This document shows, one piece after another, positions 1-64,000 of a stretch of 64,000 nt of DNA. The position numbers were made by a program, and so were the translations under genes. The stretch comes from Ostreococcus lucimarinus. Taxonomy: Eukaryota. The notes below the pieces were generated by a model. That model was not told the DNA's origin. It searched no databases and saw nothing but the letters and a program-made list of their open reading frames with translations. The stretch is from NCBI GenBank assembly GCA_000092065.1, contig CP000585.1. The stretch is one strand, 5' to 3'. Positions within the stretch are counted from its first letter, which is position 1; every line of letters starts with the position of its first letter.

Positions 1-92
1 GCGTTCGAGCGACCCCTCGCCGCTGCCCTCGGCATCGCCACATCGAACGCACGCGACGCACGCGCGCAGCACGACGCACACGGCCGCTTTCG

Positions 93-908
93 ATGCCCTC
101 GACGTCCAAAAAGTCGATGAAGAGCGCCGCCGCCGCCGGCAAAGAGATGGAAAAAACCGGCGACGTCATCCCGCTCGCCTCGGTGTCGACGAAGAAGGGC
201 AAGGCGGGAGGTAAAAAGGAACTTCCTCGCGTGATTTACGTCGGCCACGTCCCGCACGGGTTCTACGAGGCGCAGATGAAGGAGTACTTTGGGCAATTCG
301 GCGAGGTCACTCGAGTCAAAGTGAGTAGGAACAAAAAAACGGGAAAGAGCAAGCACTACGCGTTCGTGGAGTTCAAGCACCCCGAGGTAGCGTCGATCGT
401 GGCGGAGAGCATGAATAATTATTTGCTCGCGAATCAAGTGCTGAAGATAACGCTGCTGGAGCCGGAGAAGGTGCACCCGAAGACGTTTGAGGGGACGGGG
501 ACAAAGTTCAAGACGGTGCCGTGGCAACGAAGAGCGGCGGCGAAGCACAATAAGGAGCGAACTGACGAGGAGAAGGTGAAACGCAATGTTGGTTTGGTGA
601 AGGCGGAAGAGAAGCGTCGAGCGAAGATCGCAGCCGCTGGGATTGACTATGATTTCCCGGGCTACAAGGCTATTTTGTCGACGGAGAAGCCGAAGGTGGT
701 GCCCAAGGAAGCCAAGGCGAAGGCGAAGACGCCGGCAAAGGAGAAAAAGACGCCTGCGAAAGCACAGGTGAAGGAGAAGAAGTCAAGCGAAGAAGAGCCC
801 GCGAAAGGGAAGAAGAAAGAGCCGACGCCCGTCGCGAAAAAGACTCGAGCGTCAGTGAAGCGCGCACAAGAAACACCCGCTAAGCCGGCAAAGAAGTCAA
901 AGAAATAG
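93..908 (+). CDS. RRM-domain nucleolar protein, NIFK/Nop15-like (MKI67 FHA-interacting nucleolar phosphoprotein family)
   Basis: ATG start. Single RRM with RNP2 'VIYVGHVP' and RNP1 'KHYAFVEF'. Lys-rich C-terminal tail typical of Nop15/NIFK. Confidence 0.75.
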   Translation: MPSTSKKSMKSAAAAGKEMEKTGDVIPLASVSTKKGKAGGKKELPRVIYVGHVPHGFYEAQMKEYFGQFGEVTRVKVSRNKKTGKSKHYAFVEFKHPEVASIVAESMNNYLLANQVLKITLLEPEKVHPKTFEGTGTKFKTVPWQRRAAAKHNKERTDEEKVKRNVGLVKAEEKRRAKIAAAGIDYDFPGYKAILSTEKPKVVPKEAKAKAKTPAKEKKTPAKAQVKEKKSSEEEPAKGKKKEPTPVAKKTRASVKRAQETPAKPAKKSKK

Positions 909-934
909 TCGTACAGTAGCTTTCTATCGAATAC

Positions 935-965
935 AGTGTTTTACAGTGTTTTACAGTGTTTTACA
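935..965. repeat. short tandem repeat (acagtgtttt) x3 in the 3' flank of the RRM gene
   Basis: Direct tandem copies are visible in the sequence immediately after the stop at 908. Confidence 0.8.
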
Positions 966-967
966 TT

Positions 968-3175
968 CTAATGTTCTCTCCATGTGGCGTCCTCCACCGG
1001 CGGAAGAACCGTTGATGTTGGCAGCAAGCAAGAGTCGAGCACAGAAGGCTGCCCGTTTTGCGCGCGGTCAATCGAAGCTTCTTCCGGAAACGACACCATT
1101 TGCGTGACTGTCGCGGCAGGACGCTGATACATTTGAATCATATCAATCGTTGGTGTCCCAGCTTTTATGGCGTCGCCCGAAACATCGTCACGGGTCGGGC
1201 TGTTCCTAGCCGCGGTGTCGACATCGTGCGTATCTGCTTGATCCTCGTAGAAGTGTTGCAACACGGTTTGGCTCGCGCTGAGCGCCTCAACGAGCGAGTC
1301 TCCGTCTCGTATATCGCTAACAAACGCCGGTTGAAACATCGATCCGCTCCCATGCGCTGGTTGACGCAAGATGGCGTTACCATTGCCACCTCGATGACGT
1401 ACGCCGGCTTTCTCGGGAGACGTCGACAGATCCTTCAGGCGAGTTGATCTTTTCAGAACACTCGCACTCAAGTCAGCAGATCGGCCGAGCGCACTCTCGT
1501 TGGCGTTAGTAAATCCATTGAGTGAGTTCAACATGTCGCGTCCGCTTGCGTCCGGTTCCCACGCAGGATAAGTCGCCTGAAACGTCAAGAAGCTCTTCTC
1601 CATTTTCCCTTGGCGGCTGCGCTGCTCCTTGCTCGCGTGACTTGGCGCGCCGTAGTGCTTATTCCCATGGCGATTGAAATCAAACGCACTCAAAGAGCAC
1701 ATGTCCCCGACCCCTGATTTGTTCACCGTGAACTGTCGGACGAACTGAATGATGTCGTCCGCAGAATCGCACAAGGGAAACCAAAGCACGAAGGGCGCCG
1801 CGAAGACGGATGCAATCTCTTCCAGAAACATCACAGCCTTGAGCGAAAAGAAAGAGTTGAACTCGTGTTGAACTTCTTCCTTGTGTGCGGCATCCCGCCA
1901 GTGCTTGGGCAAGTAATGAGTATGCGCGACAATCTTTGACATGATGACGTTGGGTTCGAACACGGCGTTTTCCGTCGCCATCAACGCCCGAGAGGACGCG
2001 AGAATGGTACCGAGAACCGCCGTAATCCAAAGTAAATCGCGATCGCCGACGTAAGCCTGCAACAATCGATCGTCCACGATCGCACAAAACAATGCGCATG
2101 CCGCGAACGCGCCGACGACGTATGACACAAACTTTGCCAAAATGTTTACCACCGGCGACGGAAACTGCGCGACGTACTTCTTCGCGTGCGGGTACGCTGC
2201 GGCTAATCTTTGCTGCGTAAAGTGCGGAAGCTCGTTGAACTCGCGCATGCGCCAGTATGCGTAAGAATTCCAGTCTCGCGCTCCGACCGCGGACGGGGTG
2301 TTGTAAAACTTTTCAGCGTACGACAACACAAAGTACATGGAGAGGAAAATCGCGACGAATGGCGAAAGAATGGCGTTGATGATGGCGAGGCATCGAAAAC
2401 GATGACGCAACGCAGAAACGTCGTAAAATGACGGCACAATCGTGAAGTTGTCATCGAACATGCCGTGGAAAACCGCTAGATCGATATTCCACTCGATGAC
2501 TTTCGTGAACCAGCGATGGTTTTGCAATCCTGGAGCGTCGAGCGAAAGCTTGAGCACGTCTCTGTTGACCATACCGGTGAGATAATTCTCCTTTCGCAAA
2601 ATCCGGGCGACGATGTCGTGCTCGTTCAAATCTCGCGCGATGCTCAACCTCGTCGTCGCTTGCAAATGTACCACGCGCTGTAGCACCTCTGGCCACGTGA
2701 TTGTGTACAAATCCCTATCGCTCAGCGCCAGCTTTTGGTTGCAAAATTTCCGCATCGTCGCCAACGGCGCGGCGTCGTGTGCCAACCGCGTCGCGCTCCA
2801 CACCCAATACGCCGAGAACAACAGCAAATACATCGTCACCACGGCGTTTCGCACGAAACCACCGTACTGATACGGCTCGCTAAACACCGCATCCCGCAAA
2901 ATATCGCACTGCTCCGCCTCGGACGCGCACTGGTTTCGCAAATAATCGTAATCCACGTACAGCAACAGCAACCCACTCAACCAAATCGTAAATCCGAGCG
3001 TGCACAAGTTCACCACCCTCGACGTCAGCGCGCATCGGTACCCTTTCGCGTTAAAGTACGCGTACAATCGCGCGAATTTCCCATCCAGGTCCTCGCCGAC
3101 GCCCGAAAACAGTCGCGCGTCGTCGCCGTCCCGCTCGCGCGCCTCGTCCTCGCGCCCGGCTTCCGCCTGCAGCAA
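968..3175 (-). CDS. ATG9: Autophagy-related protein 9 (ATG9) lipid scramblase; main 3' exon, 5' end unresolved
   Basis: Conserved ATG9 core ('FARLYAYFNAKGYRCALTSRVVNLCTLGFTIWLSGLLLLY...') with multi-TM topology. The ORF's leading codon is TTG, not ATG. An in-frame stop lies only 12 codons upstream and no ATG lies between. The initiator is probably in an upstream exon. Confidence 0.7.
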   Translation of the reverse strand: MLQAEAGREDEARERDGDDARLFSGVGEDLDGKFARLYAYFNAKGYRCALTSRVVNLCTLGFTIWLSGLLLLYVDYDYLRNQCASEAEQCDILRDAVFSEPYQYGGFVRNAVVTMYLLLFSAYWVWSATRLAHDAAPLATMRKFCNQKLALSDRDLYTITWPEVLQRVVHLQATTRLSIARDLNEHDIVARILRKENYLTGMVNRDVLKLSLDAPGLQNHRWFTKVIEWNIDLAVFHGMFDDNFTIVPSFYDVSALRHRFRCLAIINAILSPFVAIFLSMYFVLSYAEKFYNTPSAVGARDWNSYAYWRMREFNELPHFTQQRLAAAYPHAKKYVAQFPSPVVNILAKFVSYVVGAFAACALFCAIVDDRLLQAYVGDRDLLWITAVLGTILASSRALMATENAVFEPNVIMSKIVAHTHYLPKHWRDAAHKEEVQHEFNSFFSLKAVMFLEEIASVFAAPFVLWFPLCDSADDIIQFVRQFTVNKSGVGDMCSLSAFDFNRHGNKHYGAPSHASKEQRSRQGKMEKSFLTFQATYPAWEPDASGRDMLNSLNGFTNANESALGRSADLSASVLKRSTRLKDLSTSPEKAGVRHRGGNGNAILRQPAHGSGSMFQPAFVSDIRDGDSLVEALSASQTVLQHFYEDQADTHDVDTAARNSPTRDDVSGDAIKAGTPTIDMIQMYQRPAATVTQMVSFPEEASIDRAQNGQPSVLDSCLLPTSTVLPPVEDATWREH

Positions 3176-3670
3176 TCCCTCGTGTTCGTGCGCGCTGCGA
3201 CGATGCGTTTCCGTCAGTCATTCCGCTCGACGCGCGCCTCGCGCGTCGCGCGCCTCGCGCGCGTCGCGCGCGTCGTCGTCGTCGTCGTCGCTCGCGCATC
3301 GTGCGCGTCGTCGACCGCGCACCTCTCCAACGCGTCGTACGCCTCGTCCTCGTCCTCGTCCGCGTCCGCGCGCGACGCGAATCGCATCGCTCGTCCGCTC
3401 TTCGTCGCGCACCACCGCGCGGCGCGCGCGCGCGCGTGTGCGGTCGACGATTTCGTCGCAGGTGGCGACGGTGACAGTTTAAAAATCCGACGCCGCGACG
3501 CGACGCGACGACGACGCGAGAGACTCCGAGCGAGACGCGGCGCGCGTTCGAACGCTCGCGGCGCGATCGCGTCGAAAATAAGCGCGACGGCGCGCGCGAC
3601 GATGAAATGCGCGTGAATACGAATTGAAACGCGCGACGTTCGTCGGCGGCGCGCTCGGACGCGTCTCGCG

Positions 3671-4309
3671 TCATCCCGAAAGCAACGCGTGGACGCCGAA
3701 TAATAAAAACAAACATCCTCCGATCCCGGTGACGACGCGCTCGGCGTTGGCCGCGCGGTCGGCGAGTTGTCTACCACCGATCACGGCCACGCCCGTGCAC
3801 ACGGCGTGCCCGAGCGCTCCTCCCAGGGTGACGCCCGCGACGTCGCTCTGCGCCGCGAGTCCCACCGTCGCGATTTGCGACCTGTCGCCCCATTCCGCCA
3901 AAAAAGTCACCGCGAACGCCTCCGCGAACACCGCCCACGACGTCGTCGCCTTTTTCTTCGCGTTTCGCTGTCGTCCCGCGAGTTCGGCCTCGACTTCTTT
4001 CAACTCGTCGTCGTCGTCGTCGCCTCGCGCGCACGCGTCCCGAACGCCTCGCGCGCCGAATGCAAAAAACAACCCCGTCGCCGCCCGTTTCGTCACCACC
4101 GGCGACAGCGCTCTCGCCGACATCGTCCCCGCGCACGCGCTCAGCGCCGTCATCGCGAACAGCGCGCTCCACGCCCCCAGAAACACGTCGACGCGTCGTC
4201 GTTTCATCGCCATGAGCGCCGCGATGAAGAACGTCTTGTCGCCGATTTCGCTCAGCACGATCAGCCCGAACGCCTTCGACAGGCCCTCGACGAACGCCGT
4301 CGTCGTCAT
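3671..4309 (-). CDS. GDT1/TMEM165 (UPF0016) family Ca2+/Mn2+-H+ antiporter
   Basis: ATG start. Two internal repeats each carrying the E-x-G-D-(K/R)-(T/S) signature ('EIGDKT' and 'EWGDRS'), separated by an acidic loop. Hydrophobic helices throughout. Confidence 0.8.
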   Translation of the reverse strand: MTTTAFVEGLSKAFGLIVLSEIGDKTFFIAALMAMKRRRVDVFLGAWSALFAMTALSACAGTMSARALSPVVTKRAATGLFFAFGARGVRDACARGDDDDDELKEVEAELAGRQRNAKKKATTSWAVFAEAFAVTFLAEWGDRSQIATVGLAAQSDVAGVTLGGALGHAVCTGVAVIGGRQLADRAANAERVVTGIGGCLFLLFGVHALLSG

Positions 4310-4413
4310 CGTCGCCGTCGCCGTTCGCCGTCGCCGTTCGCCGTTCGCGCGCGTCGTCGAGTGCCGTCGCGTCCGTCGTCGTTCGACCCCGCGTCACGCC
4401 GCGACGCCCGCGC

Positions 4414-5913
4414 ATGCGCCGTCGCGACGCCGCGCGTCGTCTCGCGCGCCTCGCGTCGTCCAACGCGCCGTCCTTCGTCGCGTGTCCCGCCGCGATGCGT
4501 CGTTGGCTCGTCGTCGACGGCGTCGCGGACGCGTTCGCGCTCGCGCGACCGAGCGCGGGGGCGGAGGCGCGCGCGCCGCGCGCGACGCTGTGGACGGAGC
4601 AGGACGAGGAGCCGCTGCCGAATCGCGCGGCGACGGTGCGAGAGGCGTTTCCCGCGCGCGGCGGGCGAGAGGGAGGGGTCGAGCGCGCGTTTCGAGGCGC
4701 GACGGAGGCGGAGCGCGCGCGAGGCGTCGACGTGGTGCTGGCGCGCGAGAACGCGAGGGAGAAACCGTTGGTCGTGGACGCGTACGCGCGCGAGAGCGCG
4801 AGAGAAACGTTTAGGCTGACGGATGCGGGCGTGGACGCGATCGCGTGGTTCGCGGCGCGCGGCGCGCGCGTGGGGGTGGAGACGGACGACGGGAACGGGT
4901 TGAGACGCGTCGAGCCGAGCGACGGATTGTTCGGAGGCGCGGAGACGTCGATCGAGGCGGGAAGGAGAGCGACGCATGGAGGGCAGAGCGCGAATGAGTG
5001 CTTGATGATCGTGCCGAGCGCGTTCGGGACGAACGCGCAGGCGGCGCGCGATAATCACTTTATGGCGTCGACGAGCGACGGATTGAGCGTTTTGGAGATT
5101 CGCGAACGCGCGGTGGCGGAGCATAAGGCGCTGTATCGAGGTTTACGAGCGCTCGGGATCGAGATTAATTTGTTCACGCACGACGAGAAGCACGCCACGC
5201 CGGACGCGTGTTTTCCGAACAATTGGCACACGCTTCGCGATGGAAAGTTGAAACTCTTTCCGATGAAGGACGAAAACCGCCGACTCGAGCGTCGGGAGGA
5301 TATCATCGAATTCTTGAAGCACAAGCACCCGAATTTGGTCGTGGACGACTCGCTGTTGCGATACGAGCGTCAAGACCCTCCAAAGTTTCTCGAAGGCACG
5401 GGATCGCTCGTGGTCGACCACGAAGAACGCGTCGCGTACGTCGCGCTTTCCGAACGCGCGCACGAGGAAGTCGTCGCCGAGCACTGCGCCGCCGAAAATC
5501 TCACGCCGATTACGTTTAAAGCCCTCGACGCTCGAGGTCGACCGATCTACCACACCAACGTCATGATGAGCGTGTGTTCTTCCGTCGCCATCGTCTGCGC
5601 CGACTCCATCGCCGATCCCGCCGATCGTCGACGCGTCCTCGACGCGCTCGCCGCGGGCGGCCGCCGTGAAATCATCACCATCACCCACGCCCAAGTCGAC
5701 GCCTTTTGCGGCAACGTCCTCGAGCTGCGCACCGCTTCCGGCGAGCCCGCCCTCGCGTGTTCCGCCCGCGCTTTCGCCGCCTTCGACGACGCGCAGCGCG
5801 CGCGACTCCGCGCCGCCTTCGACGACCGCGTCGTCGCCGTCGATTTCTCAACCATCGAGCGCGTCGGCGGCGGCGGCGTGCGCTGCGCCGTCGCCGAGCA
5901 CTTCGTTCCCTGA
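4414..5913 (+). CDS. Amidinotransferase-superfamily hydrolase (arginine deiminase / DDAH / CtlX-like) with N-terminal extension
   Basis: C-terminal ~300 aa carry 'FPNNWHT', 'HTNVMMSV' and a terminal 'GGGGVRCAVAE' catalytic-Cys motif, typical of the GME/amidinotransferase fold. First ATG at 4414. An alternative internal ATG at 5005 ('MIVPSAFGT') would give the canonical domain alone. Confidence 0.6.
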   Translation: MRRRDAARRLARLASSNAPSFVACPAAMRRWLVVDGVADAFALARPSAGAEARAPRATLWTEQDEEPLPNRAATVREAFPARGGREGGVERAFRGATEAERARGVDVVLARENAREKPLVVDAYARESARETFRLTDAGVDAIAWFAARGARVGVETDDGNGLRRVEPSDGLFGGAETSIEAGRRATHGGQSANECLMIVPSAFGTNAQAARDNHFMASTSDGLSVLEIRERAVAEHKALYRGLRALGIEINLFTHDEKHATPDACFPNNWHTLRDGKLKLFPMKDENRRLERREDIIEFLKHKHPNLVVDDSLLRYERQDPPKFLEGTGSLVVDHEERVAYVALSERAHEEVVAEHCAAENLTPITFKALDARGRPIYHTNVMMSVCSSVAIVCADSIADPADRRRVLDALAAGGRREIITITHAQVDAFCGNVLELRTASGEPALACSARAFAAFDDAQRARLRAAFDDRVVAVDFSTIERVGGGGVRCAVAEHFVP

Positions 5914-6184
5914 TCGTCCCGACGCGCGCGCCGCACCCGCGCGCGCGACGACGCGCGTTCGCGCCCATCCGTCCGACCGACCGCCTCTGTAACGACCGAC
6001 CGCCTCTGTAACGAAACCCGTTTTCGAATGCCAATGCGACATTCTCCGACGCGATCGCGCCGACGCGACGCGCCGACGCGACGCGCCGACGCACGCGCGC
6101 GACGCGCGCGAACGAACGCCGACGCGTCTCGGCGAATCGATCGCGTTCGCGATCGCGCGCGAATCCACCTAAAGTCGACGCGCC

Positions 6185-7645
6185 ATGTCGCTGCGCAAAA
6201 TCGAAGCCTCGATCCCGAACAGTCATCGGCAGCTCGTCCTCGACGCGCTGACGCACGAGGGAGGGATCGGACACGAAACGCACGTCGGGGAGTACATCGT
6301 GTGCAAAGAGTGCGAAAATTGCGTCGTCGTCATGGTGGTGTGCGTGGCGGCGCGCGCGGGCGAATTGATGAACGTGCTGACGAATTGCGGCGTCGGCGTG
6401 GTGTTCGGCACGGTGACGTCGATTCAGGTGGCGAGTCATCGACCGAATCCGGCGGCGTTGGTGCAAGAGTTTCGCGATTTGAAGACGAAGGTCGAGGCGC
6501 AGGCGGAGGGGGCGCTGGCGAAGGATCGACAGTTCGCGAGACGGTGGAAGCGGCGGCGGGACCGGTTGGAGAAACGGAAAATTGAGTACATCTCGGCGGA
6601 TACGGGGAAGAGTGTTGAGGAGCTTTTCAACGAAATCGTCGATCAATCGTGCGATGGACGAGGGTTTTATGTGTCGGTCATGTGCGCGAGCGTGATCGCG
6701 GGCGTTGGTTTGTTGACGAATTCCGCCGTCGTCGTCTTGAGCGCCATGCTCATCTCGCCGCTCATGGGGCCGATTTTGAGTTCTGCGTTTGGGCTCGCGA
6801 TCGGGGATCCGGTGCTGTTTTGGGGCTCGATTGCCGCTGAGTGTCGCGCGGCGGTCGTGACTTTCCTCATGGGCGCGGTTGTGGGCGTCGTCTACGGACC
6901 TTTCGCCGTGGCGTACGGCGAAAATCCAATCCCGACGACGGAGATGGCTGGTCGCGGACAGACGAACGGTCTCGTCGGAGGCTGCTTAATCGCTGTCGCC
7001 TCGGGCGTCGTCGTCGCGAACGCCATCTCGAGTAGTGGTGTCAACTCACTCGTCGGTGTCGCCATCAGTGCATCACTTTTGCCGCCAATCGTCAACTCTG
7101 GCGTCATGATCGTCTTCGCGTTGGGCATCGCCAAGGGATGCGACAACGCCGCCGACCTCATGTGCACCTTCTCCAAGAAAGAGTTCTTGACCAAGGCGGG
7201 AGTCTCCTTCGCACTCTACGCCATAAACGTCGCCGTCATCATCGTCGTCGCCGGTGGCATCTTTTACAACCAAAAGATTGGTAAATTCCGAGGCTTCCTC
7301 GTCGCCACCGAGACGCACGAGCTCCTCGACACCGCGAACGCCCACGTGCGCAAAAAGTTACAAGTCGCCACCGGCATCAAGGGCGCCGTCACCGACTGCA
7401 CCTTTGACAAACTCATCGACGAGGCCAGTAAAACGCAAGCCGTTCGCAAAGTCGACGTCGAGAACGCGCCCGAGGACTCGCGTCTCAAGCACATCTTGTC
7501 CGAGCACGTCCACCAGTCGCACTACAGCGTCCTCCGCCCCTTCGACGAGCCCAAGGGCGTGAAGCGCGCCGCGTTCGCGCTTCACGAGCAAAACGCCAAG
7601 ATTTTCGACTGGGTCAAGGACGTGCACGATCTCCTCAAGCGTTAG
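6185..7645 (+). CDS. DUF389-family integral membrane protein
   Basis: ATG start. Long hydrophobic core with 'AMLISPLMGPILSSAFGLAIGD' and Gly/Ala-rich TM helices characteristic of DUF389/TIGR00341. Soluble N- and C-terminal domains. Confidence 0.6.
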   Translation: MSLRKIEASIPNSHRQLVLDALTHEGGIGHETHVGEYIVCKECENCVVVMVVCVAARAGELMNVLTNCGVGVVFGTVTSIQVASHRPNPAALVQEFRDLKTKVEAQAEGALAKDRQFARRWKRRRDRLEKRKIEYISADTGKSVEELFNEIVDQSCDGRGFYVSVMCASVIAGVGLLTNSAVVVLSAMLISPLMGPILSSAFGLAIGDPVLFWGSIAAECRAAVVTFLMGAVVGVVYGPFAVAYGENPIPTTEMAGRGQTNGLVGGCLIAVASGVVVANAISSSGVNSLVGVAISASLLPPIVNSGVMIVFALGIAKGCDNAADLMCTFSKKEFLTKAGVSFALYAINVAVIIVVAGGIFYNQKIGKFRGFLVATETHELLDTANAHVRKKLQVATGIKGAVTDCTFDKLIDEASKTQAVRKVDVENAPEDSRLKHILSEHVHQSHYSVLRPFDEPKGVKRAAFALHEQNAKIFDWVKDVHDLLKR

Positions 7646-7863
7646 TCACCGTCGGCGTCCGTCGGCGCATGTATTTAACTCCATCCAACGTCTCGTCGCG
7701 CCGCCGCCGTCGCCGCCGCCGCCGTCGGTCGACACACCCGCGTGTCGCTTCGTTTTCCAGGGGGGCCCATGCGCGGATTATCCATTCGCGATGACTCATC
7801 CGCACACGCACGCGCGACGCGCGACGCGGACCGCACTCGCGACGCTCGGCGCACCGAAGTCCG

Positions 7864-9438
7864 ATGATGACGCACGCGATGCCGACGCGCGCGGCGATGC
7901 CGACGCGCGCGGCGACGACGCGACGCGAAAGATGCGATGACGGCGTCGCGATGACGACGACGACGACGACGCGCCGACGCGCGGTGACGCGACGCGCGGC
8001 GACGCGAACGACGACGCGGACGCGAACGGTGATGCGCGCGGTGATACCGCGACCGGGCGCGAGCGTGGCGGAGGGACTGGAGATACCGTCGTACGAACAC
8101 GTGCGAGAGGCGTACGAAAAGGTGAGCGGAGGGGTGGTGCGCTCGCGGTGCACGCACTCGAAGACGCTGAGCGCGCTGACGGGGATGGAGATTTACTTGA
8201 AACACGAGTGGGAACAAGCGACGGGGTCGTTTAAGGAGCGAGGGGCGCGGAACGCGCTGATGGCGCTCGACGCGGAGCAAAGAAAGCGAGGCGTCATCGC
8301 GGCGAGCGCGGGCAACCACGCGCTGGCGCTCGCGTATCACGGAAGAGAACTCGGGATTCCGGTGACGGTGATCATGCCGTCGATCGCGCCGCTGACGAAG
8401 ATTACGAAGTGCCAAAAGTTGGACGCGCGCGTGATTTTGGAAGGGGACACGATCGCGGACGCGGCGGCGTATGCGAAAGAGAACTACGTCGTGAAGGGCG
8501 AAATGCTCAAGTACATCAACGGTTTCGACGACTTTGAAATCATCTCCGGCGCCGGTTCGGTCGGTATCGAGATGCTCGAAGACGTTCGCGACGCGGACGC
8601 CGTGGTGATTCCCGTCGGCGGTGGTGGCTTGATTGCCGGTATCGCGCTCGCCGTGAAGCACCTCAAGCCGGGGTGCCAAGTCATCGGCGTCGAGCCCGAG
8701 CGCTGCGCCTCCATGACGCTCGCGCTCGAAGCGGGTGAACCCGTCAAGGCGCCGACGACGGCGACGCTCGCTGATGGTCTCGCCGTTCCTACCGTGGGTC
8801 CGCGCTCGTTCCAAACCGTTAAAAACTTGATTGACGATATCGTACTCGTCAGCGAGTCAGACATCGCCGTCGCCATGTTGAGACTTCTCGAAAACGAAAA
8901 GCTCGTGCAAGAGGGCGCTGGGATTTCCGGTTTGGCCGCACTCTTGACCGATAAGCTCCCCGGTCTCAAGGGCAAGAAAGTAGTGGTCGCCATGTGCGGT
9001 GGTAACATCGATACGAGCACGCTCGGTAAAGTGCTCGAGCGCGGCTTGGTCTCGGACGGGCGACTCGTGCGCTTCGCGTGCGTCGTTCCCGACAGACCGG
9101 GTGGTATCGCTGGCGTGTGCAACAAGATAGCCGACGTGGGTGCTTCGATCAAGCACATCGTTCACGAGCGCGCTTGGTTAGACCAAGACTCTCACTGCGT
9201 CCTCGTCGATGTCGAATGCGAAGTGACCGACAGTAGCATGGGCGAGGAGCTCTACGACGCCATCAGCTCGGCGTACGTCCTGCGTACCGCTAACTTTGGA
9301 CCGGCGAACCGCCCGAAGGTCCCCGCGCGAACGCCCGCACGTCGAGACGACGTCGACGCAAATGATCTGAAGAATCCTGTGACGTCGTGCGATTTGTTCG
9401 ACGAAGACTGCACGTCCATTTACCCCGAAGACGAGTAA
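7864..9438 (+). CDS. Threonine dehydratase (threonine ammonia-lyase), PLP-dependent, with C-terminal regulatory ACT-like domain
   Basis: PLP-lysine motif 'TGSFKERGARNA', glycine loop 'IPVGGGGLIAGIA', C-terminal regulatory domain. The Arg/Thr/Ala-rich N-terminus looks like an organellar transit peptide. Confidence 0.85.
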   Translation: MMTHAMPTRAAMPTRAATTRRERCDDGVAMTTTTTTRRRAVTRRAATRTTTRTRTVMRAVIPRPGASVAEGLEIPSYEHVREAYEKVSGGVVRSRCTHSKTLSALTGMEIYLKHEWEQATGSFKERGARNALMALDAEQRKRGVIAASAGNHALALAYHGRELGIPVTVIMPSIAPLTKITKCQKLDARVILEGDTIADAAAYAKENYVVKGEMLKYINGFDDFEIISGAGSVGIEMLEDVRDADAVVIPVGGGGLIAGIALAVKHLKPGCQVIGVEPERCASMTLALEAGEPVKAPTTATLADGLAVPTVGPRSFQTVKNLIDDIVLVSESDIAVAMLRLLENEKLVQEGAGISGLAALLTDKLPGLKGKKVVVAMCGGNIDTSTLGKVLERGLVSDGRLVRFACVVPDRPGGIAGVCNKIADVGASIKHIVHERAWLDQDSHCVLVDVECEVTDSSMGEELYDAISSAYVLRTANFGPANRPKVPARTPARRDDVDANDLKNPVTSCDLFDEDCTSIYPEDE

Positions 9439-9535
9439 CTCCGGTTACGCCGTCGCAGCATCGCATGCATCGCGCTGTATCTGTACATAATGCAATATCA
9501 TGACAACCTCTAATGAATCACTATTCCCTAATCCG

Positions 9536-10348
9536 CTATAGCTTAACTACGTATACATCTTTTGTGTGCGCTCCGATCAATTCCGCAACCGTTTCGCGCG
9601 CTTCAGCGGTGAGAGCGCTACTCAGCGCTGCTTTTTTGCCGCCGGGGAGGATGTACTCGATGAAGACGCTGATGAACGTTTTTGCCCCCTCTAGCAACTC
9701 ACTCGAGCTCGCGTCGGACGTGTACATCGCGCATACCGTCGACACGCCGTTACGTCTCATGAAGTCGCGCTGAGAATTCTGATCATCAGCGACGACGACG
9801 AGCAATAACTCGAGAATTTCCACTTTGTTCTTCTGATCCTCTGTCTCGTCGAGTAAACGCGCCAACAGCGATTCCATTTTCTCCCCGACAAACTTCTCGC
9901 GCATCTTCGAGATGAATAGACAAAGCCCTCGCAAAACGCGTAAGCATAAACACGACTCGCCCGCGTCACGTTGGGTCGTCGCGTTCACGAATAACGCGTC
10001 CATAACGTCCCATTTGCCATGTTCGAGGAGCTCTTGGAGAACGTCACGCAGCTGTTCGCTTCTTTCGTGATGAAGCATATCCTCCAAGTGACCCAGCCAA
10101 TCTTTGTAAGCACTCAACCTCAAGTTCGCGGATTTTTCGTGCAAGTCGTGCCGCAAACGTTCGATCGCAAGCCGCCAATCTACGGACACATGCTCGTGCT
10201 CCAACACGCCCACGAGCGCTCGCCATTCTGGCTCCCATTCGGCAGTGTTGAAATGTCGCCAAAACGGCTCGCATTGACCGCCGATACGAACCTTCGAGCG
10301 TCCTGATGTTGATTCAGTGACCATGCTGCGATCACGCGAGTTATGCAT
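9536..10348 (-). CDS. Hypothetical helical (ARM/HEAT-like) protein
   Basis: Continuous 270-aa ORF with ATG start and non-low-complexity composition. Convergent with the threonine dehydratase gene. No family recognised by eye. Confidence 0.45.
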   Translation of the reverse strand: MHNSRDRSMVTESTSGRSKVRIGGQCEPFWRHFNTAEWEPEWRALVGVLEHEHVSVDWRLAIERLRHDLHEKSANLRLSAYKDWLGHLEDMLHHERSEQLRDVLQELLEHGKWDVMDALFVNATTQRDAGESCLCLRVLRGLCLFISKMREKFVGEKMESLLARLLDETEDQKNKVEILELLLVVVADDQNSQRDFMRRNGVSTVCAMYTSDASSSELLEGAKTFISVFIEYILPGGKKAALSSALTAEARETVAELIGAHTKDVYVVKL

Positions 10349-10621
10349 CGGTCAGTCGACCCTCGAGGAGCGCTTCGCTTCGCTTTCCATCGTTAGCTTC
10401 GTTCCGTCGTCGGTTCAGCTGCACTTGCTTTGATCATTCACTTATCCAACGCATCCACCTCTTGCACGCGCGCACACGCCACCGATTATTTGCGCGCGTT
10501 TGACATCACTATGAGCGTCACAAGGGACACCGACGGATTTCTACACCGTCGACGCGTATCTGACGGACGCTCGAGTCGGTTGTTCGCGAGCGCGTTGTCG
10601 CGCGGCGCCTTTGCCCATCCC

Positions 10622-10658
10622 AGGGTCGCTTTCTTGGGATGGGTCTCACATGCCGCGC
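10622..10658. other. perfect 10-11 bp inverted repeat (hairpin) in intergenic region
   Basis: 'cccatcccag'-ggtcgcttt-'cttgggatggg', in the 5' flank of the 9536..10348 gene and the 3' flank of U1-70K. Confidence 0.4.
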
Positions 10659-11002
10659 GCGTCAAACGCGCATCGTGAGGCGTGTGCGCGCTCGATATCG
10701 CGCGCGGTGGTCGACACGCCGCGAGGGCGGTGGATTCAGACCTTTTACCAACAATTGCTCATCACGACCGAGACGGACGATTGACGCGACGATCGACGCG
10801 ATCGCGGCGACGCGTCGCACGGACCTGCGAGAGTTCACGCGCACGTCGGCGGTGACGCGCGAGAGGCGTTCGTCGGACGTCTCGCGGTGATGCTGAGCGG
10901 CGAGTCGACGACTGGTGTTCGACGGGCCAAACGAAGATTGGGTAAACTAAATCGTCTAAATGTTGTTATTACGGTGCTTACGGCGCGCGACGCATCGGTG
11001 CG

Positions 11003-12109
11003 CTAACGGTAGTCTCTGCGATCGCGCTTGTCCCTGCGATCGCGCGGGGACGGCGAGCGCGAGTCGCGGCCGCGTTTGCGTTCTCGCGAGCCGTCGCGGT
11101 CGCGGTATCTGTCGCGATCGTATCTATCGTCGCCGAAACGACCACGACTTCGGCCGTCGTATCTGTCGTCGTGTCTGTCGCGACTGGGCGAACGATCGCG
11201 TCTTCTATCCTCGGGCGGCGGTGGAGGCGCCGGCGCGCGCTCGCCGAGTTCGCCCTCTTCCTCAGAGGAGGGCGAGCGCGGCGGCGGCGGCGCGGCGCGA
11301 CCGCCGCGCGGCGGCGAGCGCGGCGGCGAGCGCGGCATCTCTCTACGCTCGCGTTCGCGACGATCATCATACGTTCGATCGCGACCGCGCGCCTCGACGT
11401 TTTCACGTTTTGACCCCGCACGCGTGCGACCGACGCCGCCGCCGAGACGGCGAGGTAACCACCCTTTATTTGTGCGCCCACGCTCGACGTCCGCGATCAC
11501 CCTTCGATCTTCGATGCGACGATCATCCATGCCCCTGTACGCCGCGCGCATGTCGCCCTCGCGCTCGAACTCGATGAAGGCGTAGCCGCGAGATTTCCCC
11601 TTCTCGTCGCGAACCAACTTGACGTCGGACACGGCGCCGTAGTACTCCGCCTCGCGCCTGAGCTTGTCTTCATCTACGTCGTACGCCAACCGTGCGATAA
11701 ACAGCGTGCGATACGGATCGCTCGTCGCGTTCGGGTTTTCGTTCGGACGATATCCGTCCAAACCCGCCTCGATCAACTCGCGAGATTTCCGTTCGGCGGC
11801 GGCGCGCTTGCGCGCCGCGCGTTCCTCCTTGGTCACCACGACGTACACCCCGCTCGGTTTTCGCCCATCATCGTCCTCGTCCACCTCAATCTCGCCCTCG
11901 TCCGCGTCCTCATTCCTCTTCTTCGACGCCTTCCGCTTCTGCGTCGCCGTCTTCGACGCCGTTTCAAACTCCTTCACGCACGCCGCCACCCCCTGCATCC
12001 GCTGCGTCTTTTTCGGTTTCGCCGGCGGCGCGCACCACTTCAGCGGCGCCCTCGGCGCGAACATCCGCAACAAATCCGGCGACAGTCCGCTCGGGTGCGT
12101 GATCGCCAT
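11003..12109 (-). CDS. SNRNP70: U1 small nuclear ribonucleoprotein 70 kDa (U1-70K)
   Basis: N-terminal '[12 protein letters not shown]' U1-70K motif. RRM with '[49 protein letters not shown]'. Long RD/RS/RE-rich C-terminal tail. Start set at the internal ATG (12109). The in-frame upstream Gly/Pro-rich extension to 12505 is treated as uncertain. Confidence 0.85.
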
Positions 12110-12840
12110 CCCTCGAAACTGTCCCGGCGTCGGTCGTCCGCCCATCGGCGGCGGTCCCGTCCCCATCCCCGTCGCCGCGCCCATCCCGAACGGCGGTCCC
12201 ATCCCGAACGGCGCGCCGCCGCCCATCGGCGGCGCGCCGAACGGCGCGCCGCCCGCGATCGGCGGTCCCATCCCGATCGCGCCCGGCCCGCCGCGCGGCG
12301 GCGCCCCTCCGCCGAACCGCGGCGGTGCGCCCATCGTCGTCCCGCCCGCGCCGATCGGCGCGTGCGTCACCGCGGCGCGCGCGAGCGGAACATTCGGCGT
12401 CACCACCGCGCGTCGCGCGTCGTCCGGCGGCGGCGGCGCGCGCCGCATCGCGCGCGCGCGTGTGCGGCGCCGACGCCGCGCGGAATCGTCGCGCGCGAGA
12501 CGCAACCCTAAACCCTAAACCGCGCGATGCTCCGTGTTGTACCCAAGTCTTGTTTCTGCGACGCGTGTGCGCAAACAGTCAGCGGCGTCTTTCCGTCGCG
12601 CGTTTGAAAATTCGAACGCGCGCGTCGGACCGCGACGACGACGGACGACGACGCGCGCGAACGACGACGCGCGCGACGCGACGCGCGGAGGTGCGCGCCA
12701 TTCACGCGCTCGCGAGACGGGCGCTCGGTCGACGGGCGATCGAAAGTCTCGCGCGCGCGACGACGACGCGCGCGAACGCGACTTTGAATTCGAACGCGAC
12801 GCGACGCGGGACGACGACGACGGCGACGGCGGCGCGAGGA
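12110..12840. promoter_or_regulatory. bidirectional promoter region between divergent U1-70K and DHFR-TS
   Basis: Head-to-head gene pair separated by ~730 bp of GC-rich low-complexity sequence (CGCGACG-type tracts). Confidence 0.4.
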
Positions 12841-14364
12841 ATGAAACGAGACCGCGCGAGCGCGATGAACGATGGAAAGTTTCAAGTCGTCGTCGCGGCG
12901 ACGCGCGAGGGAGGGATCGGGAGGGAGAACGCGCTGCCGTGGCGACTCGCCGGGGACATGGGATACTTTAAAAAGATTACGAGCGAGACGCGGGACGGGG
13001 ACGCGATGAACGCGGTGGTGATGGGGAGAAAGACGTGGGAATCGATTCCGGGGAAATTCAGACCGCTGCCGGGAAGGTTGAACATCGTGCTGAGTCGAAG
13101 CGGGGGATTGGCGGAGGCGAACGACGAGAATAATAACGGCGCGGAGACGCTGCCGGAGGGGGTGCTGGTGCGTAAGTCCATCGATGACGCGCTGAGCGCG
13201 ATTTCGTCGAGCGAAAAGAGGATTGAGAAGACGTTTGTGATCGGTGGGGCGCAAATTTACGAAGAGGCGCTTCAAAGCGAAAAGTGCGAAGCCGTGCACC
13301 TCACCGAGGTGGAGGGCGAATTCGAATGCGACGCCTTCATCCCGAAGATCGACGCCACCAAGTTCAAGCTCTATGGACAGTCCAAGCCCATGATTGAGAA
13401 AGGCACGAGGTTTCAATTTTTGACGTACGTCACTGCCGACGCCGAGAGCGGAAAGTTCCGCCCGAAGGCCGACGAGGTTCTGCCCGCGGGTTGCTCGATC
13501 AAGCACGAAGAATACCAGTACTTGGAAATGATTCGCGAAATCATCGATCAAGGCGCGGTGAAGGGCGATCGCACCGGCACTGGGACGATTTCTACGTTTG
13601 GCAATCAAATGCGTTTCGATCTTCGCCGATCGTTTCCACTTCTCACGACCAAGCGCGTCTTCTGGCGCGGCGTCGCGGAAGAGTTGCTGTGGTTCGTCGC
13701 CGGCGAGACGAACGCGAACAAGTTGGCCGAGAAAAAGATCAACATCTGGGATGGTAACGGAAGTCGCGAGTACTTGGATTCTATTGGTTTGACTGAACGC
13801 GAAGTCGGTGATCTCGGTCCGGTGTACGGATTCCAGTGGAGACACTTCGGCGCCGAGTACACGAACATGCACGCCGACTACACTGGCAAGGGCGTGGACC
13901 AACTCGCTGAGGTCATTCACAAGATCAAGAACAACCCGAACGATCGTCGCATTTTACTCACGGCGTGGAATCCGGCGGCGTTGAAGGAGATGGCGTTGCC
14001 ACCGTGCCACATGTTCTGCCAGTTTTACGTTGCCAACGGCGAGTTGAGCTGCCAAATGTACCAACGCTCGTGCGACATGGGTCTGGGCGTTCCTTTCAAT
14101 ATCGCTTCGTATTCCTTGCTCACGTGCATGATTGCGCAAGTTTGCGGTTTGAAACCTGGTGATTTTGTGCACTGCTGCGGAGACACGCACGTATACTCGA
14201 ACCACGTGGAGCCGCTCGAAAAGCAGCTCGCGTGCGAGCCGCGACCGTTTCCGATTTTGAAAATCAACCCGGAAAAGAAGGATATCGACTCCTTCACCTT
14301 TGACGACTTCGAGATCGTCGGTTACGATCCCCACCCTAAAATTGAGATGAAAATGGCCGTCTAA
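12841..14364 (+). CDS. DHFR-TS: Bifunctional dihydrofolate reductase-thymidylate synthase (DHFR-TS)
   Basis: DHFR N-domain ('[20 protein letters not shown]...[11 protein letters not shown]'). TS domain with '[18 protein letters not shown]', '[11 protein letters not shown]', '[25 protein letters not shown]', '[17 protein letters not shown]'. ATG at 12841. The upstream in-frame Arg/Ala-rich stretch is not coding-like. Confidence 0.95.
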
Positions 14365-14464
14365 CGGCGCCCCGCGTACGTTGTGTCAGTATCAATATCC
14401 ATTTACGTAACGACGCTTCGCCGCGCCTCGCTTCACTTCGCGCCCACACGCGCGCTCGCGCACC

Positions 14465-15493
14465 ATGCTCTTCGACGTTTTCGCGCGCGTCCGATGCCGT
14501 CTGGACATTCTGAACGACATCCTCCTGCAGCGTTATCACTGCAAGCACCTCCCGAGCCGCGCCGAGGACGTCATCGTCGACGACCTGCGCGGCAAGACGT
14601 GCGTTGTGACCGGACCGACGAGCGGAATCGGCGTCACCACCGCGCGTGCGCTCGTCAAACGCGGCGCGCGCGTCGTTTTGGCGTGTCGCACTCCCTCAAA
14701 GGCCGAGGCATTGGTCGAGCGTTGGACGAAGGAGGCGGCGGCGGTCGGGACGGCGCCGCCGGACTGCGCGGTGATGGCGTTGGATTTGGACTCGCTCGCG
14801 AGCGTCGAAGCGTTCGCGAAGGCGTTTCAACAACGTGAGAAACGGTTGGACGTGTTGATCAATAATGCCGGGATTTTCGATATGTCTGGAGCGTACGTCA
14901 GGACGAGCGATGGGCGGGAGCAGCATTTACAGGCGAATTTCCTGGCACCGGCGTTGCTGACGATGACGCTGTTGAACGCTCTGCGAAAGACTGGGGCGGA
15001 GACTGGGGATGCGAGGGTGGTTTTCGTGAGTAGTAAGCTGCACGAATTGTGCACGGGGTTAAATTTGAGTGATATGGACTTTAAACGCTCGTCGTACAGC
15101 TCGCAAGCGGCGTATGCGTCCAGCAAGCTCGCGGAGGTGCTATTCGTAAAGGCGCTCGACGCGCGTCTGCGCGCAAAGGCGCCGGGCACGCGCGCGCTGG
15201 TGTTGCACCCTGGAAACATCGTCACTGGCGTCGTTCGCACGCTTCCGATGTGGTTACAGTCTTTGTATAAGATATTATTCGAGCGAATTTTGCTCACTGC
15301 TGACCAAGGCGCGCGATGTTCGCTGTACTGTGCGACAAGAACCGAGGCGGTGGCGAGCGCCACCATCGGGCCGTATTTTACATCCGAGTGCGAGGAGCGT
15401 ACGCCGAGCAAGTATGCGCTCGTCGAAGGCGAGGCAGAGAAGCTGTGGCGATACACACTGAAGGAATTAGGCTTAGAAGATGATATCATCTAG
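14465..15493 (+). CDS. Short-chain dehydrogenase/reductase (retinol dehydrogenase / WWOX-like classical SDR)
   Basis: Rossmann motif 'VTGPTSGIGVTTA', 'NNAG', catalytic 'YSSQAAYASSKLA' (YxxxK). Confidence 0.85.
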   Translation: MLFDVFARVRCRLDILNDILLQRYHCKHLPSRAEDVIVDDLRGKTCVVTGPTSGIGVTTARALVKRGARVVLACRTPSKAEALVERWTKEAAAVGTAPPDCAVMALDLDSLASVEAFAKAFQQREKRLDVLINNAGIFDMSGAYVRTSDGREQHLQANFLAPALLTMTLLNALRKTGAETGDARVVFVSSKLHELCTGLNLSDMDFKRSSYSSQAAYASSKLAEVLFVKALDARLRAKAPGTRALVLHPGNIVTGVVRTLPMWLQSLYKILFERILLTADQGARCSLYCATRTEAVASATIGPYFTSECEERTPSKYALVEGEAEKLWRYTLKELGLEDDII

Positions 15494-15515
15494 ACTTAGA
15501 CTATTATAAGCGATA

Positions 15516-18500
15516 CTATGAGTGCGAAAAGCTGTCGTCGCGCGAACGACTTTTGCTTTTCTCATCGCGATCCTCTCGCTCCTCCCACTGGGACAACATG
15601 CTTTGCCATCCGCTCCTCGTCGAGCTTTGCGGCGAAAATGGTTCGGAGTCGCGAAGTGACGTGCTTGCTCGCACGCCGTCTCCATCGCTCGGGAAGCTGA
15701 AGAGATTACTAGAATGTAGACCTGTAGTCGATCGAGCGTCACCGCTCCACATGTCGCCGTTTCCGCGGCTGGATGCGGGTGCTGCCCACATGTCGTAATT
15801 GCGAACGCTGCTCGGTCGCGAATGCGGAGGCGTCGTATATTCGCGCACAGATCCAGGTGGCGTGCCTTGCTCTGATCTACGTGCGTACGAATCGTCACCG
15901 ATCGCTTCTGAAAACATCGTGTTGTACATATCAAAGTGCGCCTGAGGCGAACCCCTTTCGCCGGCGTGCGATGTCGCCTTGTCCGACGAAGCGACTGATA
16001 GTGTTTTTTTACGAAAAACAGAGCGTGGTGCTAACCGAACGGGGCCAAGCGGCTTGGTCACAACGTTCTGCGTCTTTTCAGCTTCGACTCTTTGCTGCGA
16101 TTTTTTATCACGGGCTCGTCTCTGCTTTTGATCGGTCTCAGAGCGGGACCCCTTCGCCTTGTCTCTGCCTGTCTCTGCCTTCTCTTTCTTGCGAGGCGTC
16201 GTTTCATTCTCCTTCTTTCCTTTACGTCGGTTTGGCTCTTGCACTAGTATGCGATCGACCGGCGGTTTGTGCTTCTCAACTGCCGTCAATTCGTGGTTGA
16301 TCAAGGCAGAATCATCACTTTGCTGCGTCGCAGCGACAGACACGGGCTCTTCGAGCTCAGGTTCATCGACGATTTGTTCCCGCTCTGCTTCTGAACTTGA
16401 ACTTTCTCCATGAATCATCTCACCAATTCGATCCACGGTTGCTTTCTCCGCATCTTCATCATCCACGGAGCACGGCTCTTGCGCGGATCGTCGGAACATT
16501 TCATCTTGGACAGCGTCGCGCGGTGAGCCCGCGGGCGAATCAATTTCTCGTCGCGACGCTGTCCCATAGACCACCACGATGCACGCTAACGCCAACACAA
16601 CACGAACATAAATCGATGTACTCATCGGAGTCTCCGTCTCAACTACTGATGTACCAGAGTACCCGATGAGCTCGATACATTCCAGGAGCGTGTCGTCATT
16701 TTTTATGCACACGGCCGCCTTGTACGTCGTTTGACGCGAACGAGGATCGAACACGGTGGACAGCACGTCTATCTGTTGCTCAGGTCTCAAGCATACGCCA
16801 CCGCGATCGATCTTGTAGTTTGGAACAAAACCTGGATCGACCGATGTTTGTCGGAGCCCATTTTCATAAACGCTCGCGTACGCTCGCGCGGCTCTGATAT
16901 TTGTTTGGAAAAGCGATTGCTCGAGCGTCTGCGTCTGCCGACCATTCCATCGGCGAGATGGAGCCGAGTTCGTGAGGATTGGGAGAACACGCAAGCACAA
17001 TACGCGCGTGGTCGACGGATTTTTCACGCTGATTACTGTCGGCACGTCCTTTGTCGCGATAACGACGTGCTCCGACGTACCCAAAACGTTGACGTCTTCG
17101 GACGTGACGTCTAAAAATCTGGGAAACGTGATTTTCGCACGCACTTCAACCGTATGATGGCCATTCTGTGCTTCCGAAGAAAATATCACTCGACCGGACG
17201 CAGTCAATGCTCCATCTTCTTCGAGTCGCTTCATGGAACGGTGAAGCTTTTCTAACCGACGCACGTCTACTTTCGATATTGATTCCTCGAGATAGTCTTC
17301 TTCGATGGCTCCCTTGTATTTCTTGAAGCGATTGGACCACGATTTCAGCCGCGCAGTTTCTGCGAAATGCGACAACTCGTTCCTTTGACGCGTAGTGTCG
17401 AACGTTATCACACCAATCGAACTCGATTCGCCAGCGTGCACTGTGGAGTCCACAATACTTTCAAACTCTAAAAAGTCTGACTCCGTCTCGAGGTTTCCAG
17501 AAACGGCAACCGGAATGCCGTGCGTGCTATGCACCATGACCTCACGCCTGATCGGTATGAGATCCTTTTGAATAAGTTCAGTGACTGGAACTGTAACTTC
17601 TATTTCGCCGTCCTCACTAAAGACTTTACCATCCGTCGACACTAGACGTAATCGCGTCGCCGTTTTAACACCAAGGCTCGTGGTGAGCGCCAGCTCGGCA
17701 CCTTCTTTCTCCAATTTTTCCAATTCCGTCGGCGCCGCGGTTAACTGTAAATCTAAAGTCGCTCCCGGCTCAAGCTTACCCTGAACTACTTGAGTACACG
17801 TCGATCCAGAACGTTCGATGCAATCATCGATTGCGAATACTTCGTCAACGTCAACGTCAACGTCGCGATAGCTTGCGTCGGCGTTCAATGAAAACATCGA
17901 TCCGGTAACGCTGCGCGTCCCTTTGATGATCATCGTGTTCACTTCGACCACCACTGGGTTGTGGTTGGTAAATTTGACGCGCATTTTGCGTTTGAGGCCT
18001 ACACCAACCACGCCAAAATCAACTGTGCTCGACACCGTGAGCTCACCGCTATAAACAATCACTGGAATCTTCGTCCCCGTTGACGTGTTGTTGTGCAACA
18101 GACTCAACGTCGTCGCCATTGCCGTCAGGAAGCTCTTCGGGCGATATTCTATTTCGACGGTGAATGACTGTCCTGCGCTAACGACTTCTTCGTTGATGTG
18201 TGTCAGTGGAACGATCTGTGCGCCAGTGCTGATGATATCCTCCACTGGAAGTTTCCATGAGCGTAACTTCACCGCTTGAGTAAAGGTGTTTTTTATTTGT
18301 ATCTTGCGCTTGACGATGTGCGAGTCAGTCGGAACTGCATCGCCGAAAGGTCCGACAGGGGCTTGAAATATCAACTGGTCGGCATCATACGTCAGTGATC
18401 CGTGCACGACTTGGGCCGAATAAGGCACGCGTAATAGCGCGGACGAGATGTTCGTGTGCACGCGAATGACGCCGTGAAAGTTGCCCTCGACGCTTCCTGT

Positions 18501-19709
18501 GCGTGTAATACGCGCGACTCGCATTGTCGTGAGCGATGGTACGATGGTTCCTTTGCCAAACTTGATCGATAGCTCTCTATCCATGTCTTCGGTGAACACC
18601 GAACGAATCTCAATTGGGGTTTTGCGAGCGTTGAATATGTGCAAATACTTGGTGCTCTTGTCCCTCGCGCTTGCCAAATCTTTGAACTCGAAATGTTTCT
18701 CAACAACGTAAATCAAATCGCGCTGAGGTGTAACCGTGAACGGAATCCGCATGAGCGCGGATTCAGAGGTGATATTGAGCACCACTGTACCTTTGATACT
18801 CGTGCGCTTGTCATCCGTTCCAGCGAATTCATCTTTGCGAATTAATACGCGCAAGCGTAAAATCGGAGCGCGCTCGCCCGGAAGTAAATCCCACTTCCCT
18901 ACCTGCGAAACTCTATCGGCTTCGTTGATCACCTTTTGTGAGCGCACGCTCTCTTCGCTAATCTCAAACAACGCAGGCTCGAGAGTGACTTCTGGCGTCG
19001 TCGTGAATGCGCTCAAGATCGCGACTGATGCCGCAGTCGGATTATACATGACCAAATCGTACTCGACCGGCACGTCAAAGGGTACGCTTTCCTGCAACGC
19101 CGTAAACTCATACGGGCTCCTATACACCGTCGACGTCAGGAGCTGAACCAGCGGTCCCGCACTGGTGTTAAACAATAATGTGTTGCGAAATTGGCCAACC
19201 TGCTGCGGATTAAACCGCGCGTCGTACGCGCGCTTCTTCCCAGGCTCGATCCTCTCCCCCGGCTCGAAATCGTTCAAGTACCACCACGAACTATCCGTGG
19301 ACCATCCGTGCACGACGACATCTTCCGTTCCGAGATTCTCCAAGCGAACAGCCGTCTCAGTCTCGCGAAACAACGCCACGCCATCGCTCACGACGACGTT
19401 CGGCGTCGCCTTCGCGCACACCGCGTTGTCCGGCGTCGAGCAGCTCCCCGCCTTGGGCAGCCCGTTGGACATCTTGTACAGCGCCTTCAACGCGTCGCCG
19501 TCCGGCAGGCGTATCTTATGCATAAACTCGAACGTTCGGTCGGCCATGTCCGCGCCCGCGCCCGCGCACGACGGCGCGACGACGGCGAAGATCGCGAGGA
19601 CGATTCCGACGAAATCTAATCGCGACGCCAAAATCGTTTGACGCCGTCGCGTCGCGCGCGCGCGCGGCGTCGCACGAGACCCATCGAGAATCAGTCTGTG
19701 TTGTTTCAT
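15516..19709 (-). CDS. Large type-I membrane protein, TMEM131-like (tentative)
   Basis: 1,397-aa continuous ORF with ATG start. N-terminal signal-like hydrophobic segment ('FVGIVLAIFAVVAPSCAGAGA'). ~950 aa beta-rich luminal region. Single TM ('IYVRVVLALACIVVVYGTA'). ~390-aa Ser/Arg/Glu/Lys-rich cytosolic tail. This architecture matches TMEM131-family proteins. The family call is inference. Confidence 0.6.
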   Translation of the reverse strand: MKQHRLILDGSRATPRARATRRRQTILASRLDFVGIVLAIFAVVAPSCAGAGADMADRTFEFMHKIRLPDGDALKALYKMSNGLPKAGSCSTPDNAVCAKATPNVVVSDGVALFRETETAVRLENLGTEDVVVHGWSTDSSWWYLNDFEPGERIEPGKKRAYDARFNPQQVGQFRNTLLFNTSAGPLVQLLTSTVYRSPYEFTALQESVPFDVPVEYDLVMYNPTAASVAILSAFTTTPEVTLEPALFEISEESVRSQKVINEADRVSQVGKWDLLPGERAPILRLRVLIRKDEFAGTDDKRTSIKGTVVLNITSESALMRIPFTVTPQRDLIYVVEKHFEFKDLASARDKSTKYLHIFNARKTPIEIRSVFTEDMDRELSIKFGKGTIVPSLTTMRVARITRTGSVEGNFHGVIRVHTNISSALLRVPYSAQVVHGSLTYDADQLIFQAPVGPFGDAVPTDSHIVKRKIQIKNTFTQAVKLRSWKLPVEDIISTGAQIVPLTHINEEVVSAGQSFTVEIEYRPKSFLTAMATTLSLLHNNTSTGTKIPVIVYSGELTVSSTVDFGVVGVGLKRKMRVKFTNHNPVVVEVNTMIIKGTRSVTGSMFSLNADASYRDVDVDVDEVFAIDDCIERSGSTCTQVVQGKLEPGATLDLQLTAAPTELEKLEKEGAELALTTSLGVKTATRLRLVSTDGKVFSEDGEIEVTVPVTELIQKDLIPIRREVMVHSTHGIPVAVSGNLETESDFLEFESIVDSTVHAGESSSIGVITFDTTRQRNELSHFAETARLKSWSNRFKKYKGAIEEDYLEESISKVDVRRLEKLHRSMKRLEEDGALTASGRVIFSSEAQNGHHTVEVRAKITFPRFLDVTSEDVNVLGTSEHVVIATKDVPTVISVKNPSTTRVLCLRVLPILTNSAPSRRWNGRQTQTLEQSLFQTNIRAARAYASVYENGLRQTSVDPGFVPNYKIDRGGVCLRPEQQIDVLSTVFDPRSRQTTYKAAVCIKNDDTLLECIELIGYSGTSVVETETPMSTSIYVRVVLALACIVVVYGTASRREIDSPAGSPRDAVQDEMFRRSAQEPCSVDDEDAEKATVDRIGEMIHGESSSSEAEREQIVDEPELEEPVSVAATQQSDDSALINHELTAVEKHKPPVDRILVQEPNRRKGKKENETTPRKKEKAETGRDKAKGSRSETDQKQRRARDKKSQQRVEAEKTQNVVTKPLGPVRLAPRSVFRKKTLSVASSDKATSHAGERGSPQAHFDMYNTMFSEAIGDDSYARRSEQGTPPGSVREYTTPPHSRPSSVRNYDMWAAPASSRGNGDMWSGDARSTTGLHSSNLFSFPSDGDGVRASTSLRDSEPFSPQSSTRSGWQSMLSQWEEREDRDEKSKSRSRDDSFSHS

Positions 19710-19814
19710 TTGACCGCGCGCGCGACGCCCGCGCGCGCGACGCCGACGCGTGGCGCTGTGCGGTTTGCGACGCGGCGTGTCGGTGAATCTTTCTTTTTTA
19801 CAGTGCTTCGAGCG

Positions 19815-20648
19815 CTAGCGCGCGCCGGTTCCGTCATTCATCGCGCGGCGTCGTTCTAGGGGCGTGCTATTTTTGAGACGTTTTTCTCGCGGACTCGTCG
19901 TGGTCTGGGTCGACGGGGAAGGCGCGGCGACGCGACGCGGTATTTCTCTGCGTTTGGACGTCGCCGCCGCTTTGGGCGTCGCCGGCGATTTGGACGTCGC
20001 CGGCGAGAACTCGGGGACGGCGGCAGAGCGCGAAGACCTACCGGTTTGAGCGTCCGAATCGCGCGGTGGTGTGGCTTGACCCAGTCGTTTCGCTCGTAAC
20101 TCCGTGCGTTTGGCGTTGACGTCGCGGGCGAACGATTCCACTTCGCGTTCCTTCGCGTTGGCCGCCTCGACGATGGCGTCGAAGCGTTCCGTGGCGGCGA
20201 CGAATTCGCGCGGTAACACCGGTTTCACCGCGCTCGGCAGGATCGACGTCCCCGATATGACGAGCGCCACGAGCGCGGCGCCCAAGATGTACGGCCCGAG
20301 CGCGATCGCCGTCGCGATCGCCAACGCCGCCGCCGCCTCCTCCGGATGCGTCGAGATTTCCTCCGCCGCGCGCTCCAAAAACTTGAGCGTCTCCACCGGA
20401 TGCGCGATCGCCGCGATCGCCCCCACCGCGACGAGCGACGGAAACAACAAAAACTTCCACGCCGCGTCGACCACGAGCGGGACGAGCCAAACCAGCGCCA
20501 GTCCGCACGCCGCCGCGAGCGCCGGGTGCGTCGACGCGTACGCGAGCGCCCCCAGCGCGTCGGCGCTCGACACATCCCCCACGACGCGCCCGTCCATCGC
20601 CCGCGCGACCGCCGACGCGACGCGTTCGTCGAGCGCGTACTCTTCCAT
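19815..20648 (-). CDS. Hypothetical small membrane protein (two hydrophobic helices, Ser/Thr/Pro-rich tail)
   Basis: Internal ATG ('MEEYALDERV...'), two predicted TM helices ('AACGLALVWLVPLVVDAAWKFLLF', 'AIATAIALGPYILGAALVALVISG'). Divergent with CRIPT, 235 bp apart. The ORF-table version extending to 21530 overlaps CRIPT and is mostly low-complexity. Confidence 0.45.
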   Translation of the reverse strand: MEEYALDERVASAVARAMDGRVVGDVSSADALGALAYASTHPALAAACGLALVWLVPLVVDAAWKFLLFPSLVAVGAIAAIAHPVETLKFLERAAEEISTHPEEAAAALAIATAIALGPYILGAALVALVISGTSILPSAVKPVLPREFVAATERFDAIVEAANAKEREVESFARDVNAKRTELRAKRLGQATPPRDSDAQTGRSSRSAAVPEFSPATSKSPATPKAAATSKRREIPRRVAAPSPSTQTTTSPREKRLKNSTPLERRRAMNDGTGAR

Positions 20649-20883
20649 CCCACCGAGCGCGCGCGCGCGCGTCGGCGTCCCCGTACCGTCGTCGCCCCGT
20701 CGTCGCCGCGTCGTCGCGCGCGTCATCCGTCGTCGGCCCAGCGCCCGCGCGCCGTCGCGCGCCGACGTCCGCGCGCGCGCGCGCGCGGCGCGCGTTCGCG
20801 CGATCGCCATCGCGCGCCGTCGCCGCGGCGAGGCGTCGCGCGCGCCGCGCTGTCCGGTCGTCGCATCGCGACGCGCGGGCGAA

Positions 20884-21717
20884 ATGGTGTGCGCGGCGTG
20901 CGAGCGAAAGCGACGCGCGCGCGGCGACGACGCGCTCGTGCACAGCCGACCGATGTCGCGGCGGGACCTCGCGCTCGAAGGCGCGCGCGCGCTCGACGCG
21001 CGAAGGCCGGTGAACGAGAACAAGGCGCTCGCGGCGATGCGACGGACGCCGTACGGCCGACCGGGCGAGCGACGCGCGACGTGCGCGGTGTGCCGGTGCG
21101 CGCTGCGGGACGGTGGGACGCACTGTAACGCGTGCGCGTACGCGAGAGGGGTGTGCTCGGGGTGCGGGGTGAAGATTATGGACGTGAGCGCGTACAACGG
21201 GCACGACGCGGCGGCGACGACGACGACGAACGCGAGGGACGCGGCGGCGAGCGTGAGGGATCGCGCGGACGTGAGCACGGAGGACGTCGAGCGGAAGGAG
21301 GCGGTGAAGACGAGGGCGAGAGTAGGGACGAAGGCGACGGCGATGGCGAAGGAGGAGGACGAGGACGAGGACGAGGGCGAAGACGCGGCGGAGGCGGAGG
21401 CGGAGGCGGAGACGCGCGCGCCGCCCGCGACGTCGACGGCGTTGGCCGGACCGACGAGCGCGGCGGACGCGGCGCGAGAGATGGGACAGGCGGCGAACGG
21501 GGGTGAGGTGAGCGCGTGGCGGTTGGACACGAAGAGTGGGTACTATTACGACGTCGCCGCGCAGGTGTATTACGATCCAAAGACGGGCGGGTACTTTGAC
21601 TGTAAGACGCAGCAGTGGACGATGCCGGAGAAAAAGACCAGCAGCGAGATCCAGAAAGGAATTAAAACCGGGTCGTTCAAGGATGGCACGCGGAAACCCG
21701 ACAGATTCGGGCTTTGA
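20884..21717 (+). CDS. CRIPT: CRIPT (cysteine-rich PDZ-binding protein) homolog fused to acidic linker and OCRE-like Tyr-rich motif
   Basis: N-terminal 'MVCAACERK', 'VNENKAL', 'TPYG' and the double C-x2-C zinc motif 'TCAVCRCAL...HCNACAYARGVCSGCGVKIMDVSAYN' align with CRIPT. The ORF continues ~170 aa through an E/D-rich stretch to 'WRLDTKSGYYYDVAAQVYYDPKTGGYFDCKTQQW', an OCRE-like motif. Confidence 0.7.
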   Translation: MVCAACERKRRARGDDALVHSRPMSRRDLALEGARALDARRPVNENKALAAMRRTPYGRPGERRATCAVCRCALRDGGTHCNACAYARGVCSGCGVKIMDVSAYNGHDAAATTTTNARDAAASVRDRADVSTEDVERKEAVKTRARVGTKATAMAKEEDEDEDEGEDAAEAEAEAETRAPPATSTALAGPTSAADAAREMGQAANGGEVSAWRLDTKSGYYYDVAAQVYYDPKTGGYFDCKTQQWTMPEKKTSSEIQKGIKTGSFKDGTRKPDRFGL

Positions 21718-21779
21718 GTCTTCCGTCTCGTCTAATCAAAAACGTTTGTATTATAATACTGTCCTCGCGGGAGCAACTT

Positions 21780-22682
21780 TTACGCGCAGTTCGTCATGAG
21801 CCATTCGACGCACTCCTGAACATCGCCGCCGCACGTGTCGAGCGCATCGAGGCAATTCTTTCGTGCAAATCCCATGTTCATCAGCATCTCCACCGGACCA
21901 TCGCTCTCGACGACGGCGATGGTTTCGTACGCCGCGTCGTCGTCGCTGTCGTCGGTTTTGGATTTCTTGTTCCCTCGCTTCACCGGCGTCTTCGTCGCGC
22001 GTTTCGCGGCCGGGGCCGGGGTCTTTTTCGCCTTATTCTCTGCGGTGGTGGCGGCGGTCGTGGCTGCTTCGTTCAGTTGCACGCGCAAATTCTCGACGCG
22101 ACTGCGAAGCGCCTTGAGCATGGCAATCTTCTGCGACTTGTTCAACCCTTCCGGCGACAACGTCGTCGCGTCCGCCTTCACGATCGTCTTCGCCTCGGCC
22201 GGCACGATATCATTCTTCCCCATGTATCTCTGCGCCCCGAGCGCGGCCGCGCGCGGCGGCGCGGGGAGTTCAATCGCCTCCACCTCTTCCTCCGACAGCC
22301 CGTATTTTTTCAAATTTTCCTCTCGCAGCTCCTTGAGCGCCTCCTTCGCTCGAATCCCCCCTTGATTCGTGATCAACCCATTCTTCCGCGTCACGTCCGT
22401 CAGCGCGTCGTTATCCATTCTGATCCGATCGACGTCCAATTTCATCCCCGAATACGCCGCCAGCGACTGTATCCCGAGCAACCGTTGCGTCTGTCCGTTC
22501 AGCTGTTGAATCTGCTTCCCCGGCAGCACGCCGCTGTCGACGATCTGCACCCACTTCCCGATCCCAAACTTCTTCAGGCACTGTCGCAGCGCGTACGCCT
22601 CATCCTTCGTCCATCCCGGGCTCGGCGTGAAGTTCCACAGCGACCGCGCGTCGCCAATCTTCGGTCCGGCGCCCTCCGCCAT
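21780..22682 (-). CDS. SANT/Myb-like plus C-terminal UBA-domain protein
   Basis: Internal ATG ('MAEGAGPKIGDARSLWNFTPSPGWTKDEAYALRQCLKKFGIGKW', SANT/Myb-like). C-terminal 'EMLMNMGFARKNCLDALDTCGGDVQECVEWLMTNC' is a UBA fold. Lys/Ala-rich linker. Confidence 0.55.
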   Translation of the reverse strand: MAEGAGPKIGDARSLWNFTPSPGWTKDEAYALRQCLKKFGIGKWVQIVDSGVLPGKQIQQLNGQTQRLLGIQSLAAYSGMKLDVDRIRMDNDALTDVTRKNGLITNQGGIRAKEALKELREENLKKYGLSEEEVEAIELPAPPRAAALGAQRYMGKNDIVPAEAKTIVKADATTLSPEGLNKSQKIAMLKALRSRVENLRVQLNEAATTAATTAENKAKKTPAPAAKRATKTPVKRGNKKSKTDDSDDDAAYETIAVVESDGPVEMLMNMGFARKNCLDALDTCGGDVQECVEWLMTNCA

Positions 22683-22884
22683 CGCGTCGTCGCCCGTCGC
22701 GCGTCCCCGTTCGAGCCTTCGCGCGCGGTCGCGCCGTTCCCTCGTCTGTCGCGCGCTATCCCGCGCGGCGTCGAGTCGCGCCTCACGCGCGCGTCGTCGC
22801 GCACTCGCGAGCGCGCGTCGTCGCGCGCGTCGTCGTGTGCGAAGGATCGTTTTCAAATCCCACCGAAACGCCCGCAGACGGCAG

Positions 22885-23397
22885 ATGGCGACGCGCGCGG
22901 GCGCCGCGGACGCGCGCGTCGCGGTCCCGCGCGCGCGTCGGTCGACGCGCGCGTCTCGCGCGCGCGCGAAGGCGCGTCGCGGCGACGAAACGCGCCGCGC
23001 GTCGACGCTGTTCGGGGACGAAACGCGCGGAAGCGTCGACGCCGACCAAGCCTGGGTCGCCGGCATGGTGCGATTTTGGCTCGACGAGGAGTGGGAGCGC
23101 GGCGCGACGATCAATCGCGACATCGGCGTCGCCGCGGGCGCGAGCTACGCGAGGTGCGTGGCGCAGATGGCGCGCGAGGGCGAGGACGAGGTGCTGCAGC
23201 GACTCGTCATGGCGCTCGCCGCGGATCTCGCGGATTTCGACTTCGCCGACAGCTTCGTGAGCGCGTTCGAGGTGGCGAACAAAGTGATCGAGATGTTGAT
23301 GCTGCGCGCGGGCGTTGACGTGTGCTGCGTGGGCGAGGATGACATCACGCGGGCGGCGCGGTACGAGGCGACGTTGGAGTCGAGGCGCGACGACTAG
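22885..23397 (+). CDS. Hypothetical small protein with Arg/Ala-rich presequence-like N-terminus
   Basis: Internal ATG at 22885. The C-terminal 110 aa ('MVRFWLDEEWERGATINRDIGVAAGASYARCVAQMAREGEDEVLQRLVMALAADL...') have globular-protein composition. Divergent with the SANT/UBA gene. Confidence 0.35.
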   Translation: MATRAGAADARVAVPRARRSTRASRARAKARRGDETRRASTLFGDETRGSVDADQAWVAGMVRFWLDEEWERGATINRDIGVAAGASYARCVAQMAREGEDEVLQRLVMALAADLADFDFADSFVSAFEVANKVIEMLMLRAGVDVCCVGEDDITRAARYEATLESRRDD

Positions 23398-23620
23398 ACT
23401 GTGATTTATAAACGCGCGCGTCGATTGATTGATTGATTTGATTGATGATTTATTTCGGCGCGTTCGCGTGATTCGTCGTCGATCGTCTCGCGCGGCGCAA
23501 CGACGACTAGACTGTGATTTGTAAACGCGCGCGTTGATTTGATTGATTTATTTCGGCGCGTTCGCGTGATTCGTCGTCGATCGTCTCGCGCGGGACAACG
23601 TCGCGCGGCGACTCGACGCG
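23390..23620. repeat. ~115-bp tandem duplication (2 copies) spanning the stop codon / 3' flank of the 22885..23397 gene and the STT3 upstream region
   Basis: 'gacgactagactgtgattt(a/g)taaacgcgcgcgt(c/t)gatt...tttatttcggcgcgttcgcgtgattcgtcgtcgatcgtctcgcgcgg' is present twice in tandem with a few substitutions or indels. Confidence 0.75.
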
Positions 23621-23628
23621 AGCCAGCG

Positions 23629-25956
23629 ATGCAGCGCTTGATCGATCTCTCGCTCGGTGGGTTCGTGCGCGCGATCGCGCTCGCGATCGCCGTCTACGCC
23701 GCCGTCGACATTCGTCTGTACGCGGTTCGAGATTACGGAAGGATCATCCACGAGTTCGACCCGTGGTTTAATTATCGCGCCACGGTGTACTTGGCGGACA
23801 ACGGATGGAGTAAATTCAAGACGTGGTTCGATTACATGTCGTGGTACCCGCTGGGACGGCCCGTGGGGACGACGATTTATCCCGGGATGCAGATCACGGC
23901 GGTGTTTCTCTGGCGCGTCTTCAACGCGATCGGGTTAAAGATGTCGTTGAATGACGTCTGTGTGTTCTTCCCGGCGTACTTCGCGGCGGTGGCGACGTTC
24001 TTAGTCGCGCTGTTGACGAAGGAGTGCAGTGGAAGCGGCACGGGAGCGGTGGTGGCGGCGTTGGTGATGGCGATCGTGCCGGCGCACACGATGCGATCCG
24101 TAGCGGGCGGTTACGATAACGAATCTTTGGCCGTCACGGCGATGTGCCTGACGTTTTACACGTGGTGCCGCGCTTTGAGAACCCCGAAATCTTGGTGGGT
24201 CGGTGGATTGGCTGGTTTGGCGTACACATACATGGTCGCCGCTTGGGGCGGGTACACGTTCGTGCTCAACATGGTTGGTTTGCACGCCGCCGTGCTCGTG
24301 CTGTACAAGCGTTACAGCTCTTCGCTGTATAAGGCGTACTCGTTATTCTTTGTGGTAGGTACGATCGGGGCGCTTCAGTTTCCCGTCGTCGGTACGCTTC
24401 CTTTCACGTCCGCGGAACAACTCGGACCCATGGGAGTGTTCCTCGGTTTCCAAGTGTTGGAGTTTGTCGAGCGCACGATGAAGCCGGGTATGGAGTCGCG
24501 CGAAAAGTGGCAGCGACGCATTCGGATGTACACATTGGCTTTCGCCGCCGCCATCGGCGCGATAACAGTGCTCAGCGCCACTGGTGTCTACAACATTAAC
24601 GGCTTGTCCGTGCGCGTGAAGAGCTTATTCATCAAGCACACGAAGACCGGTAATCCGCTCGTTGATAGCGTTGCCGAGCATCAGCCGGGTAACGCCGACT
24701 CGTATTACCGATTCTTACACTTCAATTATTTCATCGCCCCGATCGGGTTCTGTTTCTCTGTCGTGCACTTTATGTTTGACGGTTCCGCGGGCGCCTTGTT
24801 CTTGCCGTTATACGGCTTGGTGGCGTACTACTTCGCTAACCGCATGGTCCGTCTCATCATCTTCCTCGGCCCCGTTGCGGCGTGCTTGGTTGGTGTGTGC
24901 ATCGGATACGCCATTGAAGACGCGCTTAGCATCATGCGGAACGACGACATCGAGCAAGCTGAGACGCCGTCAGAAACCGAGACGCCAAAGTCGGCGAAGA
25001 AGAAGTCGAAACAAGCCGCGTACAAGAAGCCCGAACCCTTGAGCGTTACGGTCAAGAGAGACATGACAAAGTGGTGGATGTCGTCCACGGTTCGCCAAAT
25101 TCGCTTGATCGTCACTGTCCTTGCTTTGGTGTTCACGTCGACCAAGATTCCAGTCTTCTACAAGTACTCGCACCAAATGGCGGAGGGCATGTCTCAGCCG
25201 AGCATCATGTTCAAAGGTCAGCTCAATGATGGCAGAACTGTGATGGTCAAGGATTACGTCGAGGCTTACGACTGGTTGCGAACGCAAACCCCCGAAGACG
25301 CTCGCGTCATGGCGTGGTGGGACTACGGCTACCAAATCACTGGAATTGGTAACCGAACGTCCATCGCAGACGGTAACACGTGGAATCATGAGCACATCGC
25401 TAACCTCGCTCGCATGTTGACCTCGGACGAAGCTAAAGCGCATAAGGTCATTCGACACTTGGCCGATTACGTGCTTGTTTGGGCGGGCGGTGGAGGAGAC
25501 GACATGGCCAAGAGCCCTCACCTTTTCCGCATCGGCGCTTCCATCGGGAGCGGCCGCGCCACGGCGGTGGAGATGGAGAAGATTACGAGTACTTTTGGCG
25601 TCGATCGATCTGGTCGTCCGACGCCCAAAATGGCGTCGTCTTTGCTCTTCAAGCTCGTTTCCCCTCAAGGCTCCGTCAGTCCGGAGCACTTCCGAGAAGT
25701 GTACACGTCCAAGTATCGCAAGGTTCGCATTTACGAAGTCGTCAACGTAGACGAAGGTTCCAAGGCTTGGGTCGCTGATCCCGCCAACCGCATGTGCGAT
25801 AACGCCGACGGAACTGGATTCTGCCCGGGTGCTTACCCGCCGGCGTTGAAAAAGTTCCCGAGCATCATCAAGCCGGCGTACAAAGTTCCCGCCTGGATCA
25901 AAGCCAAGCGCGCAGCCGCCAAGTCCGCCAAATCCGCGGCAAAGGACGAGCTTTAA
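23629..25956 (+). CDS. STT3: Oligosaccharyltransferase catalytic subunit STT3
   Basis: Conserved 'IHEFDPWFNYR', 'WWDYGYQI' and the full 11+-TM STT3 core. Start placed at internal ATG 'MQRLIDLSL'. Confidence 0.95.
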   Translation: MQRLIDLSLGGFVRAIALAIAVYAAVDIRLYAVRDYGRIIHEFDPWFNYRATVYLADNGWSKFKTWFDYMSWYPLGRPVGTTIYPGMQITAVFLWRVFNAIGLKMSLNDVCVFFPAYFAAVATFLVALLTKECSGSGTGAVVAALVMAIVPAHTMRSVAGGYDNESLAVTAMCLTFYTWCRALRTPKSWWVGGLAGLAYTYMVAAWGGYTFVLNMVGLHAAVLVLYKRYSSSLYKAYSLFFVVGTIGALQFPVVGTLPFTSAEQLGPMGVFLGFQVLEFVERTMKPGMESREKWQRRIRMYTLAFAAAIGAITVLSATGVYNINGLSVRVKSLFIKHTKTGNPLVDSVAEHQPGNADSYYRFLHFNYFIAPIGFCFSVVHFMFDGSAGALFLPLYGLVAYYFANRMVRLIIFLGPVAACLVGVCIGYAIEDALSIMRNDDIEQAETPSETETPKSAKKKSKQAAYKKPEPLSVTVKRDMTKWWMSSTVRQIRLIVTVLALVFTSTKIPVFYKYSHQMAEGMSQPSIMFKGQLNDGRTVMVKDYVEAYDWLRTQTPEDARVMAWWDYGYQITGIGNRTSIADGNTWNHEHIANLARMLTSDEAKAHKVIRHLADYVLVWAGGGGDDMAKSPHLFRIGASIGSGRATAVEMEKITSTFGVDRSGRPTPKMASSLLFKLVSPQGSVSPEHFREVYTSKYRKVRIYEVVNVDEGSKAWVADPANRMCDNADGTGFCPGAYPPALKKFPSIIKPAYKVPAWIKAKRAAAKSAKSAAKDEL

Positions 25957-26257
25957 TCAATTGACACACACTTCGCAGTATTGGTGACGCGTAGTCAGAT
26001 TTAGATGAATCCGCGCCCACGCGGCGCGGTGCATTGTAGACATCAACAATTAGGCATCGCTCAACGCGGCGACCGAAAAAGCGCATCTGAGATTCCTCCA
26101 AACGACACATCAACACTCTCGCGCGCGCTTCGCACGCCGCACGCATCGCGTTCTCGTCGGATTATTCGCGAGCGCGCGTTCCGTGGTTCAGTGCGCGCGC
26201 GCGACGCGTACGGCGCGCGCGACGCGTACGGCGCGCGAAGCCGCGACCAATCCAAAA

Positions 26258-28387
26258 ATGCAGCAACCGCACGAGTACGACGACTGGTTCGCGCACGCGG
26301 ACGCCGATGGCGACGGCCGCGTCTCCGGCGCCGAGGCCGTGCACTTCTTCATGCGCGCTGGGCTCCCGAAGACCGATCTCGCCAAGCTCTGGGACGCGGC
26401 GGACCACGAACGGGAGGGATCGTTGGATCGACGGGCGTTTTCGTTGGCGTGCGCGCTGATAGGAGCGTTGCAGCAGTACGGAACGATCACGAGAGACGTG
26501 TTCGATCGCGCGCTTGCGGGAGATACGCGAGGATTTCCAAAGCCGAAGATGCAAGGGTTGGAGTTACCGGCGGCGCCGACGGCGACGACGAGTCAACCGC
26601 CGGTTGCCGCGGCGACTGGCGGGACGTTTGGGAACGTTGCGCCGTCGCCCACGATGGAATTTACGTCGCCGCCGAAGGACGATTTATTCGCTATATCGAG
26701 TGGGGTCGATGATTTCGCGCCGGTGGCGCCGGCGCCGATGGAGCGAGCGCCGGCGCCCGTCGCGCCGACGAGTCTCGCGTTTGACGCGCCTCCGCGCGCG
26801 ACGTCGGTAGAGCACACGGTGCAGGCGTATCAAGCGCCTGCAGTTGCCGTACCCGTGGCGCCGGAGGCGAACGTTGATTGGCCGGTGATCGGTCCGAATG
26901 ATTGGCAGCGATATCAACAGATTTTCCTTTCGAACACGAACGGGAACCCGGAGGGACGGTTGAGCGGGCAGCAAGTGGCGCCAATTTTACTCGGTATGAA
27001 CGCGCCTAAGCAAGTATTGAAAGACGTGTGGGAACTTAGTGACTCCGACAAAGATGGGTCTTTGGTTTGGACAGAATTCGTCGTGGCGGCTTACCTCACG
27101 GAACAGGCGAGGAACGGCTTGATGCCTCCCAAATCGCTTCCGCCCGGGCAATTTCCACCATTTAGCATGACGGCGGGTGAGCAACCCGCGCCAGTAGCTC
27201 CCGTCGTTCCAGAAGCCGCGCCAACATCAGTGCTACAGGTGAACGCGGTCATGACGGACGGGTTAATGACACCTAGCATCGCGCGAGAGCAGTTACAAAA
27301 CATCACCGCACCCGCGCAAGCGGCACCGCAAGTGAATGAGGCTTACACATACAGAGGGCCAATGGCAAACATCGACGCCATCCCTGAACAAGATCGTGAT
27401 TTGGCGGGAAAGGTCAAGGAAAACGCGGAGAAGAGCGATCGGCAATTGTGGGAACAAGAAATGAACGAGCGACAGAACGTTCTGAGCGCGCACGCGGCTC
27501 AAGAAGTGTTGGCAAATCTCGCATTGTTTGTTCGTAAATGCGAAGCCGGAATGACAGAAGCGTCCTACAGGGCACAAGTTGCCGAATCGCAAGTCATCGA
27601 ACTTAGGCAGAAATGTGAGGTGATGGAAGGACGTGTGACGCAGCTCGTCGAACAACTGGCCGGACCCATTGAGCGCATCGAGGCGAGCAAGAAGGAACAC
27701 GAGGAATTGAGTGCGCGATACCAGCAACTCGAAGAGCGTCACGCCGAGTTGTCGCAGAACGCGTCGCAGCAAAATCATTCGCAGATGATGCAAGATAACG
27801 TGAGTCTGCGTGCGAAAGTCGAGGCGAAATCCACGCAAATAGTGATGGAGGAGACGCGCGCGAGTCAAGCCGCGACAACGTCGTTGAGCGCTCAGATGCG
27901 AGAAACGCAGCTCACAGCGACGCAACCGCCTGCGACAGCGGCGTTGATGGATTTCGGCGGCGTTTCGGCGGCGTCCACAAATATATCACCGGCCTCAGCC
28001 AATGCGAAGAGCACTTTCGAAGAGTGGGACAATTGGGGCACGACGGCGCGCGAAGAGGCGTCGACTCAAACGCGAGCGTCGTCGATGCCCGCGCAGCGGC
28101 ACCGAAAAGTCCCATCCGAAATCCCCGCCGTCACCGCCGCGCTCATCGAAGGCGACGGCGGCTTTTTCGATAGCATCGACTCCGACCCGTTCGGCCAATC
28201 GAACGAGTCGACGTCGCCCGCTCCCGCCATTCCTCCGTCGTCCTTCGGCGACGACCCCTTCGGCGCGCCGCCGCCGACGCCGCCCGGCGACTACGACGAC
28301 CCTTTCGGCGCGCCACCATCCCCCGGCCCGACGCCGCCGCAGAGCGCGCGCGCATCTTTCATAGACATCGATCCATTCGCGATGTGA
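26258..28387 (+). CDS. EH-domain endocytic adaptor (Eps15/Ede1/intersectin-like): two EH domains, coiled coil, C-terminal DPF motifs
   Basis: Two EF-hand-containing EH domains ('DADGDGRVSGAEAVHFF...' and 'NGNPEGRLSGQQVAPILLGMNAPKQVLKDVWELSDSDKDGSL'). Long Gln/Glu-rich coiled coil. Three 'DPFG' motifs at the C-terminus. Confidence 0.75.
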   Translation: MQQPHEYDDWFAHADADGDGRVSGAEAVHFFMRAGLPKTDLAKLWDAADHEREGSLDRRAFSLACALIGALQQYGTITRDVFDRALAGDTRGFPKPKMQGLELPAAPTATTSQPPVAAATGGTFGNVAPSPTMEFTSPPKDDLFAISSGVDDFAPVAPAPMERAPAPVAPTSLAFDAPPRATSVEHTVQAYQAPAVAVPVAPEANVDWPVIGPNDWQRYQQIFLSNTNGNPEGRLSGQQVAPILLGMNAPKQVLKDVWELSDSDKDGSLVWTEFVVAAYLTEQARNGLMPPKSLPPGQFPPFSMTAGEQPAPVAPVVPEAAPTSVLQVNAVMTDGLMTPSIAREQLQNITAPAQAAPQVNEAYTYRGPMANIDAIPEQDRDLAGKVKENAEKSDRQLWEQEMNERQNVLSAHAAQEVLANLALFVRKCEAGMTEASYRAQVAESQVIELRQKCEVMEGRVTQLVEQLAGPIERIEASKKEHEELSARYQQLEERHAELSQNASQQNHSQMMQDNVSLRAKVEAKSTQIVMEETRASQAATTSLSAQMRETQLTATQPPATAALMDFGGVSAASTNISPASANAKSTFEEWDNWGTTAREEASTQTRASSMPAQRHRKVPSEIPAVTAALIEGDGGFFDSIDSDPFGQSNESTSPAPAIPPSSFGDDPFGAPPPTPPGDYDDPFGAPPSPGPTPPQSARASFIDIDPFAM

Positions 28388-28503
28388 GTGCTCGCCCTAG
28401 CTCGGCGCGAGCGACGCGCTTGTAAAACCCTCGGCGCCTCGCCTCGCCTCGCCGCCGCGCAATCTCGCACCCCCCCCGCCCCCACACCTCGACGCGCGTC
28501 GCC

Positions 28504-31500
28504 ATGCTGAAGAAACTCGGCAGTCGCAAAGATCGCGTCGTCACGTTCGTCGTCACCGTGCGCACGCTCGAACCGTGGCCCACGCGCGCGTCGGGCCGTC
28601 CCGGACAGTTCGCCATCGGTTGGCAGCGCGGCGCGAATAAACGCGGAACGACGCCCGTGCGCGCGGGCGAACGCTCCGATGACGGCGCGCGCGCGACGTA
28701 CGCGTTCGATCACACGTTTGAGGTCGAGGCGACGGTGCGCAGGGCGGGAAAGACGGGACACAAGGAGAAAACACTGACGCTGTACGTGTTGGCGCTGCCC
28801 GAAGACGCGACGCGCGGACGCGAGGTGACGGCGGCGAAGGTCGGGGCGTGCGACGTCGATCTGGCGAAATACGTCGATCGCACGGAGGATGAGACGATAA
28901 TGATCGACGTGGAGTGCGGCGAAGGGGTGCGACGGGCGGTGGGGACGCCGAAGCTTTCGATTTCCGTGCGCGCGAAGGAGGGCGGCGCGAACGCGGAGGG
29001 ACGCGAGGGCGAGGCGAACGCGGCGAACGCGTCGCCGTTGAAATCACCGACGGCGAGCGAACGCGGGGGCGAGTACCAGTGGGCGTCTTCGAGGTTTCAG
29101 TCGGAGCAGGCGAGCTCTTCGCAGGCGGATCAAGTGGAGGCGTTGACGAGCATGGCGAGCATGTTCAAAAAGCGCGCCGCGCCCGTCGAGGAAACCTCGG
29201 TCGTCGACGACGTCGTCGACGAGGGTTCCGAAGCCACGGCCAATGACGAAGCCGACGTTGAAGCGAATACGGCTCGAGCGGAACTAATCGTCGCGCGGGC
29301 GGCGACGCCGAAATCGGACGAATTTTCGTCGACGCCCGACGGCACTCCCGCGTTGGAGCAAGAAGATCCAGAGTTGACGCGAGCGCGCGACGAATTGTTT
29401 GGTGCGCCACCAAAAGATGCCGCGACGTCACCACGCGGTGACGTCGACTCCGATGGTTTCTTGCTCGATTCGGATCTGGACACCGAGGGCGAAGCGGACG
29501 AAGAGACCCCAGCGGAGTTCACTCGTCCAGTCGAAGAGTCGCCGGCGCGAGACGACTCTGAAAACGCCGCGGAGCAAGCGAGATTGGCCGAAGAAGAGGC
29601 GAGAATACGCGCTGAAGAAGACGCTGCTGTAGCTCGCATCGAAGCCGAACGCAAGGCATTTGAAGAAGAGGAGCGCCAGCTCGAAGAGCAAGCGCGACTC
29701 GAAGCTCAGCGAGCAGAGGAAGAAAGAGTTCGCGTCGACGAGGAAGCGAGGTACGCACGCATGGAAGCCGAACGCGCGCAAGCGGAAGAAGAAGCTCGAA
29801 GGTTGGCGGAAGAGGACGCGCTCTTCGCTGAAAATGCCGAGTATCAAAGACGCGCAGAGGAAGAGCAGCGCCTGCGCGCAGAGGAAGAGCAGCGCCTGCG
29901 CGCAGAGGAAGAGCAGCGCCTGCGCGCAGAGGAAGAGCAGCGCCTGCGCGCAGAGGAAGAGCAGCGCCTGCGCGCAGAGGAAGAGCAGCGCCTGCGCGCA
30001 GAGGAAGAGCGACGATGGGCTATGGAAGCCGAGGCTGAGCGCGCGCGCATCGAAGAAATTGAAAAGGCCCGAGCTCATGAAGCCGAAGCTGCGCGTAGAG
30101 CCGTGGAAGATGAAGACGTGGCGGCGGCGCAAATCGCTTCGATTGCACAGCAAGAACGTCAACAGCTGGCAGAAGAGGAAGCGATTAGAGCCGCTCAGGA
30201 AGAAGAGGAGCGACAGCGATTAGAAGATGAAAATCTTCGCACATCTGAACACGAGGCTCGATTGCAAGAGGAACGAGAACTTCAAGCCGAAGAGAACGCG
30301 AAGGCGGCTGCACGCGGCGACATTGATGTGTACGCTAAAGCAGTCATCACCGAGGGCGCGTCATCTGTCTTATTTTCGGACTCTGCTGACGACGTGACTG
30401 CGTTTGGTACACCGTCATCGCACAGCGACGACGCGTTCTACACTCCAGCCACTCGCGGGACGCGTTTCGCGGATTCGGTGCTTAAATCATCTCGCAATCG
30501 CGATTTGGAACACGAGATCGTGAGTATGTCCATTTGTGATATTCTCATTCACAGCACTGCGGAGGATTCGAGCTTCACTACCGCTCTTGGTCTTCAAGAA
30601 CGAATTGCGAGCGTGCGCGCCACGCTCGGAGAGCGCGAGTCTCAACTCGAGTTCAACAGAATCACGGACGCTTTCGGTGTCGCGATTAAAGGGGCGATGC
30701 ATAATCCAGCACGACTCGTGTTCTTATGTGCTCAGCTTATCGCGCTGCGAATTTGCGTGGCCACGATGGATGACTTGGACACGCGCGACGTGATCGAACT
30801 CGAAGTCTTGGCTCGAAACGCCGCGTTTGAGTCGCTCTGGAAGCACACTTGCAGTGCATTAGTAAACCCTGGCGAAGTGACGGAAACGCTCGCACACTTC
30901 ATGAAATCCTTCTGTGGGCCTTCGCCGAATGGAGATGGTGAGAAGATAGGTCGCGCCTGGTCTGCAATGTTTCAGCTCGCCAAGACGCGACTCGACATCA
31001 TCGGTGGCGACGCCGACGACGCCGGCTGCTCTTCGCAACTACTATTGACGCAGCTCCGACAAGGCATCTTGAAGGAGATTATTCTTGCACTTGACAAGTC
31101 TGTATTAGATGCATTGATTCATCCGTCTGGCGATGCCCTGGCAAACCCGATGATACCCGGTGGCGGCGCGTTGACGTTTTCAGCGGGTGCCGAATTGAAG
31201 CGAGCAATTTCTGTACTCGCCAGCGTCGCCAAAGATCTCAACGTTGGCACGAGTACTGAATCGATCATCCCGAAACTCAGAGCCGTCGCAGATGTGTGCA
31301 TGATTCCGAAGGACGCATTGATTGACGTCAAGCTTCGCACGGATATCGTGTGCGGCAAACTCACGGACGAGGAACTTGCCAGCGTCGTCTCGCGATTCCG
31401 CCCTGACGATTTCGCGCCCCAACCCGTGGACCCGGACGTCATCTCCGCCGTCGTCGACGCGGCGACGAATGGAAAGGGTGACACGCCCCCCGCGATCGGA

Positions 31501-31650
31501 CCTTACACCCCAATGAGCACGGAAGGCGCGCCGTGGATCGCCAACTTGGCCCGAGCGCTCGCCGCTTTCGACGGCGTTTTGCAGTCGCGAGCGCCCGGTC
31601 CCAGCGCGCACGCCACGCGTTGGTCCCTAGTCGCCGACGCTCTGCCTTAA
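28504..31650 (+). CDS. NT-C2 domain protein (EHBP1/EEIG1/PMI1-like) with Glu/Arg-rich tandem-repeat coiled coil and helical C-terminal domain
   Basis: N-terminal 'RKDRVVTFVVTVRTLEPWP...FAIGWQRGANKRGTTP...TLTLYVLAL' fits the NT-C2 fold. Central acidic region with 'EEQRLRAE' x7. Structured C-terminal ~350 aa. Confidence 0.7.
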   Translation: MLKKLGSRKDRVVTFVVTVRTLEPWPTRASGRPGQFAIGWQRGANKRGTTPVRAGERSDDGARATYAFDHTFEVEATVRRAGKTGHKEKTLTLYVLALPEDATRGREVTAAKVGACDVDLAKYVDRTEDETIMIDVECGEGVRRAVGTPKLSISVRAKEGGANAEGREGEANAANASPLKSPTASERGGEYQWASSRFQSEQASSSQADQVEALTSMASMFKKRAAPVEETSVVDDVVDEGSEATANDEADVEANTARAELIVARAATPKSDEFSSTPDGTPALEQEDPELTRARDELFGAPPKDAATSPRGDVDSDGFLLDSDLDTEGEADEETPAEFTRPVEESPARDDSENAAEQARLAEEEARIRAEEDAAVARIEAERKAFEEEERQLEEQARLEAQRAEEERVRVDEEARYARMEAERAQAEEEARRLAEEDALFAENAEYQRRAEEEQRLRAEEEQRLRAEEEQRLRAEEEQRLRAEEEQRLRAEEEQRLRAEEERRWAMEAEAERARIEEIEKARAHEAEAARRAVEDEDVAAAQIASIAQQERQQLAEEEAIRAAQEEEERQRLEDENLRTSEHEARLQEERELQAEENAKAAARGDIDVYAKAVITEGASSVLFSDSADDVTAFGTPSSHSDDAFYTPATRGTRFADSVLKSSRNRDLEHEIVSMSICDILIHSTAEDSSFTTALGLQERIASVRATLGERESQLEFNRITDAFGVAIKGAMHNPARLVFLCAQLIALRICVATMDDLDTRDVIELEVLARNAAFESLWKHTCSALVNPGEVTETLAHFMKSFCGPSPNGDGEKIGRAWSAMFQLAKTRLDIIGGDADDAGCSSQLLLTQLRQGILKEIILALDKSVLDALIHPSGDALANPMIPGGGALTFSAGAELKRAISVLASVAKDLNVGTSTESIIPKLRAVADVCMIPKDALIDVKLRTDIVCGKLTDEELASVVSRFRPDDFAPQPVDPDVISAVVDAATNGKGDTPPAIGPYTPMSTEGAPWIANLARALAAFDGVLQSRAPGPSAHATRWSLVADALP
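29852..30010. repeat. perfect 24-bp tandem repeat x ~6.6 (gcgcagaggaagagcagcgcctgc) encoding EEQRLRAE inside the NT-C2 gene
   Basis: Visible in the nucleotide sequence. The translated ORF shows EEQRLRAE repeated seven times. Confidence 0.9.
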
Positions 31651-31828
31651 GAAAAGCGATGAAGCGTTGAACAAAGGCGCGTCATTCACCATAGCGACGC
31701 GTTATTCTTGCAATTCCACAGCACCATCGTACCATCGTCGGCGCCGTCCCGTCCGGGCCGCCGCCCCTGCCCGCCCGTCTCGGCCCTCTACGCGGCACAC
31801 CGCGGCGCGGCCGTTCCTAGCGCCCATC

Positions 31829-32977
31829 ATGAACGCCTACCCGAAGAAAAAATGGGAGCCAGAGCTCAAGCTGAAATCCGCCAAGGTCTCGCGCACGGGT
31901 GACTTCACGAACGACCAAAACTTGAAGATTCGGTGGTACTCGTGGGAAGTACCGAAACCCAAAGCTATAATCGTATTCGCGCACGGCCTGGGCGTGTACG
32001 GCTCGTTCGAGATGCTGGCGAGCATCCCGCCCGGCACTCCGCGCGTGCACTACGCGTCGTCTTGGCCCGAGCGCATGAATAAGTCGGACGTGAGCTTGTT
32101 TTGCATCGATCACCAGGGCCACGGGCGAAGCGACAGCGCGTCGCCCGGAAAGCGATGCTATTTCCATCGCTTGGATGATTTAGTGCGCGATTTCGCGCGG
32201 TTTTGTACTTTAATACGTGGAGATGTCCCCGGAGTTCCGCTGTTCGTGGTCGGCACCAGTCTCGGTGGGTTCGTGGCGACGAAGACGGCGATGGAGTTTC
32301 CAGACGTCGCCAACGGGTTGGTCACGTTGGCGCCGATGTTGAGCTTGGATCAGTTGTGCAAGCGGCCGCTGAATCGCGTGCTGTTGCCTTTCACGACGTT
32401 GTTGTCGATGTTTATTCCAACCGTGCCTCTGGCGAAGACGGTGCGGAACACAAAGTTTCCTCTGACGCAACAAGAGGTCGAACAAGACGCGAACACGTGG
32501 CCGAGCGGGGTGAACAACACGCGCGTGCGCGTCGCCGCCGAGGCGTACCTGAGCACGCTTAAACTGAAAAAGGCTGGGGAATTAGAAAAGATCACCATGC
32601 CAGTGATTTCATTTCACGGCAAGGACGACCCAATGACCGATCCGAGCTCGAGCACGATGCTCATCGAGCGCGCGAACACAGCGGACAAGCACCTCGAGTG
32701 GGTCGACGACGTCTTTCACGACCTCTGCCACGAAAAGCCCACGTCCGATCACATCTGCGAAGACATCATCGCCTGGTGTATCGCCCGCGTCAACGGTCCA
32801 GTACCCAAAAAATCCGGCGACAAGCGATCGCGAGAGACCACTTACAGGGAAAACGGCGTGAGCGACCGCGACGCCGCTCGAGGCGCGACGACCAAGCGCG
32901 TCCGCGCCGCCGCGACGAAGACATCGACTCGCAAAGCGCCCGGCCGCCGGCCGCGTCCGCGTCGCGAGTCGCGTTGA
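31829..32977 (+). CDS. Alpha/beta-hydrolase, monoacylglycerol lipase / lysophospholipase-like
   Basis: 'VFAHGLGVYG' (HG oxyanion), nucleophile elbow 'GTSLGG', Asp in 'HGKDDPMTD', His in 'DVFHDL'. Start at internal ATG 'MNAYPKKKWEPE'. Confidence 0.8.
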   Translation: MNAYPKKKWEPELKLKSAKVSRTGDFTNDQNLKIRWYSWEVPKPKAIIVFAHGLGVYGSFEMLASIPPGTPRVHYASSWPERMNKSDVSLFCIDHQGHGRSDSASPGKRCYFHRLDDLVRDFARFCTLIRGDVPGVPLFVVGTSLGGFVATKTAMEFPDVANGLVTLAPMLSLDQLCKRPLNRVLLPFTTLLSMFIPTVPLAKTVRNTKFPLTQQEVEQDANTWPSGVNNTRVRVAAEAYLSTLKLKKAGELEKITMPVISFHGKDDPMTDPSSSTMLIERANTADKHLEWVDDVFHDLCHEKPTSDHICEDIIAWCIARVNGPVPKKSGDKRSRETTYRENGVSDRDAARGATTKRVRAAATKTSTRKAPGRRPRPRRESR

Positions 32978-33201
32978 GTCCATTCATCTCGCGCGCCGCG
33001 TCTTTTCGCGCGCGTCGTAGCATTCTTTCTCGTCATTCATAACATCTTGTATTCTCTCCGTCTCGCCCAGTCACCCGCCCAGATGCGCCTCGCTCGCAAC
33101 ACCAAGAATAACAACAATCGCGCAGGGCCAGATCGTCACCCCGAGCCGCGCCGACGCGTCGATCGCGCGCCGCGACGACCGTGAAGACGCCAACGAGCGT
33201 C

Positions 33202-34197
33202 ATGATCGCCCGAACCGTCGTCGTCGCCGCCGCGCTCGCGCTCGCGGCGTGCCCGACCCCGATCGTCGCCGTCAAGTTTGGCGAGGATTTCACCGACACG
33301 CTGAAAAAGAAACCGGAACCGCTGAAGGGACCGACGTACGCGCGCGATTTCGACGGCACGCAGATATTCGCGGATGATTTGTCGACCATGTACATGCACG
33401 GATTGACGTGCGGGGCGTGCATGGCGGTGCTGAACGAGACGAAGACGCTGTACGATCGCACGGAGGAGACAAAATTTCATCACCCGGACGACGTCACGGG
33501 AGGTTTGATGTACGATTACATGCACGAAGCGACGGAACCCGAGGAATTCTGCGATGGGAACGTGCTGGGGGAGAAGTATGGGTTGAATAATATCACTGGA
33601 CACGTGGCGGCGGCGGCGTGGTTGCGGTTGCGGGCGGTGAGCCAGTTGCGCTTGCACGGTCAATACGAAGGCACGGAGATGGGCAAGCGAGCGATGATGT
33701 CTTTGAATGAGTACCGATGGGCGATTGATCTTGGATTGTTGGGATATGATTTGTTCTCTTTGCTCGAGGAGGACGAGGAGCGATTCGATCCGATCAAGCT
33801 CGCGGAGGAAAACGCGGTCGAGGTCGACGAAGACGACGAAAAGTATGACCAAAAAGTTGATACTCGGGAATTCATCGTCCGTTCGCTCAAGACGCATCCT
33901 TATCGCATCCCAAGACAGAAGATGAAGCTCGAGCAAGTGTGTTACGACATCGTCAAGAGTCGACCTTACATTCAAGCGCTGCTCCACCAGAAATTGCGCC
34001 GCGATCGCCACTACGAGATTTGCCACGCGCTGAAAAAGTGTGTCTGGAAAACACCACAAGAAGTGCGAATCATCGAGCAAGCCCGCGAGGAAGCGCTCGA
34101 AGCTTACATGGAAGCACTCTTAGAAGAAGGTGAAGACCTGTTCGACGACGAAGGAGAAGGAAAAGAGAATGAAGACGAGGAAGGAAAGGAATTATAA
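33202..34197 (+). CDS. Secreted cysteine-containing protein with acidic C-terminal tail (saposin/DUF3456-like, tentative)
   Basis: The ORF-table start is GTG, so the first ATG at 33202 was used. Signal-peptide-like 'MIARTVVVAAALALAACPTP'. Cys pairs ('CGAC', 'C...C...KKC'). Glu/Asp-rich tail. Confidence 0.55.
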   Translation: MIARTVVVAAALALAACPTPIVAVKFGEDFTDTLKKKPEPLKGPTYARDFDGTQIFADDLSTMYMHGLTCGACMAVLNETKTLYDRTEETKFHHPDDVTGGLMYDYMHEATEPEEFCDGNVLGEKYGLNNITGHVAAAAWLRLRAVSQLRLHGQYEGTEMGKRAMMSLNEYRWAIDLGLLGYDLFSLLEEDEERFDPIKLAEENAVEVDEDDEKYDQKVDTREFIVRSLKTHPYRIPRQKMKLEQVCYDIVKSRPYIQALLHQKLRRDRHYEICHALKKCVWKTPQEVRIIEQAREEALEAYMEALLEEGEDLFDDEGEGKENEDEEGKEL

Positions 34198-34283
34198 AAT
34201 GCTTTGCTCATTGTTTCAATCGGTACTGTATCAGCGTTGATGTGCGCATGTTTGTAACACCATCCGAAATTTGCCGCGATCGC

Positions 34284-36251
34284 CTACCTGTCTCTAAGAT
34301 ACCGCCAATAATGGTTCGTGTACTTGTGAATGTTGAGCACGACGCGATTTTTATTGGCGTACACCCTGTACGAACAGCGATCAACGATGACGTTCTTGTA
34401 GAGCTTGCGGATGAAGAAGCGATAAGCATTTTGTTTACCAAGCGCCCACATCTCTAACGCTCGATCTTGAAAGCACACGTAAACATCGCGCGCAAGAATG
34501 GCCTCGGGAATTTTCAAACGAATCTCCGCCCTCATATCTTCTTCGTACATTTCGTAATTGTCCAACTCGACGCGCTCCATCGCGGCGCCAGCGATCAAGC
34601 TTTCAATATCAATCAAACCTTTGTCCGCGAGCTCAGGTGGGAGCTTTTTGAAGCGATCGAACGTTTCACCTCTATCCGGCGTTCGCTGTGCTTCACTGCT
34701 CGTTTCGGCGACTTGATACGGGTTCTTATTGCGCAATATCGCCGTCTCGTGTTTCTTCATTGCGTCGACGACTTGCTTCGCCGCCATTCGATGCCCCACG
34801 GGGAGGTCTGCCCCGGGACCTATGGTTAGCGAGGCGTACGCACCCAACACGTACATCGACGTTCCTGGCCATCGACAGCCTCCACCTCCGCCTGCAGCCG
34901 CGGTTTGTCCTTTGTCGTGCGCACATTCAATTTTTTCCTCCGCGAGCGCAGGGAAGCCTCGAGCGATTTCTACGGACGTTGTCTCCACGAGCGTGCGGAG
35001 CGCTGGATCTTTCGCCAGGTCCACGAATTCACCACACGCTAGCCATATCTCATCGTGTGTAGATGTGACTTCTTTTTCGAAAATGGCGAGCGCTGAACTA
35101 TCGGGCTCGATTCCTTCGTCGCGATACCTTCTGTACATCGCCGACTCGAACTCCACTTTGGCTTCATCCGTAGGCGCCGATCGAACGCGCCATTTCTTTT
35201 CTCTGTCGCTCCACACGGCGCCATTCAACACGCGTTGCTCCAGAACTCGAATATTATCAGTCTTTAAGGCTGCATCTCGCAAACGACGGTGCGTGTGCTC
35301 GTTCACGCTCGCCTTCGACTTGAAGGACTCGAGCTTGTTGGCGCGAATTTGCGCGTCGGCGCACGCGTGAAATTCGTACAGTCCTTTATTCCCAAAATAC
35401 TTCACGTCGCATTCAAACTCACTCACGGTGATTTTCCTTCGGCACATCAGCGTCACTACCTTGGCGCCGCGCGTCTGCGCAGCGAGCGCGAGCGTCGCCG
35501 CCGTCGTTCCTCCGCCGACGACCAAGATGCACTTTCCTCGCGCGCAATCAGTGGCGCTCATATCCACGTCGGCTGCGTTCATGATTCCACAATCGATGCT
35601 TTGGCGGTCGTAAGACGCGTTGTACTTTGCGTACGACGCTTTCGCTTCCAGGACCCAGGACGGAACTAGCGGAAGGGAAAACTTCGGCGTCCACACGCAT
35701 CGCGCGGCGAGAAACGTCTTTCCGGTGTCGAGCGTCAATAAAATCGCGCCGCACCGCATCATAGCCACCGCATCACGCTCGTCCTGGCCCACGCCAGCAG
35801 CGCCTTCGCTCTCGTCAATTGCTTTGAACGCGTCACGAACCTCTTCCGACGTCTCGTCGCACCACCGCACGTCCACGACGGTGCCTCGCTCCACGCGCAC
35901 GCCACCGAATCGCTCCGCCACCGTCTTCGCGCAGTACTCCGCGAACACCCTCACACTCGGCACTCCCGCGAACCCACTACCCGTCCGCACCACATCGCGT
36001 TTCTTCCCCAACGTCTCTATGTACCGCTCGAGTCCACATGCGTTCTCAAACGGCACTTGCGTCGTCGTCGATCTCAAGTGCGTCGCCCCCAGCCTGAGTT
36101 GCGTCCTCGCGAACGAGTACAACCACGCCCCCGACGGGTCGATCACCACCGCTCGTTCGGCGCGACCTCTGCTCAGCCTCGACAAGACGCTCAAACACGC
36201 GCGTCCACTGCCGACGATCGCGAGCTCGCACCGCTCGCACGCCGTCGCCAT
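34284..36251 (-). CDS. FAD/NAD(P)-binding oxidoreductase with C-terminal CS (p23/HSP20-like) domain
   Basis: Two dinucleotide-binding motifs ('AIVGSGRACLSV' and 'ILVVGGGTTAATLALAAQTRGAKVV'). C-terminal 'VELDNYEMYEEDMRAEIRLKIPE...DVYVCFQDRALEMWALGK...YRFFIRKLYKNVIVDRCSYRVYANKNRVVLNIHK' matches the CS-domain pattern. Start at internal ATG 'MATACERCE'. Confidence 0.65.
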   Translation of the reverse strand: MATACERCELAIVGSGRACLSVLSRLSRGRAERAVVIDPSGAWLYSFARTQLRLGATHLRSTTTQVPFENACGLERYIETLGKKRDVVRTGSGFAGVPSVRVFAEYCAKTVAERFGGVRVERGTVVDVRWCDETSEEVRDAFKAIDESEGAAGVGQDERDAVAMMRCGAILLTLDTGKTFLAARCVWTPKFSLPLVPSWVLEAKASYAKYNASYDRQSIDCGIMNAADVDMSATDCARGKCILVVGGGTTAATLALAAQTRGAKVVTLMCRRKITVSEFECDVKYFGNKGLYEFHACADAQIRANKLESFKSKASVNEHTHRRLRDAALKTDNIRVLEQRVLNGAVWSDREKKWRVRSAPTDEAKVEFESAMYRRYRDEGIEPDSSALAIFEKEVTSTHDEIWLACGEFVDLAKDPALRTLVETTSVEIARGFPALAEEKIECAHDKGQTAAAGGGGGCRWPGTSMYVLGAYASLTIGPGADLPVGHRMAAKQVVDAMKKHETAILRNKNPYQVAETSSEAQRTPDRGETFDRFKKLPPELADKGLIDIESLIAGAAMERVELDNYEMYEEDMRAEIRLKIPEAILARDVYVCFQDRALEMWALGKQNAYRFFIRKLYKNVIVDRCSYRVYANKNRVVLNIHKYTNHYWRYLRDR

Positions 36252-36739
36252 GGCGAAAACGCCCGCCCCGTCCCGTCGAACCCCACGAAACCACCTCCTT
36301 CGCGATCGTTCGCGGTCGCGCGCGCCCGACCGCGCGTTCACACGACGTCTGCGCGCGCCGCCCGACGCAGCGCGATTCCGCGCGCGATTTTCGTCGCGCG
36401 TTCGGCGCCGCGCGTGCGAACCGCGCGTCGCGCTCTGCCGCGTCGCGTCGCTTTTTTCGAGCGTTTCATCGAGCGTTTTTCTATCGAAAAAGTCAACGAG
36501 GCGTGGATGTGCGATACGCCCGACGCGACGACGCACAACGACGCGCGCGACGACGCGTAACGAACCGGCGAGGGAACGAAATAAAATAAACAGGCGCGTG
36601 GCGCGATGCGAGACGACGCGCGCGCGAGGATGGATGCGGTGCCGCGTCGAGAGTCTCGATCTCGGATGCGCTTTTTCTCGACCGACGCGAGAGCGTCGAG
36701 AGCGCCGACTGACGCGGTGATCGCGCCGCGCGCAGACGA

Positions 36740-37807
36740 ATGATGGTCGGGATGCGATTCGGTTCGACGGAGTTTCGACAAAAGTACGACTTCGTCGCGC
36801 AGTTGACGCCCGAGGACGGGGCGAAGATTTGCCGCCAGGTGAGCTTTTATTTCAGCGACTCCAACATCGGGCGAGACGACTATCTGCTTCGCGAAGTGGT
36901 CAAATCAAAGCGCGAGGGACACGATGGAGCGGTGGAATTGGCGACGATCGCGCGGTTTCAGAAGATGCGAGAGTTGCTTGCGCCGTATGGTGGGTACGAC
37001 AATTTCTCGGCGATGATGCCAAAGGTGGCCGAAGCGCTCTCGCAGTCAGACATCGTGGAGGCGTGCGAAAACGGAACGCGGGTGAAGAGAAAATCTTTGA
37101 CGATCGATGGGAAGGAGCCCGATTTTTCTACGGATGAAGGCATGCTTCAATACCGTCAAGCGATGATGGTTGAGCTCGATAAGCGATACGTTTTTGCGAG
37201 CCCGTTCTCGAGGCACGCGACGATGGATTCGATCCGAGCCTTCTTCGACGGCGTCGGCCAAGTCAAATCGATTCGCCTGCGACGACACACGGCTAGTAAA
37301 GATTTCCGTGGAAGCGTTTTCGTCGAGTTCGCGACGGAGGAAGAGGCGAGACACGTCGCCGCGCGCACTGATTTGGTGCACGAGGGCGCGAAAATTGAGC
37401 TCGCGATGAAGTCTGATTACCTCGAGAAGAAGAAGGCGGAGTCGCTCTTACAAAAGGAGAAGCGCCGGCAAGAAGCCATAGCGCGGGGCCAGGATCCGGA
37501 GAATATCCCGCCCGAACCCGAACCTGTTTACGTGGGCAAAGTTCCTGAAGGCTTCGTTCCCGGCCGAGGCGGCGGACGAGGCGGCGGACGAGGCGGTGGA
37601 CGAGGCGGCGGACGAGGCGGCGGACGAGGCGGCGGACGAGGCGGCGGACGAGGCGGCGATCGAGGTGGCGATTTCGGTCACGATGGTCCCGGTCGGGGTC
37701 CTGGATTCGGGTACGGTGGTCCGGATCGCGGTGCGCCTCGCTTCGGATTCGGCGCTCCCGGTCCCCAACGACCCGGCCCTCCACAGCGATTCGGACGCCC
37801 ATACTGA
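36740..37807 (+). CDS. La protein (La motif + RRM + RGG-repeat tail)
   Basis: La motif 'ICRQVSFYFSDSNIGRDDYLLREV'. RRM with 'FRGSVFVEFATEEEA'. C-terminal (GRGGG)n repeat. Confidence 0.85.
   Translation: MMVGMRFGSTEFRQKYDFVAQLTPEDGAKICRQVSFYFSDSNIGRDDYLLREVVKSKREGHDGAVELATIARFQKMRELLAPYGGYDNFSAMMPKVAEALSQSDIVEACENGTRVKRKSLTIDGKEPDFSTDEGMLQYRQAMMVELDKRYVFASPFSRHATMDSIRAFFDGVGQVKSIRLRRHTASKDFRGSVFVEFATEEEARHVAARTDLVHEGAKIELAMKSDYLEKKKAESLLQKEKRRQEAIARGQDPENIPPEPEPVYVGKVPEGFVPGRGGGRGGGRGGGRGGGRGGGRGGGRGGGRGGDRGGDFGHDGPGRGPGFGYGGPDRGAPRFGFGAPGPQRPGPPQRFGRPY
37568..37660. repeat. 15-bp tandem repeat (ggcggcggacgaggc) x6 encoding the RGG/GGRGG box of La
   Basis: Direct repeats are visible. The translated product is GRGGGRGGGRGGG... 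Confidence 0.85.
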
Positions 37808-37928
37808 ACGCGAATGAAATGACGCGAAATGTCGCTTGATGTCCGATTAATGTTTTGCCTAACGAAATGAAAGCTCATGTCTATGATATAATACCGCGCG
37901 TCGCCGCACCACCCGCCAAAAGAATCGA

Positions 37929-38168
37929 TTACTTCATTCTCAACCCGAGGCCCGACATGACCTTGGAGTATTCGTTGAAGTCTCTCTTTTTGAGGTAGTT
38001 TTGCAGGCGGCTACGCTGACCCAAGAGCTTCTTCAACCCACGCTGCGTGGCGTAATCCTTCTTGTTCTTGATCAAGTGCGCGGTGAGCCCTTCGATGCGC
38101 TTGGTGAGGAGCGCGATTTGCACCCCCGAGCTCCCGGTGTCGCTCGCCGACTTTTGGAACTCAGCCAT
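37929..38168 (-). CDS. rps15: Organellar (bacterial-type, uS15) ribosomal protein S15; 3' exon, initiator exon probably upstream
   Basis: 'DTGSSGVQIALLTKRIEGLTAHLIKNKKDYATQRGLKKLLGQRSRLQNYLKKRDFNEYSKVMSGLGL' aligns with bacterial S15. The ORF-table start is TTG. The upstream in-frame extension 'LSRAAAKANASSFAPRRAQTHQRGAL...' is presequence-like and ends at a 'cgcgcag' acceptor. A candidate exon 1 ('MDLDVEIRRRRSRRASRTAAA') lies near 38330-38400. Confidence 0.65.
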   Translation of the reverse strand: MAEFQKSASDTGSSGVQIALLTKRIEGLTAHLIKNKKDYATQRGLKKLLGQRSRLQNYLKKRDFNEYSKVMSGLGLRMK

Positions 38169-38771
38169 GTCCGCCACCGCCGGGCGCGTGCGCTTATCCG
38201 CGGCGACGACTTGCAACGCGCCGCGTTGGTGCGTTTGCGCCCGTCGCGGAGCGAACGAGCTCGAGGCGTTAGCCTTGGCAGCTGCGCGCGAGAGTCAATT
38301 TCGGGTCAGATAAGAGGGTTCTAGGGTCAAATGTACGCCCGCGCGCGACGCACGCGCCCACGCGCGGCCGCCGTCCTCGACGCGCGTCGCGAACGACGCC
38401 GACGTATTTCCACATCCAAATCCATCGCGCGCCGTCGCGCGCGCGCCGTCGCGCGTCGCGCATCACCGCGTCGCGCGCGTCGCATCGCCGCCTCGCCACG
38501 TCGCCATCGCCGATGCGCGCGCGTTCGATCTCGTCGCGCGCGCGCGTCCCGCGCGGCGCGTCCCGCGCGACGCGACGCGACGCTCGAATTTTCTCGCCGT
38601 CGAGACGCACCGATGCGGGTCGTGGAGAGCGTGAACATCGCGCGTCGTGGTGTGCGGCGCGTCGCGTCGCGCCCGCGAGGGTCGGGCGGCAGTCTCGAAA
38701 TGTGAGTCACCACACGGAACACAAAGAGCGCCGAAAAGCGTCCCGCCGCCGCCACTCTTCGACGCGTCGCC

Positions 38772-39362
38772 ATGCGCGCGTCGTCGCGCGCGCCCGCGAC
38801 GCGTTGTCGCGCGCCGACGCGCCTCGTGACGACGCGACGCGCGACGCGCGCGCGCGACGACCGCCGCGCGACGACGCGACGCGCGACGACGACCGCGGAC
38901 GCGGACGAAGAAACCCAAGACGCGCAGGCTCGAAAGATGGCGATCGAATTCGCCGTCATCGCCGACGACACGCGCGCGGTCGAGGTGCAGGTGCTGTCGG
39001 TGGCGAAGAGCGTGTTCTACGCGCGATACGTCGTGCTGGCGACGGCGTTCAATCGACCGCAGATGAACGCGTGCTGCGCGAAGATGCGAGAACTGGCGAA
39101 CGAGGCGTACGGGTTGACGGTGCCGAAGAGCGCGGCGCAGGTGGGGGATTGGGCGTGTTTGGACTGCGCGGACGTCGTCGTGCACGTGTTTTCGCCGAAT
39201 TCGCGAACGCATTACGATTTGGACGGGTTGTATAAGGGCGCGGAGCGCGTTGAGTTGCCGTTCGTGACGGAGACGCGAGGGGGGAGCGAGACGGAGGACG
39301 AATTCGAGCCGTACGACGAAGAAGAAGACGAAGAAGACGACGAATTCGAAGTCTTCGAGTGA
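38772..39362 (+). CDS. rsfS: Ribosomal silencing factor RsfS / Iojap-like protein (organellar)
   Basis: 'AVIADDTRAVEVQVLSVAKSVFYARYVVLATAFNRPQMNACCAKMRELANE...DWACLDCADVVVHVFSPNSRTHYDLDGLY' matches the RsfS/DUF143 fold. Arg/Thr-rich presequence. Acidic C-terminal tail. Confidence 0.8.
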   Translation: MRASSRAPATRCRAPTRLVTTRRATRARDDRRATTRRATTTADADEETQDAQARKMAIEFAVIADDTRAVEVQVLSVAKSVFYARYVVLATAFNRPQMNACCAKMRELANEAYGLTVPKSAAQVGDWACLDCADVVVHVFSPNSRTHYDLDGLYKGAERVELPFVTETRGGSETEDEFEPYDEEEDEEDDEFEVFE

Positions 39363-39520
39363 GCGTCGCACGCGATGTAGAGTAGACGTTAAGTAATATT
39401 GATTATCGCGCTTGTAAGTTCACGCGCGGTCGCGCGGGACGAGACGCGGCGCCGTCTCGCGCCGCGCGCCCGTAGACGTCGTCGCGCTCGCGCGCGCGCG
39501 CCGCACAGCGCGCCTCGCGC

Positions 39521-39522
39521 GT

Positions 39523-39554
<32 letters not shown>

Positions 39555-39556
39555 TC
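39521..39556. repeat. (GTC)n microsatellite abutting the TrmO start codon
   Basis: 'gtcgtcgtcgccgtcgtcgtcgtcgtcgtcgtcgtc' immediately 5' of the ATG at 39557. Confidence 0.8.
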
Positions 39557-40585
39557 ATGTCGATCGACCGCGAGCGCGCCGTCGTCGCCGTCGTCGTCGC
39601 CGCGCTGTTCGCCGCGCACGCGCGCGTCGTCGGTCGCCTCAAATCTCGACTCGCCGCCGCCTCGACCGAAAAGCAGCGCTTGCAATCGATCCTGCGCGTC
39701 CGCGACGTCCCTAAGACCACGGGTATGTTCGCGCCGATCGCGCGCGCGCGCAGTGCGTTTTCTCGACGCAACGGCACGCCGCGACAGGGCGGCGCGCTCG
39801 TGCCTCGGGCGCGGTGCGAGGTAAAGATGGAGGCGCGCCTGCCGCGACACCTGCTGGAAGGCTTGGACGAGTACACGCACTGCTGGGTGATTTACGTGTT
39901 CCACGCGAACACGAATTTAGCGGGGACGAAGACGGGGGGTGCGGCGAAGGGAAAGGTGGCGGTGCCTCGATTGGACGGAAAGCGCGTCGGGGCGCTGGCG
40001 ACGAGGACGCCGCACAGGCCGATTCCAGTCGGGCTGTCCGTCGGGACGGTGGAGAGCGTCGACGCCGAGCGAGGAGTGGTAGTGATAGGAGGGATTGATT
40101 TAGTAGATGGAACGCCGATTTTGGATATAAAGCCGTATGTGCCGTTTTGTGACTCGATCGCGAGCGCGAAGGCGCCGGATTGGGTCGGGAAGGAAGCGGT
40201 CGGGAAGGATGAACCGTTGAAAATTATTCGAGTCGACGTCGCGGAACGCGCCGAGGCGCCGTTGGCGAGTTCATACGCTCGAAGCGCGGCGGCGAAGACG
40301 CTGTATCCCGATGTCAGCGCGTTTGTTGAATTCTGCAAAGAAGTGTTGACGTACGACATTCGTTCCATTCGCGAACGCAACGCAGACGTGGACAAGCGAA
40401 AGTTTGACACGTACAGGGTGATTTTGTGCGACGTGGAGATCGAGTACACCATTAGCGAGGAACGCAAAGTCGAAATTACTGGCGCCAAAGCGGTCCCTAG
40501 AGAGATTTTTGATGATTGGGAGCGCGCGAAAGTCGAGCAGCAGGCTCGTGAGGCGTTGGGAGAGCATCCAAAGCCGAAGCATTAG
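39557..40585 (+). CDS. TRMO: tRNA (adenine37-N6)-methyltransferase TrmO / YaeB-family (m6t6A37 formation)
   Basis: 'GMFAPIARARSAFSRRNGTPRQGG...LEGLDEYTHCWVIYVFHAN...TRTPHRPIPVGLSVG...GIDLVDGTPILDIKPYVPFCD' are the TsaA/YaeB hallmarks. The ~56-aa N-terminal extension may be a targeting peptide. An alternative ATG lies at 39725. Confidence 0.8.
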   Translation: MSIDRERAVVAVVVAALFAAHARVVGRLKSRLAAASTEKQRLQSILRVRDVPKTTGMFAPIARARSAFSRRNGTPRQGGALVPRARCEVKMEARLPRHLLEGLDEYTHCWVIYVFHANTNLAGTKTGGAAKGKVAVPRLDGKRVGALATRTPHRPIPVGLSVGTVESVDAERGVVVIGGIDLVDGTPILDIKPYVPFCDSIASAKAPDWVGKEAVGKDEPLKIIRVDVAERAEAPLASSYARSAAAKTLYPDVSAFVEFCKEVLTYDIRSIRERNADVDKRKFDTYRVILCDVEIEYTISEERKVEITGAKAVPREIFDDWERAKVEQQAREALGEHPKPKH

Positions 40586-40623
40586 CGAGATAGTCATAGC
40601 AGGGCGATTCTTTGTGACAATTT

Positions 40624-42111
40624 CTAGAGTAACATCGTCATCGGATCTTCTAAATAACACTTGAAGGATTGAAGCCACTGCGCCCCCACGGCTCCATCCA
40701 CGACGCGATGATCGCAGCTCAAAGTCGCGCTCATTACCAAGACTTCCTCGTAGCCGCCCTCTGCGTTCTTGACGACTTCCTTTCTAGCTCCGCCGACGGC
40801 GAGGATCGCCGCTTGCGGCGGGTTTACGATCGCAGCGAAGTTCTTCACGCCGAACATGCCGAGGTTGCTAATGGTAAACGTGCCTCCAGTCATGTCCTGG
40901 GGCGTGAGAGAGCCGCTGCGCGCGCGGCCGGCGAGCGACTTGACTTCGGCGCTGATAGACTTCAACCCCAGGCAGCACGCAGATCGCACGATGGGCACCA
41001 TCAGCCCGCGCTCGGTCTGCACCGCTACAGAAATATCAGCTTTTTTGTACTTGCGAATCTTATCGCCCAACCAGCTGGCGTTCACGTCCGGCACCGCGAG
41101 CAACGCCTTGGCGCTCGCCTTGACGATGAAATCGTTCACGCTAATCTTCGCCCCTTCCGCAGCCTTATCATCAGCGAGCTGCTTGTTCAACGTTTCACGA
41201 ATCCCCATCATGTTATCCAAGCGCACGTCTACGGTGAGATAGAAATGCGGCAGTTGCTGCTTGCTTTCCGTCAAGCGCTCCGCGGTGACGCGCTTGATGG
41301 CGCTCACGCTCACGTCTTCGAAATCCGGGAAAAACTTGGACAACGGATGTTCCGCCACAACCGTGTGCGTCACCGCCTCACTCGCGCTCGACGCGCGCGC
41401 CGTGAGCACGTCCTCGGCGATCACGCGCCCGTTCGGCCCACTCCCGCTCACGGTCTCCAATCGCACGCCTCGTTCCTCGGCCAACCGTCTCGCCAGCGGC
41501 GACGCGAACACCCGTTCCCCGCTCGCGCGCGCGCTCATCCGCGCCGTCGCGCGCGTCGACGCCCTCACCACCGGCATCGTCACCGCCGTCTCCACCGCGC
41601 TCTTCGCCGGTTCCGTCGTCACCGTCTCCGTCGCTTTATAATCCTTAAACGCCGCCACCGCGCTCGCCTCCTCGCACATCACGCACACCGGCGTCCCCAC
41701 CTCCACGTCCGTCGCTCCCTCGGGCACCAGGATCGCCGCCAGGTACCCATCATCCGTCGCTTCCATCGCCATCGTCGCCTTATCCGTCTCCACGTCCGCG
41801 ATCGCGTCGCCGGCTTTGATTTCATCGCCGATCGCGCGATGCCACCGCGCGATCCCACCGCGCTCCATCGTCGGCGACAGCGCCGGCATCGGCAGCACGA
41901 CGTGCTCGGGGAGCGTCGACGACGACGACGCGAATCGCGCGCGCGCGGACGCGTCGAGCGCGGCGCGCGCGGCGCGCGCGCGCGAGGACGCGTCGACGGT
42001 CGCGCGCGCGAACGTCGAGGCGCGCGCGCGCGACGACGACGACGACGACGACGACGCCGGCGCGGGCGCGCGCGCGGCGGCGACGACGGCGCGAGCGAGC
42101 GCGCGACGCAT
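40624..42111 (-). CDS. DLAT: Dihydrolipoamide acetyltransferase, E2 component of pyruvate dehydrogenase (mitochondrial)
   Basis: Lipoyl domain 'PMPALSPTMERGGIARWH...IADVETDKATMAMEA', E3-binding region, catalytic domain ending 'DHRVVDGAVGAQWL'. Ser/Ala/Arg-rich presequence. Confidence 0.9.
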   Translation of the reverse strand: MRRALARAVVAAARAPAPASSSSSSSSRARASTFARATVDASSRARAARAALDASARARFASSSSTLPEHVVLPMPALSPTMERGGIARWHRAIGDEIKAGDAIADVETDKATMAMEATDDGYLAAILVPEGATDVEVGTPVCVMCEEASAVAAFKDYKATETVTTEPAKSAVETAVTMPVVRASTRATARMSARASGERVFASPLARRLAEERGVRLETVSGSGPNGRVIAEDVLTARASSASEAVTHTVVAEHPLSKFFPDFEDVSVSAIKRVTAERLTESKQQLPHFYLTVDVRLDNMMGIRETLNKQLADDKAAEGAKISVNDFIVKASAKALLAVPDVNASWLGDKIRKYKKADISVAVQTERGLMVPIVRSACCLGLKSISAEVKSLAGRARSGSLTPQDMTGGTFTISNLGMFGVKNFAAIVNPPQAAILAVGGARKEVVKNAEGGYEEVLVMSATLSCDHRVVDGAVGAQWLQSFKCYLEDPMTMLL

Positions 42112-42377
42112 CGCGCGCGCGTCGCGGCGAGCGTCGCTCGGGCGACGCGCGAGGACGTGTGCGGACGACGCGTCGGGCGCGCGTCGCGTCGAGGGCTACT
42201 CCCGGGTGTTTCGGGCGCGCGCGTCGTCGCGCGCCGCGCGTCCGACGGCGCGGCGCGATGATCGATCGAATCTGCGCGAGGAATACGCATCGCTAACTAC
42301 GCTAGAGCTAATCTACGGTCGTCGCGAACGCGCGCGCGTCGCGCGACGATTCGGCGGCGGCGCGCGCCGCGAGCGCG

Positions 42378-42989
42378 CTACGCGTCGGCGACGGCGCGGC
42401 GACCCGGCGGTAACGCCGGTTTCTTCCGCACTATCGGCGGCGCCGGCGGGTCGTCGTTCGCGCGCACGCCGTCACCGTCGCCGTCGCGCGTCCCTCTGGG
42501 AGCCGCCGCCGCGGGCGCCGCGCGAAGCGTCGTCGCCGCCAACCGTCTCGCGACTTCGGACGCCGGCGTCGCCGCCGCGCCCACGCGCACCGTCACCGCC
42601 TCGCTCGGATCGAACTCCACGAATTTCGGCGCCCTCGCCGCGACGTCGGACGTCGACCGCGCGTCGAGGTCGACGCGCGCGTCCCGCGCCGCGCGTTCCC
42701 GCGTCCCGACCGCGTCGCCGCCGCCGCGCGCCGCCGCGCGCACCTCTCCCGCGTTCGCCAGCGCCACCCCACTCGTCGTCCGCGCCAGCGCCGCGCGCGC
42801 GACCGCGACCGTCGCGCCGCGCTCGACGTCCTCGATCGTCGCCACCCCGGTCCAGCGCTCGCGCTCGACGACGACGACCTCACCGTCACCCGTCGCGAGC
42901 CGCAGTTTGAGCGTGCGACTCGCGCGCGCGTCCTCGCGCGCGCGCGCGCCGCGCGCGACGTCGCGCGCGTCCACGACGCGCAGCGCGAC

Positions 42990-43026
<37 letters not shown>

Positions 43027-43049
43027 CGCGCGACGCCCGACGGACGCAT
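42378..43049 (-). CDS. Hypothetical protein (low-complexity, Asp/Gly and Ala/Arg-rich)
   Basis: ATG-initiated 223-aa ORF filling the ~1-kb gap between PDH-E2 and the SUN gene. Its start is 49 bp from the SUN ATG (divergent). Composition is only weakly protein-like. Confidence 0.3.
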
Positions 43050-43097
43050 TGTGCGGCCGACCGACCGACCGACCGACGCGTCACAACGCCGCGCGCG

Positions 43098-43247
43098 ATG
43101 CCCGCACGCGCGCCGGCGAGGACGCGCGCGCCGGCGACGAGCGCGGAGACGCGCGCGAAAAGCGCGACGCGCGCGCGCGGAGACGCGCGCGACACGCGCG
43201 GCGCGGACGCGCGCGATGATGATTTAAACGAAAAAGATGACCGTTCG

Positions 43248-43280
<33 letters not shown>

Positions 43281-46200
43281 TGCGACGACGCGTGGGGCGT
43301 CGCGCGCGGCGAGCGAGACGTGCGCGCGGGAATGATACGCGTGCGGAGCACGGTGCCGCTGATCGTGAGCACGCTGTGCGTGGTGGTGACGGCGCTCATC
43401 GCGGTGTGCGCGCAGAGCTGGCACGTGCGCGAGACGGCGATGCGGTTGGCGAGCGTGCGATTGAGCGCGACGAGCGTGAAGCTCGGACCGACGACGAGAC
43501 GGTTGACAGCGCTCGAGGATGCGGTGAGGAGATTGGAGAGCGAGAAGGCGAGCGTGCGCGCGGTGGATGGGGTGAAGGCGACGGTGGAGGCGGAGCGCGC
43601 GGCGAACGCGGCGAACGCGGCGACGACGACGACGGACGCGAAGGTCGTCAAGACGGAGATGAAGGCGGAGTTGAAATCGGTTTTGGCGCAGATTGATGCG
43701 TTGAGTAAGCGACAAAATAGTTTCGTGACGACCGCGGAGCTTAAGAAGAGCAGTGGCGCTCTCAAGGCGGAGCTCGCGGAACTCGAAAAGACGGCCGCGG
43801 CGCTCGAAAAGAAGCAAGCGAACTTCGCGGCCAAGACGGAGCTCGCGTCGCTCGAGAAGACCACCGCGGCGCTCGACAAGGGACAAGCCAATTTCGTCAC
43901 CAAAGCGCAGCTTCAAAAGGTGAACGTCGCGAACGATCTCGCACTGTCTGCTGAGCGCTTACGAATCGACGACGCCATCAAGGAGGCCAAGTCGCTTCGA
44001 GACGCCATCGACGCCGTATCCAAGAGCTTGGCGCAGATTGATGCGTTGAGTAAGCGACAAAATAGTTTCGTGACGACCGCGGAGCTTAAGAAGAGCAGTG
44101 GCGCTCTCAAGGCGGAGCTCGCGGAACTCGAAAAGACGGCCGCGGCGCTCGAAAAGAAGCAAGCGAACTTCGCGGCCAAGACGGAGCTCGCGTCGCTCGA
44201 GAAGACCACCGCGGCGCTCGACAAGGGACAAGCCAATTTCGTCACCAAAGCGCAGCTTCAAAAGGTGAACGTCGCGAACGATCTCGCACTGTCTGCTGAG
44301 CGCTTACGAATCGACGACGCCATCAAGGAGGCCAAGTCGCTTCGAGACGCCATCGACGCCGTATCCAAGAGCTTGGCGCAGATTGATGCGTTGAGTAAGC
44401 GACAAAATAGTTTCGTGACGACCGCGGAGCTTAAGAAGAGCAGTGGCGCTCTCAAGGCGGAGCTCGCGGAACTCGAAAAGACGGCCGCGGCGCTCGAAAA
44501 GAAGCAAGCGAACTTCGCGGCCAAGACGGAGCTCGCGTCGCTCGAGAAGACCACCGCGGCGCTCGACAAGGGACAAGCCAATTTCGTCACCAAAGCGCAG
44601 CTTCAAAAGGTGAACGTCGCGAACGATCTCGCACTGTCTGCTGAGCGCTTACGAATCGACGACGCCATCAAGGAGGCCAAGTCGCTTCGAGACGCCATCG
44701 ACGCCGTATCCAAGAGCTTGGCGCAGATTGATGCGTTGAGTAAGCGACAAAATAGTTTCGTGACGACCGCGGAGCTTAAGAAGAGCAGTGGCGCTCTCAA
44801 GGCGGAGCTCGCGGAACTCGAAAAGACGGCCGCGGCGCTCGAAAAGAAGCAAGCGAACTTCGCGGCCAAGACGGAGCTCGCGTCGCTCGAGAAGACCACC
44901 GCGGCGCTCGACAAGGGACAAGCCAATTTCGTCACCAAAGCGCAGCTTCAAAAGGTGAACGTCGCGAACGATCTCGCACTGTCTGCTGAGCGCTTACGAA
45001 TCGACGACGCCATCAAGGAGGCCAAGTCGCTTCGAGACGCCATCGACGCCGTATCCAAGAGCCAGGACGTCTTCATCACGAATACTACTCTCCGACGAGT
45101 GGAGTCACAAATCGAAGCGCTGAAGAAGATGCAAGCAAAGAAGGGATTCTTCTCAACACGGCCGAAAGGGCCGGTCGTTTCCGACGAGCAGATTGCGATG
45201 CTCGAGGCCACGGTTGCTACTTTTGCGACACATTTGGCGGATTTGGAAAAGAACCAAGCCGACTTCGTGACCACAGCGCAACTGCAAAAGTTCGAGGGCG
45301 CTTCGGAGGAAATCAAGTCGCTCCAGAGGGAAATTCACGTTGTTTCCAAGAAGCAAGCCAACTACGTCAGCGTGGCGCAATTACAAAAGCTCGAAGTGGT
45401 GACGGATGAAATTAAATCGCTGCAGAGTGAGATTTCGGCGCTCGCTAAGACGCAAGACGAGTTTGCTATTCTCAGCGCGAGTCTTAAGGATGTTGAGAGT
45501 AAGATCGCGGCGTTGGCGGATGGTAAGAAGAAGACCGGGCTCCTCTCTAAGCTTTCGAAGAAGACAGACACCAAGGTCACCAACAAGCAACTTGTTGAGC
45601 TCGAGAACGCTGTCGCGACGTTGGAGAAGACTCAGACGAAATTCGCTTCGCTTGCGAGTTCACAGATCAGCACGTTGGAGTCTACTCTTGATGCGATTTC
45701 GCAGCAGCAATCCAGTGCGCTCACAGCTGCTGATTTGAAGAGTATTCAAAAGGCCATCACGGCGCTGGAGAAGAGTCAGGAAAGTTTCGCGACGACTGCA
45801 CAGCTACAGAAAGTGGATGCATCTCGAGAGATCAAGGCTTTGGAAGAAGCTTTAGCGGAGATTCTACAGAGTCAGCATTCGTTTGCGAACTCGACTGCCG
45901 TCGAAGAGCTTGAGACGAAAGTCATGGCACTCGAAGCTCGACAAAACGAAAAGCGCGGTGGGATGTTCAAGCGAAGCGCGAGCACCGACACCTCTGTCAC
46001 CAATAAGCAACTCAAGGCTTTAGAAGACACCATCGCGGCCCTGACGAAGAGTCAAGCGGACTTCGCCACGGTTACCCAGCTGAAAGAAAGTGCGCAGGCG
46101 CTTTCGCAACAGCAAGCCGGCGCGCTTACGGCGGCTGACTTGAAGGGCATTCAAAAAGCAGTCGCGTCGCTAGAAAAGAGTCAGAACGGTTTCGCGACGA

Positions 46201-48128
46201 CGGCGCAATTACAAAAGCTCGAAGTGGTGACAGATGAAATTAAATCGCTGCAGAGTGAGATTTCGGCGCTCGCTAAGACGCAAGACGAGTTTGCTATTCT
46301 CAGCGCGAGTCTTAAGGATGTTGAGAGTAAGATCGCGGCGTTGGCGGATGGTAAGAAGAAGACCGGGCTCCTCTCTAAGCTTTCGAAGAAGACAGACACC
46401 AAGGTCACCAACAAGCAACTCAAGGCTCTAGAAGACGCCATCGCGGCTCTGACGAAGAGTCAAGCGGACTTCGCCACGGTTACCCAGCTGAAAGAAAGTG
46501 CGCAGGCGCTTTCGCAACAGCAAGCCGGCGCGCTTACGGCGGCTGACTTGAAGGGCATTCAAAAAGCAGTCGCGTCGCTAGAAAAGAGTCAGAACGGTTT
46601 CGCGACGACGGCGCAATTACAAAAGCTCGAAGTGGTGACAGATGAAATTAAATCGCTGCAGAGTGAGATTTCGGCGCTCGCTAAGACGCAAGACGAGTTT
46701 GCTATTCTCAGCGCGAGTCTTAAGGATGTTGAGAGTAAGATCGCGGCGTTGGCGGATGGTAAGAAGAAGACCGGGCTCCTCTCTAAGCTTTCGAAGAAGA
46801 CAGACACCAAGGTCACCAACAAGCAACTCAAGGCTCTAGAAGACGCCATCGCGGCTCTGACGAAGAGTCAAGCGGACTTCGCCACGGTTACCCAGCTGAA
46901 AGAAAGTGCGCAGGCGCTTTCGCAACAGCAAGCCGGCGCGCTTACGGCGGCTGACTTGAAGGGCATTCAAAAAGCAGTCGCGTCGCTAGAAAAGAGTCAG
47001 AACGGTTTCGCGACGACGGCGCAATTACAAAAGCTCGAAGTGGTGACAGATGAAATTAAATCGCTGCAGAGTGAGATTTCGGCGCTCGCTAAGACGCAAG
47101 ACGAGTTTGCTATTCTCAGCGCGAGTCTTAAGGATGTTGAGAGTAAGATCGCGGCGTTGGCGGATGGTAAGAAGAAGACCGGGCTCCTCTCTAAGCTTTC
47201 GAAGAAGACAGACACCAAGGTCACCAACAAGCAACTCAAGGCTCTAGAAGACGCCATCGCGGCTCTGACGAAGAGTCAAGCGGACTTCGCCACGGTTACC
47301 CAGCTGAAAAAGGTTGCCGCCACGTTGGATGCGTTGAAAAACGTGCACGACAATTATGCGACGACGAAACTTGTGAAGAACTTGGAACTCAAGCTGAACC
47401 AGGTGATCAAAACGAGCGGGGGGCTGTCGACGACGCAGACAAATTTGGTGGAGTTAGAGCAAAGAGCGATGGAGCGCGTTGAGAGTTATATTAAAACAAT
47501 CCCGAAAGATACCTCGAGAAAGCTCACGAAACACATCGAGGAGGCTTCGAGTTTGTGGTTTGCGGACAGAACTGGAAGGCAGGACTTCGCGCTCGCTTCA
47601 GGTGGCGGGCGCGTCGTCGGTCACTCTCAGCTTTCGCCGTTTGTAGGCCGTGGCGACGGTCCCATCACGTCGGTGCTTTCGTTCCTTCAATCCGGAGTGC
47701 ATCCGAAGAGCGACGAGTGGTTACTCACGCCGTCTTTGGAGCAACCAGGGGATTGTATCGCGTTGCATTCGTCGACCGGTTATGTTGATGTTCGTTTGCG
47801 TCAGTCTGTGAAAGTGGACGCGGTCACGCTCGAGCACGCGAATAGCTTGAACGCGTACGACTTGCACAGCGCGCCACGAGATGTACAAGTATACGGTTGG
47901 CACGCACGCAAGAAGAGTTGCAAGCATAGCAAACCGCCCAAGTCGTTGATTCCTCTCGGCAACTACACGTACAGTATCAACCGCGGAAGCGTACAAACTT
48001 TCGACGTGGTGTCACCGCAGACCGTCGACCATGTGCGTCTAGTGGTGAAGAACAATCAAGGGCACCAGAAGTGGACGTGCCTGTACCGGTTCCGAGTACA
48101 CGGCGTGCCAGAACGAGTCGAAGCGTGA
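43098..48128 (+). CDS. SUN-domain (Sad1/UNC-84) nuclear-envelope protein with giant repetitive coiled-coil
   Basis: ATG start. Short acidic N-terminus (D13 run). Single TM ('LIVSTLCVVVTALIAVCAQ'). ~1,350 aa Ala/Lys/Glu/Leu-rich coiled coil built from 115-aa and 136-aa tandem units. C-terminal SUN domain ('...ITSVLSFLQSGVHPKSDEWLLTP...GDCIALHSSTGYVDVRLRQSVKVDAVTLEHAN...QKWTCLYRFRVHG'). Confidence 0.85.
43690..45060. repeat. 345-bp tandem repeat, 4 nucleotide-identical copies (115-aa coiled-coil unit 'SLAQIDALSKRQNSFVTTAELKKSSGALKAELAELEKTAAALEKKQANF...')
   Basis: Antisense ORFs at 43913-44248, 44258-44593 and 44603-44938 are identical, giving a 345-bp period. The protein shows four identical 115-aa units. 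Confidence 0.9.
45365..47300. repeat. 408-bp tandem repeat family, 3 identical copies plus divergent flanking partial copies (136-aa unit 'TNKQLKALEDAIAALTKSQADFATVTQLKESAQALSQQQAGALTAADLKGIQKAVASLEKSQNGF...')
   Basis: Antisense ORFs at 46181-46441, 46589-46849 and 46997-47257 are identical, giving a 408-bp period. An earlier diverged copy starts at ~45365. Confidence 0.9.
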
Positions 48129-48387
48129 AACGCAAACTTACGTAGCTCCCGTAGATTAATTTTGATGAAACTCAACAAAGACTATTAACGCTGCGAGCAC
48201 ACGGAAAGGGGCGCGCAAAGGACGCACAAAGTGGGCGTGGTTATTCAACCTTCTAAGCTAATACGGCAACTTGATAGCCTGTGGTTTCGTGATCGATGAA
48301 CATCACCGTTCACTCGCGCGGGTATAACGATATTACCCCGAGCGATGGGCGAGAGTGAAAGTATACAACGATGAAGCTCTTGCTCGC

Positions 48388-48884
<497 letters not shown>

Positions 48885-49762
48885 CAAAACATTCGAGCGT
48901 CCGTCAGTCTCCCGTACCCACATCGCGTCGCGTTTCGCTCTCAACCGCCCCCGCGACGTCGACGCCGCGCGCGCGCGACGCTCGACCGCCCCCGTCGCTC
49001 GTCCCATCGCCGCCCACGACGCCATCGACCCCACATTCGCGCGCATATCATCCAGCGATAATACACATCCCACGCCCACGCCCCATCGCCTCCCCTCGCG
49101 CGTCGGCGCCCATCGAGCCCTCCCATTTCCAACGCCACAGATCGAGCGCCAACGATCCAACGCGTGCGCGCACGATCAACGCCCTCTCGCGTTCCTCGAT
49201 CACCCGTTCGACCCGATCGCGCGCGCGACGCGCGCGACGAAATCTTCCCGCGCGATTTCCGCCGTCCGAGCCGACGCGCGACGCGCGACGCGCGACGTGG
49301 GCGGCGATTCCGCGCGACAATCCGAATCGCGCGATTATGCGCTGGAATCGTCCATCGTCGATCGTCGTCCGCGTCTCGTCGACGCGTCGCGATCGCGGCG
49401 CGCGCGCGGTATCCGCGGGCGCATCAAAACGCGCGCGCGTACCATGTCGTGTGATTTCGCGAAGTCGCGTCGCGGTGTGCGCGCGCGGGGGCGCGTGGTC
49501 GGAGTGTCGTCACCGCGCGCGCGAAACGATCTGATGGGCGTTTGTGGTATTAAATATGTAAATGTACATTTCAACCAACGCGTCGTTATACATAGAGCTG
49601 TCGTGTGATTTTATATGCACATCGCTCGTGATAAATTTTGTCGGTTTGAACGGTCGACGACGACAGCTCGAACCGCTCGAGCGACGCGCGCCAGAGCGAC
49701 GCGGGCGCGGGCGCGAACGCCAACGAGGAGCGACGGAAGGGAAGACGACGCGCTTTCGGACG

Positions 49763-51781
49763 ATGCCGAAAAAGCCGACGAATCTGAACGCGAAAGGGGA
49801 CAAAAATCTGACGCAAAAGTCTCCGGCGGAATTTTTCCAAGACAACAAAGGCATCGCTGGGTTCGAAAACGCGGGGAAATCGCTGTACACGACGCTTCGA
49901 GAGTTCATCGAGAACGCGTTGGATGCGGCGGAAGCGATCGGGACGCTGCCGGAGATCGATATCGCGGTGGAGGAGGTGTCGGTGTCTCAATACGAGAGCC
50001 TCATCGGGCTCAAGGCGCACGTGCGGTTGGACGACGAGCTGTACGCGGATTTTGAGAGCGATAAGGCGAAGGCAAAGCGGTTGGCGCAAGAGGCGAAAAA
50101 GGCGGCGAAAGCGGCGTCGGCGGCGTCGAAGCGAGGGGGAGGTGGGAAGCGGGATCAGGCGAAATGTTTTTATAAGATTACCGTCAAGGACAACGGGAAG
50201 GGCATGCAACACGAGGACATTCCGAACATGTTGGGACGGGTTTTGAGTGGTACCAAGTACGGGGTGCGACAAACGCGAGGGAAATTCGGACTCGGGTCGA
50301 AAATGGCGTTGATTTGGTCCAAGCAAACCACAGGATTGCCCATTCGCATTCGAAGCGCGTTGCCGAACCAGTCGTTCATCTCCGAGTACGCGTTAGACAT
50401 CGACATCGAGAAGAACGAGCCAAACATTCATAAGGAGGCGAAATTACCCAATGACGATAAGTGGCACGGTGCGGAACTGTCGGTGACCATCGAAGGTAAC
50501 TGGACGACGTACAGGCAATACGTGTTGTCGTATTTGAGACAGCTCGCCATCGTCACGCCGTACGCGCAGTTTCGGTTTAGATTTGTTACCTCTGCGGCGA
50601 CGACGTCGACGGCGAAAGATATCGATATCGTATTTAGACGCCGTACCGATATCATGCCGGCGCTTCCCACGGTGACGAAGCATCACCCTTCGGCGGCGAA
50701 GGAGAACATGCTCTTGATAAAGGATTTACTTTCGCAGACGCGTGAGAAGAATTTGCTCAACTTTTTGCATAAAGAGTTCACGTGCATCAACAAGGACCAT
50801 TCTTCTCGCCTGATTCAAGAACTCGGCTACGGTTTCGATACGGACATGCACCCGTCCGAGGTGACGGATAAGCAAGCGACGAGAATACAGCAGCTTTTGG
50901 CGGACGCGCGCTTCGACGATCCAGACGGCTCGTGCCTTTCGCCGGCGGGCGAATACAACCTGCGTTTAGGCATCATGAAGGAGCTCGGCCCAGAGTGGAT
51001 CGCATCATTTTGCGCTCCTGCTTTAGCTTGCGGTGGACACCCGCTCGTCGTCGAAGCTTGCGTTTCGCTCGGCGGTCGCGAAGTGAAACCGGGATTCAAC
51101 GTGTTTCGCTTCGCAAATAGAATTCCGCTCCTCTTTGAAGGCGGTAACGACGTCGTTACGAGATGCGTGCAGCGCTTGAACTGGAACACGTATAAGATTG
51201 ACAAGAACAACGATAAGATTGGCGTCTTCGTCTCCATCGTGTCCACAAAAATCCCTTTCAAAGGCACGTCCAAGGAGTACATCGGGGATGAAAACAACGA
51301 AATCGCCGACGCCGTCGACAAGGCAATCAAGCAGTGCGCCTTGCAGCTTCGAGGGAAGATTGTCCGCGCGCAAGTGGCGAAAGATCGGAAAGCTCGCAAA
51401 AAGCAACTCGCCAAGTACATTCCTGATGTGGCGCGCGCAGTCTTCGCGATGCTTGCGGCCGCCGCGGACGCGGACGAGCCGCCATCGAAACGCGCTCGCG
51501 TCGGCGCCGCGTTATGGAAGGTGGACGAAAAGTGGGAGACGGACGTTTTGGAGCGGGCGAGAGAAGGTGAAGTGAGTGAAGCCGTGCTCAGGGCAAAGCT
51601 TGAAGAGCACGTGCAACGAAGTGATCACGAACAAGCGCTGGAATTTGCCATGCAAAACAACAAGGATGGCTTAAGCGAACTCATGTACTTGGTGCCCAAG
51701 ACGCCCGAGCACGAGTACCTTCCCGAGATTCGAAGCGGATCGTGTGCGTTTAGATTTCTCAAGGCGGCTGAATTGCGATGA
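49763..51781 (+). CDS. TOP6B: DNA topoisomerase VI subunit B (GHKL ATPase)
   Basis: 'KSPAEFFQDNKGIAGFENAGKSLYTTLREFIENALDA' Bergerat-fold N-terminus, 'KITVKDNGKGM' motif. Transducer domain throughout. Start at internal ATG 'MPKKPTNLN'. Confidence 0.9.
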   Translation: MPKKPTNLNAKGDKNLTQKSPAEFFQDNKGIAGFENAGKSLYTTLREFIENALDAAEAIGTLPEIDIAVEEVSVSQYESLIGLKAHVRLDDELYADFESDKAKAKRLAQEAKKAAKAASAASKRGGGGKRDQAKCFYKITVKDNGKGMQHEDIPNMLGRVLSGTKYGVRQTRGKFGLGSKMALIWSKQTTGLPIRIRSALPNQSFISEYALDIDIEKNEPNIHKEAKLPNDDKWHGAELSVTIEGNWTTYRQYVLSYLRQLAIVTPYAQFRFRFVTSAATTSTAKDIDIVFRRRTDIMPALPTVTKHHPSAAKENMLLIKDLLSQTREKNLLNFLHKEFTCINKDHSSRLIQELGYGFDTDMHPSEVTDKQATRIQQLLADARFDDPDGSCLSPAGEYNLRLGIMKELGPEWIASFCAPALACGGHPLVVEACVSLGGREVKPGFNVFRFANRIPLLFEGGNDVVTRCVQRLNWNTYKIDKNNDKIGVFVSIVSTKIPFKGTSKEYIGDENNEIADAVDKAIKQCALQLRGKIVRAQVAKDRKARKKQLAKYIPDVARAVFAMLAAAADADEPPSKRARVGAALWKVDEKWETDVLERAREGEVSEAVLRAKLEEHVQRSDHEQALEFAMQNNKDGLSELMYLVPKTPEHEYLPEIRSGSCAFRFLKAAELR

Positions 51782-51900
51782 AGATCAAGCCGCACGAATA
51801 TAGCGGGGAATGACGATGTAATATAACGACGACGCACGTAAAACGGAAAGCTTAGTAAATCGCTCACAACTGAAATTTTTCGCGCGCGAAGCGGCGCCCT

Positions 51901-52779
51901 CTACCAACCCGTCTCGGAGAACTTCGTGGGGTTGTAAAACTTTTCATAGCCCCATTCCGTGGGCACGGCGAACGGTTCGCTGATCGTCACCCCATCCTTC
52001 GTGACTTTACAAATTTGAAACTTGTTCATCATCTGCTTGTCGCGCATCACGCACGCGTACAGCGCCGATCGCATCACCTCCACCGCCTGCTCCTCCGTCA
52101 TATCAGCCTTGTAAAACTCTCTGAAAATCGGTCTCGCGATGTGATTGCCAAACCCAGCGCAGACGTGATCGTCTTCGTAGTGCGTTCCGATCATCCCCAC
52201 CGTGCCCAAAAACGTCTCCCCGTTTGTCTTCAATCCCGCGACGACGAGCGAGTTCCAGAGCGGATCGAACTTATTCCTCCGATTATACATCACTCGCGTG
52301 AGATATTGATAAATCTCCTCCGCGTCTCGCGTCATTCCATCGTCCTCGCAAAAGTCCTCCGTGGTCAACTCCTCCAACAGATTACACACGTACGTAAAAT
52401 CGCTCAGCTCCCCCGTGAACGCGATCGCGCACCGTTCGTTCACCTTCTTCACCCGTTCAACGTTTTTATACCTCTTCGTGCTTCCGTAGCACGCCAGCGT
52501 GTCGCACGCCAACAGCACGCCGTCGCCGTACTTCAGCCCCAGCGCGCTCGTCCCCGTCACGTACGGCGTCTGCGTTCGCGTCGTCGGCGCCTTCTCCCGC
52601 GCCTTCCCATCCAGCGTGAACGCGCGTCCGCTCGCCGGCGCGTGCGTCGTCGTCGCCGGTCCATCGCGCGCGTCGTCCCGCGCGCACGCCGCGTCGTACT
52701 CGGCGTCGACGCCGCGCGGCACCACGCCCGGGCCGATGATTGGATTGTGCGCGACTCTTCGCGGAATCATCGCGTTCGG
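51901..52779 (-). CDS. Proteasome subunit beta type-7/PSMB4-like, with propeptide
   Basis: 'TQTPYVTGTSALGLKYGDGVLLACDTLACYGS...' beta-subunit core. Long propeptide. Start at internal ATG 'MIPRRVAHNPIIGPG'. The upstream ORF-table extension is Arg/Ala low-complexity. Confidence 0.85.
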   Translation of the reverse strand, partial: PNAMIPRRVAHNPIIGPGVVPRGVDAEYDAACARDDARDGPATTTHAPASGRAFTLDGKAREKAPTTRTQTPYVTGTSALGLKYGDGVLLACDTLACYGSTKRYKNVERVKKVNERCAIAFTGELSDFTYVCNLLEELTTEDFCEDDGMTRDAEEIYQYLTRVMYNRRNKFDPLWNSLVVAGLKTNGETFLGTVGMIGTHYEDDHVCAGFGNHIARPIFREFYKADMTEEQAVEVMRSALYACVMRDKQMMNKFQICKVTKDGVTISEPFAVPTEWGYEKFYNPTKFSETGW

Positions 52780-53632
52780 CGCGTCGTCGTCGTCGCGACG
52801 CGCGCCTTCGTCGTCGCGATCGTTCGCCGCGCGTTCGCTCGCGCGTCGTCGCGCGCTCGAGCGTCGCGCGCGCGTGTGCGGCGAACGGATCGATCGGATC
52901 GATCGGTCGCGCGCGCGACCGGGTCGCGCGTCGCGACACCGACGCGCGCGACGAGCGCGCGACGCGCGCGCGCGGCGCGCGACGAACGACCGCGGCGCGC
53001 GCGCGCGCGGCGCGCGATGCGGGACGCGCGCGCGACGACGCCGCACGACGTCGAGCTCGGCCATCGCGCCGAGGCGTCGACGAGCGACGCCGCGCGCGAC
53101 GACGACGCGACGACGCGCGACGGCGACGACGACGCGCGCGACGCGACGACGCGCGACGACGACGACGACGCGCGCGACGCGGCGTCCCCGGGACGGGCGC
53201 CGATCGGAGGGATCAACGAGGACGGGTACTTCGGCGACGCCGACGGCGCGTGGCTGCCGAGCGATCGCGTGCCGTTGGTGCTGCGCGCGCGAGAGGCGGC
53301 GATGGCGGCGGGAGAGGATTACGGACGGGACGTGCGAACGTTCCTCGGCGCCTTCGGATGGCCGATCGCGGCTTCGGCGTTTTGCGTGTTTCTGTTGATT
53401 TTCGCGCTCGAGGAATTCGGCGGCGCGAAGACGCGGCGACGCGGGCCGTGACGGGGGCGAGGCGTTCGGCGGCGGCGGCGACCGCGCGGGGGTGGTTTTT
53501 GCGTTGATATTTAGTAGACTCATTAAGGTGTGGCGCGGGCGCGCGATCGGGTCGATCGCGCGTCCGCGCGTAGTAGCGCGTTTTGCAATAGTACGCTCGC
53601 GTCAGAGCTTCGGCGCCGCACACGCGCGCGCG
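52780..53632. promoter_or_regulatory. bidirectional promoter region (PSMB4 / Qri7), GC-rich low-complexity (CGCGACG)n tracts
   Basis: Divergent gene pair. ~850 bp dominated by gcgcgacg / gacgac repeats with no convincing ORF. Confidence 0.35.
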
Positions 53633-55135
53633 ATGCTCGCGCGCACGACGCGCGCGATGACGACGCTTGCGGTCGGCCATCGAGCGGCGTGTCGTCGCGC
53701 GCCGCGCGTCCGCGCGCGCGTCGCCGCGGCGTCCGAGACGTCGCACGCCGCCGCCGGTTCGTTCGGTTTCGCCTCGCGTCGCCGTCGCGCGGTCGTCGCC
53801 GCGGGGAGAGATCGCGTCGCGGACGTGTCGTCGGGAATATTCCTCGGCTCTGGACGCCTGGACGAGGGCGCGCCGCGCGCGGTGGACGCGAACACGGTGG
53901 TGCTGGGGATCGAGACGTCGTGCGACGACACGGCGGCGGCGGTGGTGCGAGGCGATGGCGTCGTCCTGGGCGAGGCGATCGCGTCGCAGGCGGCGATACA
54001 CGGACCGTGGGGAGGCGTCGTGCCGAATCTCGCGCGCGCGGCGCACGAGGAGGTGATCGATGACGTCGTGCGACGAGCGCTGACGGAGGCGGGGGTGTCG
54101 GCGGCGGATTTGAGCGCGGTGGCGGTGACGTGCGGACCCGGTTTGTCCATGTGCCTGCGCGTGGGCGTGCGTAAAGCGCAGCGGATGAGTGCAGAGTATG
54201 GGATTCCGATCGCGCCCGTGCATCACGTGGAGGCGCACGCGCTCGTTTCGCGGCTTTGCGCGGGGACGGAGACGGTTAAATTTCCGTTTCTGGCGCTGTT
54301 GGTGAGCGGAGGGCACAATTTGTTGATCAAAGCGCGCGGGGTGGGGGATTATACGATATTAGGAACAACATTAGATGATGCCTTGGGCGAGGCGTACGAC
54401 AAGACGGCGAGGCTGTTGGGGTTGCCCGTCGGCGGCGGCGGCGGACCGGCGTTGGAGAAACTCGCGCTCGAGGGCGACGAGAAGCGATTCAAGTTTCCCG
54501 TGCCGCTGCGTCAGCGTAAGAATTGCGATTTTTCCTACGCTGGATTGAAAACCGCGGCGCGTATGGCGATCGACGCCGAAATCGGAGGCGAAGACGTGGA
54601 GTGGGACGGCGTGGACAAGCGTCAGACGCGAGCCGACATCGCGGCGAGTTTCCAAGCCAAAGCGGTGAAACATCTCGAAGAGCGCATGCGTCGCGCTCTC
54701 ACGTGGGCGCTCGAGGACACCCCAGATTTATCGTGCGTCGTCGTCGCCGGCGGCGTCGCGGCGAACGCCACGGTTCGATCGACCCTGGTAAAAGTGGTGG
54801 AAGAAACCGGGCTTCCCCTCGTCTTTCCGCCGCCCAAGTGGTGCACGGACAACGGCGTCATGGTCGCCTGGACTGGATGCGAACGCCTCGCTCTCGGTCT
54901 CGCCGAGGCGCCCGTTGACGCCGAGCTTGAAGCAAAGCACGCGATGATGGATCCGCGCGACGTTCACGTCAATCTACTCCCGCGATGGCCGCTCGGAGAG
55001 AAAGACGCGCGCGCGACGGGCGACATTAAGAGCGGCAAGAAGGCTCGCATCGCCGACCCGCTCACCGGCGCCGGGCACCGCGACAGTGGCATTGCAGTCT
55101 CTCGCGACGCGGTTTCTAATAACTCCGATGACTAG
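53633..55135 (+). CDS. tRNA N6-adenosine threonylcarbamoyltransferase, mitochondrial-type (Qri7/OSGEPL1/TsaD)
   Basis: 'VVLGIETSCDDTAAAVV', metal-binding 'HHVEAH', 'VVAGGVAANATVR'. Arg/Ala-rich presequence. Confidence 0.85.
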   Translation: MLARTTRAMTTLAVGHRAACRRAPRVRARVAAASETSHAAAGSFGFASRRRRAVVAAGRDRVADVSSGIFLGSGRLDEGAPRAVDANTVVLGIETSCDDTAAAVVRGDGVVLGEAIASQAAIHGPWGGVVPNLARAAHEEVIDDVVRRALTEAGVSAADLSAVAVTCGPGLSMCLRVGVRKAQRMSAEYGIPIAPVHHVEAHALVSRLCAGTETVKFPFLALLVSGGHNLLIKARGVGDYTILGTTLDDALGEAYDKTARLLGLPVGGGGGPALEKLALEGDEKRFKFPVPLRQRKNCDFSYAGLKTAARMAIDAEIGGEDVEWDGVDKRQTRADIAASFQAKAVKHLEERMRRALTWALEDTPDLSCVVVAGGVAANATVRSTLVKVVEETGLPLVFPPPKWCTDNGVMVAWTGCERLALGLAEAPVDAELEAKHAMMDPRDVHVNLLPRWPLGEKDARATGDIKSGKKARIADPLTGAGHRDSGIAVSRDAVSNNSDD

Positions 55136-55373
55136 CGGGACACTATTAGCGCTGTAATTCCGATGTTTGTACAAGCAACGCTCGCGCTCGCCGCGTCTCG
55201 AGCGCCGCGCTCCACTCTGCGCCGTCCCCGCGTTCGCAAACGCGCTTTTCGCCGCGGGAACGACGGACGCGACGGCGTCGTCAATCACCATCCGCGCGCT
55301 CTTCGCGCGGCGTCGACTCCCGCGCCAATCGCGCGGTGTCGCCCCGAAACTTCCGCCGCCGGCGCTGCGCAGA

Positions 55374-56777
55374 ATGGTCGCGACCGCGCTGAACGGACCG
55401 TTATCGCCGCCTCCGGCGGTGCACGTCGATCGCGAGCAGTTCAAAACATCTCTGCGCGTGCGCGCGATTCGAGTGCCCACGCGCGAGACGGATGCGGTGC
55501 TGAAAGCGCTGCGAGGATTCGCGCTGGACTTGCCCAGGGTGAAGGCGGTGACGCGAGACGCCGAGGGCGAACGCGACGGGAATTTAATCCTCCTCAACGA
55601 TAAAGTCGTCGACGACGATCTTCGCGCGGTGGTACCGGAAGAAAGGTTAAGCGTCGTGCGCGAGCGCGTCGGAGGTGAGATCGAGGTGACGGAGTACGAC
55701 GTGCCGTTGACGTACGAATATTTCAACGCCGCGCAAGTGCTGAGGAAATTGTTGCCTTCGGCGGTGGAGGTGCCGAGCTCGTTCGAGACGGTCGGGCACA
55801 TCGCGCACATGAATTTGAGGGATGAGCACGAATCGCACAAGTATTTGATAGGGAAGGTGATTTTGGAGAAGAACGAGCGGTTGCGGACGGTGGTGAATAA
55901 AGTCGGGAGCATCGAGAGCGAGTTTCGCGTGCCGGAGTGGGAGTTGCTGGCGGGCGAACCGAGTCTCGTGACGGAAGTGAAGCAGCACGGGATGACGTTT
56001 AAGCTAGATTTCGGAAGCGTGTATTGGAATTCAAGGTTAGAGACGGAGCATAAACGGTTGGTGGACTCGTTCAAGGCGAATGAAGTCATTTGCGACGCGA
56101 CGAGCGGCGTCGGGCCGTTTTCGGTACCGGCGGCGCAAAAGGGTATACGTTGCTACGCCAGCGACTTGAATCCGGATTGCGCCAAATATTTGAAAATCAA
56201 CGCCAAAGAGAATCGAGTGAAGAATCTCGTCAAGTGCTACAACATGGATGCGCGCGCGTTCATCAAGGCACTTTTAGCGGCGCCAGAGAACCGTGACGTC
56301 GACGTCGAGCGAGAGTGGACGGCCACCAAAGCGACGTACGACGCGGAACTCGCCGATTATAACGCCAAGAAGCGAGACGCGAAGGCCAAAAAGATTAATT
56401 ATCGCGAGGCGAGGCCCAAGCTCACGTGGGCGGCGGCTGATGACGACGGCGCGCCCCCCGCAGGGGCGACGTTCGATCATTTGGTTACGAATTTGCCGGC
56501 GTCTGGGATAGAATTTTTAGATTGTCTGAGGGGTTCGTTTGATCGAAAGGTTTGGGAGCACAGAGAGTTACCTATGATACACTGTTACACGTTCAAAGGG
56601 GCGGACGAGACCGACGCGGACGTCATTAAACGTGGTGCGGGCCATCTCGGCGCGGAAATCGTCGACGCCGCGGTGAGCGAAGTTCGCGACGTGTCTCCGA
56701 ATAAGCTCATGGTTTTGTTGTCTTTCCGAATCAGCGCGGAAGCAGCGTTCTGTACAAAAAGACAGTGCACGACGTGA
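55374..56777 (+). CDS. TRM5: tRNA (guanine37-N1)-methyltransferase Trm5
   Basis: 'ICDATSGVGPFSVPAAQKG', 'ASDLNP', 'VTNLPASGIEFL'. The ORF-table start at 55167 is TTG. The first ATG is 55374 ('MVATALNG'). Confidence 0.85.
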   Translation: MVATALNGPLSPPPAVHVDREQFKTSLRVRAIRVPTRETDAVLKALRGFALDLPRVKAVTRDAEGERDGNLILLNDKVVDDDLRAVVPEERLSVVRERVGGEIEVTEYDVPLTYEYFNAAQVLRKLLPSAVEVPSSFETVGHIAHMNLRDEHESHKYLIGKVILEKNERLRTVVNKVGSIESEFRVPEWELLAGEPSLVTEVKQHGMTFKLDFGSVYWNSRLETEHKRLVDSFKANEVICDATSGVGPFSVPAAQKGIRCYASDLNPDCAKYLKINAKENRVKNLVKCYNMDARAFIKALLAAPENRDVDVEREWTATKATYDAELADYNAKKRDAKAKKINYREARPKLTWAAADDDGAPPAGATFDHLVTNLPASGIEFLDCLRGSFDRKVWEHRELPMIHCYTFKGADETDADVIKRGAGHLGAEIVDAAVSEVRDVSPNKLMVLLSFRISAEAAFCTKRQCTT

Positions 56778-56822
56778 GGATGAATTTGTAAAATAAATAT
56801 GCAACGTTCTACGTTCTACGTT

Positions 56823-58664
56823 CTAATGGTTTTTAGCGGGACTCGACGACGCCTCGCGCAAAGCGACTACCACTTCAGATGGATCGCTCGTGATGCACGC
56901 AACGTGCGCGTCAGGTCGAACTAATACTAATGACTTCGTGCCTAAGTGGTTGGTCTTTTTGAACCATGCACCGTAAGCGTCGAACGCGGCCGAGGGCGAG
57001 TCGGTGGGTGAGTCCACGATTCGCACCAATCTCATCGGGAACCCCCCTGGCTCGGAGAGAGTGTCCTCTTGAATATCATCGAACCCTCGCGCGAACACAG
57101 TGAAACGCGGGCCCGTGACGTCTTCATCGACGAGGTCAAGGGTCGAAAGCTCGCCCCGCGTCGTTTGCATCCAGGCGTGGGGCACGCGAACGCCGACGCG
57201 CAGCGTGCCGGGCTCGTGCAATCTGGCGAGACCGTCGGCGTCGGCGGGCTCGTAGGAGAACCCCACGTCTTCTTTCGGGAACTGAAGCCTCAACGTGCCT
57301 TGCGGGTCGTCGCACATACGTTTCACGGCTGCGCGACGCGCGGCGCCGATCGGGTTATCCGCGGTGAGCAGAGATCCGCACTGCGCGCGGCCTACGGCTA
57401 ATCCGGCTTCTAAGATGGTCTTTCGCATCGAACTCGGGATGACCGAAGGCAATCCCGACACGACGTCTCTCAACGCGTTCGCCGCTATCGGTGGTAGGCC
57501 CAGAGCGGTCGGAATCTTCAGCACGGCTTCAAAGTTCTCGACGCTCAGTGCCGTGTTTCGCAGAGCCACCGGCCGACGTTCGGATTCGTACGTTTGCAAC
57601 AGCTTCGGCGAGGAAAGCCCGCGCGTCACCGCGGCGAGCTTCCACGCCAGATTATGCGCGTCTTGAATTCCAGTGTTCATTCCGAATCCCCCCGAGGGTG
57701 GGAATCGATGCGCGGCGTCACCGGCGAGAAAAACTCTTTCGCCCGCGCGAAACGTCTCGCTCACTTCGGCGGACATTGTCCACGCGCGCACGTCGAGAAT
57801 CTCGAGCTTTTTCGACGTCTCTCCGTCGCGCCAACCGATCGCCGAACGCAGGATCCGTTCGCACACCGCGCGCGTGAAGTCGCTCGCGTCCTGAACCGGC
57901 GGTAAGTACGGAATCTGCGCCACGAACTCGCCTTCGCGCAAATCGTGCGCGACGACGACGACGACGGCGTCCGGATTGAACACAAAGTACAACATCGCGG
58001 GATCGTCGACGAGATCGTTCGCCAAATCCCGCGATTTAAAGTGTACGTTCACGAGTCGCTGCAGATCCCGTTTCCCTCGCATCGCGATCCCCAATCGCGT
58101 CCGCGTCTCGCTATTCGCGCCGTCGGCGACGACGCAATACTCGGCTCGAATCTCCAGCGTCCCCCCCCCCGCCCCGACCTCCGCGCGCACCGTCACGCCC
58201 TCCGCGTCCGCTCGCACCTCTTCCACGCGCGCGTCCTCGATCACCCCCGACGCGCCCTCCGCGTGCGCTTCCCTCGCGCGTCGCATCAACGCTCGCGTCA
58301 ATTTATGTTGCGAAAAGTGCGTCGAATGCGTCGGCGACGCCTTCGTCCTCGCCGTCGTCGCGCCGTCGAACTGATCCACCGCGCCGAGCGCCGCGCCGTT
58401 CGTCAGCGACGTCGCGTACCTGAACCACCGCCACTGCGCCAGCGCCGGCGCGTCGTCGACGCACGCGCGCGCGAGGTCCCCGTCGACGCCTCGAAACACC
58501 TCCATCGTGCGCGCGTTCACGAAGTGCGCGCGCGGGTGCGTCGACGGCGCATCGCGACGCTCGAGCGTCGCGCTCGCGACGCCGTGTCGCGACAGCAGCG
58601 CGCTCAGCGCGAGCCCGGTCGGGCCGCCGCCGACGACGCACACCGTCGTCACGACGCGACGCAT
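56823..58664 (-). CDS. FAD-dependent aromatic-ring monooxygenase (phenol hydroxylase / PheA-TfdB-like) with C-terminal thioredoxin-like domain
   Basis: 'VCVVGGGPTGLALSALL' (GxGxxG), 'DG', 'GDAAHRFPPSGGFGMNTGIQDAHNLAWKL'. Start at internal ATG 'MRRVVTTVC'. The upstream ORF-table region is His/Arg/Pro low-complexity. Confidence 0.8.
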   Translation of the reverse strand: MRRVVTTVCVVGGGPTGLALSALLSRHGVASATLERRDAPSTHPRAHFVNARTMEVFRGVDGDLARACVDDAPALAQWRWFRYATSLTNGAALGAVDQFDGATTARTKASPTHSTHFSQHKLTRALMRRAREAHAEGASGVIEDARVEEVRADAEGVTVRAEVGAGGGTLEIRAEYCVVADGANSETRTRLGIAMRGKRDLQRLVNVHFKSRDLANDLVDDPAMLYFVFNPDAVVVVVAHDLREGEFVAQIPYLPPVQDASDFTRAVCERILRSAIGWRDGETSKKLEILDVRAWTMSAEVSETFRAGERVFLAGDAAHRFPPSGGFGMNTGIQDAHNLAWKLAAVTRGLSSPKLLQTYESERRPVALRNTALSVENFEAVLKIPTALGLPPIAANALRDVVSGLPSVIPSSMRKTILEAGLAVGRAQCGSLLTADNPIGAARRAAVKRMCDDPQGTLRLQFPKEDVGFSYEPADADGLARLHEPGTLRVGVRVPHAWMQTTRGELSTLDLVDEDVTGPRFTVFARGFDDIQEDTLSEPGGFPMRLVRIVDSPTDSPSAAFDAYGAWFKKTNHLGTKSLVLVRPDAHVACITSDPSEVVVALREASSSPAKNH

Positions 58665-58721
58665 CGCGAAGTGACGCCGACGCGACGACGCGACGCGTCG
58701 CGACGCGCGCGCGCGCGCGAG
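58665..58721. promoter_or_regulatory. 57-bp shared 5' region of divergent monooxygenase and LipB genes
   Basis: The ATGs of two oppositely oriented genes are only 57 bp apart. Confidence 0.4.
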
Positions 58722-59399
58722 ATGCGGCGCGCGCTGCGCGTGCGAATCCTGCGCGGCGCGCGTATGTACGACGACGTGGCGGCGCGGATGCGGGCGACGC
58801 ACGCGGCGGTGCGGGACGGCGCGGCGGACGCGCTGCTGCTGAGCGAACACGCGCCGACGGTGACGGTGGGGAAGCGCGCGGCGCTGGGAGAGACGCACGT
58901 GAAGAGCTCGAGGGCGGCGCTCGCGCGGGCGGGGATCGCGGTGCGACGGACGGACCGGGGGGGGGACGCGACGTACCACGGGCCGGGGCAGTTGGTGGCG
59001 TACCCGGTGGTGTCGCTGCGGCGCGCGAGGGTCGGCGCGAGGGCGTACGTCGAGGGATTGGAGGCGTGCGTCGAAGAGGCGCTGAGAGGGATCGGCGTCG
59101 ACGCCAGGGGGGGGCGTAAGGGCCGAGAGGGGGTGTGGGTGAAAGATGGGAAGATCGCGGCGGTGGGGGTGAAAATATCGGCGGGGACGAGCTCGCACGG
59201 CGTGGCGATCAACGTCGATCCGGATTTGACGCACTTCGAGCACATCGTGCCGTGCGGACTCGAGGGGTACGAAGTCACGAGCGTGGTGAAGGAGTTGGGG
59301 CGGGCGGTGGCGATGAGAGACGTGGAGACGAGAGTCGTGGACGCGTTCGCGAGACGGTTTGGGTACGCCGAAGTGTTTTGGTCGGAAGAAGACGAATGA
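58722..59399 (+). CDS. LIPB: Octanoyltransferase LipB (lipoyl(octanoyl) transferase)
   Basis: 'LLLSEHAPTVTVGKRA', 'DRGGDATYHGPGQLVAYPVVSL', 'VWVKDGKIAAVGVKIS', 'HGVAINVDPDLTHFEHIVPCGL'. Start at internal ATG 'MRRALRVRIL'. Confidence 0.85.
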   Translation: MRRALRVRILRGARMYDDVAARMRATHAAVRDGAADALLLSEHAPTVTVGKRAALGETHVKSSRAALARAGIAVRRTDRGGDATYHGPGQLVAYPVVSLRRARVGARAYVEGLEACVEEALRGIGVDARGGRKGREGVWVKDGKIAAVGVKISAGTSSHGVAINVDPDLTHFEHIVPCGLEGYEVTSVVKELGRAVAMRDVETRVVDAFARRFGYAEVFWSEEDE

Positions 59400-59412
59400 T
59401 GGGGTGTGATAT

Positions 59413-60402
59413 TCACGCGCTCGCGTCGAGCTCGCGCGCGGCGTACTCGACGAGACGTCGAGCGAGCGTTGCGTCGCGCGAAATCTCGCGCACGCCTCTC
59501 GGATTGCACGACGCGAAATAATACTCGCCGAATCTGTTGTACATCGACGCGCCGGGATGAAGCGCGCAATAAATCGTCGTCGCCGCGCCGCACTCGACGG
59601 ATTTGACGAACGGTGCGCCGACGCAGTGGAGCAAGGCTCCGCGCCAACCGCTGGATTTTCGCGCGCGCGCGCTGCCTTGCGTGGCGACCGAGCCCGGATG
59701 CACGGCGAAAAATTGCACGCCGCGCTCGCGAAGCGCTTCGCCTTGGTACCGAGTCCACAAGAGCAGCGCGAGTTTCGATTGGGCGTAGGATTTCACGCTG
59801 TCGTACGCTCGGTCGTCGTCTATTTTGCCGAACCGAATACCTTCCGGATAAGAGAAGCGATAGACTTCGCTGGTGACGTTCACCACGCGCGCGCCCGCCG
59901 GATCAAACGATTCCAGGAGCAACTGCGTTAAAACAAAGTGGTTGAGAAACTTCACGTGAAACGCGAGGTCTCGGTGTGAATCTGCGTCAAACGGACAAGG
60001 CATTATACCAGCGTTGTTCACGAGGACGGTGAGCTTGAGATTGAGCGCGAGAAATGCGTCAACAAAGGCGTGAACCGACTTTGAACACGACAAGTCGAGA
60101 CGAAGGACGCGAACGATGGACGTCGTCTTAGACATGAGCTCGCACGCGAGCGCCTTTGCTCGCGCTTCGTCACGCGCACCGACCACTACCGTCGCACCCG
60201 TGCTACAAAATGCTTTGAGCGTCTCGAAGCCTATGCCAGCCGTGGCGCCGGTTATGAGAACGCAATTTCGGCTGGCAGATCCAGGGTCGAGGTCCGCGAT
60301 GACGTCGCGCCAGGACGATTTGGAGCCGAAGCCCGAAGGTCCGAGCCATCCTCGCAAGTGGCCGATAGGCCACCAACATCGCGGCATTTTTGACTTCATG
60401 AC
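59413..60402 (-). CDS. Short-chain dehydrogenase/reductase (RDH/WWOX-like classical SDR)
   Basis: 'VLITGATAGIGFET', 'NNAG', 'YAQSKLA'. The ORF-table start is TTG. Internal ATG 'MKSKMPRCWW' used. Confidence 0.75.
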   Translation of the reverse strand, partial: VMKSKMPRCWWPIGHLRGWLGPSGFGSKSSWRDVIADLDPGSASRNCVLITGATAGIGFETLKAFCSTGATVVVGARDEARAKALACELMSKTTSIVRVLRLDLSCSKSVHAFVDAFLALNLKLTVLVNNAGIMPCPFDADSHRDLAFHVKFLNHFVLTQLLLESFDPAGARVVNVTSEVYRFSYPEGIRFGKIDDDRAYDSVKSYAQSKLALLLWTRYQGEALRERGVQFFAVHPGSVATQGSARARKSSGWRGALLHCVGAPFVKSVECGAATTIYCALHPGASMYNRFGEYYFASCNPRGVREISRDATLARRLVEYAARELDASA

Positions 60403-60502
60403 GAGGCGAGCGTGACTTTTTGTGATGCGGCGCGCTGTCTCGTTGTCTCGACGCTCGTTGACTCGCGCCTCGAAATTGACAAGACGTGACGAGACAGCGA
60501 CG

Positions 60503-61432
60503 CTAACCAACTTTCAAACGAAGGCGTTTCTGCGCTTCTTCCCATCGTCGCTCGATGCCATCCATATGAGCCATGCCGACGACGGCGACGACGCGCTCGC
60601 CTTTGCACCGAAGTAAAGCTTCGACCATTATTTCGTCGCGTTCGTCCACAAAGACTCGCGCGATTTTGGGCATCTGATATGCCAAATATTCGCGCATCTC
60701 ACGAATGTGCCTCCGCGTCTTGAGATTTTCAACGATGTGTTCGATGTTATCCATGGATCCACCCATAGCGCTCGGCGGCGGAGGACCGCCCGGTCGCGTA
60801 CGACCCATCACGATGGCCATGACGTCCATCGTTGTCACGCTTTCGCGTAGCCGGCGCAAAGTCATCGTCACGTCTCTGTCCGCGCACACGATCTTCGCCC
60901 CAATGCAACCCGCCTCTTTTACTGCTTCCTTAAACTCAGCGCCGGGGTCGAGTCCGCTCAATTTGAAGAAGCTATAGAATGTTTTAAACGCCGCCTGCAG
61001 CAAACCGTCGCCGACGTTGCCGCCCGCGAACGCCCCGAGAAAATCTTTGACCGCCTGTTGAACGAACGCCGATTTGCCGTTCGACGCCGATTCACCCGGT
61101 TTCTTCTCTTCGTCGTCCACGATGCGCTCGCGCATCGTCCGCAATCGCTGCTCGCAGAGCTCGACGTGGACTACGCTCGGCTTGACCAGTCTGATGAGTT
61201 CGCGAACCTCCCTCGCGCTTCGCTCGCTCACGTGCGCGGTGCCGACCAGATAAATTTCACGCGGCGTGGACGACGAACGAAGAATGCTCAGCGTTTCGAC
61301 GCCGCCGTCGGAGACGTACTCCATCTCCCGCGCGCGCGTAGAGCGCGCGCGATGGGTCGACGCGCTGGGACAGGCGCGCGGTGGTTCGACGCGCGGCAGC
61401 GCGCGCGCGAGGCGCCAGACGCGACGCGACAT
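60503..61432 (-). CDS. TraB/PrgY/GumN-family protein (TRABD-like)
   Basis: 'IYLVGTAHVSERSAREVRELIRLVKPSVVHVELCEQR', C-terminal 'VVAVVGMAHMDGIE'. The ORF-table start is TTG. Internal ATG 'MSRRVWRL' with presequence-like N-terminus. Confidence 0.7.
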   Translation of the reverse strand: MSRRVWRLARALPRVEPPRACPSASTHRARSTRAREMEYVSDGGVETLSILRSSSTPREIYLVGTAHVSERSAREVRELIRLVKPSVVHVELCEQRLRTMRERIVDDEEKKPGESASNGKSAFVQQAVKDFLGAFAGGNVGDGLLQAAFKTFYSFFKLSGLDPGAEFKEAVKEAGCIGAKIVCADRDVTMTLRRLRESVTTMDVMAIVMGRTRPGGPPPPSAMGGSMDNIEHIVENLKTRRHIREMREYLAYQMPKIARVFVDERDEIMVEALLRCKGERVVAVVGMAHMDGIERRWEEAQKRLRLKVG

Positions 61433-61570
61433 GGCGACGCGATGCGCGCGCTCGCAAGCGCGCCGCGCGCGCGACGGCGACGCTCGAAAATCGTGCGCGA
61501 CACTGCGGCGCGCGACTCGACGCGCGAGTTTCAACTGTTTCGCTAAGCGCGTTTACACTAATTTCTACGA

Positions 61571-62170
61571 CTACGACGCGCGCGCCGCGAATTTCACGGC
61601 GAACACGCTGCGATAAATTCGTCTATACGATACCAATTCGTTCTCGCCCACGGCGCCGGACGCGGTGACGCGCCAGCCGTAGCGCGTCGGAGCGTCGGAG
61701 TCCGGCGTCGACGCCGGATGATACGCCGACGCCGCGTCGACGACCAAATGTTTGTCCGCATCCCTCGCGAACGCCTCCGCCGACGCGTACTTTACCTCCG
61801 CGCCATCGAACGCGACCCATCCGATTATTTTTGCCGTCGACGCGCCCGGCGTGCCGCCCGGACACGGATCGTCGTTCCGCTCGCGAGCGTCGCCGCCGAA
61901 CCACGGTTCGCGAAGCCTTCGCGCGACGTCCGCGCGCGACCGCGGGTTGAATCCGCCCTTCGTCCACGCGTCGGCGAGCACGCTCTTACCGGGCGTCCCG
62001 CGCGTGGTCTCCAGGACGTACACGCGCGCGTTCGGCGTCAATTTCGCCGTCGACAGCGCGTAGCCTCGAACGTCGATAGACTTTTCGCCGTCGACCAACA
62101 GACGCGCGAACGGGGCTTGGACTTCGAGCGCGAGCGCCTCGCCGACGCCGACGCCGACGCCGCGATCCAT
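61571..62170 (-). CDS. ASCH/PUA-like small protein (tentative)
   Basis: 'LALEVQAPFARLLVDGEKSIDVRGY' resembles the ASCH N-terminal motif. Internal ATG 'MDRGVGVGVG'. The upstream ORF-table extension is low-complexity. Confidence 0.4.
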   Translation of the reverse strand: MDRGVGVGVGEALALEVQAPFARLLVDGEKSIDVRGYALSTAKLTPNARVYVLETTRGTPGKSVLADAWTKGGFNPRSRADVARRLREPWFGGDARERNDDPCPGGTPGASTAKIIGWVAFDGAEVKYASAEAFARDADKHLVVDAASAYHPASTPDSDAPTRYGWRVTASGAVGENELVSYRRIYRSVFAVKFAARAS

Positions 62171-62321
62171 CTCTCGAGCGCCCGCGCGACGCGATGTGGC
62201 GGCGCGCGGCGCGCGGATGTAACAAGTTGTACAATAAATTGTCAATACAAAAATAAATGGTGAATCGACGACGCCGCGCCGTCGCGGCGTCGAATGGAAA
62301 AAATAATGAATATTTATGCCG

Positions 62322-64000
62322 CTAGTCGGCGCGGATGAACACGGGGAGGACGTCGAGCGGGGCGTCGACGACGACGCGGCGACCGCCGGCGACGGCGTTC
62401 GATTCGTCGTATCGCCGCCAAGACCCGGCGGGGAGGTAAACCGTGCGCGATGTCGCACCTTTTTCGACCACAGGGGCGACGATCATGTCGGTACCGACGG
62501 CAAACTGGTCGTCGATGGCGAACGTTTGGGCGTCGTTGGGGTCGAGCCACCACATTGGACGACAGATGGGTTCGAGGGAGGCTTTGGCGTCCTCCGCGAG
62601 CGCGGCGAGCTTGGGTAAGAGCAGCCGTTCGCGCATGTGCATCACCTTGACACTCGCCTCGTACGCCACTGAGCTCACTTCCCACGGTGGAATCGACCAT
62701 TGCACCGCGGGCATGAACGCGCTGACTTGCGCCCAGCGAATCATCAACTCGGTATCGGGCGTTTGATTCCAATACGCGTTGCCGCCGATGATGTCCGGAA
62801 GCGTGAACGGGAACCCGATAACTGCGGACGTGAGTAAGCTCGGAATGAGACTCTGTAGACCGTTATCGACGCCCCACACGGTATCTTTATCGCCCATGCG
62901 AATTAAGCCGTTGTAATTGTTCGTTCCCATCGCCACGCGCACTTCGCTCAAGGCAAATTTAGAACAAACTTTTTCCACGTATGCCTGACTGTACTCTTGT
63001 GGATGTTTCAGGGGCGTGTGCGGGCGGGCGCCGTAAGGCATGAAACAAGGCTCGCCGGCGTCAAACTTGAAACCGTCGAGTCCGACTTCTTCTTGCAGTT
63101 TCTTGAGTCGACGCACGAACCATTCGCACGCCTCGTCATTGGTGAAATCGATGCCGCGGACGGGCTGCGTGCCCCACCATCGGAACTGTCCAGGCTCAAG
63201 GTTGCCCCCACCACCGCCGCCTTCCCAGTGACCGGGTGGCCAGTCGTAGCGATCGACGAACACTTTCACAGTAGTCCCGAGGACTTGACCGACGCCTCCC
63301 GTGAGCACCTCGACGACTTCGTTCGGCGGTTGCGAGCCTTCAAGTAAGTACCCTAATCGCTTTGCCTCCTCGCACGCCGCTGAACTCTCTTGCAAGAACG
63401 GCATCACCCACGCCGTTACTAAAAATCCCATGTCGTGAAGCTCCTTGATCATGCCTTTCGGATCCGGAAACTTCACGGGATCGAAATGAAGTTCGCCATA
63501 TCGCGCTTGCCAGCGGTCGTCGATTTCGATGATCGAACCGTTCGGTAATCCCGAGTCAGATTTGGCTTTTGCGATGTCCTTAGCTACTGCAAGTGTTGAC
63601 TCTTGCGTGACATCAGCGTGCGACGTCGCCCAAGTCGTCCAGATTGGATAGAACATCAGAGACTTGTCCGGCGCGGCGCTCGGCTTTGGAAGCTGCGCCA
63701 AGGCGACTCTCGTCGCGCTCCTCGCGTCTTCCTGCGCAGATACGGCGACGCGTAGCTGCAAGCGCGTTCGCGCGTCATTCGTATTGATGCTTTGCCACGG
63801 ATGCAACATGTTCGCGTCCGCGTAATTCGCCCGTGATTGCAATCGAAGTAGTCCGTCGCCGCGTTCCGACGTCAGAGCCTCTTCCAGCGGCAACGACGGC
63901 CGGGAAGCGTTTTGAATACCGACACCGAAATACCGCGGCGCTTGACCTCGCGGGACGAATGCCGGTGCGTTCAAGCCGACGTGTAATAAATCACTATTTG
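62322..64000 (-). CDS. Glycoside hydrolase family 31, MYORG/KIAA1161-like alpha-glucosidase (5'-truncated at window edge)
   Basis: 'DGFKFDAGE' GH31 nucleophile region, 'WPPGHWEG', Trp-rich carbohydrate-binding segments. The ORF-table start is TTG and the frame stays open to the window end. The gene continues beyond 64000 or via an intron. Confidence 0.75.
   Translation of the reverse strand, partial: NSDLLHVGLNAPAFVPRGQAPRYFGVGIQNASRPSLPLEEALTSERGDGLLRLQSRANYADANMLHPWQSINTNDARTRLQLRVAVSAQEDARSATRVALAQLPKPSAAPDKSLMFYPIWTTWATSHADVTQESTLAVAKDIAKAKSDSGLPNGSIIEIDDRWQARYGELHFDPVKFPDPKGMIKELHDMGFLVTAWVMPFLQESSAACEEAKRLGYLLEGSQPPNEVVEVLTGGVGQVLGTTVKVFVDRYDWPPGHWEGGGGGGNLEPGQFRWWGTQPVRGIDFTNDEACEWFVRRLKKLQEEVGLDGFKFDAGEPCFMPYGARPHTPLKHPQEYSQAYVEKVCSKFALSEVRVAMGTNNYNGLIRMGDKDTVWGVDNGLQSLIPSLLTSAVIGFPFTLPDIIGGNAYWNQTPDTELMIRWAQVSAFMPAVQWSIPPWEVSSVAYEASVKVMHMRERLLLPKLAALAEDAKASLEPICRPMWWLDPNDAQTFAIDDQFAVGTDMIVAPVVEKGATSRTVYLPAGSWRRYDESNAVAGGRRVVVDAPLDVLPVFIRAD

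Follow-up and report, generated by a model that had tools for sequence, protein, structure and literature searches.

In chlorophytes outside the Prasinococcales, rps15 has not been identified in the chloroplast genome (cpDNA) (PMC4194372). The chlororibosome of Chlamydomonas reinhardtii has been resolved with an S15 protein in place, chain o of the structures PDB 9TVU, 28JW and 28LU being the chloroplast form, uS15c (PMC12919044). Since rps15 is missing from the cpDNA of their lineage (PMC4194372), the Mamiellophyceae therefore need a nuclear copy of the gene to serve the plastid. The introns of Ostreococcus lucimarinus, a member of this lineage, follow the consensus GTGCGTG at the 5′ splice site and ACTGAC at the branch site, and their tabulated median length is 111 nt (PMC2483917).

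The locus described here lies on the minus strand of the window, a 64,000-nt stretch of O. lucimarinus contig CP000585.1, in which the GC content is ∼55–73% per 2 kb and open reading frames (ORFs) are densely packed. It is, with high confidence, an ordinary nuclear gene with two exons from an Ostreococcus-like prasinophyte (Mamiellales) that encodes a 126-aa precursor of a bacterial-type uS15 (Table 1).

An S15 frame without its own start codon

The frame encoding the S15 domain does not contain an ATG at which it could begin. It opens after a TGA at 38296-38294, its first start-type codon is a TTG at 38216-38214, and the only in-frame ATG is internal, at 38168-38166. A previous sequence-only reading of the window had made this observation and had assigned the product to an organellar S15, which is correct; the protein is of bacterial type. 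Its S15 identity is borne out by Pfam, where PF00312 (Ribosomal_S15) is matched at 97.6–97.8 bits, against a cut-off of 31, by residues 48-124 of the 126-aa product, covering profile positions 5-81 of 81. S15 chains in the PDB amount to 63 distinct sequences at E<=1e-3, the best being 4iyl_A (6.9e-21), with E. coli chains at ∼3e-17. From this similarity, the protein would be expected to adopt the four-helix fold and to bind the central-domain junction of 16S rRNA. Among bacterial genomes sharing the word NKKDYA.Q, relatives with ∼50–55% identity are found in each of the Cyanobacteria, Elusimicrobia, and Bacteroidota; the scan limited to this word returned none from alphaproteobacteria.

The same reading had proposed that the S15 gene is split, with a start outside the S15 frame and a targeting sequence completed across a phase-1 intron by an upstream exon. 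Spliced sequences described below contain such a junction, and they use the very acceptor that had been named, cgcgcag/C at 38282/38281, with exon 2 starting in phase 1. The peptide quoted in frame upstream of the S15 domain is also present, although it contains SSS rather than the SS that had been given. What did not survive is the proposed first exon, as the gene starts elsewhere.

Gene structure and spliced sequences

With the unspliced part of the S15 frame as query, a protein (P0001) was retrieved that matches the whole query at 100% identity and begins MFTLSTTRIAAKANASSS... Three short contigs of 518–961 nt, independent of one another, encode P0001: L001 (Logan SRR28326253), L002 (ENA ERZ4843270), and L003 (ENA ERZ4842641). 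They match the window on either side of 38610..38282 and are without exactly that GT...AG segment. Exon 1 reads ATG TTC ACG CTC TCC ACG ACC CGC ATC G, encoding MFTLSTTRI and the first base of codon 10. Joining 38611 to 38281 completes this codon as Ala10 (G + CT), and the exon-exon junction becomes ...CGCATCG/CTGCCAAG. The resulting precursor, with the N-terminus MFTLSTTRIAAKANASSSFAPRRAQTHQRGALQVVAADK..., is identical to P0001 at 126/126 residues. Its start codon lies ∼190 bases farther upstream than the ATG favoured by the earlier reading. A further protein, P0093 of the MERC catalogue, which belongs to the same 90% cluster as P0001, shows the same junction; its sequence, ...GTPRRAMFTLSTTRIAAKANASSS..., extends into the translated 5′ leader of the window. 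MERC was presumably built from Tara Oceans metatranscriptomes.

The excised segment is a U2-type GT-AG intron: it is precisely absent from the spliced sequences, carries the consensus signals of the lineage, and is conserved in position and phase. Its donor is the only GTGCGT in phase 1 upstream of the acceptor. The interior consists of (CGCGACG)n-like, CG-rich low-complexity DNA with a CG dinucleotide frequency of 0.26, versus 0.12 in exon 2, and resembles many other non-coding stretches of the window, such as those at 52906-53182, 42920-43030, and 20742-20877.

The window match of L002 and L003 stops at common ends, at 38653/38654 on the 5′ side and 37833/37831 on the 3′ side, which look like both ends of a ∼0.5-kb mRNA. 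Poly(A) was not seen at the putative transcript end near 37831-37833. Between 38654/38653 and 38638 there is no ATG, and because the ends of L002 and L003 are taken to mark the start of the mRNA, 38638 would be its first AUG. Expression of the gene would accordingly begin with an mRNA starting near 38654 (-), from which the U2-type GT-AG intron 38610..38282 (phase 1, donor GTGCGTC, CTGAC branch site) would be removed to join the 28-nt exon 1 to 38281..37929, and translation would proceed from the AUG at 38638.

Table 1. Features of the S15 locus in window coordinates (a slash marks a splice junction).
Feature	Coordinates	Strand	Remarks
Probable 5′ UTR	38639..38654	(-)	start near 38654/38653, as suggested by the ends of L002/L003
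Exon 1, coding part	38638..38611	(-)	28 nt; present in P0001 and L001-L003
Intron	38610..38282	(-)	spliceosomal GT-AG, 329 nt, phase 1; missing from L001-L003
5′ splice site	38604..38610	(-)	G/GTGCGTC; 6/7 match to the O. lucimarinus consensus GTGCGTG
Earlier proposed exon, MDLDVEIRRRRSRRASRTAAA	38362..38425	(-)	intronic, non-coding; skipped in L001-L003
Probable branch site, CTGAC	38305..38309	(-)	putative branch A at 38306, 24 nt before the intron's 3′ end
3′ splice site	38282..38294	(-)	ctctcgcgcgcag/C; junction seen in L001-L003
Exon 2, coding part	37929..38281	(-)	rest of targeting peptide, S15 domain, and TAA stop (37931-37929)
Exon-2 part of predicted transit peptide	38202..38281	(-)	residues 10-36, ...ASSSFAPRRAQTHQRGALQVVA; variable region among relatives
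Internal in-frame ATG (Met48)	38166..38168	(-)	not a start codon; Val in all relatives
Probable 3′ UTR	37831..37928	(-)	transcript end probably near 37831-37833, from L002/L003

Conservation in relatives

The gene order TrmO - RsfS - S15 - (Pyr_redox-like) is kept in three other Ostreococcus-like loci. A coding mini-exon, 25–37 nt long and followed by a phase-1 intron, recurs in the orthologous loci L010, L007, and L005. In L010 it encodes MFAVSART and is followed by the donor G/GTGCGT, an intron of 351 nt, and the acceptor CGCGCAG; in L007 it encodes MFAVNAVSVSRI, with the donor G/GTGCGT, 314 nt, and CTCGCAG; in L005 it encodes MFAVQATTRI, with the donor G/GTACGT, 537 nt, and CGCGCAG. In two Micromonas-like loci (L011 and L012), the first coding exon is 76 nt long and a 347–350-nt phase-1 intron follows at the equivalent place, ∼23 residues before LQVVAA. 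The UniRef S15 of O. mediterraneus (P0005) begins MFAVNATQARIAVKSNASSSFA. The TATCTGACCCGAA block at the branch region is also present in L010, while the intron interiors of the orthologues, including the region of the exon proposed earlier, gave no alignment.

In the relatives, stops in the frame of the exon-1 ATG lie 45–189 nt upstream of it; in most of them the distance is 45–156 nt and no ATG comes between, and only L007 has an upstream in-frame ATG. An N-terminus extended to the in-frame ATG 135 nt upstream, at 38773, was rejected on the grounds that L002 and L003 start near 38654 and that relatives have in-frame stops. No stop codon in the window separates ATG 38773 from 38638, and it is only the 5′ ends of the contigs and the relatives that exclude this start.

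The 3′ part of the intron contains a telomere-repeat-like block, which in the window is TGACCCTAGAACCCTCTTATCTGACCCGAA (also written GACCCTAGAACCCT). L010 and L007 carry near-identical blocks and L005 carries one that is displaced, the Ostreococcus-like form being GACCCTA(G)AACCCT. Micromonas-like introns carry a hairpin, AAAACCCTA...CAGGGTTT (AAACCCTA / TAGGGTTT-type), and AACCCTAAACCCTAAACC is also found between two divergent genes at 12503-12520. By analogy with the ‘telo-box’ of plant translation-apparatus genes, the block could be a conserved element controlling expression, though this is rather improbable; it may be nothing more than the context of the branch site. The motif ACCCTAR occurs five times in the window versus 1.9 expected, an excess that is not significant (6/100 shuffles reach 5), and two of the five sites are within coding sequence.

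Other candidate functions of the intron were also considered. An intron-encoded C/D-box snoRNA was rejected, as the only match, RF02479, reached 18.6 bits (E 0.29) where the gathering score is 100; ATGATGA/CTGA box-like motifs are not conserved across all orthologous introns. The Rfam scan of 37800-38800 for structured RNAs gave just two chance-level matches (E ∼0.3). An Introner-like repeated intron was likewise discarded, since blastn against the window returned only diffuse 70–80% matches between the CG-rich low-complexity core of the intron and other non-coding stretches, and no discrete repeat family. The scan for bacterial promoters and terminators was empty and is irrelevant here.

Alternative starts and the origin of the intron-less contigs

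The first exon of the sequence-only reading began at ATG GAT TTG GAT GTG GAA ATA CGT CGG (MDLDVEIRRRR...). This string exists, at 38425-38423, 5 bases past the limit of 38420 that had been set for it, and of its two donor candidates the GT at 38361 (CGC/GTGGGCG) does join in phase 1, whereas the other, GTGCGT at 38353, falls in phase 0. The 64 nt from ATG 38425 to the GT at 38361 would thus give an in-frame exon, with a donor (C/GTGGGC) agreeing at 5/7 consensus positions and an 80-nt phase-1 intron ending at the same acceptor. However, the segment is intronic: it is spliced out in L001-L003, where the true exon 1 with its donor G/GTGCGTC is used, it is missing from P0001 and P0093, and the introns of the orthologues contain nothing that aligns with it as coding sequence. 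Its gtgggc donor departs from the GTGCGTG consensus of Ostreococcus (PMC2483917). The 520 nt preceding the acceptor contain 35 distinct ATG...GT combinations that join in phase 1, because the CG-rich sequence is almost free of stop codons; the frame containing ATG 38425 is open from 38971 to 38327. The proposed exon is one of these combinations and no more than chance. Its presequence-like peptide owes its richness in arginine to translation of the (CGCGACG)n low-complexity DNA that occupies non-coding stretches throughout the window, and the acidic MDLDVE is an atypical start for a targeting peptide. An exon 1 at this ATG can be given almost no weight. Hardly more probable is a gene with no functional upstream exon, in which translation from ATG 38168 or TTG 38216 would give a presequence-less S15 of 79–95 aa, the outcome that the earlier reading had held out as fatal to its own model. 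Mechanical ORF calls in public metagenome catalogues do take both forms: P0003 has 95 aa, with the TTG read as Met, and P0010 has 79 aa. The Pfam domain match, moreover, begins at Met48. Yet every relative has Val in place of this residue, even P0093, which shares the 90% cluster of P0001. Met48 corresponds to Pfam profile position 5 and approximately to E. coli S15 residue 12, and the QVVAA.K..RP upstream of it is invariant in nine aligned Mamiellales sequences (Ostreococcus- and Micromonas-like); initiation at the internal ATG would therefore not yield the conserved product of the gene. It would also bypass the presumed first AUG of the mRNA at 38638 and leave out the targeting peptide that a bacterial-type ribosomal protein requires when it is synthesised in the cytosol. 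P0003 and P0010 are the outcome of prokaryote-style gene calling on eukaryotic DNA.

The two-exon model draws on contigs whose origin also has to be weighed. From their distribution, the intron-less contigs are concluded to be most probably RNA-derived, because the spliced junction has 0 occurrences in the metagenome contig collection and the intron is kept in ten long contigs (7–100 kb) that contain the exon 1-intron junction and share 99.4–99.8% identity with the window over a 901-nt stretch that takes in the intron. They could instead be genomic DNA of strains without the intron, reflecting a presence/absence polymorphism rather than splicing. L001 (961 nt) has a genomic-like appearance, holding the 5′ coding end of RsfS upstream and the 3′ end of the La gene downstream, and its upstream part is just 84% identical to the window. 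Against this, every intron-less contig is shorter than 1 kb, L002 and L003 share transcript-like boundaries, and fusion of overlapping opposite-strand transcripts, which would account for both neighbours in L001, is documented in 8.9% of clusters of O. lucimarinus ESTs (PMC2367439). L001 is either such a fusion or, less likely, an intron-less genomic allele. For the contigs as a set, an intron-less allele is very improbable, and if true it would give identical exon boundaries.

Targeting peptide and predicted destination

The first ∼36 residues of the precursor are Ser/Ala/Arg-rich and variable, and are followed by a switch to the invariant QVVAA.K..RP. This N-terminus (MFTLSTTRIAAKANASSSFAPRRAQTHQRGALQVVA) would serve as an organelle-targeting peptide that is cleaved off, the likeliest type being a chloroplast transit peptide. 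Cleavage is proposed at VVA/A, before Ala37 (codon 38201-38199), a site that presumably fits a loose stromal-processing peptidase motif. The mature protein of ∼90 aa would then join the small subunit of the chloroplast ribosome in place of the rps15 product lost from cpDNA. When the N-terminal 69 residues were compared with the PDB, no transit peptide was matched and the S15 part alone aligned.

The product is probably destined for the chloroplast. A family profile built from nine Mamiellales sequences matches chain o of PDB 28JW/9TVU at 81.2 bits (E 7e-22, aligned profile positions 19-125). Mitochondrial uS15m chains of the green lineage are among the weakest matches of this profile (45–52 bits): 7pkq_o, which we take to be from the Chlamydomonas mitoribosome, scores 51.9 bits, 9evs_N 46.1 bits, and 6xyw_Bn (At1g15810) 45.3 bits. 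The family is thus closer to chlororibosomal S15 than to green uS15m (81.2 versus 45.3–51.9 bits). An exhaustive HMMER search found the nearest relatives outside the Mamiellales to be green-algal precursors of 137–158 aa with a C-terminal S15 domain, two of them coming from Pyramimonas transcriptomes. Their N-termini are Ser/Ala/Arg-rich and resemble green-algal transit peptides, for example ...KSSFNGAALK... and ...STFSGATLK...; similar N-termini with SSF/FxG occur in other green-algal S15 precursors. A chloroplast transit peptide is considered likelier than a mitochondrial presequence because the chlororibosomal S15 scores higher and rps15 is missing from cpDNA. The earlier reading was correct in expecting a targeting sequence with an upstream exon, but its mitochondrial interpretation appears to be the weaker one.

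The same gene model could nevertheless supply a mitochondrial uS15m or a dual-targeted protein. The N-terminus is basic and hydroxylated, without acidic residues, which fits a mitochondrial presequence too; algal transit peptides and mitochondrial presequences look alike, and uS15m, too, has to be encoded in the nucleus. The divergent neighbour of the S15 gene is RsfS/iojap, of which plants have both plastid and mitochondrial forms. S15 is moreover so short that its phylogenetic signal is weak, its bacterial similarity is not specifically cyanobacterial, and the plastid-encoded S15 of spinach matches the profile at just 58.8 bits, all of which tempers the chloroplast assignment. On the other hand, the uS15m chains of solved mitoribosomes are all 164–419 aa, with the S15 domain inside a much longer protein, whereas the precursor here has 126 aa and its mature form is bacterial-sized. 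Their scores fall well below that of the Chlamydomonas chlororibosomal chain, and the closest relatives are green-algal precursors with the same short architecture. A cpDNA without rps15 also requires a nuclear plastid copy (PMC4194372). A mitochondrial or dual-targeted product is thus unlikely, although its likelihood is appreciable, and the chloroplast remains the preferred destination.

Implications for annotation

The split S15 gene with its 5′-proximal intron is a routine annotation correction and typical for Ostreococcus. Its 126-aa product is already known, being present in public protein catalogues, and no open biological question hinges on the locus. In picoalgae, small organellar ribosomal-protein genes whose start codon is on a mini-exon of 25–76 nt are easily mis-called. 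Prokaryote-style callers yield TTG-started or internally started fragments such as P0003 and P0010, and a Micromonas-like entry of 89 aa that is also in NCBI (P0033) begins at an internal Met. CG-rich low-complexity introns translate to arginine-rich peptides that mimic targeting sequences; therefore, composition alone is no evidence for a presequence exon.

Comparison with known systems

The S15 intron shares with standard Ostreococcus introns the GT-AG ends, the donor, a CTGAC 24 nt before the AG, a 5′-proximal site, and residence in a translation-apparatus gene. It is longer than these introns, with 329 nt versus a median of 111 nt.

The protein contains the full-length domain of bacterial S15 (rpsO; E. 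coli, Thermus thermophilus), and many bacterial chains are matched at 66–91 bits. Its residues 46-124 align with residues 10-88 of E. coli S15, and the motifs DTGS...VQIALLT and KKD...RGL are conserved. The gene differs in being nuclear, in containing a spliceosomal intron, and in encoding an N-terminal targeting extension of ∼36 aa, which is absent from bacteria.

Mitochondrial uS15m proteins (7pkq_o, 319 aa; 6xyw_Bn, 419 aa; yeast 5mrc_OO, 253 aa) likewise have an S15 domain, are nuclear-encoded, and are imported into an organelle. They differ in their long N- and C-terminal extensions, whereas the protein described here would be bacterial-sized once its short presequence is removed. The rps15 products of land plants (spinach 5MMJ/5X8P) and Prasinococcales have the ribosomal role in common with it, the family match to spinach being the 58.8 bits given above. 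Those genes reside in cpDNA and encode no transit peptide, while in the Mamiellophyceae rps15 is absent from cpDNA (PMC4194372) and the gene here is nuclear.

Similarity to the uS15c of C. reinhardtii is limited, the N-terminal extension alone is not alignable, and residence in the chloroplast is a prediction in the case of Ostreococcus. The Chlamydomonas uS15c gene is presumably nuclear-encoded as well. Both proteins belong to PF00312, and both are made as short precursors, 141 aa in C. reinhardtii and 126 aa here, in which an N-terminal extension precedes the S15 domain.

Genes flanking S15

The S15 gene of the window stands head to head with a gene for an RsfS/iojap ribosome-silencing factor, and only ~118 nt separate the RsfS ATG from the probable S15 transcription start. 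Three other Ostreococcus-like loci keep this arrangement; the Micromonas-like loci do not. The gap may serve as a bidirectional promoter from which both of these organellar-ribosome genes are transcribed.

On its other side, S15 converges with a gene whose product combines a La domain and an RRM with a run of GGRGG repeats at the C-terminus; a 12-nt tandem repeat encodes this run. Because the La-gene stop codon lies only ~24 nt from the probable 3′ end of the S15 mRNA (window 37807-37831), the 3′ UTRs of the two genes probably overlap. Downstream of the La gene, a 750-aa ORF matches nothing in Pfam at E<=1e-3; the counterparts of this ORF in related loci give no more than a faint Pyr_redox_2 match.

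Coordinates of features in the window and in related S15 loci
Feature	Location	Strand	Remark
U1-70K-like RRM/RS gene	window 11003..12505	-	
AACCCTAAACCCTAAACC	window 12503-12520	+	2.5 plant-type telomere units
DHFR-thymidylate synthase ORF	window 12325..14364	+	
750-aa ORF	window 34284-36536	-	downstream of La gene
La-domain gene	window 36740..37807	+	convergent with S15
12-nt tandem repeat	window 37560-37680		La gene
Telo-box-like block	window 38312-38329	-	S15 intron
RF02479 match	window 38325-38425	-	S15 intron
S15-RsfS gap	window 38654-38774		
RsfS/iojap gene	window 38772..39362	+	PF02410
Telo-box-like block	L010 485-512		S15 first intron
Telo-box-like block	L007 3018-3035		S15 first intron
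Telo-box-like block	L005 2964-2980		S15 first intron
Inverted-repeat version of block	L011 2588-2615		S15 first intron
Inverted-repeat version of block	L012 2293-2320		S15 first intron
Palindrome-rich element	L012 1530-1850		upstream of S15 exon 1
P0033	L012 1977-2770		S15 locus; the P0033 entry is 89 aa

Intron-less contig and public models of relatives

The public contig L001 (1-961), which carries S15 without the intron, also holds the 5′ coding end of RsfS (antisense) and the 3′ end of the La gene. Identity to the window is only 84% in its upstream part, against 99% in the remainder. L001 derives either from overlapping sister-strain transcripts that have been fused or from a genomic allele that lacks the intron.

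The Micromonas-like S15 entry P0033, which NCBI lists among other sources, starts at an internal Met (..ANK-MSRPSL..). Upstream of this start, L012 has a coding exon of 76 nt followed by a phase-1 intron of 350 nt; together these would extend the N-terminus by 58 residues, and P0033 looks like a truncated model. In another Micromonas-like clade (P0017, P0020-P0023), exon 1 (MMTSM...STG) is apparently joined straight to RGRLQVVAANK, ~20 residues nearer the mature protein than the junction in L011 and L012. This suggests that the acceptor has shifted or that part of the predicted transit peptide has been deleted. The Ostreococcus-like S15 ORF P0062 resembles the family as far as ...FQKNAS and then continues into unrelated sequence, which may mean that its lineage has a second intron or a frameshift.

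Motifs in the S15 first intron and elsewhere

A telomere-repeat-like (telo-box-like) block within the first intron is conserved across Ostreococcus-like and Micromonas-like loci. In Ostreococcus-like loci it reads GACCCTA(G)AACCCT and lies directly 5′ of a predicted CTGAC branch site, except in L005, where the acceptor is ~190 nt away. The version in Micromonas-like loci is an inverted repeat, AAAACCCTA-loop-CAGGGTTT.

The match of the window's intron to the C/D-box snoRNA family RF02479 in Rfam is weak and non-significant (18.6 bits, gathering score 100; E 0.29). ATGATGA/CTGA-like boxes are present in the L010 and L005 introns and absent from that of L007.

A second telomere-like motif in the window, AACCCTAAACCCTAAACC, lies in a short divergent intergenic region between the U1-70K-like gene and the DHFR-thymidylate synthase ORF. 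The palindrome-rich repetitive element 5′ of S15 exon 1 in L012, a Micromonas-like locus, is built of AAAATCGGGT(C/G) units and resembles a miniature transposable element (MITE).

What the first reader, a model, noticed from the sequence alone, without database searches (positions are those of the whole stretch)
43098..48128. Giant SUN-domain protein whose luminal coiled-coil is made of two families of nucleotide-perfect long tandem repeats
The only SUN (LINC-complex) gene in the window encodes 1,676 aa. It has a short acidic N-terminus, one TM helix and a canonical C-terminal SUN domain. The ~1,350-aa spacer is far longer than in typical SUN proteins. It is built from a 115-aa unit repeated four times and a 136-aa unit repeated at least three times, all predicted coiled coil. 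If the spacer sets inner-to-outer nuclear-membrane distance or tethers the basal body and nucleus, copy number would directly set a molecular ruler. Perfect identity at the DNA level implies very recent expansion or concerted evolution, or an assembly artefact. The gene sits next to centrin, a nucleus-basal body connector component. That adjacency may be coincidental.
Basis: partly seen in the sequence, partly recalled or inferred. Interest (0 to 1): 0.78.

Follow-up and report, generated by a model that had tools for sequence, protein, structure and literature searches.

The report
Repeat-inflated SUN nuclear-envelope protein of Ostreococcus
This is the ordinary nuclear-envelope bridging (SUN) protein of the tiny marine alga Ostreococcus. 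Its stalk inside the envelope has been stretched to about three to six times the usual length by very recent in-frame tandem duplications, which makes the genus a natural test of whether SUN stalk length sets the spacing of the two nuclear membranes.

Summary
ORF 43098-48128 (+) encodes 1,676 aa: an Arg/Asp-rich 85-aa N-terminus, one TM helix (aa 86-108), a 1,384-aa almost proline-free helical linker, and a genuine C-terminal SUN domain (Pfam 1e-25; Foldseek to human SUN1/2 5e-17). The linker contains a 345-nt unit in exactly 4.00 perfect copies and a 408-nt unit in 3.11 perfect copies, plus about 1.7 older copies of the second unit.

The window is syntenic with O. tauri chromosome 5. Its ortholog there, XP_022839032.1 (1,067 aa, annotated "Sad1/UNC-like"), has its own, different near-perfect 552-nt array. 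Independent metagenome assemblies of the same species contain the A-A junction and two distinguishable B copies, and they break or gap at the arrays. The tandem arrays are therefore real, but the exact copy numbers (4 and 3.1) are unverified.

Linker length in relatives runs 225-260, 352, 574, 780, 807 and 1,384 aa. As one continuous helix the stalk would be about 206 nm, too long for a perpendicular ruler. A flexible trimeric tether whose length is loosely constrained is more likely.

The basal-body idea does not fit, because no centrioles or flagella are reported for O. tauri. Centrin adjacency is part of a conserved collinear gene block. This is a new variant of a known kind, of moderate interest.

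The parts
43098..48128 (+). Complete intron-less CDS of the C-terminal SUN protein, 1,676 aa plus stop
   Evidence: The ORF appears and its translation. The same start (MPARAPARTRAP...) was called independently in the metagenome protein P0258, and the sister-species protein P0259 starts with a similar MPPRASARK.
43098..43352 (+). N-terminal tail, aa 1-85. It has Arg-rich and then poly-Asp stretches and is presumed nucleoplasmic.
   Evidence: Composition is D 25%, A 19%, R 18%. O. tauri and P0259 show the same basic-then-acidic layout. The topology is inferred from canonical SUN proteins.
43353..43421 (+). Single transmembrane helix, about aa 86-108 (VPLIVSTLCVVVTALIAVCAQSW)
   Evidence: This is the only Kyte-Doolittle peak in the protein (2.65). 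It is conserved in the orthologs.
43422..43682 (+). Conserved membrane-proximal luminal helix, aa 109-195
   Evidence: It is conserved with L002/P0259 and O. tauri (HxxETAMxLASVRxSATxVxLxPxTRR...). AF2 predicts it as helical.
43683..45062 (+). Array A: a 345-nt (115-aa) unit in exactly 4.00 copies at 100% nucleotide identity (aa 196-655)
   Evidence: The internal A-A junction is present in the independent metagenome contigs L001 (2 copies, 1 mismatch) and L006 (2 copies, perfect).
45063..45373 (+). Unique linker segment, aa 656-759. It contains the only internal Pro/Gly-rich break (KKGFFSTRPKGPVV).
   Evidence: See (Pro 689 and 692). It is homologous to the L002/P0259 segment ...KKRTSFLTRQKALNV....
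45374..46040 (+). Older, diverged copies of the 408-nt unit, 78-91% identical to the perfect copies
   Evidence: TRF reports 4.7 copies at 83% matches starting at 45374. They correspond to families D2-D4.
46041..47309 (+). Array B: a 408-nt (136-aa) unit in 3.11 copies at 100% nucleotide identity (aa 982-1404)
   Evidence: The JGI contig protein P0249 carries two successive B copies that differ by one residue (GEKKT then GKKKT). Contig L006 ends at the start of this array and scaffold L001 has a gap inside it.
47310..47534 (+). Unique pre-SUN helical stalk, aa 1405-1479
   Evidence: It is conserved in all Ostreococcus-type orthologs (LEQxxMERVxxYIxTIPKD...). AF2 predicts it as helical.
47535..48125 (+). 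SUN domain with its N-terminal helix, aa 1480-1676. It includes the conserved Cys pair (C1553, C1661) and the TLEH, SAPRD and CLYRFRVHG motifs.
   Evidence: Pfam PF07738 matches at 1.1e-25. The AF2 model has block-mean pLDDT mostly 82-97 here. Foldseek top hits are SUN2 and SUN1.
48388..48834 (-). Neighbouring centrin gene. It is convergent, 260 nt from the SUN stop codon, and is context only, not part of the SUN gene.
   Evidence: It matches caltractin 3kf9 at E 5e-86 and has four EF-hands. The same neighbour is present in O. tauri and in scaffolds L001 and L002.

Best explanation
This is the canonical C-terminal SUN protein of an Ostreococcus species that is not O. tauri, that is, the inner-nuclear-membrane half of a LINC-type bridge.

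**Shown here**
- The protein has an N-terminal TM helix, a very long helical luminal linker and an intact SUN domain.
- The linker is built hierarchically.
  - The base element is an old ~20-aa helical motif, (A/I)xxLxKxQxxF(A/V)TxxQLxK, which occurs 29 times between aa 206 and 1394.
  - This motif was assembled into 115-aa and 136-aa units.
  - The units were then amplified in frame by tandem duplication. The latest rounds are so recent, or so homogenised, that the copies are identical at every nucleotide.
- Related species amplified different segments of the same linker, so linker length ranges from 352 to 1,384 aa.

**Inferred**
- The mechanism of duplication is unequal recombination or replication slippage between copies.
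- The linker forms a segmented, probably trimeric, alpha-helical stalk with kinks at some of the Q-x-x-F motifs.
- At up to about 206 nm the stalk cannot stand perpendicular in the lumen. It more likely acts as a flexible tether or leash between the inner membrane and a KASH-type partner.
- Its length is only loosely constrained, which is why repeat gain and loss are tolerated.
For: **Architecture and SUN identity**

**Repeats**

**Organism and orthology**
- The window shares a syntenic block, RPS15-RsfS-TrmO-E2-x-SUN-centrin-TopoVIB-proteasome-TsaD, with O. tauri chromosome 5 and with scaffolds L001-L003.
- The neighbouring TopoVIB is 99% identical to a marine metagenome cluster, 84-90% to several others and 68% to Bathycoccus and Mantoniella.
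- P0018's 90% cluster contains O. tauri XP_022839032.1, 1,067 aa.

**Lineage-specific arrays**
- O. tauri has a 552-nt unit in about 2.7 copies with roughly five mismatches.
- The L002 species has a 201-nt unit in 2.2 copies at 98%.
- P0241 has a 19-aa unit in about 12 copies.

**Independent evidence that the tandem arrangement is real**
- L001 and L006 each carry the A-A junction.
- P0249 has two distinguishable B copies.
- All three syntenic scaffolds carry a 100-N gap inside the repeat region, and the 99.5-kb contig behind L006 ends at the start of array B.

**Graded linker lengths**
- 225-260 aa in three more distant homologs, then 352, 574, 780, 807 and 1,384 aa.

**Restriction of linker homology**
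- Homology to the linker is limited to this clade. The word-based search gave only 4 hits.
- In the exhaustive search only 5 representatives score on the linker, after which scores drop from 407 to 188 bits.

**Helical nature with breaks at the motif**
- Only 2 Pro lie between aa 131 and 1469.

**Loose length constraint, from the literature**
- An UNC-84 linker deletion of about 300 aa left the protein functional and the envelope spacing unchanged (PMC4615189).
- O. tauri inner-to-outer membrane spacing is itself irregular, at 18-100 nm (PMC1939878).
Against: - There is no localisation, transcript or protein data for this gene.
- No KASH partner has been identified.
- Trimeric coiled-coil formation is not demonstrated.
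  - AF2 confidence in the linker is low (pLDDT 40-70).
  - My heptad test barely exceeded shuffled controls (0.90 against 0.69 at the loose threshold).
- The copy numbers of 4.00 and 3.11 are seen only in this assembly.
  - Same-species short-read assemblies show A x1 (P0258) or A x2 (L001, L006), and B x1.1 (P0256).
  - These could be collapsed assemblies or real polymorphism.
- Perfect identity between copies could be exaggerated by consensus polishing. Natural contigs show an E/K difference between B copies that is absent from the window.
- Long linkers persist across at least five lineages. This could equally mean that length is selected for, not merely tolerated.
Confidence: 0.7

Rival explanations
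1. [quoted passage not shown] This would matter in a cell whose envelope has very few pores to pin the membranes together. Repeat copy number would then tune envelope geometry.
For: - In O. tauri the inner and outer membranes are 18-100 nm apart, the envelope has gaps hundreds of nm wide, and there are only 1-3 pores per cell (PMC1939878).
- The O. tauri linker of 807 aa would reach about 120 nm as one helix, close to the largest spacing seen.
- Long linkers (352-1,384 aa) are retained in all Ostreococcus-type lineages, whereas three more distant homologs have 225-260 aa, or 33-39 nm.
- The original ruler proposal assumes a rod of about 45 nm (PMC4615189).
Against: - Sister species differ up to four-fold in linker length, and no difference in their ultrastructure is known.
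- 206 nm is about a fifth of the diameter of a cell roughly 1 micrometre across (cell size from my own knowledge).
- The UNC-84 deletion experiment argues against a strict ruler.
- The match between 120 nm and 100 nm rests on one species and on assuming a fully extended helix.
Confidence: 0.15
2. **Assembly or polishing artefact.** The arrays, or their perfect identity and copy number, were created by the assembler, and the real gene encodes about 1,060 aa with one copy of each unit.
For: - Removing the extra copies gives 1,059 aa, close to the 1,067 aa of O. tauri and the 1,060 aa of P0259.
- Same-species contigs encode A x1 (P0258, 919 aa) and B x1.1 (P0256).
- The O. tauri reference itself contains a suspicious out-of-frame 193-nt perfect duplication in this gene.
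Against: - The A-A junction occurs in two independent assemblies.
- Two B copies that differ by one residue lie in tandem on an independent contig.
- Short-read assemblers collapse perfect repeats. Two copies is the minimal path through a repeat cycle, so 1-2 copies in those contigs is what a longer real array would be expected to give.
- All the short-read assemblies break or gap exactly at the arrays.
- Both unit lengths are multiples of 3, and the reading frame stays intact through 5 kb.
- The window contains no N.
Confidence: 0.1
3. **Folded-bundle rod.** The 115-aa and 136-aa units fold back on themselves into helical bundles, spectrin-like or like the auto-inhibitory CC2 bundle of SUN2. 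The stalk would then be a chain of compact domains about 50-70 nm long, not a 200-nm coiled coil.
For: - The unit sizes are in the range of spectrin repeats (my own knowledge).
- AF2 breaks the helices at some Q-x-x-F motifs and at the basic GKKKTGLLSKLSKK loop, giving 3-4 helices per unit.
- A mouse SUN2 CC2-SUN structure exists (5ed8) and appears.
Against: - No Pfam family reaches its curated threshold on the linker.
- Foldseek finds nothing for the AF2 model of the A units.
- pTM is 0.22, so no tertiary arrangement is predicted.
- AF2 runs many helices straight through the motif, giving helices of 50-77 residues.
Confidence: 0.15

Closest known systems
Ostreococcus tauri 'Sad1/UNC-like, C-terminal' protein XP_022839032.1 / CEF98022.1 (P0227, 1,067 aa)
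   Same: - It is the positional ortholog, lying in the same collinear gene block and next to centrin.
- It shares the short basic and acidic N-terminus, the single TM helix, the long helical linker with K-x-Q-x-x-F-A-T motifs and the SUN domain.
- The last 272 aa are 68% identical to P0018, whose 90% cluster contains this protein.
- It has a near-perfect long tandem array of its own.
   Different: - Its array uses a different unit (552 nt, about 2.7 copies) drawn from a different part of the linker.
- Its linker is 807 aa, against 1,384 aa here.
- Overall linker identity is only about 25-36%.
- I found no published description of the repeats in either protein.
Land-plant C-terminal SUN proteins (Arabidopsis SUN1/SUN2 type, about 450 aa)
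   Same: - They are the best named hits, at 35-41% identity over the SUN domain.
- The order of parts is the same: N-terminal tail, TM helix, coiled coil, C-terminal SUN domain (PMC7982736).
   Different: - Plant proteins are about 440-470 aa with a short luminal coiled coil (lengths). Here the linker alone is 1,384 aa and more than half of it is perfect repeats.
Animal SUN1/SUN2 and C. elegans UNC-84 (LINC complex; the 'molecular ruler' hypothesis)
   Same: - The SUN fold is shared (E 5e-17, TM 0.73-0.77).
- The aligned Cys pair is conserved, as are the TLEH, SAP(K/R)D and CxYRFRVHG motifs.
- The luminal linker is helical.
   Different: - The animal linker is modelled as a rod of about 45 nm. 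This one is four to five times longer and is repetitive.
- The Cys that, in my recollection of the SUN2-KASH structures, forms a disulfide with KASH aligns with Gln here.
- There is a lineage-specific insert, KKSCKHSKPPKS, in the SUN domain.
Yeast Mps3 (a SUN protein that binds the centrin Cdc31 at the spindle-pole-body half-bridge)
   Same: - A physical link between a SUN protein and centrin is documented (PMC2173979). Here the two genes are neighbours.
   Different: - Adjacency here is part of a conserved block of about 10 genes and the two genes are convergent.
- There is no evidence of co-regulation or interaction.
- Mps3 is a highly diverged SUN protein (PMC7982736).

Membership tests
C-terminal SUN proteins (SUN1/2-type, inner-nuclear-membrane LINC component) | A Sad1/UNC-84 (SUN) domain at the extreme C-terminus | tested here: met
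   Pfam PF07738 scores 90.7 bits (cut-off 22) over aa 1540-1670 of 1,676. phmmer finds SUN1/2 PDB chains at about 3e-20. Foldseek top hits are SUN2 and SUN1.
C-terminal SUN proteins (SUN1/2-type, inner-nuclear-membrane LINC component) | At least one TM helix N-terminal to the SUN domain, placing the SUN domain in the lumen (type II topology) | tested here: met
   A single hydropathy peak lies at aa 84-108, and nothing else exceeds the threshold. The orientation is inferred from the family and was not tested.
C-terminal SUN proteins (SUN1/2-type, inner-nuclear-membrane LINC component) | A coiled-coil or helical stalk immediately before the SUN domain that drives trimerisation | tested here: inconclusive
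   AF2 predicts helices up to the SUN domain. Confidence is low, the heptad analysis was not decisive, and the oligomeric state cannot be tested with these tools.
C-terminal SUN proteins (SUN1/2-type, inner-nuclear-membrane LINC component) | Conserved SUN-domain core and KASH-pocket motifs: the intramolecular Cys pair, TLEH, SAPKD and CxYRFRVHG | tested here: met
   The alignment to SUN1 and SUN2 shows PGDC/PGNC, TLEH, SAPRD/SAPKD and TCLYRFRVHG/TCIYRFRVHG. C378, C486, Y488 and R489 of the aligned segment are invariant across 42 homologs. Assigning these motifs to KASH binding rests on my knowledge of the SUN2-KASH structures.
C-terminal SUN proteins (SUN1/2-type, inner-nuclear-membrane LINC component) | Inner-nuclear-membrane localisation and binding of an outer-membrane KASH partner | not testable with these tools
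   There is no localisation or interaction data, and no genome-wide search for a KASH-like tail was possible from a 64-kb window.
Mid-SUN proteins (SUN3-5 of plants, Slp1, SUCO) | A central SUN domain with TM helices at both ends (three TM helices) | tested here: not met
   The SUN domain is terminal and ends 6 aa before the stop. There is only one TM peak. The family definition is taken from PMC7982736.
Spectrin-repeat rods | Units of about 106 aa that are recognisable as three-helix spectrin repeats | tested here: not met
   There is no spectrin hit in Pfam at E<=0.1, and Foldseek finds no match for the AF2 model of two A units. That model is of low confidence, so this is a weak negative.

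The most novel reading that the evidence does not exclude
In Ostreococcus the nuclear envelope has only 1-3 pores and large gaps, and its two membranes lie 18-100 nm apart. There the SUN stalk may be the main inner-to-outer membrane tether, and its length may set the largest permitted lumen width. Repeat copy number would then be a fast-evolving, possibly polymorphic, genetic dial for nuclear-envelope geometry, with about 17-20 nm added or lost per unit. Under this reading the species in the window would tolerate lumen widths up to about 200 nm, against about 120 nm in O. tauri.
Probability: 0.15. Interest if true: 0.85.

Novelty: new variant of a known kind. Interest (0 to 1): 0.55.

Why it matters
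Whether SUN-KASH bridges measure out the spacing of the two nuclear membranes is still unsettled. It has been tested directly only by an engineered deletion in C. elegans (PMC4107780, PMC4615189).

Ostreococcus offers a natural allelic series for the same question:
- The same orthologous SUN protein has luminal linkers of 352, 574, 780, 807 and 1,384 aa in closely related lineages, and perhaps varies within a species.
- O. tauri cells are small enough for whole-cell cryo-tomography (PMC1939878).
- To my knowledge, O. tauri can also be modified by gene targeting.

If length matters, this is the simplest system in which to show it. If it does not, the locus is a clean example of how a weakly constrained coiled-coil spacer balloons through in-frame tandem duplication.

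There is also a practical point. The gene is broken, collapsed or gapped in every short-read assembly examined, so protein lengths in public catalogues (377-919 aa for the same or sister species) are misleading.

Tried and rejected
- **Rfam scan of the window:** no hits.
- **Heptad-occupancy and Fourier tests for coiled coil:** uninformative.
  - The Ala- and Leu-rich composition makes shuffled sequences score almost as well.
  - The perfect repeats create spectral lines near 3.3 residues.
- **AF2 on two A units without an alignment:** helical but with pTM 0.22. Foldseek on that model gave nothing, so the extended-versus-folded question stays open.
- **Weak Pfam hits on the linker** (Fer2_2, DUF5932, CATASP, Rbsn, DksA_N, DUF7364): all below their curated cut-offs and treated as noise.
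- **Self-BLASTP to map internal repeats:** failed because off-diagonal HSPs are culled. I replaced it with an offset-identity scan.
- **Metagenome scan for the A-A junction:** returned only one contig. No long-read contig spanning a whole array was found, so copy number could not be verified.
- **Naming the species:**
  - The exact SUN and E2 proteins are not in the collection, and the TopoVIB sequence is found only in Logan.
  - It is an Ostreococcus distinct from O. tauri. RCC809-like or lucimarinus-like would be a guess.
  - The homologs with 225-260-aa linkers (P0262-P0264) carry no organism names.
- **Basal-body tether idea:** rejected on organismal grounds.
- **Shared regulation with centrin:** rejected because the genes are convergent and sit inside a generally collinear block.

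Full report
**1. What is in the sequence**

The ORF 43098..48128 (+) is real and uninterrupted, and encodes 1,676 aa. The window has no N.

Tandem Repeats Finder and an exact periodicity test give two arrays:
- A 345-nt unit at 43683-45062, in exactly 4.00 copies with zero mismatches.
- A 408-nt unit at 46041-47309, in 3.11 copies with zero mismatches.

Older copies of the 408-nt unit, 78-91% identical, precede the second array from 45374 (TRF: 4.7 copies, 83% matches). Both unit lengths are multiples of three. The perfect copies cover aa 196-655 and aa 982-1404, which is 883 of 1,676 residues. Nothing comparable occurs elsewhere in the 64-kb window.

**2. The protein**

- Pfam finds Sad1_UNC at aa 1540-1670 (E 1.1e-25, 90.7 bits against a cut-off of 22). 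Everything else is below threshold.
- The C-terminal 200 aa align to crystal chains of human SUN1 and SUN2 (E about 3e-20). The motifs PGDC, TLEH, SAPRD and TCLYRFRVHG are conserved.
- An AF2 model of aa 1176-1676, built with 42 homologs, has block-mean pLDDT mostly 82-97 in the SUN part. Its best PDB matches are SUN2 and SUN1 (E 5e-17, TM 0.73-0.77).
- The only hydrophobic segment is at aa 84-108.
- The 85-aa N-terminus is Arg-rich and then poly-Asp.
- Between the TM helix and the SUN domain lie 1,384 residues with four prolines in all, two of them between aa 131 and 1469.
- A motif of the form (A/I)xxLxKxQxxF(A/V)TxxQLxK recurs 29 times in this linker.
- AF2 predicts the linker as helices of 14-77 residues. 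Short breaks fall at some of the Q-x-x-F motifs and at the basic GKKKTGLLSKLSKK loop. Confidence is low and no tertiary arrangement is predicted.
- My heptad and Fourier tests were not decisive.

The safe statement is 'helical rod'. 'Trimeric coiled coil' is inferred from the family.

**3. Organism and orthologs**

- The neighbouring genes are RsfS, TrmO, E2 acetyltransferase, an unknown ORF, centrin, topoisomerase VI-B, a proteasome subunit and TsaD.
- They are collinear with O. tauri chromosome 5 (CAID01000005.2, 476-491 kb) and with three metagenome scaffolds.
- TopoVIB is 99% identical to a large marine metagenome cluster, 84-90% to several others and 68% to Bathycoccus and Mantoniella.
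- The O. tauri ortholog is XP_022839032.1, annotated 'Sad1/UNC-like, C-terminal', 1,067 aa.

The window therefore comes from an Ostreococcus species other than O. tauri. The C-terminal 272 aa are 68% identical to the O. tauri-cluster protein P0018.

The gene family is already annotated. I found no paper describing its repeats. One plant SUN survey mentions O. lucimarinus only in passing.

**4. Are the repeats real?**

Several independent assemblies bear on this:
- Scaffold L001 is 99.3-99.8% identical to the window. It carries two A units that differ at one base, and a 100-N gap inside array B.
- JGI contig L006 comes from a 99.5-kb contig without N. It carries two perfect A units and ends at the window equivalent of 46167, just inside array B.
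- JGI protein P0249 has two successive B units that differ at one residue (GEKKT, then GKKKT).
- The sister-species scaffolds L002 and L003 are also gapped in their repeat regions.
- The O. tauri reference has its own 552-nt array in about 2.7 copies with roughly five mismatches.
- The L002 species has a 201-nt unit in 2.2 copies at 98%.
- P0241 has a 19-aa unit in about 12 copies.

The tandem arrangement, and its recurrence across the clade, is therefore biological.

The copy number is a separate matter and is not verified:
- Same-species short-read assemblies encode A x1 (P0258, 919 aa) or A x2, and B x1.1 (P0256).
- That is what collapse of a perfect repeat would produce, but real polymorphism would look the same.
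- Perfect identity could also be partly a polishing effect.

**5. Evolutionary pattern**

Homology to the linker is confined to this clade:
- The word-based search gave four hits.
- In the exhaustive search five representatives score on the linker, after which scores fall from 407 to 188 bits.

Estimated TM-to-SUN linker lengths are as follows:

| Protein | Linker (aa) |
|---|---|
| Three more distant homologs (organism names not available) | 225-260 |
| P0261 | 352 |
| P0260 | 574 |
| P0259 | 780 |
| O. tauri | 807 |
| This window | 1,384 |

In a crude survey of 134 SUN homologs, nothing outside the group exceeded about 680 aa. Different lineages amplified different segments. With the extra copies removed the window protein would be 1,059 aa, about the length of the O. 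tauri and P0259 proteins.

**6. Mechanism**

*Shown:* the protein is a C-terminal SUN protein with an intact SUN domain. Its linker grew by repeated in-frame tandem duplication of helical modules.

*Inferred:*
- Unequal recombination or slippage generates and homogenises the copies.
- The linker is a segmented, probably trimeric, stalk.

As one helix (0.1485 nm per residue) the stalk would be about 206 nm. That compares with a usual lumen of 30-50 nm, a modelled SUN rod of about 45 nm (PMC4615189), and the 18-100 nm measured in O. tauri (PMC1939878).

A rigid perpendicular ruler is therefore implausible. The four-fold length range among sister lineages and the UNC-84 deletion result also point to weak constraint on length. 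My preferred reading is a flexible tether with tolerated repeat turnover (confidence about 0.7 for the whole statement). Identity and architecture are near certain. The physical behaviour of the stalk is inferred.

**7. Rivals**

- **Length-setting leash (0.15).** It is attractive because O. tauri has only 1-3 pores per cell, large envelope gaps and a maximum spacing of about 100 nm. That maximum is close to the 120 nm its 807-aa linker could span.
- **Assembly or polishing artefact for the copy number (0.10).**
- **Fold-back helical bundles that shorten the rod (0.15).**

The three readings are not mutually exclusive.

**8.

- The basal-body idea does not apply. O. tauri tomograms show one or two microtubules and no organising centre.
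- The neighbour really is centrin, and a SUN-centrin interaction is known in yeast (PMC2173979).
- However, the two genes are convergent and lie within a conserved collinear block. The adjacency is most likely coincidental.

**9. Verdict**

The ruler and basal-body interpretation is over-reached.

This is a new variant of a known kind. It is a canonical SUN protein with an extreme, repeat-built luminal stalk, in a genus where the consequences could be measured directly by cryo-tomography. Interest is 0.55.

Noticed in passing
L004:6858-7244 (O. tauri CAID01000005.2, SUN gene): There is a perfect 193-nt x 2.0 tandem duplication, which is not a multiple of 3. The public gene model (XP_022839032.1) stays in frame only through a roughly 49-nt 'intron'. 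This may be an assembly or annotation error in the reference.
   Followed up: partly
window 42378-43049 (-): This 223-aa ORF has no Pfam hit, and its ATG lies only 48 nt from the SUN start codon. O. tauri has a 246-aa gene in the same position, so it is probably a real gene of unknown function sharing a very short divergent promoter region.
   Followed up: partly
window 29851-30010: There is a perfect 24-nt x 6.7 tandem repeat (CGCGCAGAGGAAGAGCAGCGCCTG). It is the only other perfect array in the window.
   Followed up: no
window 36740-37807 (+): This ORF ends in a long GGRGGGR (RGG-type) tract.
   Followed up: no
window 42001-44000: GC content reaches 0.73 locally, against about 0.60 for the window. 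Long spurious antisense and out-of-frame ORFs, up to 436 aa, overlap the 5' part of the SUN gene. Gene callers on the metagenome scaffolds picked such ORFs, for example a 491-aa call on the minus strand in L001.
   Followed up: partly
L001:9802-9901, L002:6396-6495, L003:5140-5239; L006 contig end: Every short-read assembly of this locus is gapped, collapsed or terminated inside the SUN repeats. Catalogue proteins for this gene (377-919 aa) are therefore truncated or shortened.
   Followed up: yes
P0368 (1,747 aa, ENA; its cluster contains a Eurytemora SUN1-like protein): This is another giant SUN protein, but its tandem repeats (RRSRRLQGLPAEVIEELKKARQRRRLERQ...) lie in the N-terminal half, before the hydrophobic region. 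Its length is therefore not luminal.
   Followed up: no
window aa 1604-1618 (about 47907-47951): The SUN domain carries an insert specific to Ostreococcus, KKSCKHSKPPKS, with an extra Cys. Human SUN1/2 lack it in the alignment, while all Ostreococcus-type orthologs conserve it.
   Followed up: no

Follow-up and report, generated by a model that had tools for sequence, protein, structure and literature searches.

A probable in-frame tandem amplification in the rod of a predicted SUN-domain protein of Ostreococcus lucimarinus

Proteins of the canonical Cter-SUN type, such as human SUN1 and SUN2, UNC-84 of C. elegans, and SUN1 and SUN2 of Arabidopsis, end in a SUN domain with conserved cysteines, preceded by one transmembrane (TM) helix and a luminal linker of helical structure. 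Their luminal region comprises roughly 300 aa in plants and 450–600 aa in animals. Long, near-identical in-frame units within a structural spacer are known from the FLO/ALS adhesins of yeast, whose number of units is changed by recombination or slippage, and variable intragenic arrays of this sort are routinely collapsed in short-read assembly. Another membrane-anchored helical rod in a lumen is that of CLIMP-63, whose length could set the inter-membrane distance. For human SUN1/2, modelling describes this linker as a rod of ~45 nm that crosses an envelope of 40–50 nm (PMC4615189).

In the window analysed here, a continuous stretch of 64,000 nucleotides (64 kb) from the very small green alga O. 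lucimarinus, a 345-bp unit is repeated in tandem at 43683..45062. Tandem Repeats Finder describes the array with a period of 345 bp, 4.0 copies, 100% matches and 0% indels, and a second repeat search returned four copies spaced 345 bp apart, each at 100%. The initial annotation had placed four base-identical copies at 43690-45060, and this is borne out with coordinates that were off by at most 7 bp. When one unit was compared with the whole window by BLAST, four full-length matches were obtained, all of them within the array, which rules out a dispersed repeat in these 64 kb. A chance origin is impossible given 1380 bp of perfect periodicity. The array lies on the plus strand and in frame, at 115 codons per unit, inside an uninterrupted ORF of 1676 codons (43098..48128, plus strand), where it encodes aa 196-655. 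Our reading, which we hold with high but not full confidence, is that these four identical 115-codon copies arose by a coding, in-frame tandem amplification within a single-exon Cter-SUN gene.

What does this ORF encode? Pfam assigns aa 1540-1670 of the 1676 to Sad1_UNC (PF07738) with E=1.1e-25 and 90.7 bits (cut-off 22), and a phmmer search of the PDB matched human SUN1 and SUN2 with E about 3e-20. From 43098 to 48128 the coding frame contains 0 stops, versus 61 and 72 in the other two plus frames. In BLAST alignments with a strain of ~95% nucleotide identity (L009), substitutions are distributed 21/13/48 over codon positions 1/2/3, of which 48 are synonymous and 34 non-synonymous in the sense frame. 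The coding strand at the array is the plus strand. The order TrmO, PDH-E2, small ORF, SUN, TopoVIB is common to the window and O. tauri, and the flanking genes are alike in the window, on O. tauri chromosome 5 (L024) and in a sister species (L002, L025). The flanking PDH-E2 is identical in 421/421 positions to XP_001418025.1 of O. lucimarinus CCE9901. From reading frame, Pfam domain and synteny we identify the ORF as the predicted Cter-SUN protein of O. lucimarinus, the syntenic orthologue of the O. tauri protein annotated as "Sad1/UNC-like, C-terminal", and by homology it would be a protein of the inner nuclear membrane. No protein on record matched the 1676-aa product exactly, and scans of the 64-kb window for Rfam families and tRNAs were both empty.

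The protein is laid out as an N-terminus of ~83 aa, one TM helix, a predicted helical rod of ~1370 aa and the C-terminal SUN domain. The N-terminus, in which a poly-Asp tail comes after a basic stretch, is presumed to be nucleoplasmic. The single predicted TM helix (aa 84-106, TVPLIVSTLCVVVTALIAVCA; 43347..43415, plus strand) is the sole place in the protein where the Kyte-Doolittle mean over 19 residues exceeds 1.6, with a maximum of 2.65, and it is kept in the ~95% strain, the sister species (L002), P0265 and O. tauri (P0293). The SUN domain and its preceding helix are encoded at 47529..48110 (plus strand), including the invariant cysteine of PGDC and a C-terminal TCLYRFRVHG motif. An AF2 model of the domain has a pLDDT above 90 across most of its length, and the best 12 Foldseek matches are all SUN1/SUN2 structures, ranging from E 1.9e-19 (rank 1, SUN2 4DXT) to 5.3e-16 (rank 12). 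Within the C-terminal 342-aa fragment, C219 (in PGDC), C327, Y329, R330 and G335 are invariant in 39 SUN proteins. PGDC aligns with PGNC of human SUN1 and contains the first conserved SUN cysteine, which we take to be the one that forms the disulfide with KASH.

The rod is composed of 29 copies of a ~30-aa module with the consensus LK.L...IAAL.K.Q..FAT.AQL.K and contains only 4 prolines in ~1370 aa. Three modules make up one 345-bp unit, and tandem amplification has affected two kinds of three-module block, one of 115 aa and one of 136 aa. The 136-aa blocks form a second repeat region at 45374..47309 (plus strand), with a period of 408 bp (136 codons), 4.7 copies and 83% identity overall, in which the older copies have diverged. 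Its perfect core (46041..47309, plus strand; 3.1 x 408 bp, 100% identity at lag 408 bp, with zero mismatches at this lag from 46041 to 46901) lies ~1 kb downstream of the 345-bp array in the same gene. Both perfect arrays together account for about 880 of the 1676 residues, that is, about half of the protein. The rod is predicted to be helical: AF2 models of rod pieces are helical throughout at low model confidence, and the model for aa 180-440 consists entirely of helices, which are interrupted at the F-V-T of the module, again at low confidence (pLDDT 63, pTM 0.27, single sequence). The hydrophobic periodicity peaks most strongly at 3.32 residues, which corresponds to a harmonic of the 136-aa repeat, and a clean 3.5-residue (heptad) signal was not found in this spectrum, which repeat harmonics dominate. 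The rod may form a trimeric coiled coil or be folded back on itself.

How stable is the copy number within the species? For comparison, 20 other O. lucimarinus assemblies containing both flanks are available, all of them short-read metagenomes. One copy is present in 11 of the 20, including the ~95% diverged strain, two copies in 2, and a 100-N gap interrupts the array in 6; none has four. The earlier suspicion that assemblers mishandle such repeats is therefore well founded. The gaps are flanked by 55-bp overlaps, which indicates that the assembly graph breaks exactly at the repeat, and the 408-bp array is collapsed or gapped in short-read assemblies as well. One-copy, two-copy and gapped states are the expected collapse of a perfect repeat and hence no proof of polymorphism; the copy-number differences among assemblies of the species could all be collapse artefacts. 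In one short-read assembly (L001) a SNP separates the two copies, and 20-21 of 345 positions differ in the single unit of the ~95% strain. A query of aa 78-425, covering the TM helix, its flank and two units, found no homologue at E<=1e-20, in a search where 8000 word-sharing candidates crowd out true relatives.

Orthologues in two other Ostreococcus species likewise carry near-perfect arrays in frame, each with its own different units. The syntenic O. tauri protein XP_022839032.1 / CEF98022.1 (1067 aa, 609 aa shorter than that of the window) is likewise arranged as a TM helix, a rod of helical modules and a SUN domain, and its rod, too, has near-perfect in-frame tandem arrays. Its 552-nt array has 2.7 copies at 99.5% identity, so that 2.7 units of 184 aa stand against 4 units of 115 aa and 3.1 units of 136 aa in the window. 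The C-terminal 342 aa of the window protein are 61% identical to P0004, the representative of a 90%-identity cluster that includes the O. tauri protein, and full-length alignments with the orthologues reach from the TM helix to the SUN domain. In the sister species two arrays are present, one of 516 nt with 4.07 perfect copies and one of 201 nt; its homologous unit is 36 aa longer, with 50% protein identity. For this species, a contig from long reads disagrees with an independent protein record on both arrays (3.2 versus at least 4-5 copies, and 2.2 versus 4.2), which may reflect strain or assembly error. All five large periods (345, 408, 201, 516 and 552 nt) are divisible by 3, for which the chance is about (1/3)^5 = 0.4%.

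These observations allow several readings of the array to be weighed. The true count in the sequenced strain might not be four, if the array had been collapsed or inflated, with part of its identity stemming from consensus building, and consensus building or polishing can indeed exaggerate the identity of copies. Four copies are reproduced by no other assembly fetched, the assembly graph is seen to break at the repeat, and reference assemblies of this gene are open to some doubt too: in the same gene, the O. tauri reference has a perfect 193-nt duplication that breaks the frame, and its gene model requires an annotated 49-nt 'intron' across it. However, the discordant assemblies are throughout short-read metagenomes, unable to resolve a perfect repeat of 1.4 kb; the 1676-codon frame is intact through both arrays; and the sister-species long-read contig, with its multi-copy perfect arrays, argues that such arrays are real in the genus. 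The CCE9901 genome is said to have been Sanger-sequenced and finished, in which case clone sizes would constrain the 1.4-kb array. We consider an artefact of this kind unlikely, and nothing shows the four-copy count of the window to be in error. Rather doubtful, too, is a single and very recent burst of duplication, static ever since, in which identity signals youth without ongoing exchange. Such a young amplification also predicts zero differences among four copies, and what is seen of copy number within the species comes from short-read assemblies. Against it, two separate arrays of the same gene are both perfect, at least four further near-perfect arrays with different units exist in the orthologues of two other species, and the two sister-species records differ in copy number at both arrays; many coincident one-off events are a less parsimonious account than a locus prone to repeats in which turnover continues. 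The initial annotation had proposed homogenisation by ongoing unequal crossing-over. The 100% identity of the copies, set beside the 20-21 differences per unit to the ~95% strain and the divergence from the sister-species unit, supports either homogenisation or recent independent amplification, so that this proposal fits without being the sole one to do so.

Do the reading frames on the opposite strand carry information of their own? Three identical ORFs of 111 aa, taken from the ORF list, recur at the 345-bp period on the minus strand (43913-44248, 44258-44593 and 44603-44938), as had been pointed out before, and a further antisense frame holds three identical 100-aa ORFs in the array. A tandem family of real genes for small minus-strand proteins could be read into them, given that all are open and identical, with TTG as the start codon, and that substitutions relative to the ~95% strain are not strongly non-synonymous in the 111-aa frame (40 synonymous to 42 non-synonymous). 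This near-neutral ratio is accounted for by wobble positions that the 111-aa frame has in common with the sense frame. The antisense ORFs have no matches in Pfam, their products are low-complexity mirror images of Ala/Leu/Lys/Glu codons, and codon-shuffled units have at most 1 stop in the two antisense frames in 100% and 83.5% of trials, so composition alone keeps these frames open. The sense frame, in contrast, is continuous over 1676 codons with a conserved domain at its end and synteny kept in three species. Minus-strand genes are thus barely conceivable here; the antisense ORFs are non-coding by-products of codon composition, and the emphasis once placed on them was misleading, since they add nothing to the repeat itself. 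Hardly more credible is the insertion of a satellite or a mobile, selfish repeat into the gene, for example a palindromic coding element of the PARCEL type. A published study does list an O. lucimarinus protein among the carriers of palindromic amphipathic coding repeats, and it remarks on ORFs on the opposite strand of such elements. Yet that protein is a different one (XP_001422294.1), its motif is a 25-aa DUF285-type repeat, and Pfam finds no DUF285/TIGR02167-type domain in the window protein at E up to 0.1. The 345-bp unit is absent from the rest of the window and is built from the same ~30-aa module as the non-repeated rod and the orthologues, which marks it as endogenous.

Returning to the in-frame coding amplification, we propose that the long perfect repeats undergo unequal recombination or replication slippage, by which whole units would be added or removed and at the same time kept identical, with selection retaining solely those changes that preserve the frame. 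Each unit would lengthen the spacer between the membrane anchor and the KASH-binding head by two predicted helices of ~55 residues, as the family suggests. In consequence, the luminal rod would change rapidly in length, and would do so separately in each Ostreococcus species, with the anchor and the SUN domain kept constant.

Protein length is about 1070 aa in O. tauri and 1676 aa in O. lucimarinus, and in the third species it ranges from 1400 to about 1950 aa; the rod appears to have been rebuilt by independent tandem amplifications in each. By analogy, one might go as far as to regard the luminal rod of Ostreococcus SUN as a fast-evolving modular 'ruler', tuned in length by the gain and loss of whole 115-184-aa units, though this is a long shot. 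If it held, the rod, which in extended form would measure up to ~200 nm, would far exceed a normal perinuclear space of 30-50 nm, its role would go beyond simple bridging of the envelope, and natural length variants would offer a direct test of the 'molecular ruler' idea for SUN proteins (PMC4615189). The nuclear envelope of Ostreococcus has been reported to be open and to organise other organelles (PMC1939878). Should the number of units truly vary by strain, length variants of a nuclear-envelope spacer would exist naturally in the smallest free-living eukaryote. There is also a practical side: the gene is truncated, gapped or collapsed in every short-read assembly fetched, and automated gene calls consequently yield either pieces of 267-1061 aa or antisense genes that are spurious, which affects comparisons of protein length or of presence and absence among picoalgal SUN proteins.

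Compared with known systems, the kind of feature is ordinary: an intragenic coding tandem repeat, here in an unusually long SUN protein, and not a new type of system. The likeness to CLIMP-63 is one of function alone, as the sequences are unrelated. With the FLO/ALS adhesins the protein shares long in-frame units, but it is a predicted internal protein of the nuclear envelope and not a surface antigen or adhesin, and length polymorphism between strains is at most a possibility in this species. Like the canonical Cter-SUN proteins, the window protein has a C-terminal SUN domain with the conserved cysteines and a SUN2-like predicted fold (E about 1e-19 in Foldseek, with a TM-score to target of 0.73). 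One predicted TM helix and a luminal linker predicted to be helical come before it, and its best named sequence matches are plant SUN1/2. Its luminal region comprises about 1570 aa, and the protein is, as far as is known, unusually long for the family. The rod is a lineage-specific array of the Q..F.T module, which plant and animal SUN proteins lack, and, unlike in the canonical proteins, over half of it derives from recent tandem amplification.

The repeat block reported in the initial annotation as four identical 345-bp copies is borne out. Tandem Repeats Finder places it at 43683..45062 and counts 4.0 copies, which match at 100% without indels. A second repeat search and a lag scan confirm the array, the lag scan revealing no differences among the four copies, and a BLAST search of one unit against the 64-kb window returns full-length matches to these copies only. 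What the annotation overlooked is that the block encodes part of the rod of a SUN protein, the helical luminal region between its TM helix and its SUN domain, and that a second perfect array lies nearby. As 345 = 3 x 115, the array is in frame with a plus-strand ORF (43098..48128) of 1676 uninterrupted codons. Across this interval the coding frame contains 0 stops, compared with 61 and 72 in the other two plus-strand frames.

Pfam detects a C-terminal Sad1/UNC (SUN) domain (E=1.1e-25), and the final 200 residues resemble the solved human SUN1/SUN2 domains (E about 3e-20). An AlphaFold model of the SUN region, built on a 39-sequence alignment, has a mean pLDDT of 75.7 and exceeds 90 over most of the domain; the top 12 Foldseek hits are all SUN2/SUN1 structures, with E from 1.9e-19 at rank 1 to 5.3e-16 at rank 12. 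Hydrophobicity analysis shows a single hydrophobic helix at aa 84-106 of the plus-strand product. The SUN domain and its fold, the TM helix and the conserved cysteines place the window gene in the Cter-SUN family, and its product has the standard layout of these nuclear-envelope proteins with a very long luminal part.

In O. tauri the gene has an annotated orthologue (XP_022839032.1, 1067 aa, 'Sad1/UNC-like, C-terminal'). O. tauri and the window have the gene order TrmO, PDH-E2, small conserved ORF, SUN and TopoVIB in common, and the adjoining PDH-E2 is identical at 421/421 residues to that of O. lucimarinus CCE9901 (XP_001418025.1), which assigns the window to this species and probably to this strain. 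A third species, the sister species, contributes two contigs, L002 and L025, and one protein record of 1400 aa, P0265. O. lucimarinus SUN genes have already been counted in a survey of plant SUN genes (PMC7982736), in which no mention of the rod was found.

Between PDH-E2 and the SUN gene lies a 223-aa ORF whose N-terminus carries a GD repeat (42378-43049, minus strand). It is syntenically conserved in all three Ostreococcus species and divergently oriented to the SUN gene, the two start codons being only 48 bp apart. Between genes and at gene 5' ends GC content rises to 78%, against 52-58% inside genes, and CG-dinucleotide and CGA microsatellites occur (41936-42151; profile of 42001-43000). 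Much of this sequence seems to code for N-terminal extensions rich in Ala/Arg/Ser, the PDH-E2 presequence being one example. Elsewhere, a tandem repeat (CGCGCAGAGGAAGAGCAGCGCCTG) runs through 29851-30010 in 6.7 perfect copies of 24 bp, an 8-codon repeat if coding.

The antisense ORFs emphasized in the initial annotation exist, and they are irrelevant. The ORF listing includes the three identical 111-aa frames on the minus strand (43913-44248, 44258-44593, 44603-44938), and a second antisense frame holds three more identical ORFs of 100 aa each. They are by-products rather than real genes: none matches a Pfam family, and when the codons of the unit were shuffled in 2000 trials, the two antisense frames that hold these ORFs still had no more than one stop per unit, one of them in 100% of trials and the other in 83.5%. 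Comparison with L009, a contig from a diverged O. lucimarinus strain, gives 21/13/48 substitutions at plus-frame codon positions 1/2/3, of which 48 are synonymous and 34 non-synonymous. The 111-aa frame scores only slightly worse (40:42) because it has its wobble positions in common with the sense frame. By their substitution ratios the remaining antisense frames (15:67 and 12:70) are clearly non-coding.

The rod extends over ~1370 residues from the TM helix to the SUN domain, is rich in Ala/Lys/Leu/Ser/Thr/Glu/Gln and has four prolines only. It is composed of a ~30-aa module (consensus LK.L...IAAL.K.Q..FAT.AQL.K) in 29 copies, 15 of them distinct. The module also occurs in the Ostreococcus-like relatives P0002, P0004 (the representative of a 90%-identity cluster that includes the O. 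tauri protein), P0006 and P0007; it was not found in one more distant relative or in plant SUNs. Its Gln and Phe are invariant (K.Q..F[AV]T) and irregularly spaced at 23-64 residues over aa 206-1397. This Gln would occupy a core-like position within the flanking L/I/L/F pattern. For aa 180-440, AlphaFold run on the sequence alone gives a low-confidence model (pLDDT 63, pTM 0.27) that is all-helical, with short breaks that coincide with the F-V-T of the modules.

The second repeat region covers 45374-47309 on the plus strand (Tandem Repeats Finder period 408). Its perfect core (46041-47309; 408 bp or 136 codons x 3.1, 100% identity at lag 408) sits 3' of older, diverged 408-bp copies. Both the 115-aa and the 136-aa unit contain three modules, and about 880 of the protein's 1676 residues come from the two perfect arrays.

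Is the copy number in the window correct? The behaviour of other assemblies warrants the suspicion of instability or mis-assembly; we found no evidence that the window itself is wrong. We compared 22 further conspecific contigs, all short-read metagenome assemblies (21 at 98.5-99.9% nucleotide identity, L009 at ~95%). None of the 20 that contain both flanks carries four copies. A single copy is present in L003, L006, L007, L010, L013, L019-L023 and the diverged L009; two are present in L001, where they differ by one SNP, and in L005, where they are identical; and L004 and L014-L018 have, within the array, a 100-N gap with 55-bp repeat overlaps at its borders. These are the outcomes to be expected when a perfect repeat exceeds the k-mer: one copy if the loop is skipped, two if it is walked once, or a gap. 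The 408-bp array is likewise collapsed, gapped or at a contig end. Short reads thus cannot assemble the 345-bp array, and these copy states are no demonstration of strain differences, although the two-copy contigs prove at least two copies in the populations behind them. On these metagenome contigs, prokaryote-style gene callers give the SUN gene as 267-, 390- or 1061-aa fragments (L001, L003, L004, L014-L018) and predict false antisense ORFs across the rod (e.g. 491 aa, 106 aa), so that most database entries for this gene are truncated.

The alternative offered initially, that ongoing exchange keeps the copies homogenised, fits the data. Copies within the window show zero differences in the 408-bp array (3.1 copies) too; flanks of conspecific strains diverge by 0.5-1%, and the single unit of L009 differs at 20-21 of 345 positions. 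Repeated-unit copies are identical within each species, and the 136-aa unit is only 50% identical to its 172-aa homologue in the sister species, the two differing by 36 aa in length. The O. tauri rod has a 552-nt array (2.7 copies, 99.5%). In the sister species, the Pilon-polished 848-kb long-read contig L025 (ENA ERZ28548078 hoskyn_2 contig_25682_pilon) has a 516-nt array of 4.07 perfect copies, with one further copy that contains an 11-nt indel; its 201-nt array has 4.2 copies. All five large periods are divisible by three. The independent record P0265 has only 3.2 and 2.2 copies of the two arrays. A single in-frame stop (about 4073) and a single frameshift (about 5860-6025) break the L025 gene (3002-9093, about 1950 codons); these and the extra units may reflect errors in the long reads or genuine differences. 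The simplest reading we infer is that the rod is prone to repeats and that gain, loss and homogenisation act on its units as wholes, events that selection for an open frame would filter. The O. tauri gene on chromosome 5 (L024; GCA_000214015.2, CAID01000005.2) also carries a perfect 193-nt x 2.0 duplication (3858-4244), not a multiple of three; its gene model restores the frame through a 49-nt 'intron' inside the duplication (4033-4081), an arrangement that may stem from an assembly error or an annotation patch.

Number-varying coding tandem repeats that confound assemblers are well known. Less ordinary are the size of this luminal rod and its separate rebuilding in each species from perfect arrays of that species' own. 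Judged by homology, the protein should be an inner-nuclear-membrane anchor presenting its SUN head in the lumen. The O. tauri nuclear envelope is reported to be unusual, being largely open and organising other organelles (PMC1939878); any connection with the giant SUN protein is speculative. As one continuous helix the rod would measure about 200 nm (1370 residues x 0.15 nm), in a lumen 30-50 nm wide (PMC4615189). The low-confidence model, with its predicted helix breaks at every F-V-T, suggests that it may fold back. By comparison, published modelling of the human SUN1/2 linker gives a rod of ~45 nm (PMC4615189).

What the first reader, a model, noticed from the sequence alone, without database searches (positions are those of the whole stretch)
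45365..47300. Second, unrelated 408-bp repeat family in the same gene (3 identical copies plus older diverged copies)
Perfect copies sit next to partially diverged flanking copies, at about 45365-45600 and the tail after 47219. This pattern suggests repeated rounds of internal duplication. Two independent repeat families in one coiled-coil gene point to selection for rod length rather than random slippage.
Basis: seen in the sequence. Interest (0 to 1): 0.55.

Follow-up and report, generated by a model that had tools for sequence, protein, structure and literature searches.

The report
Recently amplified repeats lengthening an Ostreococcus SUN protein
A nuclear-envelope bridge protein (SUN) of a tiny marine green alga carries a real, very recent in-frame triplication of a 136-amino-acid module. 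Its sister species have independently amplified different modules of the same rod, so the rod's length changes quickly between species, but nothing here shows that length itself is under selection.

Summary
TRF finds a 408-bp array at 45374-47309, and 46041-47309 is perfectly periodic (3.11 units), in frame in one 1676-aa ORF (43098-48128, +). The ORF is a C-terminal SUN-domain protein (Pfam Sad1_UNC, E 1e-25) of an Ostreococcus species. The older copies are mosaics: the young unit equals the first half of old copy u1 (1 difference in 220 nt) plus the second half of old copy u2 (0 differences), while the other halves are near synonymous saturation. Twenty short-read metagenome scaffolds of the same species break at the repeat borders, so the repeat loop is real, but the copy number is unverified. 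Relatives carry different young arrays: 201 bp x4.2 and 516 bp x4.8 in a long-read sister-species contig, and 552 bp x2.7 in O. tauri. Orthologues range from 632 to about 1950 aa. "Unrelated" is wrong at the protein level. Both families are built from one motif (heptads, then K-x-Q-x-x-F-A/V-T-x-x-x-L), and A versus B scores z=6.3 against shuffles. "Selection for rod length" is untested, and unequal recombination in a tolerant linker explains the data. The motif fits the nonad register of trimeric beta-layer coiled coils, which is a speculative but testable idea.

The parts
43098..48128 (+). Complete intronless ORF of 1676 aa, a C-terminal-type SUN-domain protein with a short N-terminus, one TM segment, a 1431-aa luminal rod and a SUN domain.
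   Evidence: The same start (MPARAPARTRAP...) is called in an independent contig of the same species (P0199). Synteny RsfS-TrmO-E2-SUN-EF-hand-TopoVIB is shared with O. tauri.
43353..43421 (+). Predicted transmembrane segment, aa 86-108 (VPLIVSTLCVVVTALIAVCAQSW).
   Evidence: Seen directly in the sequence. An equivalent hydrophobic segment is present in the orthologues P0200, P0065, P0201 and P0204. No dedicated TM predictor was run.
43683..45062 (+). Family A: 345-bp (115-aa) unit x 4.00, 100% identical, with sharp borders and 0 nt of junction microhomology.
   Evidence: At least 2 copies, differing by 1 SNP, appear in independent scaffolds L001, L012 and L023.
45276..45374 (+). u0: a 33-aa sub-repeat (AQLQKFEGASEEIKSLQREIHVVSKKQANYVSV) preceding old copy u1. 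Together with u1 it is the orthologue of the sister species' amplified 172-aa unit.
45375..45797 (+). u1: old copy 1 of family B (141 aa). Its first half (45374-45593) is a recent identity tract with the young unit (1 mismatch in 220 nt). Its second half is old (pS about 0.55, with a 5-codon indel).
45798..46202 (+). u2: old copy 2 of family B (135 aa). Its first half is strongly diverged (pS 0.6-1.3, pN 0.3-0.5). From 46041 onward it is identical to the young units.
   Evidence: In the sister species the orthologue of u2 runs directly into the tail.
46041..47309 (+). Perfectly periodic block of 3 x 408 bp plus 45 bp. The young unit is a chimera of the u1 first half and the u2-type second half. 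In AQLQK phase the units are u3 46203-46610, u4 46611-47018 and u5 47019-47309 (truncated into the tail).
   Evidence: Contig breaks in 20 scaffolds fall at 46050/46095/46493 and 46801-47255, which are the block borders offset by about 55 nt. L015/P0044 shows two tandem units differing by E/K.
45519..45581 (+). K/S/T-rich stretch of about 21 residues (DGKKKTGLLSKLSKKTDTKVT), predicted non-helical. It recurs once in each B unit, also at +828, +1236 and +1644 nt.
   Evidence: AF2 DSSP shows gaps at model residues 49-69 and 185-205 (low pLDDT). Position.
47310..47714 (+). Non-repeated tail and stalk, with one degenerate motif (LDALKNVHDNYATTKL) and helices leading into the SUN domain.
47715..48107 (+). 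SUN (Sad1/UNC) domain, aa 1540-1670.
   Evidence: Pfam PF07738, E 1.1e-25, 90.7 bits against a cut-off of 22. PDB SUN1 5ywz and SUN2 4dxt at E about 2e-20. AF2 pLDDT is 70-90 here.

Best explanation
The 408-bp family is a real, lineage-specific and very recent in-frame amplification of a 136-aa module. It lies inside the luminal rod of a canonical C-terminal SUN-domain inner-nuclear-membrane protein of an Ostreococcus species that is not O. tauri. SHOWN: the rod is built from about 30 copies of one short motif, which is two or more heptads with hydrophobic a/d positions followed by L-x-K-x-Q-x-x-[F/Y]-[A/V]-[T/S]-x-x-x-L. Old duplications of multi-motif blocks produced paralogous units u1 and u2, which are shared with sister species. 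Recent events produced a chimeric unit (u1 first half plus u2-type second half) that now stands three times, head to tail and identical, between u2 and the tail. INFERRED: these recent events were unequal homologous exchange and/or gene conversion between the paralogous units. The same process acted independently on the N-proximal 345-bp family, and on different segments in sister species (201 bp x4.2 and 516 bp x4.8; 552 bp x2.7). INFERRED: each event adds helical linker between the membrane anchor and the SUN head. The two young arrays add 753 aa, taking the protein from 923 to 1676 aa. The gene tolerates this because the linker is modular and only in-frame products keep the C-terminal SUN domain. 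The simplest reading is a recombination-prone, length-tolerant linker, meaning mutational bias plus purifying selection on frame and motif. Rod dN/dS is 0.13-0.23 against 0.06 for the SUN domain. Directional selection for length is not required by the data.
For: The array and its perfect block are established, and it is in frame in the single ORF. The genus follows from the 90%-identity cluster of the L003 protein, which contains O. tauri CEF98022.1, and TopoVIB neighbours give Bathycoccus and Mantoniella at 68%. The mosaic is shown: u1 codons 1-68 differ from the young unit at 1 of 204 nt and then pS is about 0.55; the u2 first half has pS 0.6-1.3 and then 0 differences from 46041; the switch falls at the conserved TDTxVTNKQL stretch. 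Lineage specificity is shown because the sister-species u2 orthologue runs straight into the tail, while that species amplified the u0+u1 orthologue five times, and O. tauri amplified a 184-aa unit overlapping u2 and the tail. The array is real in nature: 20 scaffolds from at least 6 projects, 99-100% identical to the window, break at the repeat borders offset by about 55 nt, and L015/P0044 spans two tandem units with an E/K difference. The shared motif is supported by 13 occurrences against 0.12 expected in shuffles and an A-versus-B Smith-Waterman z of 6.3 with 0 of 2000 shuffles reaching it, by the position-specific a/d pattern in 48 non-redundant instances, and by an unbiased F/Y anchor. 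The rod sequence is restricted to this clade: 8 hits among 1.84e9 representatives, of which 5 are SUN orthologues.
Against: The copy number in the window (3.11 and 4.00) is not independently verified, because every short-read assembly collapses or breaks there. Gap-free contigs of the same species give a 919-aa form with one A unit and no u1b or u2, which could be a real short allele and not a collapse. The exact sequence of events that placed a 1a+2b chimera downstream of u2 is not reconstructed: one unequal crossover does not produce it. No expression, localisation or KASH-partner data exist. The helical nature of the rod rests on a sequence pattern and a low-confidence monomer model (pLDDT 35-47).
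Confidence: 0.8

Rival explanations
1. This is adaptive length tuning. Under it, longer luminal rods are favoured, and the independent expansions in two parts of the gene and in several species reflect selection for rod length.
For: At least five independent young arrays occur in three species, all with unit lengths that are multiples of 3: 345, 408, 201, 516 and 552 bp. Expanded forms reach 1067-1950 aa, against 632-877 aa in unexpanded relatives.
Against: In-frame units are a survivorship filter for any gene whose essential domain is C-terminal, so they are not evidence for positive selection. The lengths do not converge: 1067, 1676 and about 1950 aa. Identical copies carry no substitution signal. 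A motif-rich substrate predicts recurrent unequal exchange without any selection. The literature shows that removing 300 aa from the UNC-84 linker leaves function and nuclear-envelope spacing intact (PMC4615189), so linkers tolerate length change. O. tauri even carries a 193-bp out-of-frame duplication, which fits a mutational process.
Confidence: 0.2
2. The array is an assembly artefact, produced by mis-assembly or over-expansion of a single-copy or two-copy region in the window's source assembly.
For: Perfect identity over 1.27 kb is what an assembler error could also produce. Gap-free contigs of the same species show only about 1.7 young units and one A unit. No reads are available for checking.
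Against: Assemblers collapse repeats far more often than they expand them. Twenty independent scaffolds break exactly at the predicted graph branch points, which requires at least two contexts for each repeat border. L015/P0044 shows two tandem units distinguished by a SNP. L001, L012 and L023 show two A units. A long-read contig of the sister species has 4-5 copies of its own units, where the short-read version of that species shows 1-2.
Confidence: 0.07
3. This is ancient array homogenised by concerted evolution. Under this view the identical copies are old units kept identical by ongoing gene conversion, not recent additions, and the sister species lost them.
For: The sharp-edged identity tracts (45374-45593 and 46041 onward) look like conversion tracts. 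Every species examined has some array in this zone.
Against: The unit lengths, phases and amplified segments differ between species: 136 aa, 172 aa and 184 aa. That pattern is not expected if one old array were being homogenised. Unexpanded relatives (P0201 at 877 aa, P0204 at 632 aa) lack such arrays.
Confidence: 0.1

Closest known systems
Ostreococcus tauri CEF98022.1 / XP_022839032.1 'Sad1/UNC-like, C-terminal' (1067 aa)
   Same: It is the orthologue, in the same syntenic position (TrmO, E2, SUN, TopoVIB) and with the same architecture (short N-terminus, one TM, motif-built rod, C-terminal SUN). It also contains a young tandem array.
   Different: Tail plus SUN is 73% identical in amino acids, and synonymous sites are saturated. 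Its array is a 552-bp (184-aa) unit x2.7 covering the orthologue of u2 plus the tail, not the 408-bp unit. It has no 345-bp family, and it carries an extra out-of-frame 193-bp duplication.
Human SUN1/SUN2 and C. elegans UNC-84 (LINC-complex SUN proteins)
   Same: They share the C-terminal SUN domain (E about 2e-20 to PDB 5ywz and 4dxt), the type II topology and a helical luminal linker between the TM segment and the SUN domain. The rod has been proposed as a roughly 45-nm 'molecular ruler' (PMC4615189).
   Different: The luminal region here is 1431 aa, about 215 nm if fully helical (inference), which is several times the 30-50 nm perinuclear space. It is made of clade-specific tandem modules with no detectable sequence similarity to animal linkers. 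The cysteine position that aligns to 'STRCSETY' of SUN1 is not a cysteine here.
Plant Cter-SUN proteins (e.g. Physcomitrium A0A7I4F0I8, Selaginella SUN1; 455-471 aa)
   Same: These are the best named homologues of the SUN domain, at 36-39% identity, and they have the same Cter-SUN class architecture (PMC7982736).
   Different: Plant proteins have a short coiled-coil region of about 150 aa without the K-x-Q-x-x-F-A-T motif array. There are no long tandem arrays.
Trimeric alpha/beta coiled coils with beta-layers (Thermosinus Tcar0761 MATKDDIAN nonads; Actinobacillus OMP100; Hartmann et al. 2016, PMC4786415)
   Same: The register a-b-c-beta1-beta2-beta3-e-f-g is matched by Q-x-x-[F/Y]-[A/V]-[T/S]-x-x-[Q/D/E]-L, with a 9-residue a-to-a step embedded in heptads. 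The sub-repeat spacings fit too: 23 = 2x7+9 and 58 = 7x7+9. Known beta-layer proteins are homotrimers, as are SUN domains.
   Different: Beta1 is aromatic, not aliphatic, and K at position e is only occasional. There is no homology to DUF1640 or DUF3782. No structure supports it, since the AF2 monomer breaks the helix at only one of the three motifs per unit and at low confidence. The search term 'eukaryot' returned no occurrences in the main text of that paper, though mitochondrial DUF1640 proteins are mentioned.

Membership tests
C-terminal SUN-domain (Sad1/UNC-84) inner-nuclear-membrane proteins | [quoted passage not shown] | tested here: met
   PF07738 at aa 1540-1670, E 1.1e-25, 90.7 bits against a cut-off of 22. 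phmmer to PDB SUN1/SUN2 gives E about 2e-20 over aa 80-271 of the C-terminal query.
C-terminal SUN-domain (Sad1/UNC-84) inner-nuclear-membrane proteins | Single transmembrane segment N-terminal to a long luminal region (type II topology) | tested here: met
   There is one 23-residue hydrophobic segment at aa 86-108 and no other in the 1676 aa. It is conserved in position in five orthologues. This was judged by eye from the sequence, and no TM predictor was run.
C-terminal SUN-domain (Sad1/UNC-84) inner-nuclear-membrane proteins | Helical stalk immediately preceding the SUN domain that supports trimerisation | tested here: inconclusive
   AF2 predicts helices up to model residue 317 (about aa 1488), just before the domain, but with pLDDT below 50 and as a monomer.
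C-terminal SUN-domain (Sad1/UNC-84) inner-nuclear-membrane proteins | Conserved intradomain cysteine pair (PGxC ... TCLYRFRVHG context) | tested here: met
   Both cysteines align with those of human SUN1 in the phmmer alignment. That they form a disulfide is from prior knowledge of SUN2 structures.
C-terminal SUN-domain (Sad1/UNC-84) inner-nuclear-membrane proteins | Inner-nuclear-membrane localisation and binding of a KASH-type partner | not testable with these tools
   No localisation or interaction data exist, and no KASH candidate was searched for.
In-frame coding tandem-repeat array generated by unequal exchange | Head-to-tail copies with a unit length that is a multiple of 3, in the reading frame | tested here: met
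   408 bp = 136 codons and 345 bp = 115 codons, in a single ORF.
In-frame coding tandem-repeat array generated by unequal exchange | Copy-number differences between individuals or strains | tested here: inconclusive
   Same-species assemblies show 1, 2 or 4 A units and 1.1-3.1 young B units. All the alternatives are short-read assemblies, which collapse repeats.
In-frame coding tandem-repeat array generated by unequal exchange | Mosaic or chimeric units with sharp identity-tract borders between paralogues | tested here: met
   The young unit equals u1 at 45374-45593 (1 mismatch) plus the u2 type from 46041 (0 mismatches).
Alpha/beta coiled coil (beta-layer nonads, Hartmann et al. 2016) | Nonad register a-b-c-b1-b2-b3-e-f-g within heptads, with b1 hydrophobic, b2 small (A/V) and the next hydrophobic a at +9 | tested here: met
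   In 48 non-redundant instances the large-hydrophobic frequency is at least 0.83 at -14, -11, -7 and -4; Q is at 0; F/Y is at +3; A/V is at +4; T/S is at +5 in 34 of 48; hydrophobic frequency is 0.88 at +9 and 0.83 at +12. An unbiased F/Y anchor gives the same picture. The criteria come from PMC4786415.
Alpha/beta coiled coil (beta-layer nonads, Hartmann et al. 2016) | Consensus [aliphatic]-A-T-K-[polar]-[D/E] | tested here: inconclusive
   A/V-T/S is matched, but b1 is F/Y and not aliphatic, position e is K in only a minority, and position g is Q/D/E in about 30 of 48.
Alpha/beta coiled coil (beta-layer nonads, Hartmann et al. 2016) | Homology to known beta-layer families (DUF1640, DUF3782) | tested here: not met
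   No such hit appears even at E up to 10.
Alpha/beta coiled coil (beta-layer nonads, Hartmann et al. 2016) | Trimeric beta-layer backbone geometry | not testable with these tools
   Only monomer AF2 is available. The rod has pLDDT 35-47, and the helix breaks at NGF in one motif per unit only.
SUN 'molecular ruler' rods (SUN1/2, UNC-84) | Luminal rod length commensurate with the 30-50 nm perinuclear space (about 45 nm) | tested here: not met
   The luminal region has 1431 residues, about 215 nm if fully helical at 0.15 nm per residue (an inference). Orthologues vary about threefold. The ruler figures come from PMC4615189.

The most novel reading that the evidence does not exclude
The luminal rod of Ostreococcus SUN proteins may be a trimeric alpha/beta coiled coil, in which each of the roughly 30 Q-x-x-F-A/V-T-x-x-x-L nonads forms a beta-layer. 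That would be the first such fibre at a eukaryotic nuclear envelope. Because modules are gained and lost by unequal exchange, its length has changed about threefold (632 to about 1950 aa) among closely related picoalgae. It now exceeds the width of the perinuclear space several-fold in the smallest known free-living eukaryote. If so, this small clade is a natural experiment for the unresolved 'SUN rod as nuclear-envelope ruler' question.
Probability: 0.3. Interest if true: 0.6.

Novelty: new variant of a known kind. Interest (0 to 1): 0.4.

Why it matters
SUN proteins bridge the nuclear envelope, and whether the length of their luminal rod sets or follows the spacing of the two nuclear membranes is still debated. 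This study finds a clade in which the same orthologous SUN gene ranges from 632 to about 1950 aa through recent modular amplifications. The linker is potentially four or more times longer than the lumen is wide. That offers naturally occurring length variants for cryo-ET and genetics in a tractable, tiny cell.

There is also a practical lesson. Short-read genomes and metagenome gene catalogues report this protein as 267-390-aa fragments or as a collapsed 919-1060-aa form. Protein lengths and repeat numbers for such genes in public catalogues are therefore unreliable.

The heptad-plus-nonad motif gives a concrete, testable structural hypothesis for a eukaryotic beta-layer coiled coil.

Tried and rejected
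- **Exact look-ups.** The 1676-aa protein and the E2 neighbour are not on record. Only TopoVIB is present, and only in metagenome or SRA assemblies, so the species could not be named. A TopoVIB homology search gave no named hit above 68%, the best being Bathycoccus and Mantoniella.
- **RNA genes.** Rfam and tRNA scans of the window found nothing.
- **Global periodicity.** A Fourier analysis of hydrophobic periodicity showed no 3.5-residue peak. The peaks were at about 11.4 and 3.36. I therefore dropped the idea of one uninterrupted canonical coiled coil. The local motif-anchored analysis explains this by nonads and loops that reset the phase.
- **Structure prediction.** AF2 on the last 505 aa with a 14-sequence alignment gave pLDDT 52 overall and 35-47 in the rod. 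That was too poor for a fold search, so none was run, and the second AF2 job was not used because a monomer cannot test a trimeric beta-layer.
- **Weak hits.** The weak hits to the rod (P0202 FAZ1-like, P0203 plant NLR, P0205) are unrelated proteins.
- **Pfam on rod pieces.** A permissive scan gave only sub-threshold generic coiled-coil noise and no DUF1640 or DUF3782.
- **Replication slippage.** Rejected as the mechanism, because the units are 345-552 bp and the young unit is a chimera of two paralogues.
- **Mobile element or foreign insertion.** Rejected, because the units are in frame, homologous to flanking units and lack terminal repeats. The antisense ORFs are at most 86-110 aa and simply repeat with the unit.
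- **Dating the intermediate-age duplication.** This failed because synonymous sites are saturated between species (pS 0.66-0.82) and nearly so between the old halves (0.55).
- **Same-species long reads.** None of the same-species contigs above 200 kb turned out to be long-read assemblies.

Full report
**1. The observation**

Tandem Repeats Finder reports a 408-bp array at 45374-47309 with 4.7 copies and 83% matches. A lag scan shows exact identity at lag 408 from 46041 to 46901, so 46041-47309 (1269 bp) is three identical units plus 45 bp. 408 bp is 136 codons, and the array lies in frame in the only long ORF of the region, 43098-48128 on the + strand, 1676 aa. The only other large tandem array in the 64-kb window is the 345-bp x4.00 family at 43683-45062 in the same ORF.

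**2. What the gene is**

The C-terminus is a Sad1/UNC (SUN) domain: PF07738 at aa 1540-1670, E 1.1e-25, 90.7 bits against a cut-off of 22. It aligns to solved human SUN1 and SUN2 domains at E about 2e-20, including both cysteines of the PGxC...TCLYRFRVHG pair. The N-terminal 85 residues are charged and of low complexity. Residues 86-108 form the only hydrophobic segment, and residues 109-1539 (1431 aa) form the luminal region. This is the canonical Cter-SUN architecture.

The 90%-identity cluster of one relative contains O. tauri CEF98022.1, annotated 'Sad1/UNC-like, C-terminal'. Gene order is shared with the O. tauri reference. The neighbouring TopoVIB is 88-90% identical to other unnamed picoalgal sequences and 68% identical to Bathycoccus and Mantoniella. 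The window therefore comes from an Ostreococcus species other than O. tauri. I could not name the species, because its proteins occur only in metagenome or SRA assemblies.

**3. Anatomy of the 408-bp family**

In the phase that starts at the recurrent AQLQK, the family consists of these pieces:

| Piece | Coordinates | Size |
|---|---|---|
| u0 | 45276-45374 | 33 aa |
| u1 | 45375-45797 | 141 aa |
| u2 | 45798-46202 | 135 aa |
| u3 | 46203-46610 | 136 aa |
| u4 | 46611-47018 | 136 aa |
| u5 | 47019 onward | leaves the repeat at 47309 and becomes the non-repeated tail |

Codon-level comparison shows a clean mosaic. The first 68 codons of u1 differ from the young unit at 1 of 204 nt. Similarity then drops abruptly to pS about 0.55 and pN 0.1-0.45, with a 5-codon indel. 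The first 69 codons of u2 are very divergent (pS 0.6-1.3), and from 46041 on there are no differences at all. The switch lies in the stretch TDTxVTNKQL, which both old copies share.

The young unit is thus a chimera of the u1 first half and the u2-type second half. The identity tracts have sharp edges, at 45374-45593 and from 46041. That is the signature of recent unequal exchange or gene conversion between older paralogues, and it directly supports 'repeated rounds of duplication'. A single unequal crossover cannot place a 1a+2b unit downstream of u2, so at least two or three events are needed, and I could not reconstruct their order. Family A has exactly 4.00 units with no junction microhomology.

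**4. Is it real or an assembly artefact?**

No reads are available, but independent assemblies help. Twenty short-read metagenome scaffolds from at least six projects are 99-100% identical to the window, and several are 100% identical in the unique flanks. Every one has its contig ends at repeat borders offset by about 55 nt, a typical de Bruijn k-mer length:

- For family A, contigs end at 43737 or 44082 and resume at 44663 or 45008.
- For family B, contigs end at 45428, 45592, 46050, 46095 or 46493 and resume at 46801-47255.

Position 46493 is exactly where the unit can continue either into another unit or into the tail. A JGI contig (L015, protein P0044) spans two tandem B units that differ by one E/K substitution. 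Three scaffolds resolve two A units that differ by a SNP. The repeat loops are therefore real in natural populations.

The copy numbers in the window are not verified. Two gap-free JGI contigs give a 919-aa protein with one A unit and a direct 1a-to-young-b join. That is either the usual shortest-path collapse or a real short allele.

**5. Relatives**

The opposite is found.

- **Sister species.** A long-read, pilon-polished 850-kb contig (L006) has a SUN domain about 76% identical in amino acids, with saturated synonymous sites. It carries a 201-bp unit x4.2 near the N-terminal end of the rod, and a 516-bp (172-aa) unit x4.8, identical at the protein level, near the C-terminal end. The gene totals about 1950 aa and is interrupted by one frameshift in the fifth copy, which looks like a long-read indel. 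Its amplified unit is the orthologue of the window's single u0+u1. Its u2 orthologue runs straight into the tail, so the window's 3x408 block is absent there. The short-read version of that species shows only 2.2 copies of the first unit with a gap in the second array (L002), or 1060 aa when collapsed (P0200).
- **O. tauri.** The reference has a 552-bp (184-aa) unit x2.7 covering the u2-plus-tail orthologue.
- **More distant relatives.** These are 877 aa (P0201) and 632 aa (P0204, SUN domain E 8e-28) and have no young arrays. Another relative (P0079) has a run of 19-aa repeats.

Without its young copies the window protein would be 923 aa. So different segments of one ancestral rod have been amplified independently and recently in at least three lineages.

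**6. Are the two families unrelated?**

At the DNA level only motif-length matches of about 50 nt link them. At the protein level, unit A and unit B align at 31% identity over 117 aa. The Smith-Waterman score is 97, against 49 +/- 7.6 for 2000 shuffles, giving z = 6.3 with none reaching it.

Both are built from one motif. It occurs about 30 times in the protein, and 13 times in the non-redundant rod against 0.12 expected. A profile of 48 non-redundant instances from seven orthologues gives these positions relative to the conserved Q:

| Position | Feature |
|---|---|
| -14, -11, -7, -4 | large hydrophobic residues, frequency at least 0.83 |
| -2 | K in 33 of 48 |
| 0 | Q in 36 of 48 |
| +3 | F or Y |
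| +4 | A or V |
| +5 | T or S in 34 of 48 |
| +9 | hydrophobic, frequency 0.88 |
| +12 | hydrophobic, frequency 0.83 |

Anchoring only on aromatic residues, with no motif imposed, gives the same picture. Both families are therefore higher-order repeats of one primordial unit. The duplication events themselves are independent, but the sequences are not unrelated.

**7. Structure of the rod**

The motif is a heptad a/d series (-14 a, -11 d, -7 a, -4 d, Q at a) followed by a 9-residue step to the next a position. The common sub-repeat spacings fit this: 23 = 2x7+9 and 58 = 7x7+9. The global Fourier peak near 11.4 is about 23/2, and there is no global 3.5 signal.

Hartmann et al. (PMC4786415) showed that nonads in trimeric coiled coils form beta-layers. 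The register is a-b-c-beta1-beta2-beta3-e-f-g, with beta1 hydrophobic, beta2 small (A or V), and the consensus [aliphatic]-A-T-K-[polar]-[D/E]. The motif Q-x-x-F-A/V-T/S-x-x-[Q/D/E]-L maps onto that register, and SUN domains are trimers.

There are several reasons for caution:
- Beta1 is aromatic here, not aliphatic.
- There is no homology to the families named in that paper.
- The only model I could make was a monomer with a shallow alignment, with pLDDT 35-47 in the rod. It breaks the helix at only one motif per unit.
- That model also predicts a K/S/T-rich loop of about 21 residues in each B unit.

I treat the beta-layer reading as a hypothesis with probability about 0.3.

**8. Function and selection**

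Each young unit adds linker between the membrane anchor and the SUN head, and the young copies together add 753 aa. If fully helical, the 1431-aa luminal region would be about 215 nm long (inference). SUN1/2 rods are modelled at about 45 nm to span a 30-50 nm perinuclear space, and removing 300 aa from UNC-84 did not change spacing or function (PMC4615189).

The rod is under purifying selection, but weaker than that on the SUN domain: dN/dS is 0.13-0.23 against 0.06. Nothing in the data tests selection for length. Identical copies carry no substitution signal. In-frame units are required simply to keep the C-terminal domain. Lengths across species do not converge. O. tauri even carries an out-of-frame 193-bp duplication. 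The economical explanation is a recombination-prone, length-tolerant modular linker. Adaptive tuning remains possible, at about 0.2.

**9. Comparison and novelty**

The gene is a clear member of the Cter-SUN family, and the O. tauri orthologue is already annotated as such. I found no description in the searched literature of the following: the clade-specific motif-built luminal rod, which has only 5 orthologous representatives among 1.84 billion; its rapid modular length change; or its great length relative to the lumen. I rate it a new variant of a known kind, of moderate interest.

Noticed in passing
L004 3858-4244 (O. tauri CAID01000005.2, SUN gene): There is a perfect 193-bp tandem duplication inside the O. 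tauri SUN gene. 193 is not a multiple of 3, and a straight read-through gives ...KRDADT-EVGVANAGRF-stop. The annotated CDS spans 3253 nt for a 1067-aa protein, so a 49-nt intron must have been annotated that restores the frame. This could be an assembly artefact, a real frameshifting duplication rescued by splicing, or an annotation fix.
   Followed up: partly
window 29851-30010 (in ORF 28504-31650, +): There is a perfect 24-bp x6.7 tandem repeat encoding RAEEEQRL six times, inside an E/R/A-rich charged helical stretch of a 1048-aa ORF. It is the only other perfect tandem array in the window with a TRF score of at least 300.
   Followed up: no
L006 about 5800-6000 (long-read contig of the sister species): The SUN gene there is split into 1562-aa and 386-aa ORFs by a frameshift in the fifth 516-bp unit (KKTETETQVS where the other copies read KKTETQVSS). 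It is most likely a residual long-read indel error. The intact gene would be about 1950 aa.
   Followed up: partly
P0079 (950-aa partial SUN orthologue from a JGI metagenome): This protein has a run of a dozen or more 19-aa repeats (LPKxDxxKEIKxLxxAVxx) in the rod. They are absent from the otherwise similar 877-aa P0201. It is another independent expansion, this time with a much shorter unit.
   Followed up: no
window 41917-43312: This is an extremely GC-rich stretch (about 73% GC) with CG-dinucleotide and CGA/GAC low-complexity arrays. It spans the E2-SUN intergenic region and the first roughly 70 codons of the SUN ORF, including a run of ten aspartates. Long spurious ORFs are open on both strands here.
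   Followed up: no
window about 47590-47650 (SUN domain, aligned to SUN1 'STRCSETY'): At the position where the aligned human SUN1 sequence has a cysteine, the window protein has none (it reads GHSQLSPF). From memory, that human cysteine is the one that forms the intermolecular disulfide with KASH peptides. The intradomain cysteine pair is conserved.
   Followed up: no
L001-L003, L007-L027; proteins P0001, P0048-P0050, P0199, P0200: Public metagenome gene catalogues list this SUN protein as 267-, 361- or 390-aa fragments that start after scaffold gaps, or as collapsed full-length forms of 919 or 1060 aa. Every short-read scaffold examined has 100-N gaps inside the gene. Catalogue lengths for this gene are therefore artefacts.
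   Followed up: yes
P0006 (Physcomitrium SUN), start of its coiled coil: The moss SUN protein has 'LEDFVTKTTKW' just after its TM segment. This single F-V-T-K element resembles the Ostreococcus motif, but Selaginella and Persea have different residues at that position. It may be a coincidence.
   Followed up: no
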